Origin: Thermodesulfobacteriota bacterium
GTDB taxonomy: Bacteria; Desulfobacterota_D; UBA1144; Nemesobacterales; JAJCZQ01
Assembly (NCBI GenBank): GCA_965215275.1
Contig: OZ244044.1
Location: 1,216,001-1,280,000 of the forward strand
Length of the DNA stretch: 64,000 nt
Reading direction: 5' to 3'
Part shown: positions 1 through 64,000 of the stretch, one piece after another
How positions within the stretch are numbered: position 1 is the first letter of the stretch
Layout of the letters: each line of letters starts with the position of its first letter
Translations under genes and position numbers: made by a program
Notes under the pieces: model-generated
The model's database searches: none
Told to the model about the DNA's origin: nothing
Seen by the model: the letters and a program-made list of their open reading frames with translations, nothing else

Positions 1-1
1 A

Positions 2-298
2 AGTGGGACACCCAGGAGTGCATCAACAAGGACTTACACGTATACGGCAACGGACAGGAATGGAAATACGGATACATTGGATTTCATGCTCAGTGTAGAG
101 GTTACTTCTACTCCAGGACCAACACCACCACGAGGACCAAGAACGTCAGGTAGTGATTCAGGCGGAGGTGGAGGAGGATGTGCGATTTCTGATCAGAGCA
201 GCGTTGCTTCTGATATTCTCGGAGTAATTGCATGTCTGATACTTATACCTGTGTCAGTAGCTATCAGAAGGAAGAGAAGATATCAGATAAAGACGTAG
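2..298 (+). CDS. 3' end of a surface protein (5'-truncated by window): putative Ig-like repeat, Pro/Thr linker, GGGGGGC-TM-basic C-terminal sorting signal
   Basis: Frame is open from position 2 (SGTPRSASTRTYTYTATDRNGNTDTLDF...GGGGGGCAISDQ...LILIPVSVAIRRKRR). Clearly paralogous to the C-terminus of 58086..60437. Confidence 0.8.
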   Translation, partial: SGTPRSASTRTYTYTATDRNGNTDTLDFMLSVEVTSTPGPTPPRGPRTSGSDSGGGGGGCAISDQSSVASDILGVIACLILIPVSVAIRRKRRYQIKT

Positions 299-332
299 CA
301 ATGCAGTTCTTTCAAAAGCATTAAATTATTAA

Positions 333-683
333 TCAAACCAGATCAATCGCATGCCTCTTTAAATCTTCTAAAGAAAGAACTTCCAGAGCTGATGCGTGAG
401 TCGACTGAAGATACACACAGGGTGCTTTGCCCATTTCTAAAGCCTCTTTCCACCGCAGGGCACATAAACACCACTTGTCTCCCTCTTTCAATCCCGGAAA
501 ATCAAACTCAGGTTTTGGTGTGGACAGATCGTTTCCTTTGCTTTTTGAAAACTCCAGAAATTCATCGGTCATTTCCACACATACCACATGACGCCCGATA
601 TCCTGCTCGCTTGTTCTGCAACAACCATCCCTGAAAAAACCTGTCATTGGTCTGGTGCTGCATTCAAGCAGCATACCGCCCAT
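333..683 (-). CDS. DUF2237 family protein
   Basis: TGFFRDGCC, GNDLSTP..FPGLK.GD.WCLCA.RW motifs. True start may lie slightly upstream. Confidence 0.85.
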   Translation of the reverse strand: MGGMLLECSTRPMTGFFRDGCCRTSEQDIGRHVVCVEMTDEFLEFSKSKGNDLSTPKPEFDFPGLKEGDKWCLCALRWKEALEMGKAPCVYLQSTHASALEVLSLEDLKRHAIDLV

Positions 684-748
684 TACGTTTTTCTCCTTGT
701 AGTTTTTAGAAACGATCTTTTCAGTACTCCTTGCTTTTTTGTTCTCGC

Positions 749-1672
749 TTATGTTTTTGCTGAGCCGTTAGATAATTTAACCAACTGTTTTTCGGCATGA
801 TAGGAACTTCTAACGAGCGGTCCAGACTCTATATGTGGAATGCCTATTATCCTCTCACCGTACTGCTTGAGCGATTCAAATTCAGTTGGATGATAATATT
901 TCGATACAGGTATGTGGTCAACAGTGGGTTGTAAATACTGTCCGATAGTGACAATATCGCAGTTTACTGATTTCAGGTCTCGCAGGGTCTCAATAATTTC
1001 GTCATAAGATTCTCCAAGGCCTACCATAATACCCGTTTTAGTGATCAGGCCGTTATTTCTGGACCGTTCAAGGAGTCTTAGAGACCTTTCGTAAACTGCC
1101 TGGGGACGGACGTATCTTGTCTTGCCGGATTGTGATAGCTGAGGGTGACTGTACAACCTGGGAACGGTTTCCAAGTTGTGGTTCAGTATATCGGGAGTTG
1201 CCTTTATCACTTCATCAATTGCTGCATCGTCACCTTTGAAGTCCGGGATCAGGACCTCTATCTTGATATTCAGGTTACCGTACCTTACCTTCCTGACCGT
1301 TTCAGCAAAAATGCACGCACTTTCATAGTTCTTGTCATCACGGTTTACCGAGGTCACTACTATGTGCTTAATGGACGAGTTGTTCTGAGCAAGCTTTTTC
1401 ACAGCGCTTGCCACTCTTTGAGGCTCGTCCCAGTCAAGCTCGCCTCCCTTACCGGTTTTTACATGGCAGAACCCGCAACTCCTTGTGCATGTGTCGCCAA
1501 GTATCATAAAGGTCAGAGTTCCCGCTCCCCAGCACTCTCCTATATTAGGACACTTTGCTTCCTCGCAGACGGTATTCAGATTCAGGTCCTTTACAAGACC
1601 TTTCAGACGACCGTAGTTTTCCCCTCCGGGCAGTTTGGCCTTTATCCAGCGAGGTTTGGAAAGTGTTTGCAT
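749..1672 (-). CDS. lipA: Lipoyl synthase
   Basis: CEEAKCPNIGEC, CTRSCGFC radical-SAM motif, RSSYHA. Confidence 0.97.
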   Translation of the reverse strand: MQTLSKPRWIKAKLPGGENYGRLKGLVKDLNLNTVCEEAKCPNIGECWGAGTLTFMILGDTCTRSCGFCHVKTGKGGELDWDEPQRVASAVKKLAQNNSSIKHIVVTSVNRDDKNYESACIFAETVRKVRYGNLNIKIEVLIPDFKGDDAAIDEVIKATPDILNHNLETVPRLYSHPQLSQSGKTRYVRPQAVYERSLRLLERSRNNGLITKTGIMVGLGESYDEIIETLRDLKSVNCDIVTIGQYLQPTVDHIPVSKYYHPTEFESLKQYGERIIGIPHIESGPLVRSSYHAEKQLVKLSNGSAKT

Positions 1673-1681
1673 ATACGCACT

Positions 1682-2062
1682 TCAGTCTCCAGGAGTTATA
1701 AATGGAGAACCTGATGACTTCTCATACTGACCCGCACCTGGAGCCGAAGGAGCAGAGGGCGTTCTTGCCGTCCTGATATCAGAGATCTCTTTTTCAAGTT
1801 CCTTGATCCTCTTATTACTGCTCTTGATCTTGGCCCTTTTACCTGAAGAGTTGTAAATACCCATAAAAATGGAAAGAACCACTCCAAATCCAAAAGCAAA
1901 CAGCATCAAAGCGTAACTTTTAACGTAGTAAGCAGGTAGCTGGTAAATCCACAGGTCAAACTCAAGTCTGTATTCATGAACAAAAGCCTCTTGATTTTGA
2001 AAAATGACCACAAAAATAGCAATAAAGATCAGCGCTGTGAAAATAAGTTTTATATAATTCAT
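1682..2062 (-). CDS. LapA-like membrane protein
   Basis: Two TM segments with QN motif, then a coiled coil. Typical position downstream of rpsA. Confidence 0.6.
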   Translation of the reverse strand: MNYIKLIFTALIFIAIFVVIFQNQEAFVHEYRLEFDLWIYQLPAYYVKSYALMLFAFGFGVVLSIFMGIYNSSGKRAKIKSSNKRIKELEKEISDIRTARTPSAPSAPGAGQYEKSSGSPFITPGD

Positions 2063-2120
2063 TAACTCACCTCTCGTTTATAAGTAGAGATCCCTGTTTG
2101 ATAATTAATGATATTCTATA

Positions 2121-2996
2121 TCAGTGAACAATATCAACAATGTAAAATAATCCAAAACCACCTGATGAAGCAAGTCCGTTTATCCTGGACGTTAAGTTAA
2201 GCTTTGAAAACAGCAATTCTCGCAGTGGAGATTTTTTTTCAGGATAGTTAATTATCTGCGGTTCACCCACGATACCGGATTTATCGGCTGCAAACCTGAT
2301 GGCACTGCTTAAATTGCCGATCCTGTCAACGAGTTTAAGCTCTAATGCCTGCTCACCTGAAAATATCTTGCCATCAGAAATTCTCTCTATCCCGCTCTTA
2401 TCTATATCCCTGCTGGTCTGAACGGCGTTCTTGAACTGGTCGTGTACGTTGTCTATCAGGGTCTGTATATACTCTATTTCCTCTTTCTTCATGGTTCTCA
2501 GCGGAGAACCTACATCCTTAAAATCCCCGCTCTTTATAACCTCGACGTCTATCTTTGCCCACTTGAGCAAGTGTTTATAGTTCAAAAACTGTGCAACAAC
2601 GCCTATACTGCCCGTTATGGTCCCGGGATTTGCAAAAATAGTATCCGCCGCACAGGCAATATAATAACCCCCAGACGCCGCTACGGCCCCCATACTTGCC
2701 ACAACGGGTATTTCGCCTTTAATACTTCCAATTTCGCTGTAAATCTCCTGTGAAGGTCCGACTGCTCCCCCGGGGGAGTTTATTCTTACGACCAGTGCTT
2801 TTATTGCTTCGTTCTTTCTGATCCTGTCCAGGCTTTCCAGATGTTCAATAGGGTCTATTATAGGACCTTCCACGTTAAGAACTGCAATTTTATCCCCACC
2901 GCCTACCCCAAGACCGTCAGACCCTCTTTTCACGCCGATCGAGTACACGACAAAAAGAACGAATAAAACCAGCAGTGTCAATAAGATGTTTCGCAA
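2121..2996 (-). CDS. sppA: Signal peptide peptidase SppA (S49, 36K type)
   Basis: RINSPGG, AASGGYYIA, TGSIGV motifs. Confidence 0.93.
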   Translation of the reverse strand: MRNILLTLLVLFVLFVVYSIGVKRGSDGLGVGGGDKIAVLNVEGPIIDPIEHLESLDRIRKNEAIKALVVRINSPGGAVGPSQEIYSEIGSIKGEIPVVASMGAVAASGGYYIACAADTIFANPGTITGSIGVVAQFLNYKHLLKWAKIDVEVIKSGDFKDVGSPLRTMKKEEIEYIQTLIDNVHDQFKNAVQTSRDIDKSGIERISDGKIFSGEQALELKLVDRIGNLSSAIRFAADKSGIVGEPQIINYPEKKSPLRELLFSKLNLTSRINGLASSGGFGLFYIVDIVH

Positions 2997-3018
2997 AATA
3001 TTCCTCTGCTCTGTATGA

Positions 3019-4716
3019 TCAATTATCCAGAGTTTTTAATTTTTTCCCCAAGATGTCGCCAAACCTTGACTGCGGGTCCTCGTGAGAGGCAATAAACTGC
3101 GACATACTTTCCTTTTCCTGCTTTTTTTCCAGTTTCTTTATGCTGAGGTTTATCTGTCGTTTGCTTTTTTCAAAACCAATGACCAGACCCGTCACTTCAT
3201 CGCCTACGCTGTATTTTTTACTGGTATTATCAAGCGTTTCGAGTTCTGAGCTTTTATAAAAACCCTCTATTTCGTTTTCAAGTTCAACGATCAGTCCATG
3301 AGGTTTAACCTCCTTTACTTTACCAGTTACGACCGTCTCGTTCTGTCTGTATTTACCCTTTACCACTTCCCATGGGTCGGTACTCAGCTGTTTGACACCA
3401 AGGGCGATCTTATGGTTATTAGTATCCACATGAAGTAAAGAAACGTCGATCTGCTGTCCTACCTGGTCGTTGCCGTAGACGTCCGGAGGATTTATCTTCC
3501 CTTCCCATGCAATGTTTTCAGGTCTGACCAGTCCAACCAGACCTTCTTCCACTTCCACGAACACGCCGTAATCGTTTACATTTCTTATAGTGCCTGTAAT
3601 AACGCTGCCTATTTCGTGCCTGCTCCTGAAAGTTTCCCAAGGACTTTTATCGACCCGCTTCAGGCTCAGGGATAGTTTCCTATCCTCTCCGTTGATCTCC
3701 AGTATAACGACTTCCACAGTACTTCCAGCATCAATTACTTCCCTGGGATGACGAAAATCCTTTATCCAGGACAGTTCATTTACGTGTATCAACCCTTCTA
3801 TACCAGGTTCAAGTTCGACAAAGACACCAAATTCCTTAACGGAAACGACCCTGCCTTTTACCTTTGAGTTCTTCTGATATCTCTCCTTGATAGTTTCCCA
3901 CGGATTATCATCTACCCGTTTAACGCTAAGGGTAATGCGTTGTCCCTCGTCCTCTATTTTTATGACCTTCAGTTTCAGCTGCTGCTTCTCGGAAATAACG
4001 TCAGACGGATGCTTTATCCTGCCCCAAGATACTTCACTGATGGGAACAAAACCCGTTACTCCGCCAAACTCAATAAACGCTCCCTTGTCAATTATATTGA
4101 TCACTTCTCCAGAAACTATCTGATCCTCGGTCAGACCGGACAGAGTTTCCTTTCTTTTGTGTTCCCTCTCCTCTTCAAGCAGCACCCTTTTTGAAATTAC
4201 CATGCCGTTGTTATCGTTCTGTATTATTCTGACCTGAAGGGGCTTGCCTATGATGTCCTCCGGGTCCGGATGGAGATTGACCTGGGAATTTGGCAGAAAC
4301 GCCCTTATCTGCGACTTTTCGGTCATGGTGCAGATATAACCACCTTTTACCTTGTTCACGGGTACGGCGGTTACAGCGATCTTCTCTTTAAAAGAGTTGC
4401 TTAAGAATTTTTTCTCCTTCAGCAGGTCCGCTTTGCTTTTTGATATACGGGGGATCTCGGAATTAGATCTTTCGATAAAGACCTCCACTTCAGTTCCAAC
4501 TTCAATTATTTCATCTGGACCCGTATCGAATTCAGTTATCGGGACCATACCTTCTGACTTAAGTCCAAGGTCTATGAAAACAACGTCCTTATAAACCCCC
4601 ACGACCACCCCTTTGACTATACTTCCTCTTTCCTCATCTTTTTTAAGCCTGAGGTTCTCTTCAAGCATATCCTTGAAGTCCCTTTCGTCGTGTGACTGAT
4701 TATTGTCTTCTTGCAT
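3019..4716 (-). CDS. rpsA: 30S ribosomal protein S1
   Basis: Repeated S1 domains (FGVFVEL..GIEGLIHVNELSW), downstream of cmk. Confidence 0.93.
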   Translation of the reverse strand: MQEDNNQSHDERDFKDMLEENLRLKKDEERGSIVKGVVVGVYKDVVFIDLGLKSEGMVPITEFDTGPDEIIEVGTEVEVFIERSNSEIPRISKSKADLLKEKKFLSNSFKEKIAVTAVPVNKVKGGYICTMTEKSQIRAFLPNSQVNLHPDPEDIIGKPLQVRIIQNDNNGMVISKRVLLEEEREHKRKETLSGLTEDQIVSGEVINIIDKGAFIEFGGVTGFVPISEVSWGRIKHPSDVISEKQQLKLKVIKIEDEGQRITLSVKRVDDNPWETIKERYQKNSKVKGRVVSVKEFGVFVELEPGIEGLIHVNELSWIKDFRHPREVIDAGSTVEVVILEINGEDRKLSLSLKRVDKSPWETFRSRHEIGSVITGTIRNVNDYGVFVEVEEGLVGLVRPENIAWEGKINPPDVYGNDQVGQQIDVSLLHVDTNNHKIALGVKQLSTDPWEVVKGKYRQNETVVTGKVKEVKPHGLIVELENEIEGFYKSSELETLDNTSKKYSVGDEVTGLVIGFEKSKRQINLSIKKLEKKQEKESMSQFIASHEDPQSRFGDILGKKLKTLDN

Positions 4717-4853
4717 AGCAGTTGCCTTTCTCGCTTAAATTATAATTCCTAATTAAAAATTTTAAATAAAAGCCCTCAGGCGAAAATATTCATTCCACCC
4801 GTTCAGATGATACAGGAACGTTACAACAGCAGATGATAAAGCTACACAGGTCC

Positions 4854-5552
4854 CTACGTTGACGTTCCCTCTAAAGTCTTCATTATTCTGTTTACAACCT
4901 CTTTCAGGGTAAGGCTCGTTGTATCTATTATTACAGCATTATCGGACGGACGCAAGGGGGACTCTTTTCTCTCTTTATCCTGTTTGTCCCTGCTTACTAT
5001 GCTCTCTAATACCTCACTGTAAGATATTTTCTCATCGGCTCCCTTTTCTGCCAGTTCCTTAAAACGTCTTTTAGCTCTTTCTTCGGCCGTGCCGGTCAGG
5101 AAGAACTTGTATTTTGCGTCAGAAAAAACGCAGGTTCCCATGTCCCTGCCCTCGGCGACCAGGTTCTTTTTCTGCATTGCTATCCGCCTCTGCCGCTCAG
5201 CAAGATGATCCCGCACGTTTTTCAGCTTAGCAACATCTGCGGACAATAAGGTTATATCGTGCTCCCTTATCCTGCCGGTAACGTCATTGTTATTTAAAGT
5301 ATATCTGAAGCCGCTTTTTTCATCCTTTCTGATGCCAATATCAAGGCTGTTCAGAAAATCCTCCGGTGCATCATCGCTGTCACCTGCGTCCATGTTATTT
5401 TCCTTTATTGCCAAAGCCACGATCCTGTACATCGCTCCGCTGTCCAGATGAAAATATTTTACTTTATCCGCGACCATTCTTGCCACGGTGCTTTTACCGC
5501 AGGCAGCTGGTCCGTCAATAGTGATAATTACGTTATGGTTATCCATGGCCAT
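4854..5552 (-). CDS. cmk: Cytidylate kinase
   Basis: ITIDGPAACGKST, DSGAMYR, EGRDMGT. Confidence 0.95.
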   Translation of the reverse strand: MAMDNHNVIITIDGPAACGKSTVARMVADKVKYFHLDSGAMYRIVALAIKENNMDAGDSDDAPEDFLNSLDIGIRKDEKSGFRYTLNNNDVTGRIREHDITLLSADVAKLKNVRDHLAERQRRIAMQKKNLVAEGRDMGTCVFSDAKYKFFLTGTAEERAKRRFKELAEKGADEKISYSEVLESIVSRDKQDKERKESPLRPSDNAVIIDTTSLTLKEVVNRIMKTLEGTST

Positions 5553-6856
5553 TATGTTCTCAGAGCTTTAAAGGTATTAAAAAACCCCGGATAGGAGATA
5601 TTAACGCAGTCCGTGCCGCTGATGGTCGTCTGCCCTTCCGTCCTTGTGGCGGCAACGCACAGGGACATTGCCACTCTGTGGTCCCCCCAGCCTTCACACG
5701 TGGCACCCTTCAGGCCTTTCACCCCTTCTATTATCATTCCATCTTCAAGTTCAGAGATCCTTGCTCCAAGTTTTTTAAGCTCGGACGTCATGGCCTTTAT
5801 CCTGTCCACTTCCTTGACCCTTAGCTCTCTGGCCTCAGAGATCGTTGTCACACCCTCTGCAAAACACGCGGCAACGGCTATAACTGGGAGTTCGTCTATA
5901 GCTTTTGGGATCCACCTTCCTTTTATTTCAATTCCTTTCAGCTCGCTGCTTTTAACTAAAACGTCCCCCACGGGTTCGCCGCACTCCTCTCTCTGATTTA
6001 ACACCTTTATATCTGCTCCCATTCTGATCAGCACCTCTATAACGCCCGTTCTTGCAGAGTTAAGTCCCACGTTCTTTATAAGCAGCTCGGACCCTTTATT
6101 TATCAATGCACCGACCATAAAAAACGCCGCTGAAGATATATCCGAAGGTATCAGGAGGTCGGCAGCTTCGTACCCGTTATTTCCTGTAACGGTTATACTG
6201 CTATTATCCGTCTCAACGTTCACGCCGAAATACTTCAGCATTCTTTCCGTGTGGTCCCTCGTCTTCTGAGGCTCAGCTATTTTCGTCACGCCTTCTGCAG
6301 AGAGTCCCGCAAGAATCAGAGCGGATTTAACCTGAGCACTTGCAACCGGCAGCCTGTATGATATTCCGTGCAGTTTCTGCCCTTTAATGCTCAGAGGCAG
6401 GTTACCAGTGCCGTTATCACCAATAATATCAGCACCCATCAGTCCCAGTGGTTTTACAACTCTTCCCATCGGACGTCTTTTAAGATATTTATCCCCTGTA
6501 ATACCCGAGTTAAAAGGCTGTCCGCTCAGCAGACCCAGCAGCAGTCTCGCGGTGGTGCCGGAATTGCCCGCGTCTATTATTGCAGAAGGTTCCTTAAGAC
6601 CCCTCAGACCCCTGCCTGTTACTGTAAGTTCCAGATTACCGGTCCCATCGGGAGAATATCTCACGTCCGATCCAAGGTTCATAACGGCTTTCAGGGTTGA
6701 AAAGGTGTCTTCGCTGTTCAGAAAACCCCTTACTCTGGACTTTCCCTCAGCAATACAGCTCAATATAGCTGCCCTGTGGGAAATGGACTTATCTCCCGGA
6801 GGGGTAAATTCCCCGACAAAAGGGATCTTTCTACCTTGTATAACTGTCTTTGACAC
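5552..6856 (-). CDS. aroA: EPSP synthase
   Basis: PGDKSISHR, GNSGTT, SAQVKSA, RDHTERML, DHRVAMS. Confidence 0.97.
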   Translation of the reverse strand: MSKTVIQGRKIPFVGEFTPPGDKSISHRAAILSCIAEGKSRVRGFLNSEDTFSTLKAVMNLGSDVRYSPDGTGNLELTVTGRGLRGLKEPSAIIDAGNSGTTARLLLGLLSGQPFNSGITGDKYLKRRPMGRVVKPLGLMGADIIGDNGTGNLPLSIKGQKLHGISYRLPVASAQVKSALILAGLSAEGVTKIAEPQKTRDHTERMLKYFGVNVETDNSSITVTGNNGYEAADLLIPSDISSAAFFMVGALINKGSELLIKNVGLNSARTGVIEVLIRMGADIKVLNQREECGEPVGDVLVKSSELKGIEIKGRWIPKAIDELPVIAVAACFAEGVTTISEARELRVKEVDRIKAMTSELKKLGARISELEDGMIIEGVKGLKGATCEGWGDHRVAMSLCVAATRTEGQTTISGTDCVNISYPGFFNTFKALRT

Positions 6857-6886
6857 AGAGATATCAGATCAATAAATCCTGCTGAT

Positions 6887-7291
6887 CTAAGGGATTATTA
6901 TGTTGCTTTTACTGCTTTTTGCACCGCCATCGGATCTTTCGTTCTGCTTGGACTTTGCCTCTATCAGTGCAAACAGTCTGTTCTTGAAGTCTTCCTCAAA
7001 AGCACACACGGAAGGGATGATAAAGCCAAGCAGTGCTATCTGAAGAAAGTACTCCGTGTTTGCCATCAGAAACTCTTTTTCGTACCGGCCGCCGTATGCC
7101 TTGGAGAAATTTTCGTATATCTGCTGCCCTATTTCCGGAGCTATTTCCGCCACGCTTCTCAGATGACCGGCCGACTGCTGAGCAGAAACTCCCATGTTGA
7201 ACGCCATTGTGACAGAGGTCATCAGGTCCATATCCGGTGCAGAGGACCGTTCCGACTGCTCGTCTTTTTTACCATTTTCTTTTTCAGTCAC
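6887..7291 (-). CDS. Hypothetical protein
   Basis: 134-aa ORF with GGAGG Shine-Dalgarno, heading the aroA operon. No family recognised. Confidence 0.65.
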   Translation of the reverse strand: MTEKENGKKDEQSERSSAPDMDLMTSVTMAFNMGVSAQQSAGHLRSVAEIAPEIGQQIYENFSKAYGGRYEKEFLMANTEYFLQIALLGFIIPSVCAFEEDFKNRLFALIEAKSKQNERSDGGAKSSKSNIIIP

Positions 7292-7418
7292 GATTTACCT
7301 CCAGGTGTTGAAAGTGTCTTGATCGTTGCAATAAAGATCCAACCTGTATAGAGTATAATTACAGGAGCGTAATAAGTAAAACACATTTTCTTAACTTACC
7401 TGATCAACGCGGAGTTCC

Positions 7419-7916
7419 ATGAAAGCCGAGCAGCTGATAGACAGACTGGGATTAAAGCCACTTGAAACAGAAGGTGGCTATTACTTTGAAACGTTCAGAA
7501 GTGAAGAGGAGATAAAGGCTTCCTCCCTTCCGGACAGGTACGACAGCGACAGATGTCTGTCAACGGCAATTTACTATCTTTTAACGCCTGAAACCAAATC
7601 CAATATTCACAGAGTTCGTTCTGATGAGATATTTCATTTTTATCTCGGCGACCCGGTGCAGATGATACATCTAAATCCTAACGGAAGTTCCAATATATTC
7701 TTTCTTGGGAACGACATAGCCTCCGGGCAGAGGCCTCAGGTCGTGGTCCCGTCAGGAGTGTGGCAAGGAAGTAAACTCGTGGAAGGAGGGGAATTTGCCT
7801 TAATGGGAACAACGGTCGCTCCAGGTTTTAAACCGGAAGACTATGAACAGGGGATCAGGAACGAGCTGACAGAAATGTTCCCTCAGCATAAGAAAATAAT
7901 AGATTCCCTGACTTAA
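7419..7916 (+). CDS. Cupin_5 (DUF985) protein
   Basis: EGGYY.ETFRS, STAIYYLL, HRVRSDEIFHFY.G, TVAPGF. Confidence 0.9.
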   Translation: MKAEQLIDRLGLKPLETEGGYYFETFRSEEEIKASSLPDRYDSDRCLSTAIYYLLTPETKSNIHRVRSDEIFHFYLGDPVQMIHLNPNGSSNIFFLGNDIASGQRPQVVVPSGVWQGSKLVEGGEFALMGTTVAPGFKPEDYEQGIRNELTEMFPQHKKIIDSLT

Positions 7917-7994
7917 AGGTACTGCACACGCGGATTCGCCGCTAAGCCATTATTTACGACAGGTCCGGACGGATAAAAATTAAGGCCTGGTCCA

Positions 7995-8888
7995 TTAAAA
8001 GTTCATAGGCAAAACCGTTCCATCTATGGATTCCTTCAGTACCTGTCCTATGTCAGCAGGGCTTTCGGCAGTTTTAACTCCTGCCTCAGCAAGTGCCTTG
8101 AACTTGTTCTGAGCACTGCCTGAACTTCCTGATATTATGGCCCCGGCATGTCCCATCCTTTTGCCCTTGGGCGCGGTAGCACCCGCTATGAAAGCAGCGA
8201 CGGGTTTTGTGACCTTCTCGCCTATAAAGGCTGCTGCCTCCTCTTCGTCGCTTCCACCGATCTCACCAATAAGGACAATACCCGTTGTTTCGGGGTCATT
8301 TTGAAAAAGGCTCAAAGAATCTATAAAGGTCGTTCCGATGACCGGGTCCCCTCCTATCCCTATGCAGGTGGACTGCCCGATACCAAGCTCGGTCAGCTGC
8401 CATACGGCTTCGTAGGTCAGTGTGCCACTTCTGGAGATTATGCCGATATTTCCCGGCTTGTGGATATAAGCTGGCATGATCCCGACCTTTGCCTCACCCG
8501 GAGTGATAACGCCTGGACAGTTAGGTCCCACAAGCCTTGAACCGCAACCCTTAAGTGCCTCTTTTGTCCTTATAATGTCCAAAGTGGGAATACCTTCGGT
8601 TATACAGATTATCAGCTCTATTCCCGCTGCCGCCGCTTCAAGGATCGAATCCATAGCAAAGGCAGCAGGTACAAATATCAGAGACACGTCTGCACTCGTG
8701 TATTTCACCGCTTCCTCGACCGTGTTGTAAACTAAAAAACCATCAACTTCCAGGCCACCTTTGCCAGGGGTCACCCCACCTACCACCTGAGTACCGTAAT
8801 CTCTGCACTGAGCAGCGTGAAACAGTCCTTGACTGCCCGTTATTCCCTGCACTAATACCTTACTGTCCTTATTTACTAAAATGCTCAT
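7995..8888 (-). CDS. sucD: Succinyl-CoA synthetase alpha subunit
   Basis: [26 protein letters not shown]. Confidence 0.97.
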
Positions 8889-8970
8889 TTTAACAACTCC
8901 CGAGTATCAAACTCTGCAACCAAGACGCATAATGATAACACAGCGATTCAGTTGTTCAACTCCTTAAAGG

Positions 8971-9840
8971 CTACTCCGCGTTCTGTATCTGTTCCCTGAT
9001 CTTTTCCAGTTCCGAACGAAGGGTTATCACCTGATGCGTTATGGCCGCATCCTTGCACTTGGCAGAGATCGTCCCGGCTTCCCTGTTCATTTCCTGAATA
9101 AGAAAATCCAGTTCCTTTCCCAGCGGTCCGCTGCCGTTCAGGGTTTCGGAAAACTTCTCAATATGGGCCTCAAGCCTGACAAGTTCTTCGGTTATATCAC
9201 TTTTTTCAGTCTGAATTGCGATCTCCTGATATAAACGATGATCATCTGCTTTCACGTCTTCCAGTAAGGTCTGCACCTTCGCTTTGAACCTCTTGAAGGT
9301 CTGTTTTGAAAAACCGTCCCTTTTTCTTTTAACCTTTTTTACCCAGAAACTGCACATCCTTATCCTTTTGGTTAGGTCCCTCTTTAACTTTCTTCCTTCG
9401 CTCTCCCTGTTCGCTTCCAGTTTTTTCAAGGCGGTGTTGAGGACCTCCTTGATCCCGTCCACGGAACGCCGGGACAGACTGCTGCCAGCACGGTTATTAA
9501 AAAGGTCCTTGAAAGCAAGCAGATGATCGAGCGTTATATCGTCTTTCATCCCCAGATCGGAAACAAAGGTCTTGAGGGCTCTGGCAAACTGCCTTCCTGC
9601 TTTTTTATCGAACTTGGTGAGAGCTGCTTTTTTGCCTTCCACTAATATCATCACGTTAAGCTTTCCTCTGGATATGCGGCCCTTGACCAGGTTTATCAGT
9701 TCGTGTTCGAACGAGCCGAGAGAGTCGGGAACGTTCATCTTGCAGTCCAAAAAACGATGGTTCTCGGACCTTATTTCAATAACGACCTTGAAGTCATCGA
9801 TCAGCTTCTCGTAACTTGCATATCCCGTCATACTTTTCAT
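8971..9840 (-). CDS. yicC: YicC/YloC family endoribonuclease
   Basis: MKSMTGY start (moved from 9927), DITEELVRL..H, LDFLIQEMNRE, REQIQN.E. Confidence 0.92.
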   Translation of the reverse strand: MKSMTGYASYEKLIDDFKVVIEIRSENHRFLDCKMNVPDSLGSFEHELINLVKGRISRGKLNVMILVEGKKAALTKFDKKAGRQFARALKTFVSDLGMKDDITLDHLLAFKDLFNNRAGSSLSRRSVDGIKEVLNTALKKLEANRESEGRKLKRDLTKRIRMCSFWVKKVKRKRDGFSKQTFKRFKAKVQTLLEDVKADDHRLYQEIAIQTEKSDITEELVRLEAHIEKFSETLNGSGPLGKELDFLIQEMNREAGTISAKCKDAAITHQVITLRSELEKIREQIQNAE

Positions 9841-10012
9841 GATCAGTTTTCTTATCCTATCCCGGTTCGCAGTCCCGTGATCTGCAGCGTGTATAGCGCT
9901 GAGCTGCCCTGTCAGCAAGCATCTCAATGGTTTTATTTTCCAAAATCATTCATCTCTGATAATATTTAACTCTTGATATTAAGCGAACTATTCTATACTG
10001 TAAACTTTCACA

Positions 10013-10495
10013 ATGAAATATCTAATAGCTTTTTCACTAATACTGTGCGCCTTTTATATCAGTGCATGCGTTAAATTAACCCAGACGGACAATTACCGGC
10101 AAAAGCCTAAAACGAAAGTTTCCGCCACCCGGGTGGTGATGAATTTCCTTGAAGCCATGAAGAACGAGGATCTTTCAGAAGCTTACGAACACGTATACGT
10201 CCTCAATTCGGACAAGGAAGGTTATATAAGCAGTGCGAAAGGAAGGCTGGGAGAATTAGGTGTCAAATTACTCAAATACGAGATACTGGGAACTCAGCTC
10301 TTTAAAAATACTGGGTCGATATATGCAGAACTTCAAATAGAACAAAAAGCAGGCGATGATGTGATAAAAAAGAACGTGAAGGTCAGATACAACCTTAGAC
10401 TGTTTGACAAAGAGTGGAAGATCACAGAGGACAGATGTATTGAAAACTGCGGGAACAACAGTAACACGAACAGTGATCAACTGAATTCAAGGTGA
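10013..10495 (+). CDS. Hypothetical lipoprotein (NTF2-like)
   Basis: Signal peptide with lipobox ISAC. FLEAMKNEDL..AY and WKI resemble NTF2-like lipoproteins. Confidence 0.6.
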   Translation: MKYLIAFSLILCAFYISACVKLTQTDNYRQKPKTKVSATRVVMNFLEAMKNEDLSEAYEHVYVLNSDKEGYISSAKGRLGELGVKLLKYEILGTQLFKNTGSIYAELQIEQKAGDDVIKKNVKVRYNLRLFDKEWKITEDRCIENCGNNSNTNSDQLNSR

Positions 10496-10502
10496 CAGTT
10501 AA

Positions 10503-11303
10503 ATGATAAAAGCGGCCGTATCCGGTGCAGGCGGCAAAATGGGCACGAGTATCCTTAACGTCCTGTTCAAAGACCCTGAAATAGAGATAGTGGGAACCAC
10601 GGAGACAGCAGGGCACCATTTGCTCGGAAGTGATCTGGGGGTCATCGTAAATTCCGCCGATACGAATATATCAATTACCGAAGATATGGACTCGGCCTTT
10701 GAGGACGCTGAGGTGGTCATCGATTTTACCACGCCTTCATCGACCCTTCTGACTGCTGAACACTGCAAAGCTGGCAACAGGGCCATAGTGATAGGAACAA
10801 CCGGACTTTCCCGTGCAGAAAAAAACAGGCTGAGGCAGATCGCTGAAACGGTGCCCGTTGTGATTTCGCCCAATATGAGCGTCGGGGTAAACCTGGCCTT
10901 TGAACTTTCAAAGATATTAGCTGCCCGGCTTGGAGAGGAATTTGACGTTGAGATAGTAGAGACACACCACGGAGATAAAGTTGACGCTCCAAGCGGTACC
11001 GCCATTGGTCTGGCAGAAGCCGTCGCGGAAGGTCTTGGCGTCGACCCGGACACGCACATAAGATTTGAGAGAAGAGGAAATATAGGCAGAAGGAAAAAAG
11101 GGGAAATAGGGGTACAGACCTTACGGGGAGGGGACGTTGTGGGTGATCACACGGTGATGTTCCTTGGCAGGGGAGAAAGGCTGGAGATCACGCACAAGGC
11201 ACTCAGCAGAGAGAATTTTTCCAGAGGCGTTTTACGAGCGGTCAAGTGGGTTGCAGGAAAGCCGCCGGGCATATACGGTATGAAGGACGTCCTGGGGATC
11301 TAG
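10503..11303 (+). CDS. dapB: 4-hydroxy-tetrahydrodipicolinate reductase
   Basis: GAGGKMG, IGTTG, ETHHGDKVDAPSGTA. Confidence 0.97.
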   Translation: MIKAAVSGAGGKMGTSILNVLFKDPEIEIVGTTETAGHHLLGSDLGVIVNSADTNISITEDMDSAFEDAEVVIDFTTPSSTLLTAEHCKAGNRAIVIGTTGLSRAEKNRLRQIAETVPVVISPNMSVGVNLAFELSKILAARLGEEFDVEIVETHHGDKVDAPSGTAIGLAEAVAEGLGVDPDTHIRFERRGNIGRRKKGEIGVQTLRGGDVVGDHTVMFLGRGERLEITHKALSRENFSRGVLRAVKWVAGKPPGIYGMKDVLGI

Positions 11304-11354
11304 GACCGGGATAAGCAGTTCCCGGCATATCTCATACTCGCCTATCCAGTTTTA

Positions 11355-12467
11355 ATGTACAGCTTTTCGCTAGAACATAAAGATCAGGGAAGTAAAGCCC
11401 GGAGAGGACTTATTACAACACGTCACGGGCACGTAAGAACTCCCGCCTTCATGCCCGTTGGCACGCAGGCGGCGGTCAAATCCCTGACGTCATCCGACCT
11501 CTGTGCACTTGACGTGCAGATGATAATAGTGAACGCCTACCACCTCTACTTAAGGCCGGGGCACGACCTTATAAAAAAAATGGGAGGCGTACACAGATTT
11601 ATGAACTGGCAAGGACCCGTTACTGCTGACAGTGGCGGATTTCAAGCACTCAGCCTGTCTAAAAAGAGAAAAATCCTGGAGGACGGAATATCGTTTCAGT
11701 CACACCTGGACGGCAGTACGCACCTGTTAACCCCTTCAAGATCAATAGAGATACAGGAATATCTTCAGGCAGACATAATGATGTGCCTTGATGAATGTCC
11801 ATCCTCAGATTCCACAAAAGGCGACTTAAAAAAAGCCGTTGAGAACACGACCAGGTGGGCGCGTAAGTGTAAAGAGGCAAAAAAAGACCATGGCAGCGCC
11901 CTCTTTGGTATCGTACAAGGGGGAACGAGTATGGACATGAGAAAAAGATCTGCATGCGAACTTATGGAGATCGGCTTTGACGGATATTCGATCGGTGGGC
12001 TTGGGATCGGAGAAAGACCCGAGGAAACTTATGAAACAACGTCGCTCTGCACAAGTTTACTACCTGAAGAAAAAATCAGGTATCTTATGGGCATTGGAAA
12101 ACCGGTCGATATAGTTGAGGCCGTAACAAGGGGAATTGACCTGTTCGACTGCGTTATTCCAACAAGGAACGCCCGAAACGGTTCAATCTTTACAAATAAA
12201 GGAAAAATAGTTATAAAAAATGCTCAATACTCGGATGATAACGGTCCACTTGATAATGAATGTGAGTGCTATACGTGCCTGAACTTTACAAAATCTTATC
12301 TAAGACACTTATTCATGGCTGGAGAACTTTTGGCTTACAGACTGCTTACTCTGCATAATCTAAGCTATTATACCTCTCTCATGAAAAGAATAAGGAGTTC
12401 GATATCCAGTAACGGCCTTGGTAAGTTGAGGAAAGAATTACTGACCATTGAGGAGGACAACCTTTGA
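11355..12467 (+). CDS. tgt: tRNA-guanine transglycosylase
   Basis: TPAFMPVGT, DSGGFQ, DLFDCVIPTRNARNG, CECYTC. Confidence 0.97.
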   Translation: MYSFSLEHKDQGSKARRGLITTRHGHVRTPAFMPVGTQAAVKSLTSSDLCALDVQMIIVNAYHLYLRPGHDLIKKMGGVHRFMNWQGPVTADSGGFQALSLSKKRKILEDGISFQSHLDGSTHLLTPSRSIEIQEYLQADIMMCLDECPSSDSTKGDLKKAVENTTRWARKCKEAKKDHGSALFGIVQGGTSMDMRKRSACELMEIGFDGYSIGGLGIGERPEETYETTSLCTSLLPEEKIRYLMGIGKPVDIVEAVTRGIDLFDCVIPTRNARNGSIFTNKGKIVIKNAQYSDDNGPLDNECECYTCLNFTKSYLRHLFMAGELLAYRLLTLHNLSYYTSLMKRIRSSISSNGLGKLRKELLTIEEDNL

Positions 12468-12823
12468 AACTTAATAAACTGATCATACTGTTTTTACCGC
12501 TTCTTACGTCGTGTATGCCCCCGGGAACGGAAGGTGGAGGTTCCTCTTCTTCGGGTCTGATAGGGATAGCACCCTTTGTAATTATATTTCTGCTGTTCTA
12601 CCTTTTGATCCTGAGACCCCAGCAAAAACAGAACAAGCAGAGAGACCTGCTGCTGAAGAACCTCAAAAGAGGCGATAAGATCATAACAAGTGGCGGTCTT
12701 CATGGAAGAATAACTGCCGCAGATGACGAAGTATTGACCATCGAGATAGCCAAAGGAGTGAACGTACAGGTGTCACGGTCCAGCGTTACGGCCAAGATAA
12801 ACCCGGAAACAAAGAATAAATGA
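12464..12823 (+). CDS. yajC: Preprotein translocase subunit YajC
   Basis: FYLLILRPQQK, GDKIITSGGLHG. Lies between tgt and secD. Confidence 0.93.
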   Translation: MKLNKLIILFLPLLTSCMPPGTEGGGSSSSGLIGIAPFVIIFLLFYLLILRPQQKQNKQRDLLLKNLKRGDKIITSGGLHGRITAADDEVLTIEIAKGVNVQVSRSSVTAKINPETKNK

Positions 12824-14421
12824 GAAAATTACCCAAGGTATGGATCATTACCATAATCAGCATCTCCATTTTATCAACGATCTTTCTCGTTCCGACGTTC
12901 GCAGGTGATTCCCTGCCATCCTGGTGGTCAAAGGTATTTCCAAGCAGAGGAATAAGACTAGGACTTGATCTGAAAGGCGGGATATTCATGCTCCTGGACG
13001 TAAAGACCGAAAAATCCATTGAGCAGGAACTCAGCTCCATAAACGAGATAATCAGGGAATCCATAACCAAGAACAACGGACTTATTAAATCCTCCGATAT
13101 AAGCCGAAACTCCCTGACTATGAGTTTCTATTCTTCGGAAGACGCCTCAAGGGCAGATCAGATCGCAAGGGATAATTTTTCAGACGTGACCTCGATCAGT
13201 CAAAAGGACCTTATCCTCACGATAACCCTGAACTCAAGCTACATGAAGGAACTGAAGAAAAATTCCCTGTCCCAGGTGAAGCAGGTCATAGAGAACAGAG
13301 TGCTTGATTTCGGACTGGTGGAACCTTCCATTCAGACAACGGGTGAAAACAGGATATTAATTCAGGTGCCAGGAGCCTCTCATCAGGACAGGCAAAGGAT
13401 CGTCGACCTTATAAAAAAAACGGCCGTACTGGAATTCAAACTCGTAAACACGGCGTCGATCAGCAAGGAAGCGGTCCTGCAATCGGAAGAGGTGGAAACC
13501 GTTGAGCAGCTAAGGGCCAAGAACCTCGAGATACACAGAGGTGAGACCGGGAATCAGAACGAGGCGTTCTTTCTGACCGACCAACAGACCATTGTCTCGG
13601 GTAAGTATATATCCGATGCAAGGATAACTTTCGATAATTTTGGAAGACCGGCAGTGCTTTTCAGGTTCAGGGGAGAAGGCGCCAAGATGTTCGGAGAGCT
13701 GACCGGGAACAATATAGATAAGAGACTTGCGATCGTTCTGGACGACGTTATTAAATCCGCCCCGGTCATTAACGACAGGATAACTTACGAGGGAACTATA
13801 ACCGGGTCATTTACGACCGAGGAAGCAAAGGACCTTGCACTGGTACTGAGATCGGGTTCTCTCCCGGTGCCCGTAACGGTGGAGCAGGAAAGGACCGTGG
13901 GTCCCTCACTGGGACAGGATTCCATAGAAAAAGGAAGGCTCTCCATGATCGTGGGAGGTATTCTCGTAATTGCCTTTATGATCTTCTTTTACAGACTGCA
14001 GGGTTGTATAGCGGACATCGCCCTTTTGCTCAATATGCTGTTCATAATGGGGTTCTTATCTGCTTTCGGGATAACGCTGACGCTGCCGGGTATTGCCGGG
14101 CTCGTGCTGACGCTGGGTATGGCGGTCGATGGTAATATAATCATATTCGAGAGGATAAAGGAAGAGATCAGAATTGGAAAAGCTCCCATTGCGGCAATAG
14201 AGGCCGGTTATGCAAGGTCCCTCTGGACGATCCTTGATGCAAATATAACGACCCTGCTGACGGCACTTATACTTTTCTGGTTCGGGACCGGACCGGTCAA
14301 GGGTTTTGCAGCAACTTTATCTATAGGGATCATTTCAACGGTCTTCAACAACATTATCGTGGCGAGGATGATCACGAACTATTTTTACAGAGATAAGGAA
14401 CTGACCACCATGAGCGTATAG
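12820..14421 (+). CDS. secD: Protein translocase subunit SecD
   Basis: LGLDLKGG, VGPSLG, LTLPGIAG, GMAVDGNIIIFERIKEE. Confidence 0.97.
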   Translation: MRKLPKVWIITIISISILSTIFLVPTFAGDSLPSWWSKVFPSRGIRLGLDLKGGIFMLLDVKTEKSIEQELSSINEIIRESITKNNGLIKSSDISRNSLTMSFYSSEDASRADQIARDNFSDVTSISQKDLILTITLNSSYMKELKKNSLSQVKQVIENRVLDFGLVEPSIQTTGENRILIQVPGASHQDRQRIVDLIKKTAVLEFKLVNTASISKEAVLQSEEVETVEQLRAKNLEIHRGETGNQNEAFFLTDQQTIVSGKYISDARITFDNFGRPAVLFRFRGEGAKMFGELTGNNIDKRLAIVLDDVIKSAPVINDRITYEGTITGSFTTEEAKDLALVLRSGSLPVPVTVEQERTVGPSLGQDSIEKGRLSMIVGGILVIAFMIFFYRLQGCIADIALLLNMLFIMGFLSAFGITLTLPGIAGLVLTLGMAVDGNIIIFERIKEEIRIGKAPIAAIEAGYARSLWTILDANITTLLTALILFWFGTGPVKGFAATLSIGIISTVFNNIIVARMITNYFYRDKELTTMSV

Positions 14422-14445
14422 GGTGATCAGGAGGATAATTAAACG

Positions 14446-15372
14446 TTGCAGATATTACAACCAGGCAGAATATATGACTTTGTTGAGAAAATGCCCACTG
14501 CTACCAGGGTCTCGGCCTTATTGCTGGTCATTTCACTCGGTTCGCTGATCTACCATGGCGGGCCAAACTGGGGCGTGGAGTTTACCGGAGGCACGGAAGT
14601 TCAAATCAAATTCCCAGAGGGTCCTCAAACAAGCGATATACGGAAAAGCATGCAGATGATCGGCTTTGAAACCGAGACGGTTCAACGGTTCGGACTTGCC
14701 TCCGAAAAAGAGTATCTGATATCCCTATCCCCGAAAGTCGTGAGTTTTGATCAGATACAGTCTTTTAAGGACTCGCTGAGCGAGGTTATCAAAACCACAC
14801 CTGAATTTAAAGGAGCACAGATACAGAGAATAGACTACATAGGTCCGAAGATCGGTAAAGAACTGGTGCAAAAAGCCATATTTTCAATACTGTTCGCGTG
14901 CGTCGGCATTCTGATCTATCTAATTTTCAGATTTGAGACGGGCTTTGCAGTAGGAGCGGTTATCGCGCTTTTTCATGACACGATCATAACGCTTGGGGCA
15001 ATCTCTTTAACGAACAAAGAATTTACTCTGGCGATCGTTGCCGCTTTACTCACCGTGATCGGTTATTCGGTCAATGATACCATCGTCATTTTTGACAGAA
15101 TAAGGGAAAACATAGCCAAGTCACTGTCAAAGAACTTCGGCGACCTGGTAAACGAGGGAATTACCCAGACCCTTTCCAGAACGATACTGACAGGTGTAAC
15201 GGTCTTTATAGTGCTTATACCACTTTTCTTCTTAGGTGGTTCAGTTATACATGACTTTGCATTTACCCTGATAGTGGGAGTTATAGTGGGTACTTATTCC
15301 TCAATATTCGTTGCAAGTTCATTCGTTATATACTGGAGAAAAAGAAAATCATCGCAAGGTCAAAAGCCATAG
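14446..15372 (+). CDS. secF: Protein translocase subunit SecF
   Basis: GVEFTGG, GYSVNDTIVIFDRIRE, GTYSSIF. Confidence 0.97.
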   Translation: MQILQPGRIYDFVEKMPTATRVSALLLVISLGSLIYHGGPNWGVEFTGGTEVQIKFPEGPQTSDIRKSMQMIGFETETVQRFGLASEKEYLISLSPKVVSFDQIQSFKDSLSEVIKTTPEFKGAQIQRIDYIGPKIGKELVQKAIFSILFACVGILIYLIFRFETGFAVGAVIALFHDTIITLGAISLTNKEFTLAIVAALLTVIGYSVNDTIVIFDRIRENIAKSLSKNFGDLVNEGITQTLSRTILTGVTVFIVLIPLFFLGGSVIHDFAFTLIVGVIVGTYSSIFVASSFVIYWRKRKSSQGQKP

Positions 15373-15387
15373 CTTCCTGGACCTGAC

Positions 15388-15891
15388 ATGGAAACTCTTG
15401 CTTTGGCGCTCTTTCTGTTTTTCTCTGCCGCAGCTGTTCTCAGCCACTTTCTGGGCTTTCCGGGCAACTGGGCAATACTCGTCTTTTCATTACTGCTCGC
15501 ATGGTCAGGAGAGTTTAGCAAAGTACAGGTCCCTTCTTTGACTGTTTTGTTATCACTTGCCCTTTTGGGTGAGATCATAGAGTTTATTGTGGGAATGGTC
15601 GTCGCTAAAAAAAGCAAAGCAAGCAACTCTGCGATCGCGAGTTCGTTCATATTCGGAATGATCGGAGCGATACTGGGAGTACCGTTCCTTTTTGGAGCAG
15701 GTTCGGTCATAGGGGCATTTATCGGTGCTTTTACAGGAGCGTTCATAGCTGAACTCTTCATGGTCAGGGACCTTCGTCGGTCCATCCGTGCCGCCTGGGG
15801 AACTTTACTTGGCAAGGTGGGAGGCCTGTTTACAAAAACGATCATCGGAACCGTTATGATAGTTGTGGTAGTCACTGATTATTTCAATTGA
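15388..15891 (+). CDS. DUF456 family membrane protein
   Basis: Hydrophobic, with PG.W and Gly-rich GAFIGAF..EL pattern. Confidence 0.75.
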   Translation: METLALALFLFFSAAAVLSHFLGFPGNWAILVFSLLLAWSGEFSKVQVPSLTVLLSLALLGEIIEFIVGMVVAKKSKASNSAIASSFIFGMIGAILGVPFLFGAGSVIGAFIGAFTGAFIAELFMVRDLRRSIRAAWGTLLGKVGGLFTKTIIGTVMIVVVVTDYFN

Positions 15892-16034
15892 TATTTTTCT
15901 GCGGATTTATTAATGTTATGTGCAAGGAACTGCAGAGGACCTTGCGGGTGGTTTCAGACGGTCTGCTGAAAACAGTTGAAAATGGCATCATTGTCATTCA
16001 GATAATATACGTATTTGGTATCTCCTGAACTTTA

Positions 16035-17060
16035 ATGAGTGATCGGAAGTTAAAAAATCTAAATATAGAAACAGTAAAGGAAGATCTGGCCTCTGTCAGC
16101 AATGAGGTATCGCTGCGGGAGTTAAAGTCCAGGTACCTTGGCAAAAAAGGTATTGTCACCGATATGCTCAGATCAATGAGGGATATACCACGAGAACAGA
16201 GAAAGGATCTCGGTGAATCAATAAACAACGTCAAAGATGTAATTGAATCCCTTATAAATGAAAAGCAGAACGAGCTGAAGGAAAAAAAAACAGCCGACGC
16301 ACTTGCCTGTGAACAGATAGACGTCACCTTACCTGGCCGAGGGGTCTGGCTGGGAGCAAAGCATCCAATATCAAAGGTAATGGATGAAATAGTCTACACT
16401 TTTGAGAAAATGGGTTTCAGCGTGGCGGAAGGACCCGAGGTGGAGCTTTATTACTACAATTTTGAAGCACTGAACATACCAAAGGACCACCCTGCAAGGG
16501 AAATGCAGGATACTTTTTATATATCAGACGATATAGTTCTAAGAACTCACACGTCGCCCGTGCAGATAAGGACCATGGAGAAGCAATCTCCACCGGTAAA
16601 GATCATCGTTCCCGGTAAAGTCTACAGATGTGACAGCGACGTTTCACACACGCCCATGTTCCACCAGATCGAGGGACTGCTTGTGGACAAGAACATCAAT
16701 ATGGGCAATTTGAGATCAGTCGTGACGCAGTTCGTCCATCTCACCTTTGGCAAGGATACGAACGTCCGGTTCAGACCGAGCTTTTTTCCATTCACCGAAC
16801 CAAGCGCTGAAGTAGATATAGAATGTGCAATGTGCAGAAGCGACGGCTGCCGCGTGTGTAAGCAGACGGGCTGGCTTGAGATAATGGGCTGCGGAATGGT
16901 CGACCCCGAGGTATTTAAAGGAGTTGGTTACGACCCGGAAGTGTATACGGGATTCGCGTTCGGTATGGGGGTTGAAAGGATCACAATGCTGAAATACGGC
17001 ATTAACGACATAAGGATGTTCTTTGAGAACGACCTGAGATTTTTAAGACAGTTCGTCTGA
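16035..17060 (+). CDS. pheS: Phenylalanyl-tRNA synthetase alpha subunit
   Basis: HPAREMQDTF, LRTHTSPVQ, FPFTEPS, GFAFGMGVER. Confidence 0.98.
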   Translation: MSDRKLKNLNIETVKEDLASVSNEVSLRELKSRYLGKKGIVTDMLRSMRDIPREQRKDLGESINNVKDVIESLINEKQNELKEKKTADALACEQIDVTLPGRGVWLGAKHPISKVMDEIVYTFEKMGFSVAEGPEVELYYYNFEALNIPKDHPAREMQDTFYISDDIVLRTHTSPVQIRTMEKQSPPVKIIVPGKVYRCDSDVSHTPMFHQIEGLLVDKNINMGNLRSVVTQFVHLTFGKDTNVRFRPSFFPFTEPSAEVDIECAMCRSDGCRVCKQTGWLEIMGCGMVDPEVFKGVGYDPEVYTGFAFGMGVERITMLKYGINDIRMFFENDLRFLRQFV

Positions 17061-17076
17061 CGCCCGTCTGCCGTCT

Positions 17077-17547
17077 TCAGTCCCTCGGTTCATAAGCAAG
17101 GTTATCAAGCCAGAAATCTATTACATACTGAATTCTGCTAAGCATCGATGACCTGTAGCTGTCAAGTCTGCTTATATGTACCCACCTGCACTCTATTATC
17201 CCTTCCTCGTATTCCGGGGAAACGTCTGCATCATTTCCTTTATAGTGCATCAGGTACCAGTGCGTCTTCTTAAGATAATTTGATTTCTTGTACCTTGTTG
17301 AATGCCAGGTGGAAACGATCTTACCCTTCACGATCAACTTTTTTGAATCCAGGCCCGTCTCTTCGTTCACTTCCCTTACGGCGGTCTTTACGTGTGACCC
17401 GTTAGAGGATAATCTGCCTTTGGGCAGGTCCCACTTGCCTCTCTTAAAGATCAGAAGAATATGATAGTTATTATTGTAGACCAAGCCACCCGCCGACTCT
17501 ATCATGGGCAAATCAAGGGTTTTAAGAAGGCTCATGTTATTAGACAT
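17077..17547 (-). CDS. NUDIX hydrolase
   Basis: WDLPKG...TAVREVNEETG Nudix box. Confidence 0.88.
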   Translation of the reverse strand: MSNNMSLLKTLDLPMIESAGGLVYNNNYHILLIFKRGKWDLPKGRLSSNGSHVKTAVREVNEETGLDSKKLIVKGKIVSTWHSTRYKKSNYLKKTHWYLMHYKGNDADVSPEYEEGIIECRWVHISRLDSYRSSMLSRIQYVIDFWLDNLAYEPRD

Positions 17548-18433
17548 CTTTTTTCTCTGCTAACTCCTTCAAGGTGGAATATTGAAGCTGGCTTAAATTA
17601 TCAAATACCACCCCGTTGATCTCAGTACTGTGTTTTTTCATCACGTCGACCCCCGTCAGCGGAGTGAATTTCATTCTGCCGTATTTTTTTACCACTCTGA
17701 GCATGCAGTTCAGTCTGGCTTCCATCTTTGAATTTGCGTCCACGATATACCAGGAAGATTTTTTGGAAGAAGTATGAGCGAACATCTGGTTCTTATAATT
17801 CGTATATGTCTCCCACTTTACTCGTGCGTCAAGATCGTTTGGAGAAAACTTCCAGAACCTGAGCGGGTCGGACAGCCTTGCCTGAAAACGCCCAAGCTGA
17901 TGTTCACTGTCGATCGACAGGTAAAACTTAATGAGTTTCATACCTTTGTCAATCAGACCATGTTCCCAGTCAAGGACCTTTGACATAAAGTATTCATATT
18001 GCCTTTTGGTGCAGTACCCCATAGTTGGCTCGATCGTGGCGCGATTGTACCACGAACGGTCAAAGAACACTATCTCCCCGGACCTCGGGAGATGTTTTTC
18101 ATAACGACCGAACCAGTACCTGGACTCTTTTTTAGTTGGAATGCCAAGAGCTACAGCCCTGAAGTGACGAGGCATAAGGTTTTCGGTAAAGCGAAGGATC
18201 GTCGAACCTTTGCCCGCGGCGTCGCGGCCGTCAAAGGTTATACACAGCCTCTCCTCTTTTTTAATTATATCCTGCTGTATATTGAGCAACTCAAGCTGAA
18301 GCCGCCTTTTTTCAATATTGTAGTCCTTCAGACCTATACCCTTGTATGGGTTATCGATCTTCTTAAATTCGGTCTTTGAAGCTTTTTCCTGTCGCATCAC
18401 CATACTGTTAACCCGGTATAGTTTAACTGCCAC
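17540..18433 (-). CDS. ppk2: Polyphosphate kinase 2
   Basis: GRDAAGKGS, FDRSWYNR, WKFSPND. Start uncertain. Confidence 0.93.
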   Translation of the reverse strand: MAVKLYRVNSMVMRQEKASKTEFKKIDNPYKGIGLKDYNIEKRRLQLELLNIQQDIIKKEERLCITFDGRDAAGKGSTILRFTENLMPRHFRAVALGIPTKKESRYWFGRYEKHLPRSGEIVFFDRSWYNRATIEPTMGYCTKRQYEYFMSKVLDWEHGLIDKGMKLIKFYLSIDSEHQLGRFQARLSDPLRFWKFSPNDLDARVKWETYTNYKNQMFAHTSSKKSSWYIVDANSKMEARLNCMLRVVKKYGRMKFTPLTGVDVMKKHSTEINGVVFDNLSQLQYSTLKELAEKKDV

Positions 18434-18576
18434 CTGTGAATTTTATATTAAGAGATAAAGTTTTTTACGATCAGTGGTCATCAAAGCAAAAGCAGCCTTT
18501 TAAAACCGTCAATTCTCCTTATGTTCTGTACCTCATGCTTGTTTAGTCTCCAAATTCATTTATTCTTACGGTTCTT

Positions 18577-19521
18577 ATGAAACGGGTTCTTGGAATAGAC
18601 GTCGGGGGAACGAACATAAGGGGGGCCATGGTAAGTGAAGATGGGGAAATATCTTCAAAAAGGCAGATAAAATCCGGTGCAAAAGAAGGAATTGAAAAAT
18701 TATCAGAGAACCTGATCAGTTTTATTAAGCCGTTCTGTAAGTTCGATCCATCCATAATAGGAATAGGGTTTCCGGGGACCATCAACCATAAAGAAGGCAC
18801 CCTGATACAGTCCCCGAATATACCGGGAGGAGAAAATTTCCCGATCCTGAACGTACTTCAACGTCACTTTGGTCCAACACCTTTAATAATAGAAAACGAC
18901 GTCAGCTGCATAACACTGGGAGAGTTCTGGAAAGGCTCAGGCAGGAACTGCGATTCTATGATCATGCTTGCAATTGGCACCGGACTGGGTGGCGGGATCA
19001 TACTAAAACGAAAACTCTGGCGTGGTGAAGACGGAACGGCAGGAGAAATAGGTCATATGGTCATCAACCCCGCTGGACCAAAGTGTAACTGTGGAAGTAA
19101 CGGATGCCTTGAGAGCTTCGTATCCGCTGAAGCCGTTCGTCAAGTCGTCAAAAGCAACCCCGGACTGACCGAAAGAACCTGCAGGACAAATACTGATGAC
19201 ATACCGAGAAAAGTTGTAGAACTTGCCAAAGAAGGGGACAAGGAAGCAATAAACCTGTGGAAACAGTTCGGAAGCCATCTTGGAATAGGGATCAGCAACC
19301 TGATAAATATTCTCAACGTAAAAAATATCGTAATAGGAGGCGGGCTCTCGAACGCATGGGATCTCTTTATAGACAGTGCTGAAAGCGAAATTGAGAAAAG
19401 AGCTCTTAAAACAGCTGATAATAAGCTGAATATCCGCAGGGCAGAACTCGGAAATAACGCGGGTATACTTGGTTCAGCCTTTCTGACGTTCAGATCTTCG
19501 GATCTGCTCAATGATACTTAA
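18577..19521 (+). CDS. ROK family sugar kinase (glucokinase-like)
   Basis: GIDVGGT, END, GTGLGGG, GEIGH, CNCGSNGCLE. Confidence 0.92.
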   Translation: MKRVLGIDVGGTNIRGAMVSEDGEISSKRQIKSGAKEGIEKLSENLISFIKPFCKFDPSIIGIGFPGTINHKEGTLIQSPNIPGGENFPILNVLQRHFGPTPLIIENDVSCITLGEFWKGSGRNCDSMIMLAIGTGLGGGIILKRKLWRGEDGTAGEIGHMVINPAGPKCNCGSNGCLESFVSAEAVRQVVKSNPGLTERTCRTNTDDIPRKVVELAKEGDKEAINLWKQFGSHLGIGISNLINILNVKNIVIGGGLSNAWDLFIDSAESEIEKRALKTADNKLNIRRAELGNNAGILGSAFLTFRSSDLLNDT

Positions 19522-20892
19522 CTCGGGCTTCTGGATCTGAATTCTTAAAAACTCCGATTCCGTCCTTTTCGCTTTAAACCTGTCATCGATCCTGATCCCG
19601 CCAACCCAGATCACCCCATCTCTCGTTTCAAAAACCGGTACGCTCCTTCTGAAAAACCTCGGGACCTTCTCGTCAATGAACAGATCTTTGATTTTCTTGA
19701 ATTTTCTCATACCAAGAGGCCTGAACTTATCGCCAAGTTCGTAATTCCTCACTACCAGAGGAAACCGGGTACTATCGATCGAAAAAATCCCTTTCATTTC
19801 ATCTTCCCATCCTGATCTGTCTGACGTTGTGTCCACGCTGACCTCAAGTCCGTTATCAAAACGGTAAGACCCCGGTCCATTGATCGTATAACTATAAGTT
19901 TCTGCAAGTCCTGACCCTCTTGATATGCAAAAAACCTCATATCCCTTGCTAAAATCAATGCCGTCTGGAAGAACTGTCTCCCCCGACGGTTTCTCTCTTT
20001 CTATCATATCGTCCACTGCAAGGAGATGGACCTGTGAGATCTGCTTGAGGTCCCCCTTTAACAGTTCAACTGTTTTTCGTAAGATACCCAGCCTTATGGC
20101 CTTATGATGCAATAAGTACTCTTTTACTTTTCCAAGGTAACCAAAAGGTTCTTTTTCCATAACCGTCCCGTACACCTTATCAACGTGGTTATCTATAAAT
20201 CCTGATTCGATCCTCAGTACTTCAGACGACCCGGACAATACTTTGTCTATACCGGGGTTTATTTCCTTCAGTATCGGAAAAAGTTCAAGTCTTATCCTGT
20301 TCCTTGTAAACCTGACGGACCTGTTGGAGGAGTCTTCCTGCCAGTCAACACGATTAGATCTCAGATAATCCTCTATTTCCCGTTTCTGCACTTTAATTAA
20401 AGGCCTGATTATATTACCGTTCACGGGTGGTATACCGCCCAGACCACGAGAACCGCTGCCCCTGATAGCTCTCATAATAAAGGTTTCTGCCTGATCGTTC
20501 ATTGTGTGGGCGGTCGCGATCCTGTGAGCTTTGTATTTTTCAAGAACGTTTTTTAAAAACCCATACCTTAACTTCCTTGCCGCATCTTCAAGAGAAAGGT
20601 TCCTTTTGTCCTTTCTATAATCGTCCTCCCCTGCTTCACTATACTCGAACTCGACCTTGAGGTCTTCTGAAAGATGCCTGCAGAACCGTGCGTCCCTTTC
20701 TGACTCGTCACCCCTTATCTTATGGTTGTAATGTGCCGCTATAACTTTCAGGTCAAATCCCTTCAGGTCCAGGAGCAGATGAAGCAGCCCGACCGAATCC
20801 GAACCTCCTGACAAAGCAACGACCACCTTATCTCCCGGAGAGAACATATCGTGGGATCGAACGGTCTTTAAGACTTTACTTTTTATATTCAA
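19474..20892 (-). CDS. tilS: tRNA(Ile)-lysidine synthetase
   Basis: ALSGGSDS PP-loop, AHTMNDQAET, RNRIR, and TilS C-terminal domain. Confidence 0.95.
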   Translation of the reverse strand: MNIKSKVLKTVRSHDMFSPGDKVVVALSGGSDSVGLLHLLLDLKGFDLKVIAAHYNHKIRGDESERDARFCRHLSEDLKVEFEYSEAGEDDYRKDKRNLSLEDAARKLRYGFLKNVLEKYKAHRIATAHTMNDQAETFIMRAIRGSGSRGLGGIPPVNGNIIRPLIKVQKREIEDYLRSNRVDWQEDSSNRSVRFTRNRIRLELFPILKEINPGIDKVLSGSSEVLRIESGFIDNHVDKVYGTVMEKEPFGYLGKVKEYLLHHKAIRLGILRKTVELLKGDLKQISQVHLLAVDDMIEREKPSGETVLPDGIDFSKGYEVFCISRGSGLAETYSYTINGPGSYRFDNGLEVSVDTTSDRSGWEDEMKGIFSIDSTRFPLVVRNYELGDKFRPLGMRKFKKIKDLFIDEKVPRFFRRSVPVFETRDGVIWVGGIRIDDRFKAKRTESEFLRIQIQKPELSIIEQIRRSERQKG

Positions 20893-21520
20893 CTTTATCC
20901 GTTGCCAGTCCAGCTGACACGATCAGTGTAAACGCGTCTTCCACCGATATATCAAGCTCTGTAACGTCACTCTCAGGGAGCATAATATAAAATCCGCTGG
21001 TGGGATTAGGAGTTGTTGGAACAAAGATACTTAAGAGCTTTTCCTCACTTTTATTGTGCTTTTCACCCACGTTCATAGTATCCGTGATAAAACCTATCGA
21101 ATATACGCCTTTTCTTGGATACTCCATTATTGCCACCTTTTTAAATCCCTTTTTGTCGTCGGTAGAGAACAGGGTTTCAATGATCTGCTTCGTGGCAGTG
21201 TATATGGTACGTGCAAGAGGTATCTTGAGCATTATACCTTCAATAAAAGATACCAGTCTCTTTCCAATGAAGTTCCTGGCGATCGTTCCGATTATAAGGA
21301 CGATCAACAAAGTGCCTAACAAGCCAATGGCAAAGGTCGTCAGCTCAAAAACATAGGAGGGCAGGTCCTGAAGCTGAAGGGGTATGAGCAGTTTTGCAGG
21401 TGCTGCACTTATTGCATCTATCATCCATCTGCTCAGTTTAAAAAGTACAAATATAGTCAGAGCAAACGGCAGTAAAACCAGTAATCCAGCTAAAAAATTT
21501 CGCTTTATGGAACTACCCAT
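20876..21520 (-). CDS. DUF502 family membrane protein
   Basis: FLAGLLVLLP, EYPRKG, FVPTTPNPTSGF. Confidence 0.9.
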   Translation of the reverse strand: MGSSIKRNFLAGLLVLLPFALTIFVLFKLSRWMIDAISAAPAKLLIPLQLQDLPSYVFELTTFAIGLLGTLLIVLIIGTIARNFIGKRLVSFIEGIMLKIPLARTIYTATKQIIETLFSTDDKKGFKKVAIMEYPRKGVYSIGFITDTMNVGEKHNKSEEKLLSIFVPTTPNPTSGFYIMLPESDVTELDISVEDAFTLIVSAGLATDKVEYKK

Positions 21521-21535
21521 CTATTTAACCTCAAA

Positions 21536-21814
21536 TTACTCAGTATTTATAGCATTGCGAAGAAATCTGCTGGGTTTAAAAACGACCGATTTTCTAGGAC
21601 CGATCTCAATAGTTTCACCCGTTGCTGGATTTCTTCCCTTTTTCTTTCCCCTGTGTTGTACCTTAAAAGTCCCAAACTTTGGAAGTTTTATTGTTTCACC
21701 ACTTTCCAAATTATTCTTCAGCAGTTCAAAAAAATATTCCACTATCTCTGCTGATTCTCTTTTAGACAGCCCTATTTTTTCGTGTATTGCCTCTGCCAGT
21801 CCTTTTTTAGTCAT
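21536..21814 (-). CDS. ihfA: Integration host factor alpha subunit
   Basis: HU/IHF signature GRNPATGE, directly downstream of pheT. Confidence 0.85.
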   Translation of the reverse strand: MTKKGLAEAIHEKIGLSKRESAEIVEYFFELLKNNLESGETIKLPKFGTFKVQHRGKKKGRNPATGETIEIGPRKSVVFKPSRFLRNAINTE

Positions 21815-21834
21815 TGACGTAAACCCCTTCTTTT

Positions 21835-24243
21835 TTAAATTGATCTTATCTCTGCTCCTAAAGATGAATTTAACTCACTTATAGCCAGGTTTTGTACCTT
21901 ATTAGCATCTTCGTCAGTCAAAGTTTTATTCTGCGACCTGATCAAGATCGATATACCCACACTTTTCTTGTTCAGTCCCAACTCACTACCTTCAAAAATA
22001 TCAAACACATCAGCATCCTCAACAAGAGCGCTTACACCCTTTACTTTATCTATAATCTGACCCGTAGTCACGTCCTTGTTTACAACAAAAGAAACATCCC
22101 TTCTTATATGAGGGAACCTGGGGACTGGCTTAAAGCAGTAAGAACAACTCTCATAAAGCTCGGTCAACGTATCTACGCTGATATCCAGTATATAAAGTTT
22201 TTTATCTATACCAAGTTTGTCAGAATACTCGGGATGAAGTTCACCAATAACCCCAAATTCCTTATCATCGACAAGAACGGACGCCGATTTGCCAGGATGG
22301 AGAAATCGTATGTTATCGTTCTTTGCAAATATTATCTTTTTTCTGAGCAAAAGGCTACTGACCCCCTGGATAAATATATTTTTCAGATCAAAAAAGCCAA
22401 AATCCTCATTACTCCAAACCTCCGGGTCTTTCTTGCCCGTTGCGACCGCTGAAAATTTCGTTATCTCCTCTGGAAGCTGCTCTTTACCCTGAGGAATATA
22501 AATTTTTCCATGTTCAAAAAGCCTTATGTCTTCAACCTGGTGAGACAGGTTCGTTTTCACAGATCTGATCAATCCCGGCAGCATGGAGTTTCTCATAGCA
22601 CAGCTCTCACTTGTTAATGGATTGAGAATATTAATGGTATCAGAAGGATCGAACATCCGCAGAAGGTCAGGATTTTCAAAACTGTAATTAATAGCTTCAA
22701 AAAAACCTGAAGAGATAAACGCGCGCTTGAGATCCGATACGAACTCACGGCCGTGACCGGTCTCGTCCATCAATACACCAACGGCAGGCAGGGTCATCGG
22801 AATGTTATTGTAACCAAACAACCTTCCAATTTCCTCTATAACGTCGATCTCCCTGGCAACGTCAACCCGGAACGTGGGTATCTGCAGAGACAGCCTGTGA
22901 GCATCTGCCTCCAGTACTTTAAATTCAAGAGGTCTTAAAATGTCCACGATCTCCTCAGAGCTGATCTTTATTCCGAGTATATTTTCAACCTTTTTAACCG
23001 ACAGGCTTATTTTTTTAGTCTTGATTGTTGAAGGATAGACGTCAGTAGTGGACCCAGATATCCTGCCACCTGCCAGCTTGGCGATCAGATATGCAGCACG
23101 GTCAAGTGCAAAACGCACATTGTTAGGGTCCACACCCCTTTCAAATCTGTAAGAAGATTCAGATCTTATGCCCGTTCTTTTCGATGTTTTTCTTATAGTT
23201 ACCGGATTAAAATACGCCGCCTCAAGCAAAACGTTCTCCGTTCTGTCGGTTACCTCTGTGCTCAGCCCTCCCATGACCCCTCCGAGGGCAACTGGAGTAT
23301 TGCCGTCACATATAAGCAGGTCATTTTCGGTCAGTTCCATTTTCTGCCCGTCAAGAGTTACAAAGGGTTCCTTATCTTCTGCAAACCTTACATTTATGCT
23401 CTTTTCTTTTAAAAGATCATGATCAAAAGCGTGAAGCGGTTGTCCAGTTTCAAGCATAACAAAATTCGTCACGTCAACAATGTTGTTGATCGACCTTACC
23501 CCACAGGCCTGCAACCTGTTCTTTAACCAGTCTGGTGAAGGTCCTGCCCTCACGTCTTCTACAACTCTGCAGCTATACCTGGGGCAAGCTGACACGTCCT
23601 TTATTCTAACTTCAACCGGCTTTGAACTTCCTTCAGGTTCTTCGCCGGAAGAAAACTGAATATCCTTTAACGGCTTTTTCAAAATCGAAGAAACTTCCCT
23701 TGCTATACCAAAGATGCTTAAACAATCCGGCCTGTTGGGAGTTATCGCAAGATCCAAGACCACGTCATTAAGGGACATCTCGTCTGCAAGTCTTGACCCC
23801 ACGGATAAATTACCTGAAAGGACCATAATTCCATCGGACTTGCCGGATAACCCCAACTCGTTCTCTGCACACAGCATCCCTTCTGACGGTTCACCACGGA
23901 TCTTTGTCTTTCTTATCTTTAAGCCATCTGGGAACTTTTCAGTAGGCGGTAATTTTGCACCCGCTTTGGCAAGAGCCACGTAGGCGTTCGGCCTTACGTT
24001 GTCCGCACCGCAAATTATATCGTAGTTCCTTGCTCCATCCGTAACACTGCAAATACTCAACCTGTCTGCACCAGGATGTTTTTTTACTTCTAATATCCGA
24101 GCAACGACAATATCCTCAATGCCTTTTCCTGTGTAGTTCAGGGACTCCAGTTCCAAACCACACATTGTAAGCATCTCTCCCAGTTCTTCCGGGGCAACGT
24201 CGATCTCAACGTATTCTTTTAACCAGCTCAGCGGAACTAACAT
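21835..24243 (-). CDS. pheT: Phenylalanyl-tRNA synthetase beta subunit
   Basis: ITPNRPDCLS, GQPLHAFD, RFERGVD, C-terminal FDX-ACB domain. Confidence 0.97.
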   Translation of the reverse strand: MLVPLSWLKEYVEIDVAPEELGEMLTMCGLELESLNYTGKGIEDIVVARILEVKKHPGADRLSICSVTDGARNYDIICGADNVRPNAYVALAKAGAKLPPTEKFPDGLKIRKTKIRGEPSEGMLCAENELGLSGKSDGIMVLSGNLSVGSRLADEMSLNDVVLDLAITPNRPDCLSIFGIAREVSSILKKPLKDIQFSSGEEPEGSSKPVEVRIKDVSACPRYSCRVVEDVRAGPSPDWLKNRLQACGVRSINNIVDVTNFVMLETGQPLHAFDHDLLKEKSINVRFAEDKEPFVTLDGQKMELTENDLLICDGNTPVALGGVMGGLSTEVTDRTENVLLEAAYFNPVTIRKTSKRTGIRSESSYRFERGVDPNNVRFALDRAAYLIAKLAGGRISGSTTDVYPSTIKTKKISLSVKKVENILGIKISSEEIVDILRPLEFKVLEADAHRLSLQIPTFRVDVAREIDVIEEIGRLFGYNNIPMTLPAVGVLMDETGHGREFVSDLKRAFISSGFFEAINYSFENPDLLRMFDPSDTINILNPLTSESCAMRNSMLPGLIRSVKTNLSHQVEDIRLFEHGKIYIPQGKEQLPEEITKFSAVATGKKDPEVWSNEDFGFFDLKNIFIQGVSSLLLRKKIIFAKNDNIRFLHPGKSASVLVDDKEFGVIGELHPEYSDKLGIDKKLYILDISVDTLTELYESCSYCFKPVPRFPHIRRDVSFVVNKDVTTGQIIDKVKGVSALVEDADVFDIFEGSELGLNKKSVGISILIRSQNKTLTDEDANKVQNLAISELNSSLGAEIRSI

Positions 24244-24358
24244 ATTTTCACCTTTAGCAAAACTGAATAATTACACATAGTTACGTTATAGTCAATAGAT
24301 AAAATTTAGAATCATCAACAATTTTAATTATCCTTCTCTTGGTTACAATGAAGTAAAT

Positions 24359-25471
24359 ATGAACAAACTCGAGCGTCTTATCAAAAACCATATCTTACAG
24401 AACGGACCGGTCACATTTGCGGATTTTATGGACCTGGCCCAGTATCATCCCCAGCTGGGCTACTACAGATCAGAAAAAGTAAAGATAGGTAAAAAAGGGG
24501 ATTTCTACACAAGTCCTCACGTAAGTGCAGCGTTTGGGGAAATAATCGGAACCTTTATAGAAAAGGTCATAGGCTTTCTGAAAATATCTGATTTCACCAT
24601 TCTGGAACTGGGCGCTGGTAAAGGATACCTTGCACTGGATATCTTAAACTATTTATCTGAAAAAACCGAACTCTACAGGCTGATTAACTATATAATCATT
24701 GATAAAGACACTAACAACAGTGATTTAACACTTGAAAATCACCGGAATAAAATAAAAGTATACAATAATATCAGTGAGTTAGAAAAAAATTTCAGAGGAG
24801 TGGTAATTTCAAATGAGTTATTTGATTCACTTCCGTTCCATAGAATAATCTATCAATATGGCCAGTTCAGGGAAATATACGTTGATTGCAAAGAAAACGA
24901 ATTCGAAGAGATCAGTAGTGACCTGTCGACTGAAAACATCAAAAAGTATCTGAATGGCTACGACCTGAAGCCCGTTGATTCAAAGCAGATCGAGGTAAAC
25001 CTTCTAGCGGAAAAGGTTATAAAGGCCGTCAGCGGTTATTTAGATGCGGGATATATGCTCACAATCGATTATGGACATTTATCCGAAGAATATTTTAACA
25101 ACCAGAAGATCAACGGCTCTTTCAGATGTTTTTACGAACACAAAGTAAACGATGATCCATATATAAACATTGGACAGCAGGATATCACGGCTGACGTTGA
25201 TTTTACGAATCTGATCCGATCTGGGAACCAGTACGGACTAAACAAGGTAAAATACACGACGCAGGGACAGTTTCTCGTTGACTGGGGTATTTTGAACGTT
25301 ATAGAGAGGGAAACCAGGCATGGACAAGGTCGTGTAAATTCAATAAAAACCCTGTTCCTGCCCTCAATGATGGGTAATTACTTTAAAGTCCTGCTGCAGA
25401 GCAAAAACGTTCCCGATGCAGATGCTGTATACCCGGGGTCAAGCCTTACAATCAGTTTTGGTATTGATTAA
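24359..25471 (+). CDS. MidA/NDUFAF7-type SAM-dependent methyltransferase
   Basis: GDFYTSP, ELGAGKG, SNELFDSLP, IDYG, QDITADVDF. Confidence 0.9.
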   Translation: MNKLERLIKNHILQNGPVTFADFMDLAQYHPQLGYYRSEKVKIGKKGDFYTSPHVSAAFGEIIGTFIEKVIGFLKISDFTILELGAGKGYLALDILNYLSEKTELYRLINYIIIDKDTNNSDLTLENHRNKIKVYNNISELEKNFRGVVISNELFDSLPFHRIIYQYGQFREIYVDCKENEFEEISSDLSTENIKKYLNGYDLKPVDSKQIEVNLLAEKVIKAVSGYLDAGYMLTIDYGHLSEEYFNNQKINGSFRCFYEHKVNDDPYINIGQQDITADVDFTNLIRSGNQYGLNKVKYTTQGQFLVDWGILNVIERETRHGQGRVNSIKTLFLPSMMGNYFKVLLQSKNVPDADAVYPGSSLTISFGID

Positions 25472-25523
25472 CAAGAATATTTTCATCTGTTTCTGTAATA
25501 CGAACAACTATATGAAAAACGAA

Positions 25524-25539
25524 TGTTTCACGTGAAACA
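25524..25539. promoter_or_regulatory. parS site
   Basis: Exact TGTTTCACGTGAAACA consensus; the palindrome extends to 25522-25541. Confidence 0.92.
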
Positions 25540-25585
25540 TTGATTACACTTATATTGCAACTTCAGTCATATTACTTACTGGAAT

Positions 25586-26995
25586 ATGAGCACGGACTAT
25601 TTATGCGAGGAAACCATTGCTGCAGTCTCAACCCCTGAAGGTGAAGGTGGAATAGCAGTAATAAGAGTATCCGGCAATAATTCAGAAAAGATACTAGGTC
25701 AGATATTCAGAAGAAAAAAAACTGACCTGAACAATTCAACTGAAAACTTCGAGAGCAGGAGGGTTTATCACGGTGACATAACCGACCCCTCAGATGGTTC
25801 CGTGATAGATTCCGTGCTGATCACAGTAATGAGGGCGCCAAATTCATACACAGGTGAGGATATAGTGGAAATACATACTCACGGCGGTCATATAATCCCA
25901 AAAAAAATACTTGAGATCATTACAGGACTTGGATCAAGGGTCGCATTACCGGGAGAGTTCACTAAAAGGGCATATATCAATGGTAAAATGGACCTGGCAC
26001 AGGCCGAAGCAGTTGCTGATATAATAAGTACACAATCCGAGATCGGTCTGAAGCAAGCCGAAAAGAGGCTCAGAGGTGAACTGTCTGACAAAATACATCT
26101 GTATAAAGACAGGGTCCTTGATATGATCGCCGAAATAGAAGCTCAGATAGAATTTCCTGAAGAAGATATAGATCCTTTGGTAAGGAAAGAAATGGAAAAC
26201 AGATCAAACGGGTTGTTAAACGATGTTTCAAGTTTTATTGAGACCTTTGATACAGGGAAGATAGTAAAAAACGGAGTTTTCACCACTATCCTCGGAAAGC
26301 CAAACGTTGGAAAATCAAGCCTGCTAAACTCTATGCTGAAAGAAGAAAGGGCAATAGTAAGTCATTTAGCAGGTACGACCAGGGATTTTATTGAAGAAGC
26401 CATAAACGTTCGCGGAATAATCTTAAAGCTGGTTGACACGGCGGGAATAAGAACAACTGGAGATAATATAGAACAACTCGGAGTTAAAATTGCCATAAAC
26501 AAAGCGGAGCAGGCTGACTTTATAATTATGGTCTTTGATGGCAGCAACGAACTGGACGACAATGATATTGAAGTGTTGAAAAAAGGTGGGGTAAAAAACC
26601 ATATAACGGTCGTTAATAAAACGGACCTGGACAGCAAGATAGATACACGTACGCTCAAAAAATATACTACAGAAGACAGAATTGTTTATACTTCCGCCAA
26701 GCAATTTACCGGCCTGGAGGAACTTGAGGAAAAAATATACAGACTGATCACGAACAATCAGAACCTGACAGAAAGTTCCGAACTTTATTTAACGGACATC
26801 AGACACAAAAAGGCCTTAGAAAAAGCAAAAAGCCACCTTAAGACCTTCATAGAAACAGTAAAGCAGGACAAACAATTAGAGATCATGTCCATTGAACTCA
26901 GACAAACGCTTGACCGATTAGGAGAAATTACAGGAGAGGTAACAACCGAGGAAATCCTTGGAAAAATATTCAGTAAATTCTGTATCGGTAAATAA
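25586..26995 (+). CDS. mnmE: tRNA modification GTPase MnmE
   Basis: GKPNVGKSSL, AGTTRD, DTAG, NKTD, FSKFCIGK C-terminus. Confidence 0.98.
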   Translation: MSTDYLCEETIAAVSTPEGEGGIAVIRVSGNNSEKILGQIFRRKKTDLNNSTENFESRRVYHGDITDPSDGSVIDSVLITVMRAPNSYTGEDIVEIHTHGGHIIPKKILEIITGLGSRVALPGEFTKRAYINGKMDLAQAEAVADIISTQSEIGLKQAEKRLRGELSDKIHLYKDRVLDMIAEIEAQIEFPEEDIDPLVRKEMENRSNGLLNDVSSFIETFDTGKIVKNGVFTTILGKPNVGKSSLLNSMLKEERAIVSHLAGTTRDFIEEAINVRGIILKLVDTAGIRTTGDNIEQLGVKIAINKAEQADFIIMVFDGSNELDDNDIEVLKKGGVKNHITVVNKTDLDSKIDTRTLKKYTTEDRIVYTSAKQFTGLEELEEKIYRLITNNQNLTESSELYLTDIRHKKALEKAKSHLKTFIETVKQDKQLEIMSIELRQTLDRLGEITGEVTTEEILGKIFSKFCIGK

Positions 26996-27006
26996 ACGCT
27001 CTGCAA

Positions 27007-27022
27007 TGTTTCACGTGAAACA
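27007..27022. promoter_or_regulatory. parS site
   Basis: Second exact TGTTTCACGTGAAACA. Confidence 0.92.
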
Positions 27023-27253
27023 ATCCACAAAATTAAAATAATTCAAACAGAATGGATATCTTTTTATTCTAAAATTATTTAATAATTACAGTGAGTTACG
27101 GTTTTGTTAATTTGGTGGAAATAAGTTATCCACAATCTGTTAACAATTTTACTGCTGCCTGCAATCACCATTTTATAACGGGTTGTACCGATAAAACTCA
27201 AACTTTATCAACAATAATTACTAAAACGGCTGTTGTTAACTTTTTGTTGAAAT
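27021..27253. promoter_or_regulatory. AT-rich DnaA-box cluster
   Basis: Perfect TTATCCACA at 27126-27134, TTATCAACA at 27205-27213, weaker matches at 27021-27029 and 27231-27239, between convergent genes. Confidence 0.6.
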
Positions 27254-27331
27254 CTCACGTAAATCTATCGGATATTTTCTGGCAGGATGCCCGCGTCTTG
27301 TGTTTTCCGGTCCGGGACTTCCTCTCGTTCG

Positions 27332-28243
27332 TCAGATGATCTTTCCACCATCTGCCACGCTTGTGATCTCTCCTGTGTCAGCATTCTTGCTCGGACCAAG
27401 CGGAGAGGTGGATTCAATAACTGCAAAGGCATTATGGCTATGGATACTCTCGTAATTTACCACTTTGATCTTATAAGAATTCAACCTGTCATCAGAGTTC
27501 AGCTCAGTTGCGATGTTCCTCACAACATCCTCAACAAAGCAGGGTTTATCGTAGGCACTCATTGTAACGTGCCTTTCGTCTTCTCTTTTTAAAATAGGAT
27601 ATAATGCCGAAGAAGCGCCCCTTTCAGCGATCTCAACTATATCTTCAAGTGAGATATCCACGGTATGGTCACCTTTCAGTTCGTGCAGGAGCGTAATGGA
27701 TACTTTAGATCTCTGGTTGTGCGCCCCATAGTCGCTTATCTCCTTACTGCAGGGACACAGGGTTTTAACCGGGACTTCCACGCTTTGCTTAATTATCATT
27801 ATTCCATTTTTTCTGTACTCAACTTCGTACGAACAACCATACGCCTGTGGAGCGGAAATCCCCGTTACTGGTGCAACTTTCCAAAAAAAGTAGTCAAAAT
27901 CTATTTTTACCTGAGCTTCTTTTGCACCCTGTTTATCTAGAAGGACATCAAGAAAATCCTTTATTCTGTCTAAAGATATACCATTGCTGTAATCCACAAC
28001 GGCTTCCACCAGACGACTCATATGGATGCCCTTCCTTGATTTATCCAGGTCCACTGCCAGGGACAGAACGGCCTGCACCTGCTGGGATGAGCCTGCGTCC
28101 TTCTCACAACCCTTTAACAGCAATGGCATTTTAAGACCGCATATCCCCACTTTATTTATAGGTATTTCTCTCTTATCCAGTCTGTTCTGAACGTCTTCAT
28201 AAGCTGTTCTTCGCATTTTATCAGTTTTCGCCTGTATTTTCAC
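27332..28243 (-). CDS. folE2: GTP cyclohydrolase IB
   Basis: KGIHMSRL, TLCPCSKEIS.YGAHNQRS, FVEDVVR, ESIHSHNAFA. Confidence 0.96.
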   Translation of the reverse strand: MKIQAKTDKMRRTAYEDVQNRLDKREIPINKVGICGLKMPLLLKGCEKDAGSSQQVQAVLSLAVDLDKSRKGIHMSRLVEAVVDYSNGISLDRIKDFLDVLLDKQGAKEAQVKIDFDYFFWKVAPVTGISAPQAYGCSYEVEYRKNGIMIIKQSVEVPVKTLCPCSKEISDYGAHNQRSKVSITLLHELKGDHTVDISLEDIVEIAERGASSALYPILKREDERHVTMSAYDKPCFVEDVVRNIATELNSDDRLNSYKIKVVNYESIHSHNAFAVIESTSPLGPSKNADTGEITSVADGGKII

Positions 28244-28338
28244 TTAACTAACCTGCTCCTCTACATTCAAGATGCTGACAAGAAAGTGTAAATCCGTTTA
28301 AATTATCACAAATAAAGCCCTTTGCAAACATATAAAGA

Positions 28339-28677
28339 CTAATCCATGAGCTTTGGGTTTGCCTTGTGTCTGTCCCTGTCCCTGATGTATTTTTTTCTCA
28401 TGTTCTCTTTAAGCGACTCCGTCAGGTCTATTCCGGTTTGATTTGCAATACACACAAGCACAAAAAAAACATCTGAAAGTTCATCAGCCAGGTTGTATTT
28501 TTTGTCGGACTCCTTAAAGCTCTGATCACCGTACACTCTGGACATTATCCTGGCCACCTCACCTACTTCCTCAACAAGTTCAGCCAGATTTGACAGTTCT
28601 GAATAATATCTTACCCCAACTTCCTTGATCCAGCTGTCTACCATTTCCTGGTATTCTGAAACTGTTAGATTTGACAT
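28339..28677 (-). CDS. MazG-like nucleotide pyrophosphohydrolase (YpjD-like)
   Basis: LVEEVGEVAR, LADELSDV. Start moved to MSNLTV. Confidence 0.9.
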   Translation of the reverse strand: MSNLTVSEYQEMVDSWIKEVGVRYYSELSNLAELVEEVGEVARIMSRVYGDQSFKESDKKYNLADELSDVFFVLVCIANQTGIDLTESLKENMRKKYIRDRDRHKANPKLMD

Positions 28678-28681
28678 AATG

Positions 28682-29503
28682 TTAACTCCGTTCCCAATTA
28701 AGACTTCTGAAAAGGGTATTTTTGATCTCAGCGTAACCATCCGGTTTGGACGACATAACTTTTTCACCTATTTTACTGACAAGCGACGCTCCCCGCAATG
28801 AATTGGTCAGAAAGGCAAAATCCGAGTTCAGCAGAGAAGAAAGTACAAACCTGCCGTAATGTGTTTTATAACCAAGGCGCCTGGCGATATTCAAAGTGAC
28901 CTCTCTGGTTATTCCCGGAAGGATTCCCGACTCGACGGACGGGGTGAAAAAGTTCATTCCTTTTACCCAGAACAAGTTGCTTGAAGTTGCCTCGGTAAGA
29001 TCACCGTCCGTATTGAGAAAAATTGCATCATCAAACCCTTTTTCCATTGCCTCGCGCCTGCTTATTACGTTTTCCAGATAATTGAACGTTTTATGCTTTA
29101 ACAGTACTGATCGCTGATTCCTCCTTTGAGAGGCAATACATACCGATACATTTTCACTGGCCTCAATATAAGGTTTTGTCATAACCAGTAACGAGGACCC
29201 GCTGGGGTCTTTAAAAAAAACGCAGTCTCCTTTTGAGATCAGTGCTGTTTTCACGTATAGGTCCTTCAGCAGCCCCCCACTTCTCACTACGGCTTCTTCG
29301 GTCTTCTCAATTATGTACTCTTCGGATGGAAAAGGGATCTTAAAAAACCTGGAACCGTCCCTTAATCTGCGTATGTGCTCTGAAATATATTCCGGCTTCT
29401 TCTTGTTCCACCTGAACGTTTCAAACAGACCTTCACCATAAAACAGTGATCTGGTCGGTCTGTCATTCGCTTTTTTGCCGTTAATGAAGGTCCTTTCGTC
29501 CAT
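28682..29503 (-). CDS. pabC: Aminotransferase class IV, probable aminodeoxychorismate lyase
   Basis: YGEGLFET, HKTFNY, EATSSNLF, ILPGITR; adjacent to pabB. Confidence 0.8.
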   Translation of the reverse strand: MDERTFINGKKANDRPTRSLFYGEGLFETFRWNKKKPEYISEHIRRLRDGSRFFKIPFPSEEYIIEKTEEAVVRSGGLLKDLYVKTALISKGDCVFFKDPSGSSLLVMTKPYIEASENVSVCIASQRRNQRSVLLKHKTFNYLENVISRREAMEKGFDDAIFLNTDGDLTEATSSNLFWVKGMNFFTPSVESGILPGITREVTLNIARRLGYKTHYGRFVLSSLLNSDFAFLTNSLRGASLVSKIGEKVMSSKPDGYAEIKNTLFRSLNWERS

Positions 29504-29573
29504 CCCACGTCAACTCCCGCAACCGAACAAGATTTTAGTTAAGAGGAAATTTTCTCAATAAAACACTTAAATA

Positions 29574-30827
29574 CTATATAAGCGCACTTCTGATCGCCTG
29601 TGCCTTCAGTAAAGTTTCCTCATATTCGCTTTCCGGGTCGGAATCCCATACTATACCACTTCCTACCCAGTAGCACGTACCATCCGCAGTCAACAGCATA
29701 ATTCTTATAGCAACGCTGAGAGTAAAGTCCATATCAGGGTAAAAAACCCCAAAGGTCCCGCAATAAGGACCTCTGTTATGAGGCTCGATCTCGCAAATTA
29801 TCTCGATCGCCCTGCTCTTGGGCGCCCCGGTCACGGAACCTGGCGGAAACGTACTGGTAATGATCTCCGTAAGTCCTGTGCCTCTTCGCAAAACACCTTC
29901 AACTTCAGACTCCATCTGAAACAGCGTCTTATATGTATTCACCATGAAAAGCTCATTTACCTTTACAGAACCAGTTTCGCATATCCTGCCAAGATCGTTT
30001 CTCATAAGATCAACTATCATAAGATTTTCAGCTTTTTCCTTTTTACTGTTCTTAAGCTGCTCTTTTATCTTCTCATCGGAAATCCTGTCGCTTCCACGTC
30101 TGGCCGTACCTTTAACGGGCTTTGTAATAACTTTGTTCCCGTTTTTTCTGATGAACAGTTCCATTGAACCGCTTATTATCGTATGGTCATTAAACTTTAT
30201 TAACCCGGAAAACGGAACGGGCTGCGATTCATAAAATCTCACGAGAGCCTGACAGGCATTGCCAATAGGGGAAGTGTTATATTTTTGCGATAGATTTACC
30301 TGATATATATCCCCAGAACTTATATACGTTCTTGCTTTTTCTATGCTCTTTATGTAATCGCTCTTCCTGAAATCAGAAACGTGCTCTGATACTCCCTTAA
30401 GGTAATTTCCATTTTTACGTTCAAGGACAGCCATCTCATCATAAAGGTCTTCATAGGGACAGTCCTCCACTTCCTGCTCTTTATAAAAATGGAAGCACGT
30501 ATCATAGAAATTACAACCTTCCTTTTCCCAGTTTGACAGAGGGTTTTGTCTATTTCTCAGTTTATATCCCTGAGATGTAAATCTGGAATACTGGTAAGAT
30601 ATGTAACCTACTGAAATAAAACCCTTTTTAAGAAATTTTTCCAGTTCCTCTATGGGATTACCTTTATATTTTCTCTGCGATCTCGGGGAATAGCAGTAAA
30701 TGATCCCGTCCCTGGACTTTAGAGAAAAAGAAGGAGTTTTAAAAACCTTGGCACGTGGCGACCCGGAATTTACCCAGCCACAATCAGAATCTAACAAAAT
30801 CGCAGTTGAGGCACTCAGCTCACACAT
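29574..30827 (-). CDS. pabB: Aminodeoxychorismate synthase component I
   Basis: GDIYQVNLS, PVKGT, AENLMIVDLMRNDLG, FPPGSVTGAPK. Start uncertain. Confidence 0.85.
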   Translation of the reverse strand: MCELSASTAILLDSDCGWVNSGSPRAKVFKTPSFSLKSRDGIIYCYSPRSQRKYKGNPIEELEKFLKKGFISVGYISYQYSRFTSQGYKLRNRQNPLSNWEKEGCNFYDTCFHFYKEQEVEDCPYEDLYDEMAVLERKNGNYLKGVSEHVSDFRKSDYIKSIEKARTYISSGDIYQVNLSQKYNTSPIGNACQALVRFYESQPVPFSGLIKFNDHTIISGSMELFIRKNGNKVITKPVKGTARRGSDRISDEKIKEQLKNSKKEKAENLMIVDLMRNDLGRICETGSVKVNELFMVNTYKTLFQMESEVEGVLRRGTGLTEIITSTFPPGSVTGAPKSRAIEIICEIEPHNRGPYCGTFGVFYPDMDFTLSVAIRIMLLTADGTCYWVGSGIVWDSDPESEYEETLLKAQAIRSALI

Positions 30828-30843
30828 TTAAAAGACCTGCAGA

Positions 30844-32538
30844 TCAAGTCTCCTTGTACTCAGGTCCACCTCCTCCCTCGGGAGGTAAAAGCCTACCGCC
30901 TTTTGACGTAATTGCCCCACACTGGACACAGTTCGAAGGGTCGGTCCTGATAACCTTTTTGCCTTCGTGTTCATCCCACTCGTATACCTGAGCCGGACAC
31001 ATGTTTATCCAAGTTTCACCAATGACCTCCGGAACCTCTTTAACTATACGGATATGGTCAGGCTGATTGTCACGGGTCCTGTTTCCACTTTCGTAAACGC
31101 TGGTCAATTTATCAAAAGTGAGCTTTCCGTCAGGTTTGAGATATGAGGTATCGTTACTGATGAACATCTCTTTTTCATAATCGTGATGAGAACCAAGCCT
31201 GCCGCCGGGAAAAAGTCCTTTGGTCAGGGTCATCAACCCTGCCAGAACAAAACCCTTCAGAAAACCTCCCTGGAACGCCTGTCTCATGTTCCTGACGCTG
31301 TATAGGTCCTTCCAGATAAAACTGCTCCTCAAAGTTTCATCGTAACTATCAAGAGAACCGGCTTCCAACAGTGGTTTATTCCCTTTAAGGGAATTAAATA
31401 TGCTCTCGGCAGCCATGATACCGGACATCATGGCATAATGAATGCCCTTGAGCGCAGGAACGTTCACAAGTCCTGCTGAATCACCTATTATAACAGCTCC
31501 CGGTACGCTCAATTTTTCTGGTACTGCGTAATAACCACCTTCCGGGATCGTCTTTGCTCCCCATCCATTATCCGCTCTTTTTCCGCCTTTAAGTATATTC
31601 CTGACCAAAGGATGCGTTTTAAGGCGCTGAAGCAGATCGTGAACCGAGAGTTTTGCATCCGCGTAATCCAAACCAACCACAAGACCTAATGAAACTTTAT
31701 CGTCGCCCATGGGATAAATGAAACTGCCACCGAACTCTCCGTATTTATTTGATCCGCGAAGGGGCCAACCCATTGTATGAATAACTTTATCAAGTGGTTT
31801 TTCTACCTCCCATATCTCTTTAACGCCTAGTGCATATATTTGTGGATTTGCCCTTTTTAAATCGTAATGGTCTATCAATGCCATGGATAAATGCCCGGTG
31901 GTTCCTTCCCCTAAAACCGTTGCTTTCGCCAGAATATCAGTACCGGGCTGATAGTTGCCCATCTTCCCGTTATCCTTGTCCAGTCCCTTATCATCGGTTT
32001 TAACACCTCTGACCGTTCCATCTTCAATTATAAGTTTATTGCCCGCCATCTCGTTAAATATCATTACACCTGCTTCTTCCGCTTTCTGTCCCAGCCACTC
32101 ACCAACCTTACTTATTGAGGCAACATAGTTCCCCTTGTTGTGCATTGTAGGAGGAGTTGGCAGACCGTATGAACCTTTTTCGGTCAGGAAGTAAACAGCT
32201 TCACCTTTAACGGATTGAAAAAAGGGAAAATCACTCTCTTTCATATCTGGAAAAAGGGTCTTGAACCCTATAGGGTTAATAACTGCGCCTGAGAGCAGAT
32301 GTGCCCCGGGATATTTTCCTTTTTCAATTATGGCAATGGGTATTTCACCAAGGGATTCCATCAATTCGGGTTCTTCTGAAAGAAGCTGGCTCAGCCTGAT
32401 AGCCCCGGCAAGGCTTGCCGGTCCCGCGCCAACGAACAACACTCCAACTTCCACACAATTATCAGGGTCGTTACTCGCTCCCGTTATAAATTCATCTTTT
32501 TCAACAGGTGGTCTAAATTCTGCTAGATTGTTTGACAT
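30844..32538 (-). CDS. Electron transfer flavoprotein-quinone oxidoreductase
   Basis: VGAGPASLA, LSGAV, TIPEGG, GDSAG, KGIHYAM, C-terminal Fe-S (CPAQVY, NCVQC). Start moved to MSNNL, which has an SD. Confidence 0.9.
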   Translation of the reverse strand: MSNNLAEFRPPVEKDEFITGASNDPDNCVEVGVLFVGAGPASLAGAIRLSQLLSEEPELMESLGEIPIAIIEKGKYPGAHLLSGAVINPIGFKTLFPDMKESDFPFFQSVKGEAVYFLTEKGSYGLPTPPTMHNKGNYVASISKVGEWLGQKAEEAGVMIFNEMAGNKLIIEDGTVRGVKTDDKGLDKDNGKMGNYQPGTDILAKATVLGEGTTGHLSMALIDHYDLKRANPQIYALGVKEIWEVEKPLDKVIHTMGWPLRGSNKYGEFGGSFIYPMGDDKVSLGLVVGLDYADAKLSVHDLLQRLKTHPLVRNILKGGKRADNGWGAKTIPEGGYYAVPEKLSVPGAVIIGDSAGLVNVPALKGIHYAMMSGIMAAESIFNSLKGNKPLLEAGSLDSYDETLRSSFIWKDLYSVRNMRQAFQGGFLKGFVLAGLMTLTKGLFPGGRLGSHHDYEKEMFISNDTSYLKPDGKLTFDKLTSVYESGNRTRDNQPDHIRIVKEVPEVIGETWINMCPAQVYEWDEHEGKKVIRTDPSNCVQCGAITSKGGRLLPPEGGGGPEYKET

Positions 32539-32714
32539 ATGGATTATCTCCCTAAACTTAAAAAAGATAAGCGTTTCTGCTGGTATCCTATGACTTGATA
32601 TGCTAAACAAAATACAGCAAAAGTCAAGTCAAAGGATACTGTATGCTGGGTATCGCAGCACTACCCCTCTTGACAAGCAATCTACAAATGTTAAATTCTT
32701 GATATAGAAATGTA

Positions 32715-33704
32715 TTGATTGGAAATGTTATGAGAAAAAATAGAATAAGAAAATTATCAGATTACGTTCTAGCGAAGAAAGAAGGTAAAGATAATCAAAG
32801 GAAATTTAGACGTTTTGAATATAGTGGAAGAGGAGTTAAAAATCTTACTACATCGTTAAATAATGCTGGGGATTATATTAAATCAAAAAACGTTGTTCAG
32901 CTACTAAGCAATCGTCAACTACTTAAACTTACCGAGAAGGTAGTGAAATCAGTTCCTACTAAATTTGACCAAGCGATGGATGCTATCTACCTGCAGACAA
33001 GAATCGGTGGCGGTAATCACAGATTGTTTGATGGTAGACATACTTTGTCAGGAGCATGGAAAAGTGCTTTTAGTATACAAGGCTGTACTAACTCCGAAAA
33101 AGCTATTGGGTTTTTAAAGAGTTTTATAAAGGACCTGTCAACTCCTAAAGGAATGCCGTTTGTTACTATACAACCCAAAACTTATGACAGTATATCTAAT
33201 ACATTAACAAAGATACCTGGCGTAGACAGAAGGTATGTTTACGATCTGTTAAGCTACAATGTGTTAAAGGTTGCGTCAGTTTCAATAGGTTTAGCAGCTA
33301 TACTGTATCACCTTAATCAACAAAATTACGATCAGTTAGGTGAAATATTAGGTAGTATAGGTATCGTAGCTGTTGCAAGTGCTAATCTGCTTCTCGGAAT
33401 TATAGCAATAGCTTTTACAGCTTATGTTATAAAAACCGGAACATTAAAAACAAATTCGGTAATTAAAGGAGCTTCTATAACTACATTAGGGTTCGCACTA
33501 TTTAGTATGATGTCTGCTCCTGTCCTGATAAAACTTACAGTGGTTATGACCACTTTGGCAATAGCTGACAAATATGGAACTGAAGATAATATAAATAAGA
33601 TGACAGCATTAAAAGATCAGTTAAAAGGTATACTAAAAAACAACATCAAAAAAATACACTTTCTATCAATTCCAACAAGATTTTCCAGACAGTGCTTGTC
33701 TTGA
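32715..33704 (+). CDS. AT-rich hypothetical membrane protein
   Basis: 329-aa ORF (ATG at 32730 likely), hydrophobic C-terminal half, TTGACA promoter-like element at 32670. Confidence 0.75.
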   Translation: MIGNVMRKNRIRKLSDYVLAKKEGKDNQRKFRRFEYSGRGVKNLTTSLNNAGDYIKSKNVVQLLSNRQLLKLTEKVVKSVPTKFDQAMDAIYLQTRIGGGNHRLFDGRHTLSGAWKSAFSIQGCTNSEKAIGFLKSFIKDLSTPKGMPFVTIQPKTYDSISNTLTKIPGVDRRYVYDLLSYNVLKVASVSIGLAAILYHLNQQNYDQLGEILGSIGIVAVASANLLLGIIAIAFTAYVIKTGTLKTNSVIKGASITTLGFALFSMMSAPVLIKLTVVMTTLAIADKYGTEDNINKMTALKDQLKGILKNNIKKIHFLSIPTRFSRQCLS

Positions 33705-33782
33705 GAATATTAGCTATGAAGTAATTTATAAAAGTGCTCTTATAAAAACCGTAGCCTTAAATAGCAATCCTTAAACACTGTT

Positions 33783-34316
33783 TCACCCCAATATCTCTTT
33801 AATACTTTTTCGTTGTGTTCTTTCTTCTTTTGCAACGGCTTCTTCCGTGGGTTTACCGACCGCTACAGCAGCAAGGATCTCATATTCCTCTTCGTTTACA
33901 CCTAATACCTTATAAGCCTGCTCTACGTCAAATCCTGCCATTGCGTGTGCACTGAACCCCATGGCATGTGCCTGAAGGGCCATGGACATCCATGCGGCAC
34001 CGGCATCAAATGCGTAATTTCTGTTGTTTTTTCCAGTTTTTACAAAGGTTTTTTTAGAAGCAATGAAACAGAGAAAACCTGCATTTTTTACCCAAGCTTG
34101 ATTTCCTTCAGCAAGCAGTAAGAAATATTCCTGTTTCTGCCGTTCTGTCCTGCCGTAATAAAACCTCCAGGGCTGTTCATTGAAACACGAAGGGGACCAG
34201 CGTGCTGCCTCAAAGAGCACTTCTATCTGATCCTGGGTCAATTTTGTGCCATCGTAGGCACGACTGCTCCACCGGTCTATAAACTGGCTTGCTACACTTT
34301 TATTCGTGCTTCTCAA
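33783..34316 (-). CDS. Nitroreductase family protein
   Basis: RWSSRAY, AARWSPSCFNEQPW, DAGAAW. Confidence 0.92.
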   Translation of the reverse strand: MRSTNKSVASQFIDRWSSRAYDGTKLTQDQIEVLFEAARWSPSCFNEQPWRFYYGRTERQKQEYFLLLAEGNQAWVKNAGFLCFIASKKTFVKTGKNNRNYAFDAGAAWMSMALQAHAMGFSAHAMAGFDVEQAYKVLGVNEEEYEILAAVAVGKPTEEAVAKEERTQRKSIKEILG

Positions 34317-34317
34317 C

Positions 34318-35868
34318 TTAAATTCCTCTCGAACTGGAAGACCTGGGGTTTTTTCTTCTCCAGCGAAGTTTGTTCAGAGCGTTAATATAAGCCTTGGCAC
34401 TGGCAACAACAATATCTGTATCTGAACCATGTCCCCGGGAAATAATACCTTTATCCTCGTCGATGACCCTCACTGACACTTCTCCCTGAGCATCTGTACC
34501 ACCAGTTATTGCAGAAACGGAATATTTTTCAAGTTTAGGGTATTCACCAGTTGCCTTTTTGATCGCCTTGCATATTGCATCAACCGGTCCGCCCCCTGTC
34601 TCAGAAGCAACGACTTCACTGCCGTCAATACTGATCTTGACGGTAGCCGTCGGGGACATACCCGTTCCACCCGCAAAATTTACCGTTATGAGTTTGTAGT
34701 AGTCCGATGAACGCAGAAACTCCTCGTTTATCAGTGCCTCTATATCTTCGTCAAAAACGTACTTTTTCTTGTCTGCCAGATCTTTGAATTTCTTAAAGGC
34801 TATCTCTGTATCCTCATCACTTAAAAAATATCCATACTCTTCAACCCTGTTTTTAAAGGCGTGTCTGCCCGAATGTTTGCCCAGAACGATCTTGTTCGAT
34901 GGAATACCAACCTCGCTAGGTTTCATTATTTCATAAGTTTCCGTATGTTTAAGCACGCCGTCCTGGTGAATGCCCGCCTCATGAGCGAAGGCGTTTGCCC
35001 CTACAATTGCCTTGTTAGGCTGTACGTTCACACCGGTAACCTGAGAAACAAGTCTACTGGTGGAATAGATATTCTTCGTGTTTATTCCAGTAGTATAAGG
35101 ATGAATATCGTTCCTTGTTTTAAGGGCCATGACTATTTCCTCAAGCGACGAATTACCAGCTCTCTCCCCCAGTCCGTTGATAGTACATTCAACTTGCCTT
35201 GCACCTTCTTTTATTGCCGCAAGTGAATTTGCCACCGCAAGTCCCAGATCATTGTGACAGTGAACGCTCAGCACCACGTTGTCCAACCCGGCTACCCTGT
35301 CCTTCAACGTTTTTATAATAAAGGCAAACTCTCCGGGGGTTGTGTATCCAACGGTGTCCGGAATATTTATGGTCGTGGCGCCGGATTTAACGGCAATGTC
35401 AACTGTTTTACACAGGTAATCTATATCGGTCCTTGTGGCGTCTTCACAGGAAAATTCCACGTTATCCGTATAGTTTTTTGCATGCTTGACCGCACCGCTT
35501 ATCATTTCAAGCACTTCTTCTCTCGATTTTCTGAGCTTGTGCTTTAAATGTATGTCAGACGTGGCAATAAACGTGTGGATCCTCGGGTTCGCGGAATGCT
35601 TAACTGCTTCCCATCCGCGGTCTATGTCTTTGAAACTCGCCCTGCACAGGCCCGCTACCTGACAATCTTTTATCTTCTCGGCAATTGTCTTGACTGAAAT
35701 AAAATCTTCCTCTGAAGATATGGGAAAACCAGCTTCAATTATATCAACGCCAAGTTTTTCAAGTTGATAGGCAACCCTCAACTTTTCTTCCATTGTCATA
35801 CTGCAGCCCGGCGCCTGCTCTCCATCCCTTAAAGTCGTGTCAAATATGTTTATATAGTTATTTTTCAA
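34318..35868 (-). CDS. leuA: 2-isopropylmalate synthase
   Basis: DTTLRDGEQ, HCHNDLG, GERAGN, HEAGIHQDG, regulatory domain. Confidence 0.97.
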   Translation of the reverse strand: MKNNYINIFDTTLRDGEQAPGCSMTMEEKLRVAYQLEKLGVDIIEAGFPISSEEDFISVKTIAEKIKDCQVAGLCRASFKDIDRGWEAVKHSANPRIHTFIATSDIHLKHKLRKSREEVLEMISGAVKHAKNYTDNVEFSCEDATRTDIDYLCKTVDIAVKSGATTINIPDTVGYTTPGEFAFIIKTLKDRVAGLDNVVLSVHCHNDLGLAVANSLAAIKEGARQVECTINGLGERAGNSSLEEIVMALKTRNDIHPYTTGINTKNIYSTSRLVSQVTGVNVQPNKAIVGANAFAHEAGIHQDGVLKHTETYEIMKPSEVGIPSNKIVLGKHSGRHAFKNRVEEYGYFLSDEDTEIAFKKFKDLADKKKYVFDEDIEALINEEFLRSSDYYKLITVNFAGGTGMSPTATVKISIDGSEVVASETGGGPVDAICKAIKKATGEYPKLEKYSVSAITGGTDAQGEVSVRVIDEDKGIISRGHGSDTDIVVASAKAYINALNKLRWRRKNPRSSSSRGI

Positions 35869-36069
35869 AAATACATCCTGTTCCGATTTTTGTTTTATAA
35901 CTTATCATCTATCCTTTTATCAATCAACAAATAGTGAATCTGTACTTACAGAATATTATTTTAATTGTTAAGAAATTATTAAAAAATTTTTCTTGACAAG
36001 ACATCTCATATTTTGTTAATCTTGTTTTCAACTTAAAGCCATTTGGTGGGTGGTTTTTGGAGAGGTTAT

Positions 36070-37458
36070 TTGAATAAGAATTCCGGACAAGAGGAGATTC
36101 CCTTCTCTGTCAACTGGTCAGTTGTATTGGAAAAAGTGGGAGAGAAATCCATCCCAGGAGTTATAGACTGGCTCCAACCGCTACAATTAGTAAGTCAAGA
36201 TACGAAATCTATAACATTAGTAGCTGATTCTACTTTTAATAAAAACTGGGTGCTAAACAACTATCTTGACCTTATAAGCAATACTATTGAGGAAATTTAC
36301 AAAAGAGAACTTGAAATTGAGGTCCTTTATTACAAGGAAAATCAAAAAAAGGAAAGCCAAAAAAAATCGACCAAAAATATGCCAAGAGAACAATATTTGG
36401 TTGACCTGACATGTAAGTTAAACCCCACATACTCGTTTGATAAGTTTATTGTCGGACCAAGCAACAAGTTTGCACAAGGAGCATCTTTAGCTGTTGCAAA
36501 GGCTTCACTCCTTAAGAAAAAAAAACAAAACCACAATCCTCTTTTTATCTACGGAGGAGTAGGTCTGGGAAAAACCCATCTGATCAATGCAATTGGTAAT
36601 TATGTAAAACAGGAGAGCAGAGGTGAACTGAACGTTTGCTGTCTCTCGTCTGAGGAATTTACTAATCAGTTCATCAAGGCACTAAAAAACAACTCGATGG
36701 ACGATTTTCGCAACTCTTACAGATATGGATGTGACCTGCTTCTGATAGACGATATTCAGTTCTTTGCCGGGAAAAAAGACACCCAGGAAGTCTTTTTCCA
36801 CACGTTCAATGCACTCTATGAATCTAATAAGAACATAGTATTAACAAGCGACAAACCACCAAGTGAAATGCCAGATTTACAAGACAGGCTCATTTCAAGG
36901 TTTGAGTGGGGTTTAACTGTTGATATTCAACCTCCAGAATTTGAGACCAGAATGGCAATACTATCGCAGAAAGCGGAATCAGAAAGCGTTACATTCCCAG
37001 ACGACGCCAAAATGTTCCTGGCACAACATATAGAGTCAAACGTCAGGAAACTGGAAGGTATGTTTAACAAATTGGTGGAAATTTCAAAACAAGAAAAAGA
37101 AGAGATCGATATAGAACTGGTAAAACAGGTAATAGGAGTAATAAAAAGAGATAATAAAGTAACCAAAATTGAAATTATTTTAAAAGAGGTAGCGGGCTAT
37201 TTTGACTTGAAAATATCAGACCTGAAATCGAAGTCGAAACTCAGAAATATTGCAGTTCCAAGACAAATAGCCATGTATTTATCACGAAAATACACCGTTT
37301 ATACTTTTGAAGAAATAGGAGAAAAACTTGGAGGAAGGGACCACTCGACCATATCACACGGATTCAATAGAATAGAGACAAGAATTGATGAAGACGATCA
37401 ATTAATTAAAAAACCTATAAAAGAACTGGTTAAAAAAATAGAAGGTAAAATTACCTGA
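36070..37458 (+). CDS. dnaA: Chromosomal replication initiator DnaA
   Basis: NPLFIYGGVGLGKTHL, LLIDDIQF, RFEWGL, GGRDHSTI. TTG start at 36070 follows a GGAGAGG SD. Confidence 0.97.
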   Translation: MNKNSGQEEIPFSVNWSVVLEKVGEKSIPGVIDWLQPLQLVSQDTKSITLVADSTFNKNWVLNNYLDLISNTIEEIYKRELEIEVLYYKENQKKESQKKSTKNMPREQYLVDLTCKLNPTYSFDKFIVGPSNKFAQGASLAVAKASLLKKKKQNHNPLFIYGGVGLGKTHLINAIGNYVKQESRGELNVCCLSSEEFTNQFIKALKNNSMDDFRNSYRYGCDLLLIDDIQFFAGKKDTQEVFFHTFNALYESNKNIVLTSDKPPSEMPDLQDRLISRFEWGLTVDIQPPEFETRMAILSQKAESESVTFPDDAKMFLAQHIESNVRKLEGMFNKLVEISKQEKEEIDIELVKQVIGVIKRDNKVTKIEIILKEVAGYFDLKISDLKSKSKLRNIAVPRQIAMYLSRKYTVYTFEEIGEKLGGRDHSTISHGFNRIETRIDEDDQLIKKPIKELVKKIEGKIT

Positions 37459-37700
37459 ATTTTTTGTGGAAAAACTTGTTATTAATATGTGAGTAGTTTA
37501 TGATATTCAGAAGTTTTTATTTCCCATGTTGATACAATGTATATTAAAACAAAAAACTATTAACAGTAAAAAATCAGTAACAGAAAAGGAAAAAGTGACT
37601 TATTCACAAATTCACAATCCTTATTATTACTATTATTAAAATAAAACTATTTATATATTAATAACAACAAGGAATAAAAGATGAAATTTTCTGTGGAAAA
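37459..37700. other. Probable oriC (DnaA boxes and DnaA-trios)
   Basis: TTTTCCACA on the minus strand at 37465-37473 and 37692-37700; tandem TTATTCACA/AATTCACA at 37600-37616; then TAT TAT TAC TAT TAT TAA at 37622-37639 and an AT-rich tract. Confidence 0.85.
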
Positions 37701-38832
37701 ACAAGTATTTTTGGAAAAAATAGCATTGGTGTACGGCATTGCAGAGAAAAAGACTACGATGCCTATTCTTTCCACCCTGCTTTTAACGAGTTCAAAAGAC
37801 CAGGTAAAAATTACTGCTACTGATCTTGAAACCACTATAAGTACCTGGATGGATGCTGAAGTTGAAAAAGAATCCAGCATTGCGGTCCCTGCACATACTT
37901 TATTTGATATTGTGAAGGGCCCACAGATCCCGCCAAATGGAAATATTACAGTTGAAGAGATAGGGAACAGCTGGGTCCATCTGGTAACTGATAGCGGTGG
38001 AGATTATAAAATAACCGGACTGCCTGCGTCTGATTATCCTGATATTCCTGACGTTTCCAAGAGCGGTTTGTTTGAGATTGACCCTGATTTACTGGAAGAT
38101 ATGATCTCTAAAACGATCTATTGTGTTTCTTCTGACGATATGAGAAGGAATCTTTCCGGGATCTGTTTTGAAAAAAGCGGAGAGAACAACTTGAGGTTAG
38201 TAGCAACAGATGGACACAGATTGAGCAGGATAGAAAAAACCCTTTCTGCCAATATAAGTATAAGTACGGTGCTCGTTCCAAGGAAGGGTTTATCGGAACT
38301 CATAAAGGTGCTGAAGAGTATAAGTTCAAAGAAACAGGAAAATAAAGATACTTCCACTCAAGGTGATACTGTTCAGATAGGGTGTGAGAAAAAATTCTTT
38401 GTGGTAGCGGGAGAGGATGTGCTTCTTTTTTCCAGACTGATAGACGCAGAGTTTCCCGACTACAAACAGGTTATCCCTGACGAAACGGAATTTGAAGTAG
38501 AGGTCGACAGGATTTCGCTTCTGAACTCGTTAAAAGGAGTAGGTGTATTATCTTCCGAGAGAACAAGGAATATGAAAACAATATTTGATGATAATGTTCT
38601 GACCATTGCTTCTTCATCACCTGAAGTTGGAGAAGGAAAAGAGACCATTCAGGTTAATTATACGGGTTCTCGGAAGGAAATAGGTTTTAGCGGAAGTTAT
38701 TTGGTAGACTGCCTTTCTGCCATTGACCAAGACAAAGTCTTTATCAGGTTCACGGACGAGCTTAGTCCTGTGTTGTTGAAACCCAAAGACAAAGATGACT
38801 ATCTTTGCATTGTGATGCCAATGCGAATTTAA
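37681..38832 (+). CDS. dnaN: DNA polymerase III beta clamp
   Basis: ATDLE, VATDGHRL, FPDYKQVIP, VMPMRI. Confidence 0.97.
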   Translation: MKFSVEKQVFLEKIALVYGIAEKKTTMPILSTLLLTSSKDQVKITATDLETTISTWMDAEVEKESSIAVPAHTLFDIVKGPQIPPNGNITVEEIGNSWVHLVTDSGGDYKITGLPASDYPDIPDVSKSGLFEIDPDLLEDMISKTIYCVSSDDMRRNLSGICFEKSGENNLRLVATDGHRLSRIEKTLSANISISTVLVPRKGLSELIKVLKSISSKKQENKDTSTQGDTVQIGCEKKFFVVAGEDVLLFSRLIDAEFPDYKQVIPDETEFEVEVDRISLLNSLKGVGVLSSERTRNMKTIFDDNVLTIASSSPEVGEGKETIQVNYTGSRKEIGFSGSYLVDCLSAIDQDKVFIRFTDELSPVLLKPKDKDDYLCIVMPMRI

Positions 38833-39002
38833 ATGTTTCTTTTAAGTTCAACGCTATTTGTTTTCTGCTTGACGTACTTTCTGTTCCTGTCCACTTGAGA
38901 CACCTCTGTCTATAACCATTTTCTGCCTGTGCTCTTGTATGACTTGACTTTTAAGAAGAGCTTTTATAAATTAAACAAAAAATTAAGTTGTTTACTTAAA
39001 AT

Positions 39003-40490
39003 ATGCTTGGAAAGTTCGTAGGAATAGATCTTAACAACAATAACGCAAGGGTCTGCGTGGTGGACAGGTCTTTTACGGGTGACAGGATAAAGACGAAGGA
39101 GTCCGTGTCCTTTCAGCTGGGGACCGGTGATAGTAAAAATGGAAAACATGGGGTGGCCTATTCGGTTTTGAGTAAATTTAACGTACCCAGTTACAACATA
39201 TGTACGGCTATCGCAGCTCCTGCAATATCCCTGAAGGTACTCAGGTTCCCATTTAAAGATTCCAACAAAGTAAGGCAGACCTATAAGTTCGAACTTGATA
39301 ACGAAACTGTATATGACCCTGATGAAAAGATTAATTCGTACCACCTGGTAAAAAGGGATGATTATTCAGAAGCGCTTGTTTCAATGTTCGAGAAGTCCGA
39401 CGTCAGATCGTTTCTTGACCTTATGGACGGGTATGGAATTGACCCGAAGTTCATAACGTATGCTCCAGCTGCTTTTAGTTCGTTGAACGGTCAGCTTTCC
39501 AACGAAAGGCCGTTTTTACTGGTGGATGTGACCTGTAGCGATATAAATTTCATACTTTTTGACGAGAAAGGTGTCAGGAGGGTCAGGTCGTCAAGGGAAC
39601 CCTTTTCAGATTTTGTGAACGGACTTGGAATTAAAAGCGGAGACGATTTTACCTTCACAGGTCTTTCCGGCACGGACATAGAAAAGGAGAAATTTAACCC
39701 GCTCGTTAAAGAAACTGTCAGAACGATGCGTTTTTTTGAAAAGGAACTGAGAGACGAGATTAAATCAGTTGTTCTTACCGGGGAGCTGTGCCTGCTCAAT
39801 GGTGTGGAAAATATATTTAAGGAAGGCCTGAACAGACCGGTCAGCAAGATATTCATTCCAGACCTTGGTGAAGAGGACTCACCGATTTTTGCAAGGGCAT
39901 ATGCGATCGCCTTGTACGGGGCCCATTCCAATCAGGACAGTATAAATCTCAGGATCAATGAATTTGAGTTTAAAAGTAAAAGCCTGGATATAAGAAAGAA
40001 TTTCCTTGTTCCAATACTGCTTCTTGCGGTTTTTCTAACGCTGACCTTTTACAGGTCGGGGTCCAACGCTATAACTTCAGGGAACAACGTTAAAATACTG
40101 AAAAAAGAACTTCAAAAAGAGGTAAAGGAAGTATTTCCGAACATACCGTCCGTTATACCTGACCCGGTTTCCTTTATGCAGTATGAAGTGGTAAAGGTGC
40201 GAGATAAGATCAGTTTGATAGAAGAGGTTAAAGGTGGTTCTACTCCCTTGGACGTAATAAGGAACATAACGTCGATCTTTTCGTCCAATCTGTATACAAG
40301 GGTCGATGAGATCAGGTTTGAATCTGAAAAGCGGGTAAAGCTCTGGGGCAGGTGTAATTCTTATAAGGACATTGCAAAAGTAGAGAAAGTATTATCCGAG
40401 TCCAGTAAGTTCACGAAAGTCAAAAGAGAACAGGTCAGTCAATCAACTGACAATACCGTTAAGTTTATCATGTCAATGGTGGTGAATTAG
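39003..40490 (+). CDS. gspL: Type II secretion protein GspL-like (actin-like domain, TM, periplasmic domain)
   Basis: VGIDL N-terminus, INLR before the TM, PilN-like C-terminus; first of an L-M-N triplet. Confidence 0.7.
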   Translation: MLGKFVGIDLNNNNARVCVVDRSFTGDRIKTKESVSFQLGTGDSKNGKHGVAYSVLSKFNVPSYNICTAIAAPAISLKVLRFPFKDSNKVRQTYKFELDNETVYDPDEKINSYHLVKRDDYSEALVSMFEKSDVRSFLDLMDGYGIDPKFITYAPAAFSSLNGQLSNERPFLLVDVTCSDINFILFDEKGVRRVRSSREPFSDFVNGLGIKSGDDFTFTGLSGTDIEKEKFNPLVKETVRTMRFFEKELRDEIKSVVLTGELCLLNGVENIFKEGLNRPVSKIFIPDLGEEDSPIFARAYAIALYGAHSNQDSINLRINEFEFKSKSLDIRKNFLVPILLLAVFLTLTFYRSGSNAITSGNNVKILKKELQKEVKEVFPNIPSVIPDPVSFMQYEVVKVRDKISLIEEVKGGSTPLDVIRNITSIFSSNLYTRVDEIRFESEKRVKLWGRCNSYKDIAKVEKVLSESSKFTKVKREQVSQSTDNTVKFIMSMVVN

Positions 40491-41102
40491 TTGGAGATAG
40501 ATCATATATATTCAAAGGTCAAAGAGCTGAAACTGCAGCTTCAGCCTCGGATCAAAAAACTGACGGATTACATAAACAGTTCTCAAAGAGACAAAAAAAC
40601 GGTCTATATTGTTTTGGCCGTTGTTTTTCTCCTTGTTCTGATAGTTTTTTATAATGTATTTGCGGGAAATTCCGAGAAGCATCAGAGGCAGATATCTGCT
40701 CTGGAGGGAAATCTCGTGAAGGTCAGGTCGCTTGCAGGCGAATACAGGCAGAAAAAGCGTCAGCTGGAGCAGCTGAGCGGAGCTATAAAAAAAGAGGACG
40801 AATCGCTGATATCAGTTATTGAGAAGATATTTATAGACAATGGGATCAGGCGGAACAGGTTTTCGATCAAGGACAGCAAGCTGGACGAAAGCTACTCGTA
40901 TGAACTGTCCGGTGAAGCCACCGTTCAGGTGGAACTTAAGGAAGTCCCGTTTAAAAGGGTTATAGACGTACTTTACTCCATTCAGAGCAGGGACAGTTTT
41001 TTAAAGGTCTCAAACCTCAGGATCAGAACCAAGTTCAACAACTCCGAGATGGTTGACGTTTCTTTCAAGCTGTCAACTTTCGAAATAGCACAGGATATGT
41101 GA
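40491..41102 (+). CDS. gspM: Type II secretion protein GspM-like
   Basis: SQRDK-TM-coiled coil-ferredoxin-like C-terminus; gene context. Confidence 0.65.
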   Translation: MEIDHIYSKVKELKLQLQPRIKKLTDYINSSQRDKKTVYIVLAVVFLLVLIVFYNVFAGNSEKHQRQISALEGNLVKVRSLAGEYRQKKRQLEQLSGAIKKEDESLISVIEKIFIDNGIRRNRFSIKDSKLDESYSYELSGEATVQVELKEVPFKRVIDVLYSIQSRDSFLKVSNLRIRTKFNNSEMVDVSFKLSTFEIAQDM

Positions 41103-41103
41103 A

Positions 41104-41976
41104 GTGATAAACAGAAATTCAAAATATTTAAAGTATATAGCGTCCGTAGTCTTGTTTTTCTTTTTCTTTACGTTGTTCTTTTATATTTATTTTCCATCCG
41201 ATTCTTTAAAGAAGAGGATAAGTTTGGAGATCAGGGATCGCTTTGGTCTGAGCGTGGATATTGGTACTGTGGATATTTCCCCACTTGCCAATATAAAGAT
41301 AGGGGACCTTCGGCTGACGGATGAGGGGAAAGGAACGGAGAAACCGTTGCTTATTGACGAGATAAAAATATCTCCTTCTTTGTCCTCTTTATTTAGTAAA
41401 GGTAAAAAGGCTTCCTTTATCGCAAAGATCGAAGAAGGCAGTCTTGAAGGTACCGTGGACTACTCCGGTGGTAAAAAGCTGGATTTTTTAGAGGCAAAGC
41501 TGGACAGGGTCGATATCAAGGTCATGGAGAGTTTGTTAAAGAACGTGGAAGACGTTCCAGGTTTTGGCGGGAAGGTAAGTGGAGAGGTTAATGTTTTAAC
41601 TGACCGGAAGGGCTCTGTAAAAGGTGATTTCAGGCTGCGTTCAGACGATCTTTCACTCTCTGGTTTAAAGATCAGGAATTTTTCTTTACCGGACTATAAA
41701 AGTTTGAGATCGGATATCAAGGGCAGGATAAACAGGGGCAGGACATGGATTGATAACCTCCGGATCGAAAGTGAGGACTTTGATCTTGTTCTTGCCGGCA
41801 CGGCACCGCTGCCCTGGAAGATAAAAAAGGGGACTTTGGACCTTTCCGTCAATCTGGAATTAAAAACGGGTTCTAAAATGAAGTTTCTCAAGGCCTTTAT
41901 GAAGGAGGAAGAGGACGGAACCATATCTGCAAAGATCAAAGGACCTTTTAGAAAGATCAGGTTTGAGAAAAATTGA
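41104..41976 (+). CDS. gspN: Type II secretion protein GspN-like (intact copy)
   Basis: N-terminal TM ending YFPSD followed by a beta-rich AsmA-like body; gene context. Confidence 0.7.
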   Translation: MINRNSKYLKYIASVVLFFFFFTLFFYIYFPSDSLKKRISLEIRDRFGLSVDIGTVDISPLANIKIGDLRLTDEGKGTEKPLLIDEIKISPSLSSLFSKGKKASFIAKIEEGSLEGTVDYSGGKKLDFLEAKLDRVDIKVMESLLKNVEDVPGFGGKVSGEVNVLTDRKGSVKGDFRLRSDDLSLSGLKIRNFSLPDYKSLRSDIKGRINRGRTWIDNLRIESEDFDLVLAGTAPLPWKIKKGTLDLSVNLELKTGSKMKFLKAFMKEEEDGTISAKIKGPFRKIRFEKN

Positions 41977-43684
41977 GATTGAATGAAACTTATAAGCAAC
42001 TGGAGAAGTTATGAGCTTGCTAACTGGTGTTGTAATCACTTGTGGGACGATCGAGCTTTTCAAAGTTGCATCCGATTCTTTAAAGAAGAGGATAAGTTTG
42101 GAGATCAGGGATCGCTTTGGTCTGAGCGTGGATATTGGTACTGTGGATATTTCCCCACTTGCCAATATAAAGATAGGGGACCTTCGGCTGACGGATGAGG
42201 GGAAAGGAACGGAGAAACCGTTGCTTATTGACGAGATAAAAATATCTCCTTCTTTGTCCTCTTTATTTAGTAAAGGTAAAAAGGCTTCCTTTATCGCAAA
42301 GATCGAAGAAGGCAGTCTTGAAGGTACCGTGGACTACTCCGGTGGTAAAAAGCTGGATTTTTTAGAGGCAAAGCTGGACAGGGTCGATATCAAGGTCATG
42401 GAGAGTTTGTTAAAGAACGTGGAAGACGTTCCAGGTTTTGGCGGGAAGGTAAGTGGAGAGGTTAATGTTTTAACTGACCGGAAGGGCTCTGTAAAAGGTG
42501 ATTTCAGGCTGCGTTCAGACGATCTTTCACTCTCTGGTTTAAAGATCAGGAATTTTTCTTTACCGGACTATAAAAGTTTGAGATCGGATATCAAGGGCAG
42601 GATAAACAGGGGCAGGACATGGATTGATAACCTCCGGATCGAAAGTGAGGACTTTGATCTTGTTCTTGCCGGCACGGCACCGCTGCCCTGGAAGATAAAA
42701 AAGGGGACTTTGGACCTTTCCGTCAATCTGGAATTAAAAACGGGTTCTAAAATGAAGTTTCTCAAGGCCTTTATGAAGGAGGAAGAGGACGGAACCATAT
42801 CTGCAAAGATCAAAGGACCTTTTAGAAAGATCAGGTTTGAGAAAAATTGAGATTGAATGAAACTTATAAGCAACTGGAGAAGTTATGAGCTTGCTAACTG
42901 GTGTTGTAATCACTTGTGGGACGATCGAGCTTTTCAAAGTTGCATCCGATTCTTTAAAGAAGAGGATAAGTTTGGAGATCAGGGATCGCTTTGGTCTGAG
43001 CGTGGATATTGGTACTGTGGATATTTCCCCACTTGCCAATATAAAGATAGGGGACCTTCGGCTGACGGATGAGGGGAAAGGAACGGAGAAACCGTTGCTT
43101 ATTGACGAGATAAAAATATCTCCTTCTTTGTCCTCTTTATTTAGTAAAGGTAAAAAGGCTTCCTTTATCGCAAAGATCGAAGAAGGCAGTCTTGAAGGTA
43201 CCGTGGACTACTCCGGTGGTAAAAAGCTGGATTTTTTAGAGGCAAAGCTGGACAGGGTCGATATCAAGGTCATGGAGAGTTTGTTAAAGAACGTGGAAGA
43301 CGTTCCAGGTTTTGGCGGGAAGGTAAGTGGAGAGGTTAATGTTTTAACTGACCGGAAGGGCTCTGTAAAAGGTGATTTCAGGCTGCGTTCAGACGATCTT
43401 TCACTCTCTGGTTTAAAGATCAGGAATTTTTCTTTACCGGACTATAAAAGTTTGAGATCGGATATCAAGGGCAGGATAAACAGGGGCAGGACATGGATTG
43501 ATAACCTCCGGATCGAAAGTGAGGACTTTGATCTTGTTCTTGCCGGCACGGCACCGCTGCCCTGGAAGATAAAAAAGGGGACTTTGGACCTTTCCGTCAA
43601 TCTGGAATTAAAAACGGGTTCTAAAATGAAGTTTCTCAAGGCCTTTATGAAGGAGGAAGAGGACGGAACCATATCTGCAAAGAT
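41195..43684 (+). repeat. Tandem direct repeat, 874-bp period, about 2.85 copies
   Basis: Units start with CATCCGATTCTTTAAAG at 41195, 42069 and 42943; translations are identical in all ORF-track frames. Confidence 0.97.
42011..42850 (+). CDS. GspN-like duplicate with replaced N-terminus
   Basis: MSLLTGVVITCGTIELFKVA fused in frame to the repeated body; may be an assembly artefact. Confidence 0.45.
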   Translation: MSLLTGVVITCGTIELFKVASDSLKKRISLEIRDRFGLSVDIGTVDISPLANIKIGDLRLTDEGKGTEKPLLIDEIKISPSLSSLFSKGKKASFIAKIEEGSLEGTVDYSGGKKLDFLEAKLDRVDIKVMESLLKNVEDVPGFGGKVSGEVNVLTDRKGSVKGDFRLRSDDLSLSGLKIRNFSLPDYKSLRSDIKGRINRGRTWIDNLRIESEDFDLVLAGTAPLPWKIKKGTLDLSVNLELKTGSKMKFLKAFMKEEEDGTISAKIKGPFRKIRFEKN

Positions 43685-43736
43685 TAAACTTGCATCCGAG
43701 ATAGAAAAATTAGAGAACAATAACAGACGAGCTTAG
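42885..43736 (+). CDS. GspN-like duplicate with replaced N- and C-termini
   Basis: As above but ends KLASEIEKLENNNRRA; may be an assembly artefact. Confidence 0.4.
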   Translation: MSLLTGVVITCGTIELFKVASDSLKKRISLEIRDRFGLSVDIGTVDISPLANIKIGDLRLTDEGKGTEKPLLIDEIKISPSLSSLFSKGKKASFIAKIEEGSLEGTVDYSGGKKLDFLEAKLDRVDIKVMESLLKNVEDVPGFGGKVSGEVNVLTDRKGSVKGDFRLRSDDLSLSGLKIRNFSLPDYKSLRSDIKGRINRGRTWIDNLRIESEDFDLVLAGTAPLPWKIKKGTLDLSVNLELKTGSKMKFLKAFMKEEEDGTISAKIKLASEIEKLENNNRRA

Positions 43737-43866
43737 GAAAGTGAAACATTACTGTGCCACTGACACTTCAGCAGGCAATTGACCGTATTAACAGATATGT
43801 TCTTTCATTAAAAACTGAGCAATTTTGTTATTTAAGTTTTTATAATTTATTTTTAAGTGTTCAGAT

Positions 43867-44952
43867 ATGAAAACTTCTAAGATTTTAGACAAGTTGAGAG
43901 GTCAGATAGATGATATTGACCGACAGGTCCTGGAGCTGGTCAGTGAAAGAGGAAAAGTGGCTCTTAAAGTATCAGAGCATAAACAGAAGAACTCATTAAG
44001 GATATATGATCCTTCCAGGGAAAAAGAGATAGAGAAAAAACTCCTTGAGACCAATTCAGGGCCTCTTTCGGACGAATATATAATATCTATATTCAGACAG
44101 ATCATTTCAGGTTGCAGAAGTTTACAAGGGTCGACAAAAGTTGGTTATTTAGGACCTCAGGGAAGTTTTTCAAGCCAGGCTGCGTTCCATAAATTTGGGG
44201 AATCCGCTGAGATCATACCTTTTGGAAATCTCGAAGATATTTTTGAAGAGGTAAGTGCCAAGAGGCTTGAGTTCGGGATCATACCAGTGGAAAATTCCGT
44301 TGAAGGGTCCATTGGCAGCGTTCTTGATATCCTTCTTTCCTGGGATCTGATAATAACTTCGGAACATTATGAAAGAATAAGGCATTTTGTTCTCTCAAAG
44401 ACCGGCCGGATGAACGACATAAAGGTCCTTGCCTCTCATCCGCAGGCTTTTGGACAGTGCAGGAACTGGATAGGGAGAAATTTGAAAAACGTTGAACTCC
44501 TTGAAACCTCAAGCACCGCGGCCGCGGCAAAAATTGCCTCAGAAGATCAAAAAGTAGCCGCTATTGCCAGCGACCATGCCGCCTCTATTTACGGCCTAAA
44601 GACCGTTCAGTCCTATATTGAGGACGACGCTAAGAACACGACGAGATTTTTAATAATGGGCCATGAAGAGACCTCGATCACCGGGGAGGATAAAACCTCC
44701 GTTGTTTTCTCTCTCAAGGACGAGCCCGGCACGCTTCACAAATCGTTTTTTCTCCCGTTTGCGAAAGAGGACGTGAATCTTTCCAAAATCGAATCAAGAC
44801 CAAGTAAGGACAGGGCATGGGAATATGTTTTTTTTGTTGACTTTATTGGTCATCACAAGGAGAAAAAGATAGCAAAACTGATACAAAGAGTGGAAAAAAA
44901 CTGTATCTTTTTGAAAATTTTAGGGTCTTACCCGATTGGAAAGATCAGTTAG
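43867..44952 (+). CDS. pheA: Chorismate mutase/prephenate dehydratase (P-protein)
   Basis: LRGQIDDID, YLGPQGSFS, PVENSVEG, NTTRF, KIESRP. Confidence 0.96.
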   Translation: MKTSKILDKLRGQIDDIDRQVLELVSERGKVALKVSEHKQKNSLRIYDPSREKEIEKKLLETNSGPLSDEYIISIFRQIISGCRSLQGSTKVGYLGPQGSFSSQAAFHKFGESAEIIPFGNLEDIFEEVSAKRLEFGIIPVENSVEGSIGSVLDILLSWDLIITSEHYERIRHFVLSKTGRMNDIKVLASHPQAFGQCRNWIGRNLKNVELLETSSTAAAAKIASEDQKVAAIASDHAASIYGLKTVQSYIEDDAKNTTRFLIMGHEETSITGEDKTSVVFSLKDEPGTLHKSFFLPFAKEDVNLSKIESRPSKDRAWEYVFFVDFIGHHKEKKIAKLIQRVEKNCIFLKILGSYPIGKIS

Positions 44953-44959
44953 GGATCTT

Positions 44960-46045
44960 ATGCAGCCTCTTGACCAAGTCAAAAAATTAGTTCCCTACCT
45001 GCCTGGAAAACCGGTCGAGGAAGTGGAACGCGAGTTCGGAATTAAAAACTCGATCAAACTTGCTTCTAATGAAAATCCCTTGGGTCCTTCAAGACTGGCA
45101 ATGAAAGCCATTGAAGATATGGTCGGTCAGGTGCACCGTTACCCTGATGGGGGCTGTTTTTATCTAAAGAGAAAAATAGCTTCGTTTTTAGAGGTGAAAG
45201 AGAAGAATTTGATAATCGGCAATGGTTCCAACGATCTGCTGGAGTTGATAGCCAGGACGTACCTTTCCCAAAACGATGAAGCGATCTATGGAGAGTATGC
45301 ATTTATCGTTTATCCCATTGTAGTGCAGTCGGTCGGGGCCAGACACGTCATTTCTCCCATGCCGGAATTAGTTCATGATCTGAAGGACTTTTCCTCAAGG
45401 GTTACGGACAGAACAAAGATCATATTTCTTGCCAACCCTAATAATCCGACTGGAACCATTTTCAGAAAAGCGGATTTTGAGAGCTTTTTATCCGTTGTCC
45501 CGGACAGTGTCCTTATAGTTGTTGATGAGGCGTATTTCGAGTACGTTAACGATGAAAGTTACCCGGACACTCTTCAATATCACGGCAATTTCCCCAATTT
45601 GATCACGATCAGGACCTTCTCCAAGATCTACGGTCTTGCAGGGCTTCGCATTGGATATGCCGTGGCCTCGGAAAGTGTCACAACTTACGTTAACAGGGTC
45701 AGACAACCCTTTAACGTGAACTCTGTTGCTCAGACAGCGGCACTTGCAGCAATAGACGACAGCGACCACCTGGCGTACACCAAAGAGGTCAATGAAACCG
45801 GAATGGAATTTTTAGAAAAAGGCTTTGATGATCTGGGAATTAAATTTATAAGGTCCTGTACGAACTTTATTCTGATAGACCTTCAGCAGGATGTTATGCC
45901 GGTCTACCATGAGTTATTAAAAGAGGGTGTAATTGTCAGACCCGTGGGAGGTTATGGATTAAAGTCCCATTTAAGAGTGACGATCGGAACTGAAAGGGAA
46001 AACAGGAAAGTGATAAGATCTTTTAAAAAGGTTCTGGGTAAATGA
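44960..46045 (+). CDS. hisC: Histidinol-phosphate aminotransferase
   Basis: KLASNENP, NPNNPTG, DEAY, RTFSKIYGLAGLRIGY. Confidence 0.95.
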   Translation: MQPLDQVKKLVPYLPGKPVEEVEREFGIKNSIKLASNENPLGPSRLAMKAIEDMVGQVHRYPDGGCFYLKRKIASFLEVKEKNLIIGNGSNDLLELIARTYLSQNDEAIYGEYAFIVYPIVVQSVGARHVISPMPELVHDLKDFSSRVTDRTKIIFLANPNNPTGTIFRKADFESFLSVVPDSVLIVVDEAYFEYVNDESYPDTLQYHGNFPNLITIRTFSKIYGLAGLRIGYAVASESVTTYVNRVRQPFNVNSVAQTAALAAIDDSDHLAYTKEVNETGMEFLEKGFDDLGIKFIRSCTNFILIDLQQDVMPVYHELLKEGVIVRPVGGYGLKSHLRVTIGTERENRKVIRSFKKVLGK

Positions 46046-46932
46046 AAATCGACTCGGTAGCCGTTATAGGGATCGGATTGATCGGCGGTTCGGTGTGCAG
46101 AGCGGTGAAAAAGTTCGAAGTTGCCCGCGAGGTCATCGGGATAGACCCTGACGAAAGGGTTCTGCGATTTGCTGCTGCAGAAGGAGTGGTCGATAAGGCA
46201 TTAGTGGAACCGGGCGGCGTGATCGATTCCGAGGTCGTGGTAATTGCAACTTACGTTGACACCATTTCTGATGTTGTTGAAAAAATACTGCCATATCTGA
46301 AGGAAGGTTGCCTGATAACCGACGTTGGAAGCGTTAAATCAGCCGTTGTAAGCGGGGTAAGCAAGGTATTGAACGACAAGGTTTTTTTTATTGGTTCCCA
46401 TCCGATCGCGGGAAAGGAACACTCGGGAATAAAGAACTCCACTCCTGATCTTTTTAATGGGAAAAAAGTGATCGTTACTCCCACGAACGACAGTAATGAA
46501 GCAGCCCTGGAAAAAATAACTGATTTTTGGGTGTCGCTCGGGGCGGAAGTCGTTAATCTTGCACCAGAGTTTCACGACAGGATATTTGCTTACGTGAGCC
46601 ATTTACCTCATTTAGTTGCCTACTCGCTCGTAAATTCCGTTTCTTCTGCCAACATAGATAATATTTTCAGTTACTCCGGGGGTGGATTGAAGGACTATAC
46701 GAGGATATCGGCAAGTTCTCCGGAGATGTGGAAAACGATTTTCTTGCAGAATAAGCGGTATATCCTTGAAAGCATGGAAGCATTTAAAATTAATATGAAG
46801 AGATTAGAGTCTGCAGTTAAGAACGAGGATATAGACGAGTTAATGCAGATCCTTGAAAATGCGGAAAACGTCCAGAGAACGGAGTCTGCTGAAACAAAAC
46901 CTTTTAATCAGGGTTGTAACGATCATGAGTAA
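46042..46932 (+). CDS. tyrA: Prephenate/arogenate dehydrogenase
   Basis: [31 protein letters not shown]. Confidence 0.93.
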
Positions 46933-47332
46933 GATCAAGAAGACAGATAAGGAATGGAAAGAGCGACTTACCGATGAGCAGTACACGGTTACACGGGAGA
47001 AAGGCACCGAAAGACCTTTCACAGGCAAGTACCACGACAACAAAAAAGAGGGATTATATAAATGTATATGTTGTGGTACCGACCTTTTTCGTTCAGATGC
47101 TAAATTTGATTCTGGTACCGGATGGCCGAGTTTTTATAAACCTTTCAGGAAAGACAACGTTAAAACCGAGGTCGACCGAAGTTATGGGATGATCAGGACC
47201 GAAGTGGTCTGTTCCAGGTGTGAGGCTCATCTTGGACACGTTTTTCCCGATGGTCCTGAACCGACCGGCATGAGGTTTTGTATCAATTCCTGCTCATTGG
47301 ACTTTTACGAGGAAAAAATTGAGACAAAGTAG
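46925..47332 (+). CDS. msrB: Methionine-R-sulfoxide reductase
   Basis: [30 protein letters not shown]. Start moved to MSKIKK. Confidence 0.96.
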
Positions 47333-48080
47333 AGCAGAGGTCGCCGATAGGGTAGCATGTCTGATAAAAAGCAGTGAAAACTCCGCGGCACTTACCGGAG
47401 CTGGGATCAGTACGGAATCCGGTATACCTGACTACCGCACTCCTGGAAAAGGTCTTTGGGAGAAAATGGATATGTCCGTGGTCTCTTTAGATGGATTTTT
47501 GGAGGACCCGTCCAGATATTACGACTATTGTAAGAAACTTTACAGAATAAGGAGCCAGGCCGTTCCGAACGCGGCGCATATTCTGCTGTCAGAGATGGAG
47601 AAAAAAGGTTTTATCAAAGGTATTGTGACCCAGAACGTTGATGGACTTCACGGTTTGGCCGGTTCTAGGAACGTTCACGAACTGCACGGTTCGCTCAGTC
47701 TTGTAGTATGCATGGACTGTAAAACATTATCTTCTATGAAAGATGCAATGAAAAAAGTATTTGACGGGCAAAATCCGCCGCTTTGTGAGGATTGCGGTGG
47801 TGTTTTGAAACCGAATGCCGTCTTTTTTGGTGAGGCGCTGCCCAGGGTTCCATGGGAAGAATCCGTTAAACTCGTGGAAACATGTGATCTTTTGCTGATA
47901 ATGGGGTCGTCCCTGCAAGTGTCCCCGGTCAGTTATCTTCCTGATATTACCTTAAAAAGGGATGGAAAACTTATAATTATGAATCTTATGCCGACTCCAT
48001 ATGATGACGATGCAGAGGTTGTGGTGCGGGAAAAAATTGCTGAATTTGCCGGTATTTTGGCGGAAAAGCTGTCGATTTAA
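47319..48080 (+). CDS. cobB: NAD-dependent deacylase (sirtuin)
   Basis: [27 protein letters not shown], two CxxC motifs, FFGE. Confidence 0.93.
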
Positions 48081-48119
48081 GTAATTTATTTCACAATTTT
48101 TATTTTTTTAAAAAAACTC

Positions 48120-48149
48120 TTGACATCGATAGTGGTTCTTTGATATAAA
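48120..48149 (+). promoter_or_regulatory. Sigma70-type promoter of the ADC-like operon
   Basis: TTGACA (48120-48125), 18-bp spacer, extended -10 TGaTATAAA. Confidence 0.65.
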
Positions 48150-48268
48150 TTTTAGCAAGGTGAGGAAAAAAATAGATAGAGTTAATTAGCTCTACCTTAA
48201 ATTATGATTTTCCTCTTCATAGGATTGGAGACAGTCCGTAAAAATCTTTTTTAAGGAGGGTATTAAAT

Positions 48269-49246
48269 ATGCCTAGTCATTTAAATGTTCCTAGCAAATA
48301 CTGGGAACTCACAAAGGAGGTTCCACCACCTCCAATAGAGAGAGACATCAAGTCATGGATTATAGCTAATCCTTCAGATCCTCTATGGGATATTGATGTT
48401 CTGCCTCTGACTTACACTGACAGCCGTTGGTCTGCCTTTGTAGTAAGGTGTGACGAAGCTACCAGGCAGCGTCTTTGCCCAAACCCACCTCTTACCGTAT
48501 GGGATGGAGAGGATGCTGATTTGGTTGAGTACTGGTATGTTGACCACAAAAACACTATGCTTGGTCCATACTTGGAATTCGGTGTAACCGTTTCTGCTAC
48601 ATATAAAGATCCAAATGGTAATGTTTACAAGGCTGGTTACTATCCCTATATGTATCTTACGGGGGATGCTCCGGTTGATGCTGGTCGTGTTCTTGGTTTT
48701 CCAAAGAAAATGTCCTATATAAGATGTTCCGTTCATGGCGGAGAGAAAGGTACTGATTTCTTTGGTTTTGCCATGTCACGTAATGGATATTTGATGCACA
48801 GTGCAACTGGTAAGTTTGATGATAAAGAAGTTAAGCCACCTTTCTTCTATGGCAAGACGGACTGGGGTAAGTTCAACATGAAAGTTATCACCAGGCCTGA
48901 TGTTTCAAGTTCTGAGTGGCAGTTAACCTATCTTCCATCAGCATTGCCACCGCCGTTTGACTCAATGATCCAAGGGCACAGGTTTAAAATTAAACCAGAG
49001 CACACAAGAACAGCTTCCGGCGATGCAATTAACTGGTTTGCACAAGCTACTCCTTTTGACAACATGGGAGCGGAAGTCAAGATTCAGGAAGTTACAGGTC
49101 TTATTTCTTTTGTATTTGACCTCGTTATTCCGCCTGCTGAAGTTCTTTGGACTGAAACATATGAACGTCCTGCAAGCTACAGAGGGTATGCTACTCCATA
49201 TAAATATGGATTGCGTCAGCAGTTCCCGATCAGTCAGGGTTCATAA
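48269..49246 (+). CDS. Acetoacetate decarboxylase-like superfamily protein, paralog 1
   Basis: GPYLEFGV, PYMYL, AGRVLGFPKK (Schiff-base Lys motif); SD AAGGAGG. Confidence 0.8.
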   Translation: MPSHLNVPSKYWELTKEVPPPPIERDIKSWIIANPSDPLWDIDVLPLTYTDSRWSAFVVRCDEATRQRLCPNPPLTVWDGEDADLVEYWYVDHKNTMLGPYLEFGVTVSATYKDPNGNVYKAGYYPYMYLTGDAPVDAGRVLGFPKKMSYIRCSVHGGEKGTDFFGFAMSRNGYLMHSATGKFDDKEVKPPFFYGKTDWGKFNMKVITRPDVSSSEWQLTYLPSALPPPFDSMIQGHRFKIKPEHTRTASGDAINWFAQATPFDNMGAEVKIQEVTGLISFVFDLVIPPAEVLWTETYERPASYRGYATPYKYGLRQQFPISQGS

Positions 49247-49302
49247 GAACTTTAGTTTTATGTTTTGTTGTTGAATAAAAAATTTATTTAGGAGGTATTA
49301 CA

Positions 49303-50274
49303 ATGGGTTTACAAGCAAATGAATACAGCTACCCTTGGTTAGATGAAGGTGAAGTTCCTCCATTACCTTTGGACAGGGACAGGATCCACATCATCTCACA
49401 AGGTGTTGCTGACCCAGTTTTTGATTATGATATTATTCCTCTGACATATACGGAAAGCCGCTGGATGGCTTACTGTATCCGTGCAGATGAAAACGATATG
49501 AAAGCAATCGTTCCGGAACCGATTCAGGTCACTGACGATGTAATTGAGTTCTGGTACGTTATCCACAAAAACACAATGTTAGGACCATACATGGAGTTTG
49601 GTGTAACTTTTTCAGCTACGGTTGATTCTGGTGATGGCCAGATATACAAAGCTGGTTACTATCCTTACATGTATCTTTCAAATGACTCCCCGATTTTTGC
49701 TGGGAAGGAGCCATTTGGATTTCCTAAAAAAGCTGCTTACATTGCTGGTTTTGAGCATGGGACGAACAATAACTACTTCAACCATCTTATGGAACGTCGT
49801 GGTTATATTCTCCATACTGCGAACGGTCGTTATTCAGATAAACCACTTTCCGTCAGACCAACTTTTTATGGTAAGACAGACTGGGGTCGTATGAACTACA
49901 GGATCACGACAAGACCTGACGTGTCAAATAGTATCCATGAGGTTACTTATCTTCCGTCAGAACTTCCACCGGGATTCGGCACAGGCCACCGCTTCCAGTT
50001 GGATCCAAGCAGCATTCGCACGGCTGTTGGTAGCGATATTCGTTCTTGGTATATGTCTGGTACACCTTTTGATTTCATGGGTGGACAGATTCCTGCCAAA
50101 GAGATCGTTGGTCTGATCAGCTTTACGTTTAACCTGATCATTCCACCAGCTCAGACGATATGGACCAAGACTGTGGAAAGAGGTACTGATGATATGGGTC
50201 ATGTCGTTTACTCAACACCATTTGAGTACACCATGAGACATCGCTTCTTACTGCCTCAGTACAGCCAGTGTTAG
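49303..50274 (+). CDS. Acetoacetate decarboxylase-like superfamily protein, paralog 2
   Basis: GPYMEFGV, AGKEPFGFPKK; colinear with paralog 1; SD AGGAGGT. Confidence 0.8.
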   Translation: MGLQANEYSYPWLDEGEVPPLPLDRDRIHIISQGVADPVFDYDIIPLTYTESRWMAYCIRADENDMKAIVPEPIQVTDDVIEFWYVIHKNTMLGPYMEFGVTFSATVDSGDGQIYKAGYYPYMYLSNDSPIFAGKEPFGFPKKAAYIAGFEHGTNNNYFNHLMERRGYILHTANGRYSDKPLSVRPTFYGKTDWGRMNYRITTRPDVSNSIHEVTYLPSELPPGFGTGHRFQLDPSSIRTAVGSDIRSWYMSGTPFDFMGGQIPAKEIVGLISFTFNLIIPPAQTIWTKTVERGTDDMGHVVYSTPFEYTMRHRFLLPQYSQC

Positions 50275-50311
50275 TAAATTAGGTTGGAAACAATCGTTTA
50301 AAAAACGAGAG

Positions 50312-50344
50312 AAAAAGGGTTGCTTAACTGCAACCCTTTTTTTT
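50312..50344 (+). terminator. Rho-independent terminator (potentially bidirectional)
   Basis: AAAAAGGGTTGC-ttaact-GCAACCCTTTTTTTT. Confidence 0.9.
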
Positions 50345-50377
50345 ATACTTAATTTTTTATTAGAGGGAGCGTTCGTT

Positions 50378-50590
50378 GTGAAATACAAACAGTATAAGGT
50401 TGTGGAAATTCACGAAGGGGTTTTAGGGACCTTGTTGCTTGGCTCTTCAAAGCTGCCAGTTAAAGAGATAGAAAAGGAGATCAACAAATATGCTGCCGAT
50501 GGCTGGAACGTAGTGTTTCAGGTAATTGAATCTAAAAGGGTTTTCTTGTTTTGGCAAAGAGAATCAATGATCCTCACTTTGGGTAAGTGA
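50378..50590 (+). CDS. DUF4177 family small protein
   Basis: QYKVV, INKYAADGWNVV pattern. Confidence 0.8.
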   Translation: MKYKQYKVVEIHEGVLGTLLLGSSKLPVKEIEKEINKYAADGWNVVFQVIESKRVFLFWQRESMILTLGK

Positions 50591-50628
50591 TTCACGTATG
50601 AACTATGGAAAAACCTTCTACCTGTTTT

Positions 50629-52026
50629 TTAGTCAACCGTTCTTATCTGGATCGAGTCGCTGTTGGTTCGAGTAATTATATCAGAGACTACAACCACCCT
50701 TTCTCCCACTTTGAAACCTTCTTTCTTTAAAGCATCAACTGCTTTTTTAATTGTAAGTTCCGGCTCTTTGTTAAATTTTATTAAATGTGCTGCAACCGAT
50801 CTGTTTAAAGCAAGTTGCCTTTGCACCGTTTTATCTTCCGTAAACGCATATATATAAGTTTTGACAGGTCTGCGGTTCGTTACGTACTGGGCCATGACAC
50901 CACCTTTAGTTATTACGACCACTGCTCTTGAACTTATAGCTTCTGCCAGACCAACTGCCGTAGCGGCGATGTGTTGTTTTTCATTGGTTTTAATAAGGTT
51001 TTTTCTGAAATTGAGTCCTGGCTGTTTTTCGGAAGCTCTTGCAATTTTATCGGTATGTCTTATTGAACTTACGGGGTATTTTCCGATAGAAGTTTCAGCT
51101 GACAGCATTACTGCGTCCACTTCTTCATATACTGCATTGGCTACGTCTGTAACCTCGGCACGTGTGGGAATAGGGTTTTGGATCATCGATTCAAGCATAT
51201 GAGTGGCGACTATGACCCTTTTGCCTTTTTCTTGACAAAGTCTTACGATATTCCTCTGTACATTTGGCAGTTCCTCTATATTTATTTCAATGCCTAAGTC
51301 TCCCCGTGCTACCATAATGGCATCGGAAACATCAATGATCTCTTCTATATTGCGAACTCCCTCTTGATCTTCTATTTTGGAAATGACCTTTATCTTATTG
51401 GCATTTTTACCAAGAAACTTTTTAAGTTCCTTAATGTCTTTTGCTTTTCTTACGAAAGAGAGGGCTATATAGTCAACGCCGTTTTTAATTCCGAAAAGTA
51501 TATCTTTTTTATCTTTGTTCGTGATTGCGGGCAGAGCTATCTTTATACCTGGAAGGTTAACGTGTCTCTTGCTTTTTAATGTACCTCCATCAAGTATTTT
51601 GCATTTAAGCAGACCTTGATTCTTTTTCAATACTCTCAAATTTATAAGACCATTATCGACCGTGATCGTATCTCCCTCGTTTACGGCGTTGATAAGGTCC
51701 TTGTAATCAATGTGGAGTACTGAACTTTCCTCCACGTTCCCTCCTCTCACGGACACCGTTATAACGTCTCCTTTTTTTAGATTGATATCCTTTTGCAAGG
51801 TACCGGTCCTTACCTCGGGGCCCTGAGTGTCCAGGATTATCGCAACCGGATGTTTAAAGGTTTCGTTCAGTTTGGTTACCGATTTGATGATATTCAGATG
51901 AGAGGCATGGTCTCCGTGCGTCATATTAAGTCGAACTGCGTTCATTCCTGCTTTATGCATCGCACTTAATTTCTTTTCAGAGCTGGTTTCCGGACCTATC
52001 GTGCAGATTATCTTAGTGTTTCTCAT
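50629..52026 (-). CDS. pyk: Pyruvate kinase
   Basis: TKIICTIGP, DTQGPEVRT, MVARGDLG, PTRAEVTDV. Start may be up to 52083. Confidence 0.97.
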   Translation of the reverse strand: MRNTKIICTIGPETSSEKKLSAMHKAGMNAVRLNMTHGDHASHLNIIKSVTKLNETFKHPVAIILDTQGPEVRTGTLQKDINLKKGDVITVSVRGGNVEESSVLHIDYKDLINAVNEGDTITVDNGLINLRVLKKNQGLLKCKILDGGTLKSKRHVNLPGIKIALPAITNKDKKDILFGIKNGVDYIALSFVRKAKDIKELKKFLGKNANKIKVISKIEDQEGVRNIEEIIDVSDAIMVARGDLGIEINIEELPNVQRNIVRLCQEKGKRVIVATHMLESMIQNPIPTRAEVTDVANAVYEEVDAVMLSAETSIGKYPVSSIRHTDKIARASEKQPGLNFRKNLIKTNEKQHIAATAVGLAEAISSRAVVVITKGGVMAQYVTNRRPVKTYIYAFTEDKTVQRQLALNRSVAAHLIKFNKEPELTIKKAVDALKKEGFKVGERVVVVSDIITRTNSDSIQIRTVD

Positions 52027-52064
52027 GGTTAAACCTTGCTCAGAAAGCGTGTTTGAACGTTTTT

Positions 52065-53072
52065 TCATTTTATCTGATTCCATAGATCAACTACCACTCT
52101 TCCTACTTGACCGCCTTCTAATATCAAATTGATCTCCCTACTTAGGTTTTCAAGGGAAACCTCTTTGCAGATCTGATCAAGACAGCTGAGGCTCCACTCG
52201 CTGGATAATTTTTTCCATATTTGTACCCTTTTGTCCATAGGGCAGCTCGCGGAATCAATTCCGATCAGGCTTATTCCTCTTAATATAAAAGGGTAAACGT
52301 TCGTGTTAAGTTCATGGGAAGCAACGTTCCCGCATGTTGTTACAGTTCCTCTTTGTTTTGTGGATCTTAAGGCGGTTGCAAGTATGTTCCCACCCACTGT
52401 GTCAACTGCTCCGTCCCAGAGACCTTTAAGCAGCAGTTTGCCTGTCTGATCATCTGTGCTTTCCCTGCTGATGATTTCAGAAGCCCCTATGTTTTTGAGG
52501 AATTCTTTCTGTTTGGATTTTCCAGTGGAGGCAGTTACTTCATAATCAGCTCTGTTTAAAATAGCTACGGCCAGACTGCCAACACCTCCCGTTGCCCCGG
52601 TTACGAGGATCTTTCCCCGTTTGGGTTTTATTCCACTTTCCTGGATTTTAAGCACGGACTGAGCTGCAGTAAAACCCGCCGTTCCATACATCATTGATTT
52701 TTTTAAAGTCAGTCCGGCGGGCATCTTTACGACCCAGCTGCCGGGAACCCTGATATACTGTCCGAATCCGCCGGATGTATCCATTCCCATATCATAACCA
52801 TGCACTATTACTTCATCTCCGGCTTTAAAGCTGTCGACTTCCGAGTATTCGACGATCCCTGCGGCGTCAACTCCCGGAGTGTGAGGATAGTTCCTTGTAA
52901 CTCCTCTGTTGCCAATTGCTGAAAGAGCATCCTTATAGTTTAAAGATGAATACTTTACTTTTGTCAGCACTTCTCCATCGGGAAGGTCATCTAAGGTCCT
53001 TTCTGATATCTCTCTTGTGAATTTTTTCTTATTTTCACTGACGACCATTGCTTTAAAGCTCTTTGATCTCAT
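52065..53072 (-). CDS. YhdH/AcuI family oxidoreductase (acryloyl-CoA reductase-like)
   Basis: YSSLNYKDAL, GTAGFTAA, TGATGGVGS, PFILRG..L.GIDS. Confidence 0.92.
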   Translation of the reverse strand: MRSKSFKAMVVSENKKKFTREISERTLDDLPDGEVLTKVKYSSLNYKDALSAIGNRGVTRNYPHTPGVDAAGIVEYSEVDSFKAGDEVIVHGYDMGMDTSGGFGQYIRVPGSWVVKMPAGLTLKKSMMYGTAGFTAAQSVLKIQESGIKPKRGKILVTGATGGVGSLAVAILNRADYEVTASTGKSKQKEFLKNIGASEIISRESTDDQTGKLLLKGLWDGAVDTVGGNILATALRSTKQRGTVTTCGNVASHELNTNVYPFILRGISLIGIDSASCPMDKRVQIWKKLSSEWSLSCLDQICKEVSLENLSREINLILEGGQVGRVVVDLWNQIK

Positions 53073-53187
53073 ATCTTGTACCTCTGTTCATCTGGTAATT
53101 TTCTGAACAACGTTGTTTAAAAGGGATATTACCGTTCCAGACAAAGTTATTCTTGTAAACCGTAAAACTCAAGTATAATACCCAGAT

Positions 53188-54345
53188 ATGAGCGTGCAAA
53201 CACAAATTAACGGAAAGAACAAGGTCCTTGGTGGTAGAGATAAGGTCAAAGTGGCAATTGCCCAGGTCTCTCCCGTGTTCATGGATAAGCAGAAAACCAT
53301 TGAGAAAGCATGCAGTTTTATTAAACAAGCCGGCGATAATGGTGCAGAATTAGTTGTTTTTCCGGAGGCTTATATACCGGGCTACCCGGCGTTTTATACC
53401 GTAGGTTATGAAACTGATCCGCATGACTGGACCGATTTCATGATTGCCTTGCAGAATAACTCGGTTTCCATTCCGAGCGAAGATACTGAGATCCTTGCCC
53501 AGGCATCAAAAGACGCAGGTACTTACGTCGTTATAGGATGCAACGAACTCAGTGACAGGGTGGGAAGTCAGACGGTTTATAACACTTTATTATATATAGA
53601 CAGGGACGGCAGTATCTTGGGAAAACACAGAAAATTGATGCCCACTTATACCGAGCGCGTTTATTGGGGCATGGGAGACGGAAGTGACCTTGAGGTCTAT
53701 CAGACGGATATTGGAAGGATCGGCGGTCTTATTTGCTGGGAAAACCACATGGTACTTGCCAGGTCGCACATAATTAATCAAGGGGAGGAATTCCATATTG
53801 CAGTTTGGCCTGGCAACTGGAAACGAGGAAGTGACAAATTACTGGATGCAGATACGGCAGAAAAGGAAAATAACTGTCTGGCGCAGTCGCTCATAAAAGT
53901 TCATGCCTTTGAGGCGGGTTCGTTCGTTTTAAGTGCCGCAGGATACTTAACCGGGGAAGATTTTCCTGAACGATGGAACCATGTGAGGGACAGCGACCAT
54001 GTAAATTTTGACTGGTCTTTGGGTGGCAGTGCCATAGTAAATCCCGGGGGCAGATATCTTTTTGAGCCACACTTTGAGAAAGATGCCGTTCTTTACGCCG
54101 AGTGTTATGCAAATCAGATAAAAGCTGTAAAAGCAATATTTGATTCTCTTGGACACTACTCAAGATGGGACGTAGCAAGGCTGGTTTTTAACAGCGACGG
54201 ATTGTCCCCTGAGCTGAGCAGCGATCATAAACGAAGTATCGATAAGCGAATCAATTCCCAGGAAGTGAAGAGGATATCGGATAGATACGAAATTGAACCT
54301 GCGAAGTTGTATGAGATACTTGAAGAGCTAAAAAGGCTGATCTAA
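53188..54345 (+). CDS. Nitrilase (carbon-nitrogen hydrolase)
   Basis: E-K-C triad: FPEAYIPGYP, HRKLMPT, GLICWEN; also D..GHYSR. Confidence 0.92.
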   Translation: MSVQTQINGKNKVLGGRDKVKVAIAQVSPVFMDKQKTIEKACSFIKQAGDNGAELVVFPEAYIPGYPAFYTVGYETDPHDWTDFMIALQNNSVSIPSEDTEILAQASKDAGTYVVIGCNELSDRVGSQTVYNTLLYIDRDGSILGKHRKLMPTYTERVYWGMGDGSDLEVYQTDIGRIGGLICWENHMVLARSHIINQGEEFHIAVWPGNWKRGSDKLLDADTAEKENNCLAQSLIKVHAFEAGSFVLSAAGYLTGEDFPERWNHVRDSDHVNFDWSLGGSAIVNPGGRYLFEPHFEKDAVLYAECYANQIKAVKAIFDSLGHYSRWDVARLVFNSDGLSPELSSDHKRSIDKRINSQEVKRISDRYEIEPAKLYEILEELKRLI

Positions 54346-54419
54346 CCCAAAAGATACAGTTCCTGTAGAGAAGTTCCTGTTCTCTAAGTGATTTTCGAAA
54401 GACGTTCCTTTAGTGTGAT

Positions 54420-54836
54420 TCAGCTTTTCATTTCCCTCTCGGGAATGAACTTGTAGGATATTACGTCCCTGCCATCTGGGGTTTTCTTCACCACTCCCGT
54501 GGTAACGAGCATCTTCTCTCCAAGTTGAAGATTGTCCATATCCTTTGTTTCTACCTGTGCCATTACTCTTACTTTTTCTGGAAAGTCCACAAGAGCAAGT
54601 GCATAAGGCACGGGAAATTCCGGCATACTTCTTCTGACGACCGTAAATGAATGTAACACGCCGGCAGGACTTAGCAGTTTTTCTTCAATGTCATCGGAGA
54701 AGCTAACCGGGTCCGCCAAGTATTTTGGAAAGGTGTAATTATCAGATTCCTTTGAATAACCTCCAATAAGTCTTACCCTGCCTTCTTCATCTGTAGTAAA
54801 CAGATCATCTCTAAAAATTTCCTGTTTTTCACTCAT
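54420..54836 (-). CDS. DUF35-like OB-fold protein with a degenerate Zn ribbon
   Basis: G.LHSFTVV, PYALALVD, RVMAQV OB-fold motifs; no cysteines. Confidence 0.8.
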   Translation of the reverse strand: MSEKQEIFRDDLFTTDEEGRVRLIGGYSKESDNYTFPKYLADPVSFSDDIEEKLLSPAGVLHSFTVVRRSMPEFPVPYALALVDFPEKVRVMAQVETKDMDNLQLGEKMLVTTGVVKKTPDGRDVISYKFIPEREMKS

Positions 54837-54955
54837 AAAAAACTCCTCTTACTTTGTATAGAACCAATCATACCGCTTAAAGGCAAATATTATATTCATA
54901 GTCTGTCGGTTTGTAAAATTAGGGAATTATAGTAAATAGTTGACAAAAAGAAAAT

Positions 54956-54984
54956 TTGATAAACGGGTCAGAAAATGGTAGTAT
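54956..54984 (+). promoter_or_regulatory. Putative promoter for a leaderless tnpB transcript
   Basis: TTGATA, 17 bp, TAGTAT with TGn extension; predicted start at the ATG (54991); no SD. Confidence 0.5.
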
Positions 54985-54990
54985 TATAGC

Positions 54991-56214
54991 ATGGTTAGAA
55001 CGATCACAAGAACTGTAAAGGCAGATAGTGGTTTTCATAAAAGGCTGGATGAATTCTTGCAACAGCTTACCGACCTGTATAACGGAGCTTTATATCACAG
55101 ATTAAGATCTTATGACTGGTATGAAAAAACTATCTCTAAATACGAACAGTTTAACGAACTAACTGAGGTCCGAGAACAAGACAAGGAATTTGAAAAGTTT
55201 AATGTTACAGCTCAAAGAAGCGTTCTGGAAAGACTGGATAATGCATATAGTCCTTATTTGAACTATTTAAAGAATAAAAAAGCAGGTAAGAAGGTCAGAA
55301 AGGTGGGCAGGCCAAAATACAAAGGTCCAAACAGACCTGTCAGGAGTTTTGAAACAAACAATTATAAAAACATTGAAAAGATCGGCAGGAGAACGTATTT
55401 AACGATAAAGGGAGTTGGCAGATTATCTTTCAAAGGTAGTGTGCCTGACGGAGTTGTTTTAAAACAACCTAAAACAACAATAAGGATAGTTAAAACAGCT
55501 ATAAGAATAAAAGTCCAGTTTCTATGTGAGTTTACCAGCGAAAAGAAAAGACCTATGGACAGGTCCATAGGGATCGACCTTGGAATTATAAACAGAATGG
55601 CTTTTTCAGATGGAACTAAAATACCAGGAGTTCAGTTGAACAGAAAGGAACTGAAAAGAAAGCAGAGAATTGTTTCAAGAGCGGTAAAAGGTTCTGACAG
55701 CAGAAAGAAGAAAGTTTTATCGTTAGCAAAGGAATGGGAACGAACTACCGATCGTGAAAATAACGCTATACACAGAATGACTACCGAAATAGTAAAAAAG
55801 AACAATCATATAAAGTTGGAGGATTTAAAGATCCAAAATATGGTAAAAAATCCTTATTTATCAAGAAGTGTAACGGAACAGCAATGGGGGAAGATTAAAA
55901 CCCAACTTGACTACAAAGCCGAGATAGCTGGAGGCAAGTTAGTTTTAGTTAATTCCCATTATACAACAATGACCTGTTCTGAATGCGGAAAGGTAAATCC
56001 AAAACTGCCTTTGTCTGAAAGAGTATTCAGCTGTATATATTGCGGTTATTCAGAAGACAGGGATATAAATGCAGGTAAGAATATCAATACTCTTAATGAA
56101 GGAGACTTCATATCGGGTGGGAATAAGGTAGAAATACTCCCGATGAGTGCTAAGAGTATCAGATCAAAAGAGAATGGGGATAGAGGAACTCTGCACTCAG
56201 AACAGTACGAGTAG
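54991..56214 (+). CDS. tnpB: RNA-guided endonuclease TnpB (IS200/IS605 OrfB)
   Basis: LYNGAL, GRPKYK, RuvC-I GIDLG, RuvC-II LEDL, CxxC..CxxC Zn finger, RuvC-III DRDINAGKNI. Confidence 0.95.
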   Translation: MVRTITRTVKADSGFHKRLDEFLQQLTDLYNGALYHRLRSYDWYEKTISKYEQFNELTEVREQDKEFEKFNVTAQRSVLERLDNAYSPYLNYLKNKKAGKKVRKVGRPKYKGPNRPVRSFETNNYKNIEKIGRRTYLTIKGVGRLSFKGSVPDGVVLKQPKTTIRIVKTAIRIKVQFLCEFTSEKKRPMDRSIGIDLGIINRMAFSDGTKIPGVQLNRKELKRKQRIVSRAVKGSDSRKKKVLSLAKEWERTTDRENNAIHRMTTEIVKKNNHIKLEDLKIQNMVKNPYLSRSVTEQQWGKIKTQLDYKAEIAGGKLVLVNSHYTTMTCSECGKVNPKLPLSERVFSCIYCGYSEDRDINAGKNINTLNEGDFISGGNKVEILPMSAKSIRSKENGDRGTLHSEQYE

Positions 56215-56245
56215 TTGTTTGTCAACTATTTACTATAATTCCCTA
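56100..56245 (+). ncRNA. Putative omega RNA overlapping the tnpB 3' end
   Basis: Stems ATCGGG/CCCGAT (56112-56144) and TGAGTGC..AGAGT/ACTCT-GCACTCA (56144-56199); GTCAA right-end-like motif at 56221-56225. Boundaries are approximate. Confidence 0.55.
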
Positions 56246-56259
56246 GAATTTAACAGATA

Positions 56260-57060
56260 ATGAATAACAAGGTACCTTGTGCGTTGACGATTGCCGGGTC
56301 GGACTCATGCGGTGGTTCAGGTATTCAGGCCGACCTTAAAACGTTTGCTGCTCTGAAAGTTCATGGACAGTCGGTTATAACCTCTCTCACTGCCCAGAAC
56401 ACTCTTGGTATCCGTTCTGTGTATGATCTGCCAACTGATTTTATTGAGGATCAGCTTGATGCGGTTATGGATGATATAGGGTGTGATGCTGTAAAGATAG
56501 GTATGCTCTCAAATGTCGGTATAGTGAGGTCGGTTTCAAGGAAACTTGAGCAGTATAAAATAGACAAGACCGTTCTGGACCCTGTTATGATATCCACAAG
56601 CGGTAGTAAACTTCTGGAAGATAAGGCCATTTCAGAACTTATACGTATACTTCTGCCTAAATGTTGTTTGATCACTCCAAACGTTCCCGAGGCAGAGACG
56701 ATAACCGGAATGACAATTAACGATTTAACGAGCATGAAACAAGCGTCAGAGGCCATCAGAGATCTTGGATGTGGTTCCGTACTGCTGAAAGGGGGACACC
56801 TTGCCGGATCGGAGTTCTCCTCGGACGTTTTTTTTGATGGGAATAAATTCAGGGAATACAGAACAAAGAGAATTAAAACTAAAAACGTTCGCGGAACCGG
56901 CTGTACGGTCTCATCTGCAATCTGTGCTTACCTTGCTAAAGGTCATAAGTTAAGAGATTCAATAGATCATGCTAAAAACTATATTTTTCAGTCAATTAAT
57001 AATAGTTTTAGCATAGGCAAAGGAAGCTCTTTGTTGGATCATAACTGGGATACTGATTGA
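56260..57060 (+). CDS. thiD: Hydroxymethylpyrimidine/phosphomethylpyrimidine kinase
   Basis: TIAGSDSCGGSGIQADLKT, DPVM, TPNVPEA, KGGH, GTGC. Confidence 0.96.
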   Translation: MNNKVPCALTIAGSDSCGGSGIQADLKTFAALKVHGQSVITSLTAQNTLGIRSVYDLPTDFIEDQLDAVMDDIGCDAVKIGMLSNVGIVRSVSRKLEQYKIDKTVLDPVMISTSGSKLLEDKAISELIRILLPKCCLITPNVPEAETITGMTINDLTSMKQASEAIRDLGCGSVLLKGGHLAGSEFSSDVFFDGNKFREYRTKRIKTKNVRGTGCTVSSAICAYLAKGHKLRDSIDHAKNYIFQSINNSFSIGKGSSLLDHNWDTD

Positions 57061-57109
57061 AGTTGACAGCGATGATTACGGTAAATATTTTGAACGAATA
57101 AGGATATAT

Positions 57110-57811
57110 TTATTGGTCCGCATCAGCGTCCACGAGCAATTTACGTCCATTGATGGGTTGCACGGGGCGATTGTTATTATGGATAATAGACCTGAATACC
57201 TTGATCTGCGTTTCAGATATCTCAATAGGTGTCGTCAGAACGATCCATTTAACCCCTTCCGAACAAGGTGGAGTGGTTAACGACCCATCATATCTGTATG
57301 AAAACCTTGATATTGGCAACATATCGTCCACGTTGATCAACTCGTCCGGGACGTTCCGTGTTTCGCCGGCGTTAGTTGGTAAATTTAGCCAGACGGGATT
57401 AAAAGCCTCATTGTTCTGCCCTTTTCTGATCATAGCCCCTATAACGGCAATTGTCCCTTCTTTACTTTTGTGAACGAGGTGCATTTCCAAGTCAAACAGA
57501 CTTTCCGCCAGGGTGTGTTCGCTGGGTGAGTGAAAATGGAACTGTTGTAGCATGTATTTCGTATCTTCTATTTCAATCCAGCTCCCTTCATCATATTGAA
57601 CTTCGATCGTGAGACCGTTGTTAAGGATTTTCAAACTGGAAGGCCGGTAGTTGAAACCGATCTCTGGAAGTTTTACTCTGCTGGCATTTTCAATGTTGAT
57701 CGGGGACTGACTTTTACCCTCCGAACAAAGGAAATAGTCCGGGCTTAATTGTCCCCATACCTCTGGTCCATTATCCGTTCCGTATCCCCACTTAACTTTT
57801 CTTTTTTCCAT
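57110..57811 (-). CDS. Alpha-class carbonic anhydrase
   Basis: QSPINI, QFHFHSPSEH, EMHLVH, GSLTTPPCSEGV.W, NNRPVQP. Confidence 0.95.
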   Translation of the reverse strand: MEKRKVKWGYGTDNGPEVWGQLSPDYFLCSEGKSQSPINIENASRVKLPEIGFNYRPSSLKILNNGLTIEVQYDEGSWIEIEDTKYMLQQFHFHSPSEHTLAESLFDLEMHLVHKSKEGTIAVIGAMIRKGQNNEAFNPVWLNLPTNAGETRNVPDELINVDDMLPISRFSYRYDGSLTTPPCSEGVKWIVLTTPIEISETQIKVFRSIIHNNNRPVQPINGRKLLVDADADQ

Positions 57812-57945
57812 TTTTATTTGTTGTTTAGCGTAACGTATATTTTTTTTGGGGAATTATATACTTAACTGTGCGAAAACAAAATATAACCTTTGTATATTTA
57901 TGCACTTGACATTCATTAATAATATAAAGTAAAATGAAAAAGGTC

Positions 57946-60437
57946 ATGAACATGTTATTTAGAGTAATACCCCCCCCCATAAGTTATTAATTTCCTTTTT
58001 CTTTCTTCTGTGCTTTGCGTCCATTGGTGCATATGGTCAGACCAGTATTAAGAACTGTGACTCCAGTGCAGCGATCGAAGCTACATTGGAAGTGGGTCGA
58101 CCGGCTATCCGAAGAAATTTAAGTGATGCCGGTTTACATTATTTTCAGATAAATCCAAATGGAAATTTTATTGCAGATATAGAGGTAGAAGATATCACCT
58201 TCTCCAATGATCAGGAATACAGTTTACAGGTATGTGACAGCAATGATGATCTGATAGCAAGTACCACTGAAGTGCATCCGAGTGATGAAGAGTCAAGAAC
58301 GAATGCCACTATACAAACTCGTTTCAGCCCGGGAACGTACTATATAGTTGTGGGAAGCAGTGGACCTACACCCTACGGGGTTCGAGTTCTAGTAGCTGAT
58401 TCTCAAAACTTATTCGATGACTATGACTGTCCAGGTATTACTACCAATTTTCCAAATGATCCCTTATACGGGTGTCAGTGGTATCTGAAACGTCAAGCGG
58501 GTGAGCTTATATTAGGTGAAAAGACAATACCACTCCCTGAAGAAGATATAGACATAAAAATAGAAGAGGTCTGGGATGATAGTGTATTTGGAGCTGGGAT
58601 TAACGTGGCGGTGGTAGATCATGGTATGGACACAGATCATGAGGACCTTGCTGACAACATAGATACCACCCTTTCTCATGATTACTCCGGAAGCGGTGAT
58701 CTGTACAGTCCTTTCAGTGGTCGTGGTACACGTGTAGCAGGCATTATAGCAGCAGTGGGTGATAACAGCCTTGGAGTAAGAGGTGTAGCACCTGAGGCAA
58801 ACATCTACAGTTATAATTTAGCTGATAACTTCAGTGATGCTAACGCAAAGGACGCCATGGTCCGTAATAAGGATATAACGGCTGTATCGGTCAACAACTG
58901 GGGACCGAAGGACCTGCCGGTTCTTACAGAGGCTTCATCGGAGTGGGAAGAAGGAGTGAGAACTGGTATAAGAGAAGGTTTTGGTGGTAAAGGTGTATTT
59001 TACGTATGGGCGGCAGGGGACGGACATGAAGGATCAGACCAGGCTAATTTTAATGAGTATTCCAACTACTACGCAGTAACTACCGTATGTTCAATGGAAG
59101 CTGAAGGTAAGCCTGCTTTTCGTAATAGTTCCTTTTCAGAAGAGGGATACAATCTATGGGTATGTGCACCGGGTTCTTATATTGTAACGACGGACAATAA
59201 CGACAGTTATACTTTTGAGTTCCCTGGAACGTCAAATTCAGCTGCTGTTGTTTCAGGAGTAGCAGCACTGATGCGGGAGGTAAACAGTGATATTAGCTGG
59301 CGGGACCTGAAACTGATACTGGCAGGTTCAACCGACCAAGGAGCTCTTGACCGTGGGTGGAATAGAAGAGCACTTAAATACGGTTCTGATTCAGAGTATT
59401 ATTTTTACAATCCAAAGTTCGGTTTTGGTACAGTAGACACCGCAGCGGCAGTAGAACTTGCAGGGAACTGGACCAACGTTCCACCGCCAATGAGGCCCGT
59501 GACGGTTTCCTCGGGTAATATCGATACAGTTATACCAGACTTCACAACGGGAGGAAACGCGGAAGACGTTTCCGCTGTTTTCACACTGAACGTACCTGAT
59601 ATAGATATACCAGGTACTGAGGTCTTTACGGAATTTATAGAGATAGGTATCAATTTCACTCACCCTTTCTTTCCTTTTTTAAGTATAGAAATAACTTCCC
59701 CTGACGGTAGAGTGTCAAAACTCACTGAGGCATATCCAGCAGAAGCTTTATCACTTTTATTATCTGGCAGATCTCTTACTGTAGACGACTTTGACTATAC
59801 AGGCAGAGAGCATCGTTTTGGTTTAGCCAACCACCTGGGAACAGACCCTGCCGGAGAGTGGACCTTGAAGATAACCAACGCTTCAGTCGCAGGTGCGGGG
59901 ACTTTACACTCATGGAACATTAAGGTCTATGGTCATATGTCTGGGGATACACCTACGTTTAACAACTGGACGATACCAGATAAGAACTACGTGCCAGGAA
60001 CTGCAATAAAGGAAACACTGCCTGAGGCAACAGCAGGGAATGGAGAATTAACCTACAGCCTGTCCCCTATTTTACCTGCTACTGGTTTACCTGCTGGACT
60101 TACTTTCAGTTCAGCTGACAGAGTGCTTAGCGGAACACCAACTGCTGTATCTTCCGGCAGTTATACATATACGGTAACGGATGAAGATGGAGATACGGAC
60201 GAACTCATCTTTACCATCAGGGTAACGACTACGCCACCAGGACCGACAGACCCACCAACAACAGGACCACCGACACGAAGACCGACATCATCAGGTACAG
60301 GCGGAGGTGGAGGAGGATGTGCGGTCTCAGATCAGAACGAAGCTGCTTCTGATCTGCTCACAGCATTGGCATCTCTGATGCTTATACCTGTATCCGTTGT
60401 GATAAGAAGGAAGATAAGGTCTCGGATAAAGGTTTAG
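57946..60437 (+). pseudogene. Subtilase-like surface protein (S8, P-domain, Ig-like repeat, sorting tail), frameshifted at a C9 tract
   Basis: ATGs at 57934/57946/57952 are out of frame with the signal peptide HKLLISFFFLLCFASIGAYG and with ORF 58086..60437. Motifs VAVVDHG, GVAPEA, GTS, GFG.VD, GEWTLKI. Confidence 0.8.
57970..57978 (+). repeat. Poly-C (C9) tract, possible phase-variation switch
   Basis: Lies between the start codons and the signal-peptide core; C10 or C7 restores the frame. Confidence 0.7.
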
Positions 60438-60706
60438 TAATGCAGTCCTTTCCAGGACGTTGAACAAACCGGGATCTTTCCATTATTTTGATCTTCAATG
60501 TCCTTATTACAAGGGTCTAACTACAAGGTTTTCCGCCCGATACGAATATGATCTTGTAAAAAACATTTTTATTCATTTGGCGTAGTTACCTATATAATTT
60601 CCTTTATTTTTATCATCGGTGATAGCGAAAATGCTGACTTTGGAAAAATCTAAGGTATTATATATAGAAATTCATCAAATATATTGAAAGTGCAGGTGTT
60701 CTTGTT

Positions 60707-61570
60707 ATGTCCAGTTTGATTGACGGTAAGAAAGTATCAGAAGATACAAGGGTGGAGATCGCAAAAGGTGTAAAAGAGCTTAAGAGTGCTTACGGAATCG
60801 TTCCGGGGCTTGCCGCCGTGCTCGTTGGGGACAATCCTGCTTCGGATATATACGTTCGTAATAAAAGGAAAGCATGTGAGAAAGTCGGTATTTATTCCGA
60901 AGAGCACAGACTGTCTCAGAAAACGACCGAGGAACAATTAATGCAGCTGGTTGAAAAGCTGAATCAGGATGACAGAATTCACGGGATATTAGTACAGCTT
61001 CCACTGCCTGACCAAATTAATGAGACAAATATCCTGAGAAAGGTTTCCCCGCTAAAAGATGTAGATGGTTTTCATCCTGATAACGTCGGAAGGTTGGTTG
61101 AAGGAAATCCAAGATTTGTTTCCTGTACGCCTTACGGAATTATTAAAATGCTGGATTACTATAATATTGAAATTAAAGGTAGTGACGCAGTTGTTGTGGG
61201 AAGAAGCAACATTGTTGGCAAGCCCGTGGGCATGCTGCTTCTGCACAGGCACGCTACCGTTACGACCTGTCATTCAAGAACTAAAAACCTGGGAGAGGTT
61301 ACAGCAAGAGCGGATATACTTGTGGCAGCGATAGGAAGGGCTGATTTTATTAAAGCTGATATGGTGAAAGAAGGAGCCGTGGTAATAGATGTTGGAATTA
61401 ACAGGAATGAGGATGGTAAACTGACGGGGGACGTGGATTTTAAAGGCGTTAAAGAAAAAGCTTCCTATATCACACCTGTACCTGGCGGAGTGGGTCCGAT
61501 GACCATAACAATGCTGCTGTGGAACACGCTTGCATCAGCTAAACTGGCGTGTGAAGGTGTATCCGACTGA
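60707..61570 (+). CDS. folD: Methylenetetrahydrofolate dehydrogenase/cyclohydrolase
   Basis: GILVQLPLP, KDVDGFHP, GRSNIVGKP, TPVPGGVGPMT. Confidence 0.98.
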   Translation: MSSLIDGKKVSEDTRVEIAKGVKELKSAYGIVPGLAAVLVGDNPASDIYVRNKRKACEKVGIYSEEHRLSQKTTEEQLMQLVEKLNQDDRIHGILVQLPLPDQINETNILRKVSPLKDVDGFHPDNVGRLVEGNPRFVSCTPYGIIKMLDYYNIEIKGSDAVVVGRSNIVGKPVGMLLLHRHATVTTCHSRTKNLGEVTARADILVAAIGRADFIKADMVKEGAVVIDVGINRNEDGKLTGDVDFKGVKEKASYITPVPGGVGPMTITMLLWNTLASAKLACEGVSD

Positions 61571-61596
61571 CGTTGTTGTAACCGTCTCTTATGTTT

Positions 61597-62118
61597 TTAC
61601 TCGTCTTTGATACTGGAACGATACAACTCCGTGTATGACCGTTTGATCTTTTTAACTTCTTTATTGTCTTTAAGGTTTGTCAGCAGCCTGCTTACCGTCT
61701 GCCGCAGCACCGGATGCTCAAGATCAGGTTCGATTTCGCAAAGGGGTTTCAGAACGAATTTTCTTTTATGGAGTTCTTTGTGCGGTATGGTAAGTTTTTT
61801 GGTCTCCATCACAAGATTTTCATAGAACAGCACGTCGAGATCTATTATCCTTGGAGCCCACCTCCTGCTGCTTCTGCGTCCCATATGTCTTTCTGTGGTT
61901 TTTAAAGAATCCAGCAGCTTATGATGTGAAAGCGTCGTTTTTACCTTAGCCACTGCATTTATAAATCTTGGCTGACCTTCACTGCCCACGGGTTCGGTTT
62001 CATAAAAAGATGACACTGTGTTGATCGTTGTGAATTCTGAAATTGCCTTTAAGGCGTTAAGGCAGTTTTCAATTCTGTTTCCCAAGTTGGAACCGATACC
62101 TATGTAAACGTTAAACAT
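61597..62118 (-). CDS. folK: 6-hydroxymethyl-7,8-dihydropterin pyrophosphokinase
   Basis: IGIGSNLG, YETEP, PRIIDLDVL, LTIPH. Confidence 0.96.
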   Translation of the reverse strand: MFNVYIGIGSNLGNRIENCLNALKAISEFTTINTVSSFYETEPVGSEGQPRFINAVAKVKTTLSHHKLLDSLKTTERHMGRRSSRRWAPRIIDLDVLFYENLVMETKKLTIPHKELHKRKFVLKPLCEIEPDLEHPVLRQTVSRLLTNLKDNKEVKKIKRSYTELYRSSIKDE

Positions 62119-62206
62119 TATGTTTTTATTTAAGCAGATTTTGTTCTATAATGAAAATGTGAAAAATAAGGAAGTATTAACCAGCAAAACAAGGGAAGGG
62201 TAAATT

Positions 62207-62845
62207 ATGAGTAGCACAAGTAGATATTCCGGCTCGCAAAGTAAGTATGCAATGTTAAGGCAAAAGTTAACTCCTTTGCTTAAAAAAAGCGATTTTACCG
62301 TTAAGCAACTTGTTTCAATCGGGGTTCATTATATTGAATCCGACGGATATCAGACAAGTGTAGCTGAGATTGAGAAAGAGATAAGAATGGCAACTCGGCC
62401 AGTAGGGCACTGGAAGAATAAATGGGGATTTAGGTGTGCTACTGATCCTGCAGGTTCCGGTAAATTCGGTGTTAGCTTTGTTAAAGATAAGTTCAGTGGA
62501 ATAGTTACTATAGAGGAAGATAGCAGGTATCAGACTAAAACAGATAGAACACAAACAACAAAAACAACGATACTGCTGGACGACAGTGATATTGAAGGGT
62601 TTTTAAAGGATCTAAGCGGTTGGCACAGAGCGGGTAATGAAATATCAAAGGTGTACAGATGTAAGACCTTCGTAGATTCCATTGGCTTTGTTAACAAAAT
62701 TGCCATTCTTGCTGAAAAAACTGATCATCATCCCGATATACTGATCAACTATAGCAAGGTCACTATAACACTCTCCACTCACAGTGAAGAAGGAATCACA
62801 ATTAAAGATATAATCCTTGCCAAAGAGATCGAGGGACTTCGTTAG
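62207..62845 (+). CDS. Pterin-4-alpha-carbinolamine dehydratase domain with unknown N-terminal domain
   Basis: C-terminal ~90 aa has AEKTDHHPDI and LSTHSEEGIT.KD; N-terminal ~120 aa not recognised. Confidence 0.8.
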   Translation: MSSTSRYSGSQSKYAMLRQKLTPLLKKSDFTVKQLVSIGVHYIESDGYQTSVAEIEKEIRMATRPVGHWKNKWGFRCATDPAGSGKFGVSFVKDKFSGIVTIEEDSRYQTKTDRTQTTKTTILLDDSDIEGFLKDLSGWHRAGNEISKVYRCKTFVDSIGFVNKIAILAEKTDHHPDILINYSKVTITLSTHSEEGITIKDIILAKEIEGLR

Positions 62846-62846
62846 T

Positions 62847-63155
62847 ATGGAATATGCCCAGGTATCAACGGTTTTTTATGCCATCTGTTTGACCATACTG
62901 TTCTTTTGCATTCTTTCGCTCAGGATGGCTTTTACAAACGCCGGATATGCAAAGTATTGCAGATATTTTATCAGAGCAGCAGGTGTTTTACCGGGGTTTA
63001 TTGGCGTTTTATACGGCGTCTATCTTCAGTTCATAGTAAATGACCCCTCCGGGCTGGTTATAATGACAGGTTCTTTGCTGCTGGAGGTGGCTTCCGTTCA
63101 ACTGCTTTACGTTTTAAAAAAGCACGATCAGGATTTGGATGCTGGATCCAGATAG
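62847..63155 (+). CDS. Hypothetical membrane protein
   Basis: About 100 aa with three hydrophobic segments; ATG immediately after the upstream stop. Confidence 0.55.
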   Translation: MEYAQVSTVFYAICLTILFFCILSLRMAFTNAGYAKYCRYFIRAAGVLPGFIGVLYGVYLQFIVNDPSGLVIMTGSLLLEVASVQLLYVLKKHDQDLDAGSR

Positions 63156-63270
63156 GTAAATAAGGCAGGATCGAGACCGCTCTGACTGAAACTGGTGCAA
63201 TATAATACTCCGAATTAAATCTCCAGTTTGTTATAAGAATGTATTTTTCTCTGGAGCAAGTGACTTTTAA

Positions 63271-64000
63271 ATGAATATAAAGCTCTGTTTTCACATAGTT
63301 GGCACTTTTTTACAGTTTTTTGGCGGGTTGATGTTAATACCGTCCATCTGTTCCCTTATATACGGGTCAGGAGATGAGTACTTTTTCTTATTAACGGCAT
63401 TTATAACGGTATCTTCTGGGTTATTGCTGAAAATATTAAGCAGTGAAGCCAAAGATATAACCGAGCTGGGCAGAAAAGAAGCTTTTATTGTGGTTTTTTT
63501 ATGCTGGGTTGTAGCGAGTTTATTTGGTTCTCTTCCTTACATCTTCATGTCGGTATTTTCTAGCCCGGTGGATGCCTGGTTTGAATCCGTGGCAGGATTT
63601 ACCACGACGGGTGCCAGTGTTATTGAAGACCCATCGGTATTGCCCAGTGGTCTGCTCTTTTACAGGAGTTTTACCCAGTGGTTGGGCGGGATGGGGATCA
63701 TAGTACTGGGAGTTGCTATACTGCCCAGACTGTCCGTGGGTGGTATGCAGCTCATGAGCCTCGAATCTCCGGGTTTTGTTAAGGAAAGACTAACCCCGAA
63801 GATCGCCAAGACGGCCAAAAAGCTATGGATAATATATGTTGGCATGTCGTTGTTACTGGTCCTTTTGCTCCTGCTTTGTGGACTGCCTTTATTTGATGCC
63901 ATAGTTACTTCGTTCAGTACTTTATCCATCGGTGGGTTCACTGTAACAAGTGCCAGTATAGGAGGCTATAACAACTACTTGGTCGAGGTGTTGATAATGC
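63271..64000 (+). CDS. trkH: Trk potassium uptake protein (3'-truncated by window)
   Basis: Open frame from ATG 63271 with FGSLPY, FESVAGFTTTGASV, QWLGGMGII; absent from the ORF track because it has no stop in the window. Confidence 0.93.
   Translation, partial: MNIKLCFHIVGTFLQFFGGLMLIPSICSLIYGSGDEYFFLLTAFITVSSGLLLKILSSEAKDITELGRKEAFIVVFLCWVVASLFGSLPYIFMSVFSSPVDAWFESVAGFTTTGASVIEDPSVLPSGLLFYRSFTQWLGGMGIIVLGVAILPRLSVGGMQLMSLESPGFVKERLTPKIAKTAKKLWIIYVGMSLLLVLLLLLCGLPLFDAIVTSFSTLSIGGFTVTSASIGGYNNYLVEVLIM

Follow-up and report, generated by a model that had tools for sequence, protein, structure and literature searches.

A tnpB-only element with IS1595-type ends and a predicted guide that begins in its target-site duplication, from a Thermodesulfobacteriota genome

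We describe an element that lies between a DUF35 gene and thiD in a 64,000-nt stretch of a Thermodesulfobacteriota genome (the window; positions without a prefix are counted from its first letter). We consider it probable that this is a non-autonomous, IS1595-type, tnpB-only element, likely moved in trans, and that its TnpB acts in homing with a guide that starts at the target-site duplication (TSD). The window's genome, G000, is a single contig of 1.99 Mb.

An inverted-pair search of the window confirmed that 54920-54947 and 56218-56245, the arms reported in a first-pass annotation of the sequence, are exact reverse complements over 28 nt. The next best inverted pairs in 52000-59000 were one of 26 nt at 73% and two 12-mers at 100%. 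Similarity among copies of the element ends at GGGAATTAT on the left and ATAATTCCC on the right, and the element therefore spans 54922-56243 (~1.3 kb, GGG...CCC ends). Its arms proper are 26 nt long, and the outer TA belongs to an 8-bp TSD with the copies TAAAATTA (left) and TAGAATTT (right). Loose ends in public contigs begin at 56244. The only gene between the arms is tnpB and a transposase ORF is absent, as the first reading had it, hence we classify the element as an IS1595 derivative and not as an autonomous IS. Features are collected in Table 1.

Table 1. Features of the element and its host flanks (window positions).
Feature	Position	Strand	Basis
Host flank, DUF35/ChsH2 OB-fold gene	54420..54836	-	PF01796
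TG, predicted TAM (G at -1, mostly T/G at -2)	54912..54913	+	5' of left TSD
Left TSD copy, 8 bp, 6/8 alike to right copy	54914..54921	+	TSD comparison with sister copies
Left TIR, IS1595 type, GGGAATTAT...GTTGACA	54922..54947	+	conservation among 8 copies begins there
Predicted tnpB promoter, TTGATA-17-TAGTAT, TG before -10	54956..54984	+	consensus scan only
tnpB, 407 aa, RuvC D196/E277/D358, C4 zinc finger intact	54991..56214	+	profile matches, alignment
Predicted omega-RNA stem, ATCGGG 56112-17 / CCCGAT 56139-44	56112..56144	+	fold, alignment, family D change
Terminal hairpin of predicted omega-RNA, linker + inner right TIR	56205..56236	+	covariation
Right TIR; last 6 nt ATTCCC (+ strand) predicted 3' pseudoknot strand and scaffold end	56218..56243	-	
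Predicted guide, right TSD copy 56244-56251 + ~8 nt flank, up to thiD start	56244..56259	+	
Host flank, thiD (phosphomethylpyrimidine kinase)	56260..57060	+	PF08543

The 407-aa ORF encodes a TnpB, with matches to PF01385, PF07282 and NF040570 above cut-off and a match to ISDra2 TnpB (8h1j) at E 3e-28. The three RuvC acidic residues seen at first pass are invariant in all 10 aligned relatives, and the D-E-D catalytic pattern is kept in 32 of 35 relatives. E277 sits 52 residues ahead of C329. A separate Pfam search with a 25-aa piece gave no match. Ratios of dN/dS were 0.15-0.31 among six copies in G000, with a median of 0.145 over 67 pairs of relatives. TnpB is under purifying selection with D-E-D intact.

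The ends of the element are those of IS1595 transposons. Like IS1595 elements, it has GG termini, TIRs of ~26 bp and 8-bp TSDs in AT-rich DNA, and the same ends occur on local elements that encode a Zn-ribbon and DDE_Tnp_IS1595; the available text of PMC8101967 gives GG termini and 8-bp TSDs as marks of IS1595. It differs from them in having no transposase gene, in carrying tnpB and its RNA as sole cargo, and in a right TIR that would double as RNA scaffold. Transposase elements of IS1595 type in G000 (L031-L033; PF12762, PF12760 and NF033547 over cut-off) and the tnpB elements have GG(G/A)(A/G)TTAT ends and 8-bp TSDs in common. The ISNwi1 group of IS1595 has the end motif GGnnatTAT. Thirty end pairs were found around genes for IS1595 transposases, and the terminal motif of the left TIR also bounds IS1595 transposase elements. 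The inner arm subtype of the tnpB elements is present on some transposase elements as well (L275, L277, L304, L305, L309), the same arms also bound elements without tnpB, and IS1595-type ends with 8-bp TSDs enclose ABC/TPR or methylase/HicA genes as cargo.

With ends and an 8-bp TSD of IS1595 type and no transposase gene of its own, the element likely borrows an IS1595 transposase; ends and TSDs make movement in trans by such an enzyme likely. The sole transposase gene found in G000 with GTTGACA-type arms is split into two ORFs, and full-length transposase matches with arms of this type are present in relatives. A search of G000 for Y1 transposase gave one weak match, far from any copy. The first-pass annotation had offered, as one of two readings, the capture of tnpB by an IS630/mariner-like transposon with a TA duplication. 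A non-autonomous TIR element likely moved in trans survives from that proposal; the family assignment and the TA duplication do not, since IS1595 elements of G000 have these ends and 8-bp TSDs and the TA is part of the TSD.

The element is multicopy in G000. Eight near-complete copies (protein identity 84-100%) have unrelated flanks, and the flank past the terminal CCC is different at every copy. The dinucleotides outside the ends vary (TA, AA, AT, AC and others) and are part of 8-bp TSDs; among the seven sister copies, the TSDs are alike at 8/8 positions in four and at 7/8 in two, and are out of register in one. IS630/Tc1-mariner was ruled out by the lack of a TA duplication among these varied outer dinucleotides.

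Three further tnpB families lie within IS1595 ends in G000, namely B (484 aa), C (~405 aa) and D (~465 aa). Family B is found at G000:C1:735945-737502, 1094941-1096501, 1616480-1618027 and 1618106-1619604 (L041-L043), and in three of its copies GGGAATTATA recurs ~60 nt in from the left end, immediately ahead of the start codon. Family C is distant (27% identity) and has perfect TSDs at G000:C1:202418-203706, 714634-715929 and 1724035-1725337, and a transposase element at 1516018-1519071 has the same left arm. Family D, at G000:C1:772277, 82381, 1042009 and 1695640 (L045, L046), has GGGAC/TTATATAC ends and has mostly lost its TSDs. Two other cassettes have perfect 8-bp TSDs: G000:C1:1812584-1815955 (L033) combines a transposase with an N6/N4 methylase-HNH fusion and a HicA-domain gene, and G000:C1:17470-21955 (L044) is transposase-free and carries ABC ATPase and TPR genes.

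End motifs are also abundant outside these elements. GGGAATTATATA occurs 66 times in G000 vs about one expected. Many of these copies are unpaired ends, which points to heavy IS1595 turnover or to adjacent deletions. A G-run followed by GGGGATTATCTTAAAC is repeated at G000:C1:34728, 137739, 180924, 373109, 717764, 1007937, 1028956, 1102281, 1728193, 1744632 and 1786518; at the two places examined, this sequence begins a gene of a multicopy ~740-aa exported-looking family and is not an element end.

Relatives of this TnpB were found in a genus of the same order, g10, where 19 of 36 genomes encode ~38%-identical TnpBs. Paired ends were present at 45 of the 70 g10 loci examined; removing three duplicates and eight loci with TSDs alike at fewer than 7/8 positions left 34 sites, 26 from a close family and eight from a distant one. 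The 26 close-family sites are spread over 15 related genomes and cannot count as fully independent. The closest g10 pair is 96.5% identical, and there are no pairs at or above 97%. In the close relatives G001-G004 (completeness 80-99%) we found no match to this TnpB, and the end motif is present in 4-7 copies in each. Only distant TnpBs, at 26-55% best-segment identity, came back from pattern scans of metagenome and genome collections. GG...CC ends with an exact 8-bp TSD were found at none of 132 distant loci (93 of at least 2.5 kb), a limited control because many loci are cut short.

In a quick tree, families A, B and D grouped with the close g10 family (SH-aLRT 99), and family C grouped with the distant g10 family in a second clade (support 100); the protein-database relatives P0004-P0013 fall within the clade of this TnpB. 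This topology tentatively suggests that TnpB lineages have captured IS1595 ends at least twice, a count kept tentative because the branches are long. At L306:137-5202, a degenerate left arm, with a near-copy of the TSD that has G before it, lies 2.5 kb away from a transposase element, on its outside; two elements may have inserted there in tandem at a single target.

We predict an omega-RNA at the 3' end of the element. The loop of the stem in Table 1 carries GGGAAT (56119-24), the 5' strand of a predicted pseudoknot; it is complementary to the terminal ATTCCC, and single-sequence folding pairs the two (z -2.27). All 54 aligned right ends have GGGAA(T) 98-125 nt ahead of the end (mode -107), in a loop search that required this motif. 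Since the search required the motif and the pseudoknot pairs are near-invariant, the alignment and the position of the motif say little by themselves. Covariation adds thin support: a double change from A-U to C-G occurs in family D, where three of four copies have GGGAC with GTCCC. One family-D copy breaks the fifth pseudoknot pair, six g10 right ends have an uncompensated GTCCC, and the fifth pair is kept in 46 of 54. Rfam returned no family, with one chance match at E 2.3. In ISDra2, -106G..-102U pairs with -6..-2 and the guide starts at +1 (available text of PMC10097598). In that register the scaffold of our element would end at CCC and the guide would start with the TSD; it is this pseudoknot register, with the one-sided G described below, that places the predicted guide.

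The right TIR appears to have been recruited into the terminal hairpin of this predicted RNA. The hairpin opens with a G-U pair past a conserved AGAACA and closes seven bases short of the terminus; the inner TIR forms its 3' arm, and a linker that varies along with the TIR forms the 5' arm. Across 30 of the 54 aligned right ends, 94.7% of 150 cells pair, with 21 double-sided changes and none of 500 shuffles as high, in rows that are related and for a helix drawn from the same sequences. Slid registers reach at most 71% pairing. The window's own outer helix is bulged. At the hairpin tip, GTCAA is present in 26 of 54 right ends, GTCTA in 13, GTGTA in seven and others in eight.

This hairpin bears on the other reading of the first-pass annotation, in which the guide starts past GTCAA and targets the element's own arms, either for autoregulation or to cut at the termini and release the element. 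The positions given for GTCAA (56221-25), the 20 nt that follow and TTGAT (54956-60) are right; the terminus lies 18 nt past GTCAA, which fits the 15-21 nt between TAM and cut in ISDra2 (available text of PMC10097598), and left and right arms covary across subfamilies. We nevertheless find such a guide extremely improbable. The would-be guide is paired inside the covarying hairpin, GTCAA itself is found in fewer than half of the right ends, and a 12-nt seed is perfect to the left arm in six of 26 relatives and imperfect in the other 20. An intact nuclease would target both arms, identical ends and TSDs exist without tnpB, and the repeat is imperfect at this locus in public run X5.

The base before the left TSD gives a one-sided, TAM-like signal. 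G is at -1 of the left TSD at all 26 close g10 sites vs 7/26 on the right side; the control set, g10 IS1595 transposase elements from which one duplicate and two nested pairs were removed, has G before the left TSD in 7/18 and on the right side in 2/18. Fisher's test of tnpB sites against the left control gave p 4e-6, with kin that are not independent. The motif was first spotted in the window's own genome, where G is at -1 in 6/6 sister copies with TSDs of at least 7/8 vs 0/9 transposase controls (p 2e-4), and was then tested in relatives. At seven of the 26 sites the left boundary was moved by 1 nt, chosen on the TSD. Local G content near sites is 23%. Positions -2/-1 read TG at 13 of the 26 sites, GG at nine, CG at two and AG at two, for T or G at -2 in 22, and no further conserved base was found left of -2. 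The window has TG. From this pattern we infer a TAM of (T/G)G directly 5' of the TSD. In families B and C the base at -1 is A in 5/5 (B, 2/2 intact sites; C, 3/3 as TA), and the eight distant g10 elements have G in four and A in four.

The G could instead be a target preference of one IS1595 transposase, with TnpB matching it secondarily or having another TAM, an account we judge quite improbable. The g10 controls do lean to G on the left, every tnpB family has its own arm subtype, and TA precedes the left TSD of one transposase element that has family-C arms. Against this, G is found on either side in 3/10 non-tnpB elements whose arms are of the GTTGACA/CTTGACA or CTAGACA type (hand count), and the control in the same genome gave none.

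A Fanzor-like register would place the 3' TSD in the scaffold, the guide after the TSD and the TAM inside the 5' TSD, as is described for Fanzor1 and Fanzor2* in TIR elements (available texts of PMC10711439 and PMC13565253). Fanzors in eukaryotic TIR transposons resemble our element in that an RNA-guided nuclease sits in a non-autonomous element with the TIR in the scaffold; they differ in that the TSD is assigned to the scaffold and to the TAM, whereas the TSD is predicted to lie in the guide seed here. TSD positions are AT-biased, which favours this register, but control elements have the same AT bias, the invariant G, nine bases off such a target, is left unexplained, and the pseudoknot register ends at CCC. 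We rate this register as very unlikely.

In the homing model that we prefer, the omega-RNA scaffold would end at the terminal CCC through the pseudoknot, the guide would consist of the TSD and ~8 nt of right flank, and the TAM would be the (T/G)G just 5' of the TSD. An empty allele, whether a sister chromosome, a precise excision product or incoming DNA, would then be cut and repaired from the filled allele. For IS605 elements, TnpB is described as cutting the empty site, with repair from the filled allele (PMC10690162). The filled site would still present the TAM, but with a match of just 8 nt it would escape cutting. Guide positions 9-12 have at least two mismatches to the junction in 25 of 26 related filled sites, and in ISDra2 double mismatches in guide positions 1-12 abolish cleavage (available text of PMC10097598). 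Insertions without G would be unprotected and lost, giving the observed bias. Against the homing model, an exact match to G and 12 nt for the sister copy at 155905 exists elsewhere in the chromosome, with CG before it. Additionally, a TAM of 1-2 nt is short for TnpB, and a 100% bias by retention alone is hard to reach without frequent precise excision; according to the available text of PMC13565253, cut-and-paste excision is not known to be scarless.

Because the complete G bias exceeds what retention easily gives, TnpB-assisted site choice also has to be weighed. TnpB-RNA, by binding the TAM, would recruit the borrowed transposase to AT-rich sites next to a G and determine the orientation. 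The bias has no exceptions (26/26, 6/6) and follows the orientation of tnpB, non-tnpB elements with similar arms have no such bias, and the -1 base differs between TnpB families; in addition, the arms match less well within tnpB elements than within transposase elements (median 21.5/26 vs 25, p 5e-7). We regard this explanation as unlikely: we found no precedent in the available portions of the literature, g10 has no pairs at or above 97% identity to show fresh insertions, and homing with loss of unprotected copies predicts the same bias. If true, the TAM would abut an 8-bp target that becomes the seed of a new guide, and the system would be a two-component, in-trans, TAM-directed transposon in bacteria.

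The host locus without the element can be seen in G001, a member of the same genus in which the DUF35 and thiD genes adjoin. No arm was found in this empty site at up to six mismatches, which argues against the earlier suggestion that a host palindrome had been there before insertion. The G001 site has two short direct repeats with TG before each. Fourteen bases of it are missing left of the element here, which may explain the imperfect TSD, as judged from a different species. An IS605-type insertion after TTGAT had also been considered and was rejected; the seven sister copies have not kept TTGAT, which forms the -35 box of the predicted tnpB promoter.

The promoter consensus scan found six sites vs 4.1 expected. 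The ATG of tnpB is 7 nt past its predicted promoter, so that the transcript is possibly leaderless, and the predicted -10 region is mostly kept in sister copies. A predicted DUF35 promoter (54889-54917, minus strand) has a -35 box that overlaps the TAM and left TSD. In the G001 empty site (L002 near 1470-1500), a candidate thiD promoter reads TTGTAA-17-TAGAAT; the insertion would split it, so thiD may need read-through from the element.

Public sequencing runs support the repeat at this locus. Their contigs join the same arms to the same flanks, with no differences in the left arm in X2 and X8 or in the right arm in X2 and X5, where X2 may be the source sample. The inverted repeat is therefore not an assembly slip, a concern raised at first pass. 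No joint across the element was found in four public runs; absence of the empty allele does not follow from this. The arms of sister copies mismatch at 1-3 of 26 positions, and the repeat is perfect here. At the same locus in X5 the right arm is identical to the window's and the left arm has G at 54934 and 54946, matching the 198-kb and 869-kb copies; the X5 left end and the 198-kb copy also have an inserted G in common. Either the window's left arm was converted from the right arm or the X5 left end recombined with a sister copy. The perfection of the repeat is thus recent and not required.

Several known systems resemble the element in part. The protein has the fold and D-E-D of ISDra2 and other IS200/IS605/IS1341 TnpBs, and it resembles ISDra2 in a predicted pseudoknot ~105 nt ahead of the end, a guide from the right flank and a TAM left of the target (ISDra2 as in the available text of PMC10097598). 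Unlike IS200/IS605 elements, it lacks TnpA hairpin ends and a nearby Y1 transposase, it has TIRs and TSDs, and its apparent TAM is 1-2 nt and not a general transposase target. IS1341-type IS200/IS605 elements have no TIRs and no TSD (available text of PMC13565253), and a solo IS200/IS605 tnpB was ruled out by the TIRs and TSDs. A fixed IS605-type target of 4-5 nt that equals the TAM was rejected too, as the bases at the left end are a variable TSD and TTGAT is not conserved.

Two other classes were rejected on the protein and its flanks. TldR-type nuclease-dead repressors have an inactivated RuvC and a fixed, promoter-directed guide; they were ruled out by the D-E-D of most relatives and by the flank past CCC, which varies per copy. 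Fanzors and pro-Fanzors were ruled out by E277, which is in the canonical TnpB position, their RuvC-II glutamate being six residues before the zinc finger (available text of PMC13565253).

TnpB in DDE elements is already known; IS1595 as the partner is not named in the literature portions examined. The available text of Altae-Tran et al. 2023 (PMC10691335) describes tnpB in elements with DDE transposases, in branches DDE-1 to DDE-6, with solo TnpBs moved in trans. Our element is like these in having tnpB between TIRs, a solo tnpB with the ends of transposase-bearing elements, and a tnpB whose 3' end lies no more than 250 bp from where the element stops. That text names IS1595 nowhere in its main part and once in a supplementary profile list, and it gives no guide register or TAM for DDE-linked elements. 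A 2026 review lists ISL2, IS630 and IS1031 as DDE partners, calls TnpB in prokaryotic DDE transposons rare, finds its benefit there unclear because cut-and-paste excision is not scarless, and calls for mechanistic work (available text of PMC13565253). A search of titles and abstract openings, with subscription journals mostly outside its reach, found no paper describing a TnpB-IS1595 pairing.

With its dozens of natural insertion sites, the tnpB-IS1595 family is a case that can be tested. Its predicted register, with a guide that would start in the TSD, is unlike that of Fanzors, and its predicted TAM, (T/G)G, is very short; a TAM of 1-2 nt, if real, would be useful for genome editing. The covarying linker shows how a TIR can be recoded into an RNA scaffold. 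The complete one-sided bias raises the question of whether TnpB only protects insertions or places them too.

Other genes in the window include 58086-60437, which encodes a 783-aa protein that we take, by resemblance, to be subtilase-like and to have a sorting motif of GGGGGGCA type at its C terminus; it has a paralogue near G000:701394-704180. The products of two tandem paralogous genes of ~325 aa at 48269-50274 resemble acetoacetate decarboxylase-family proteins.
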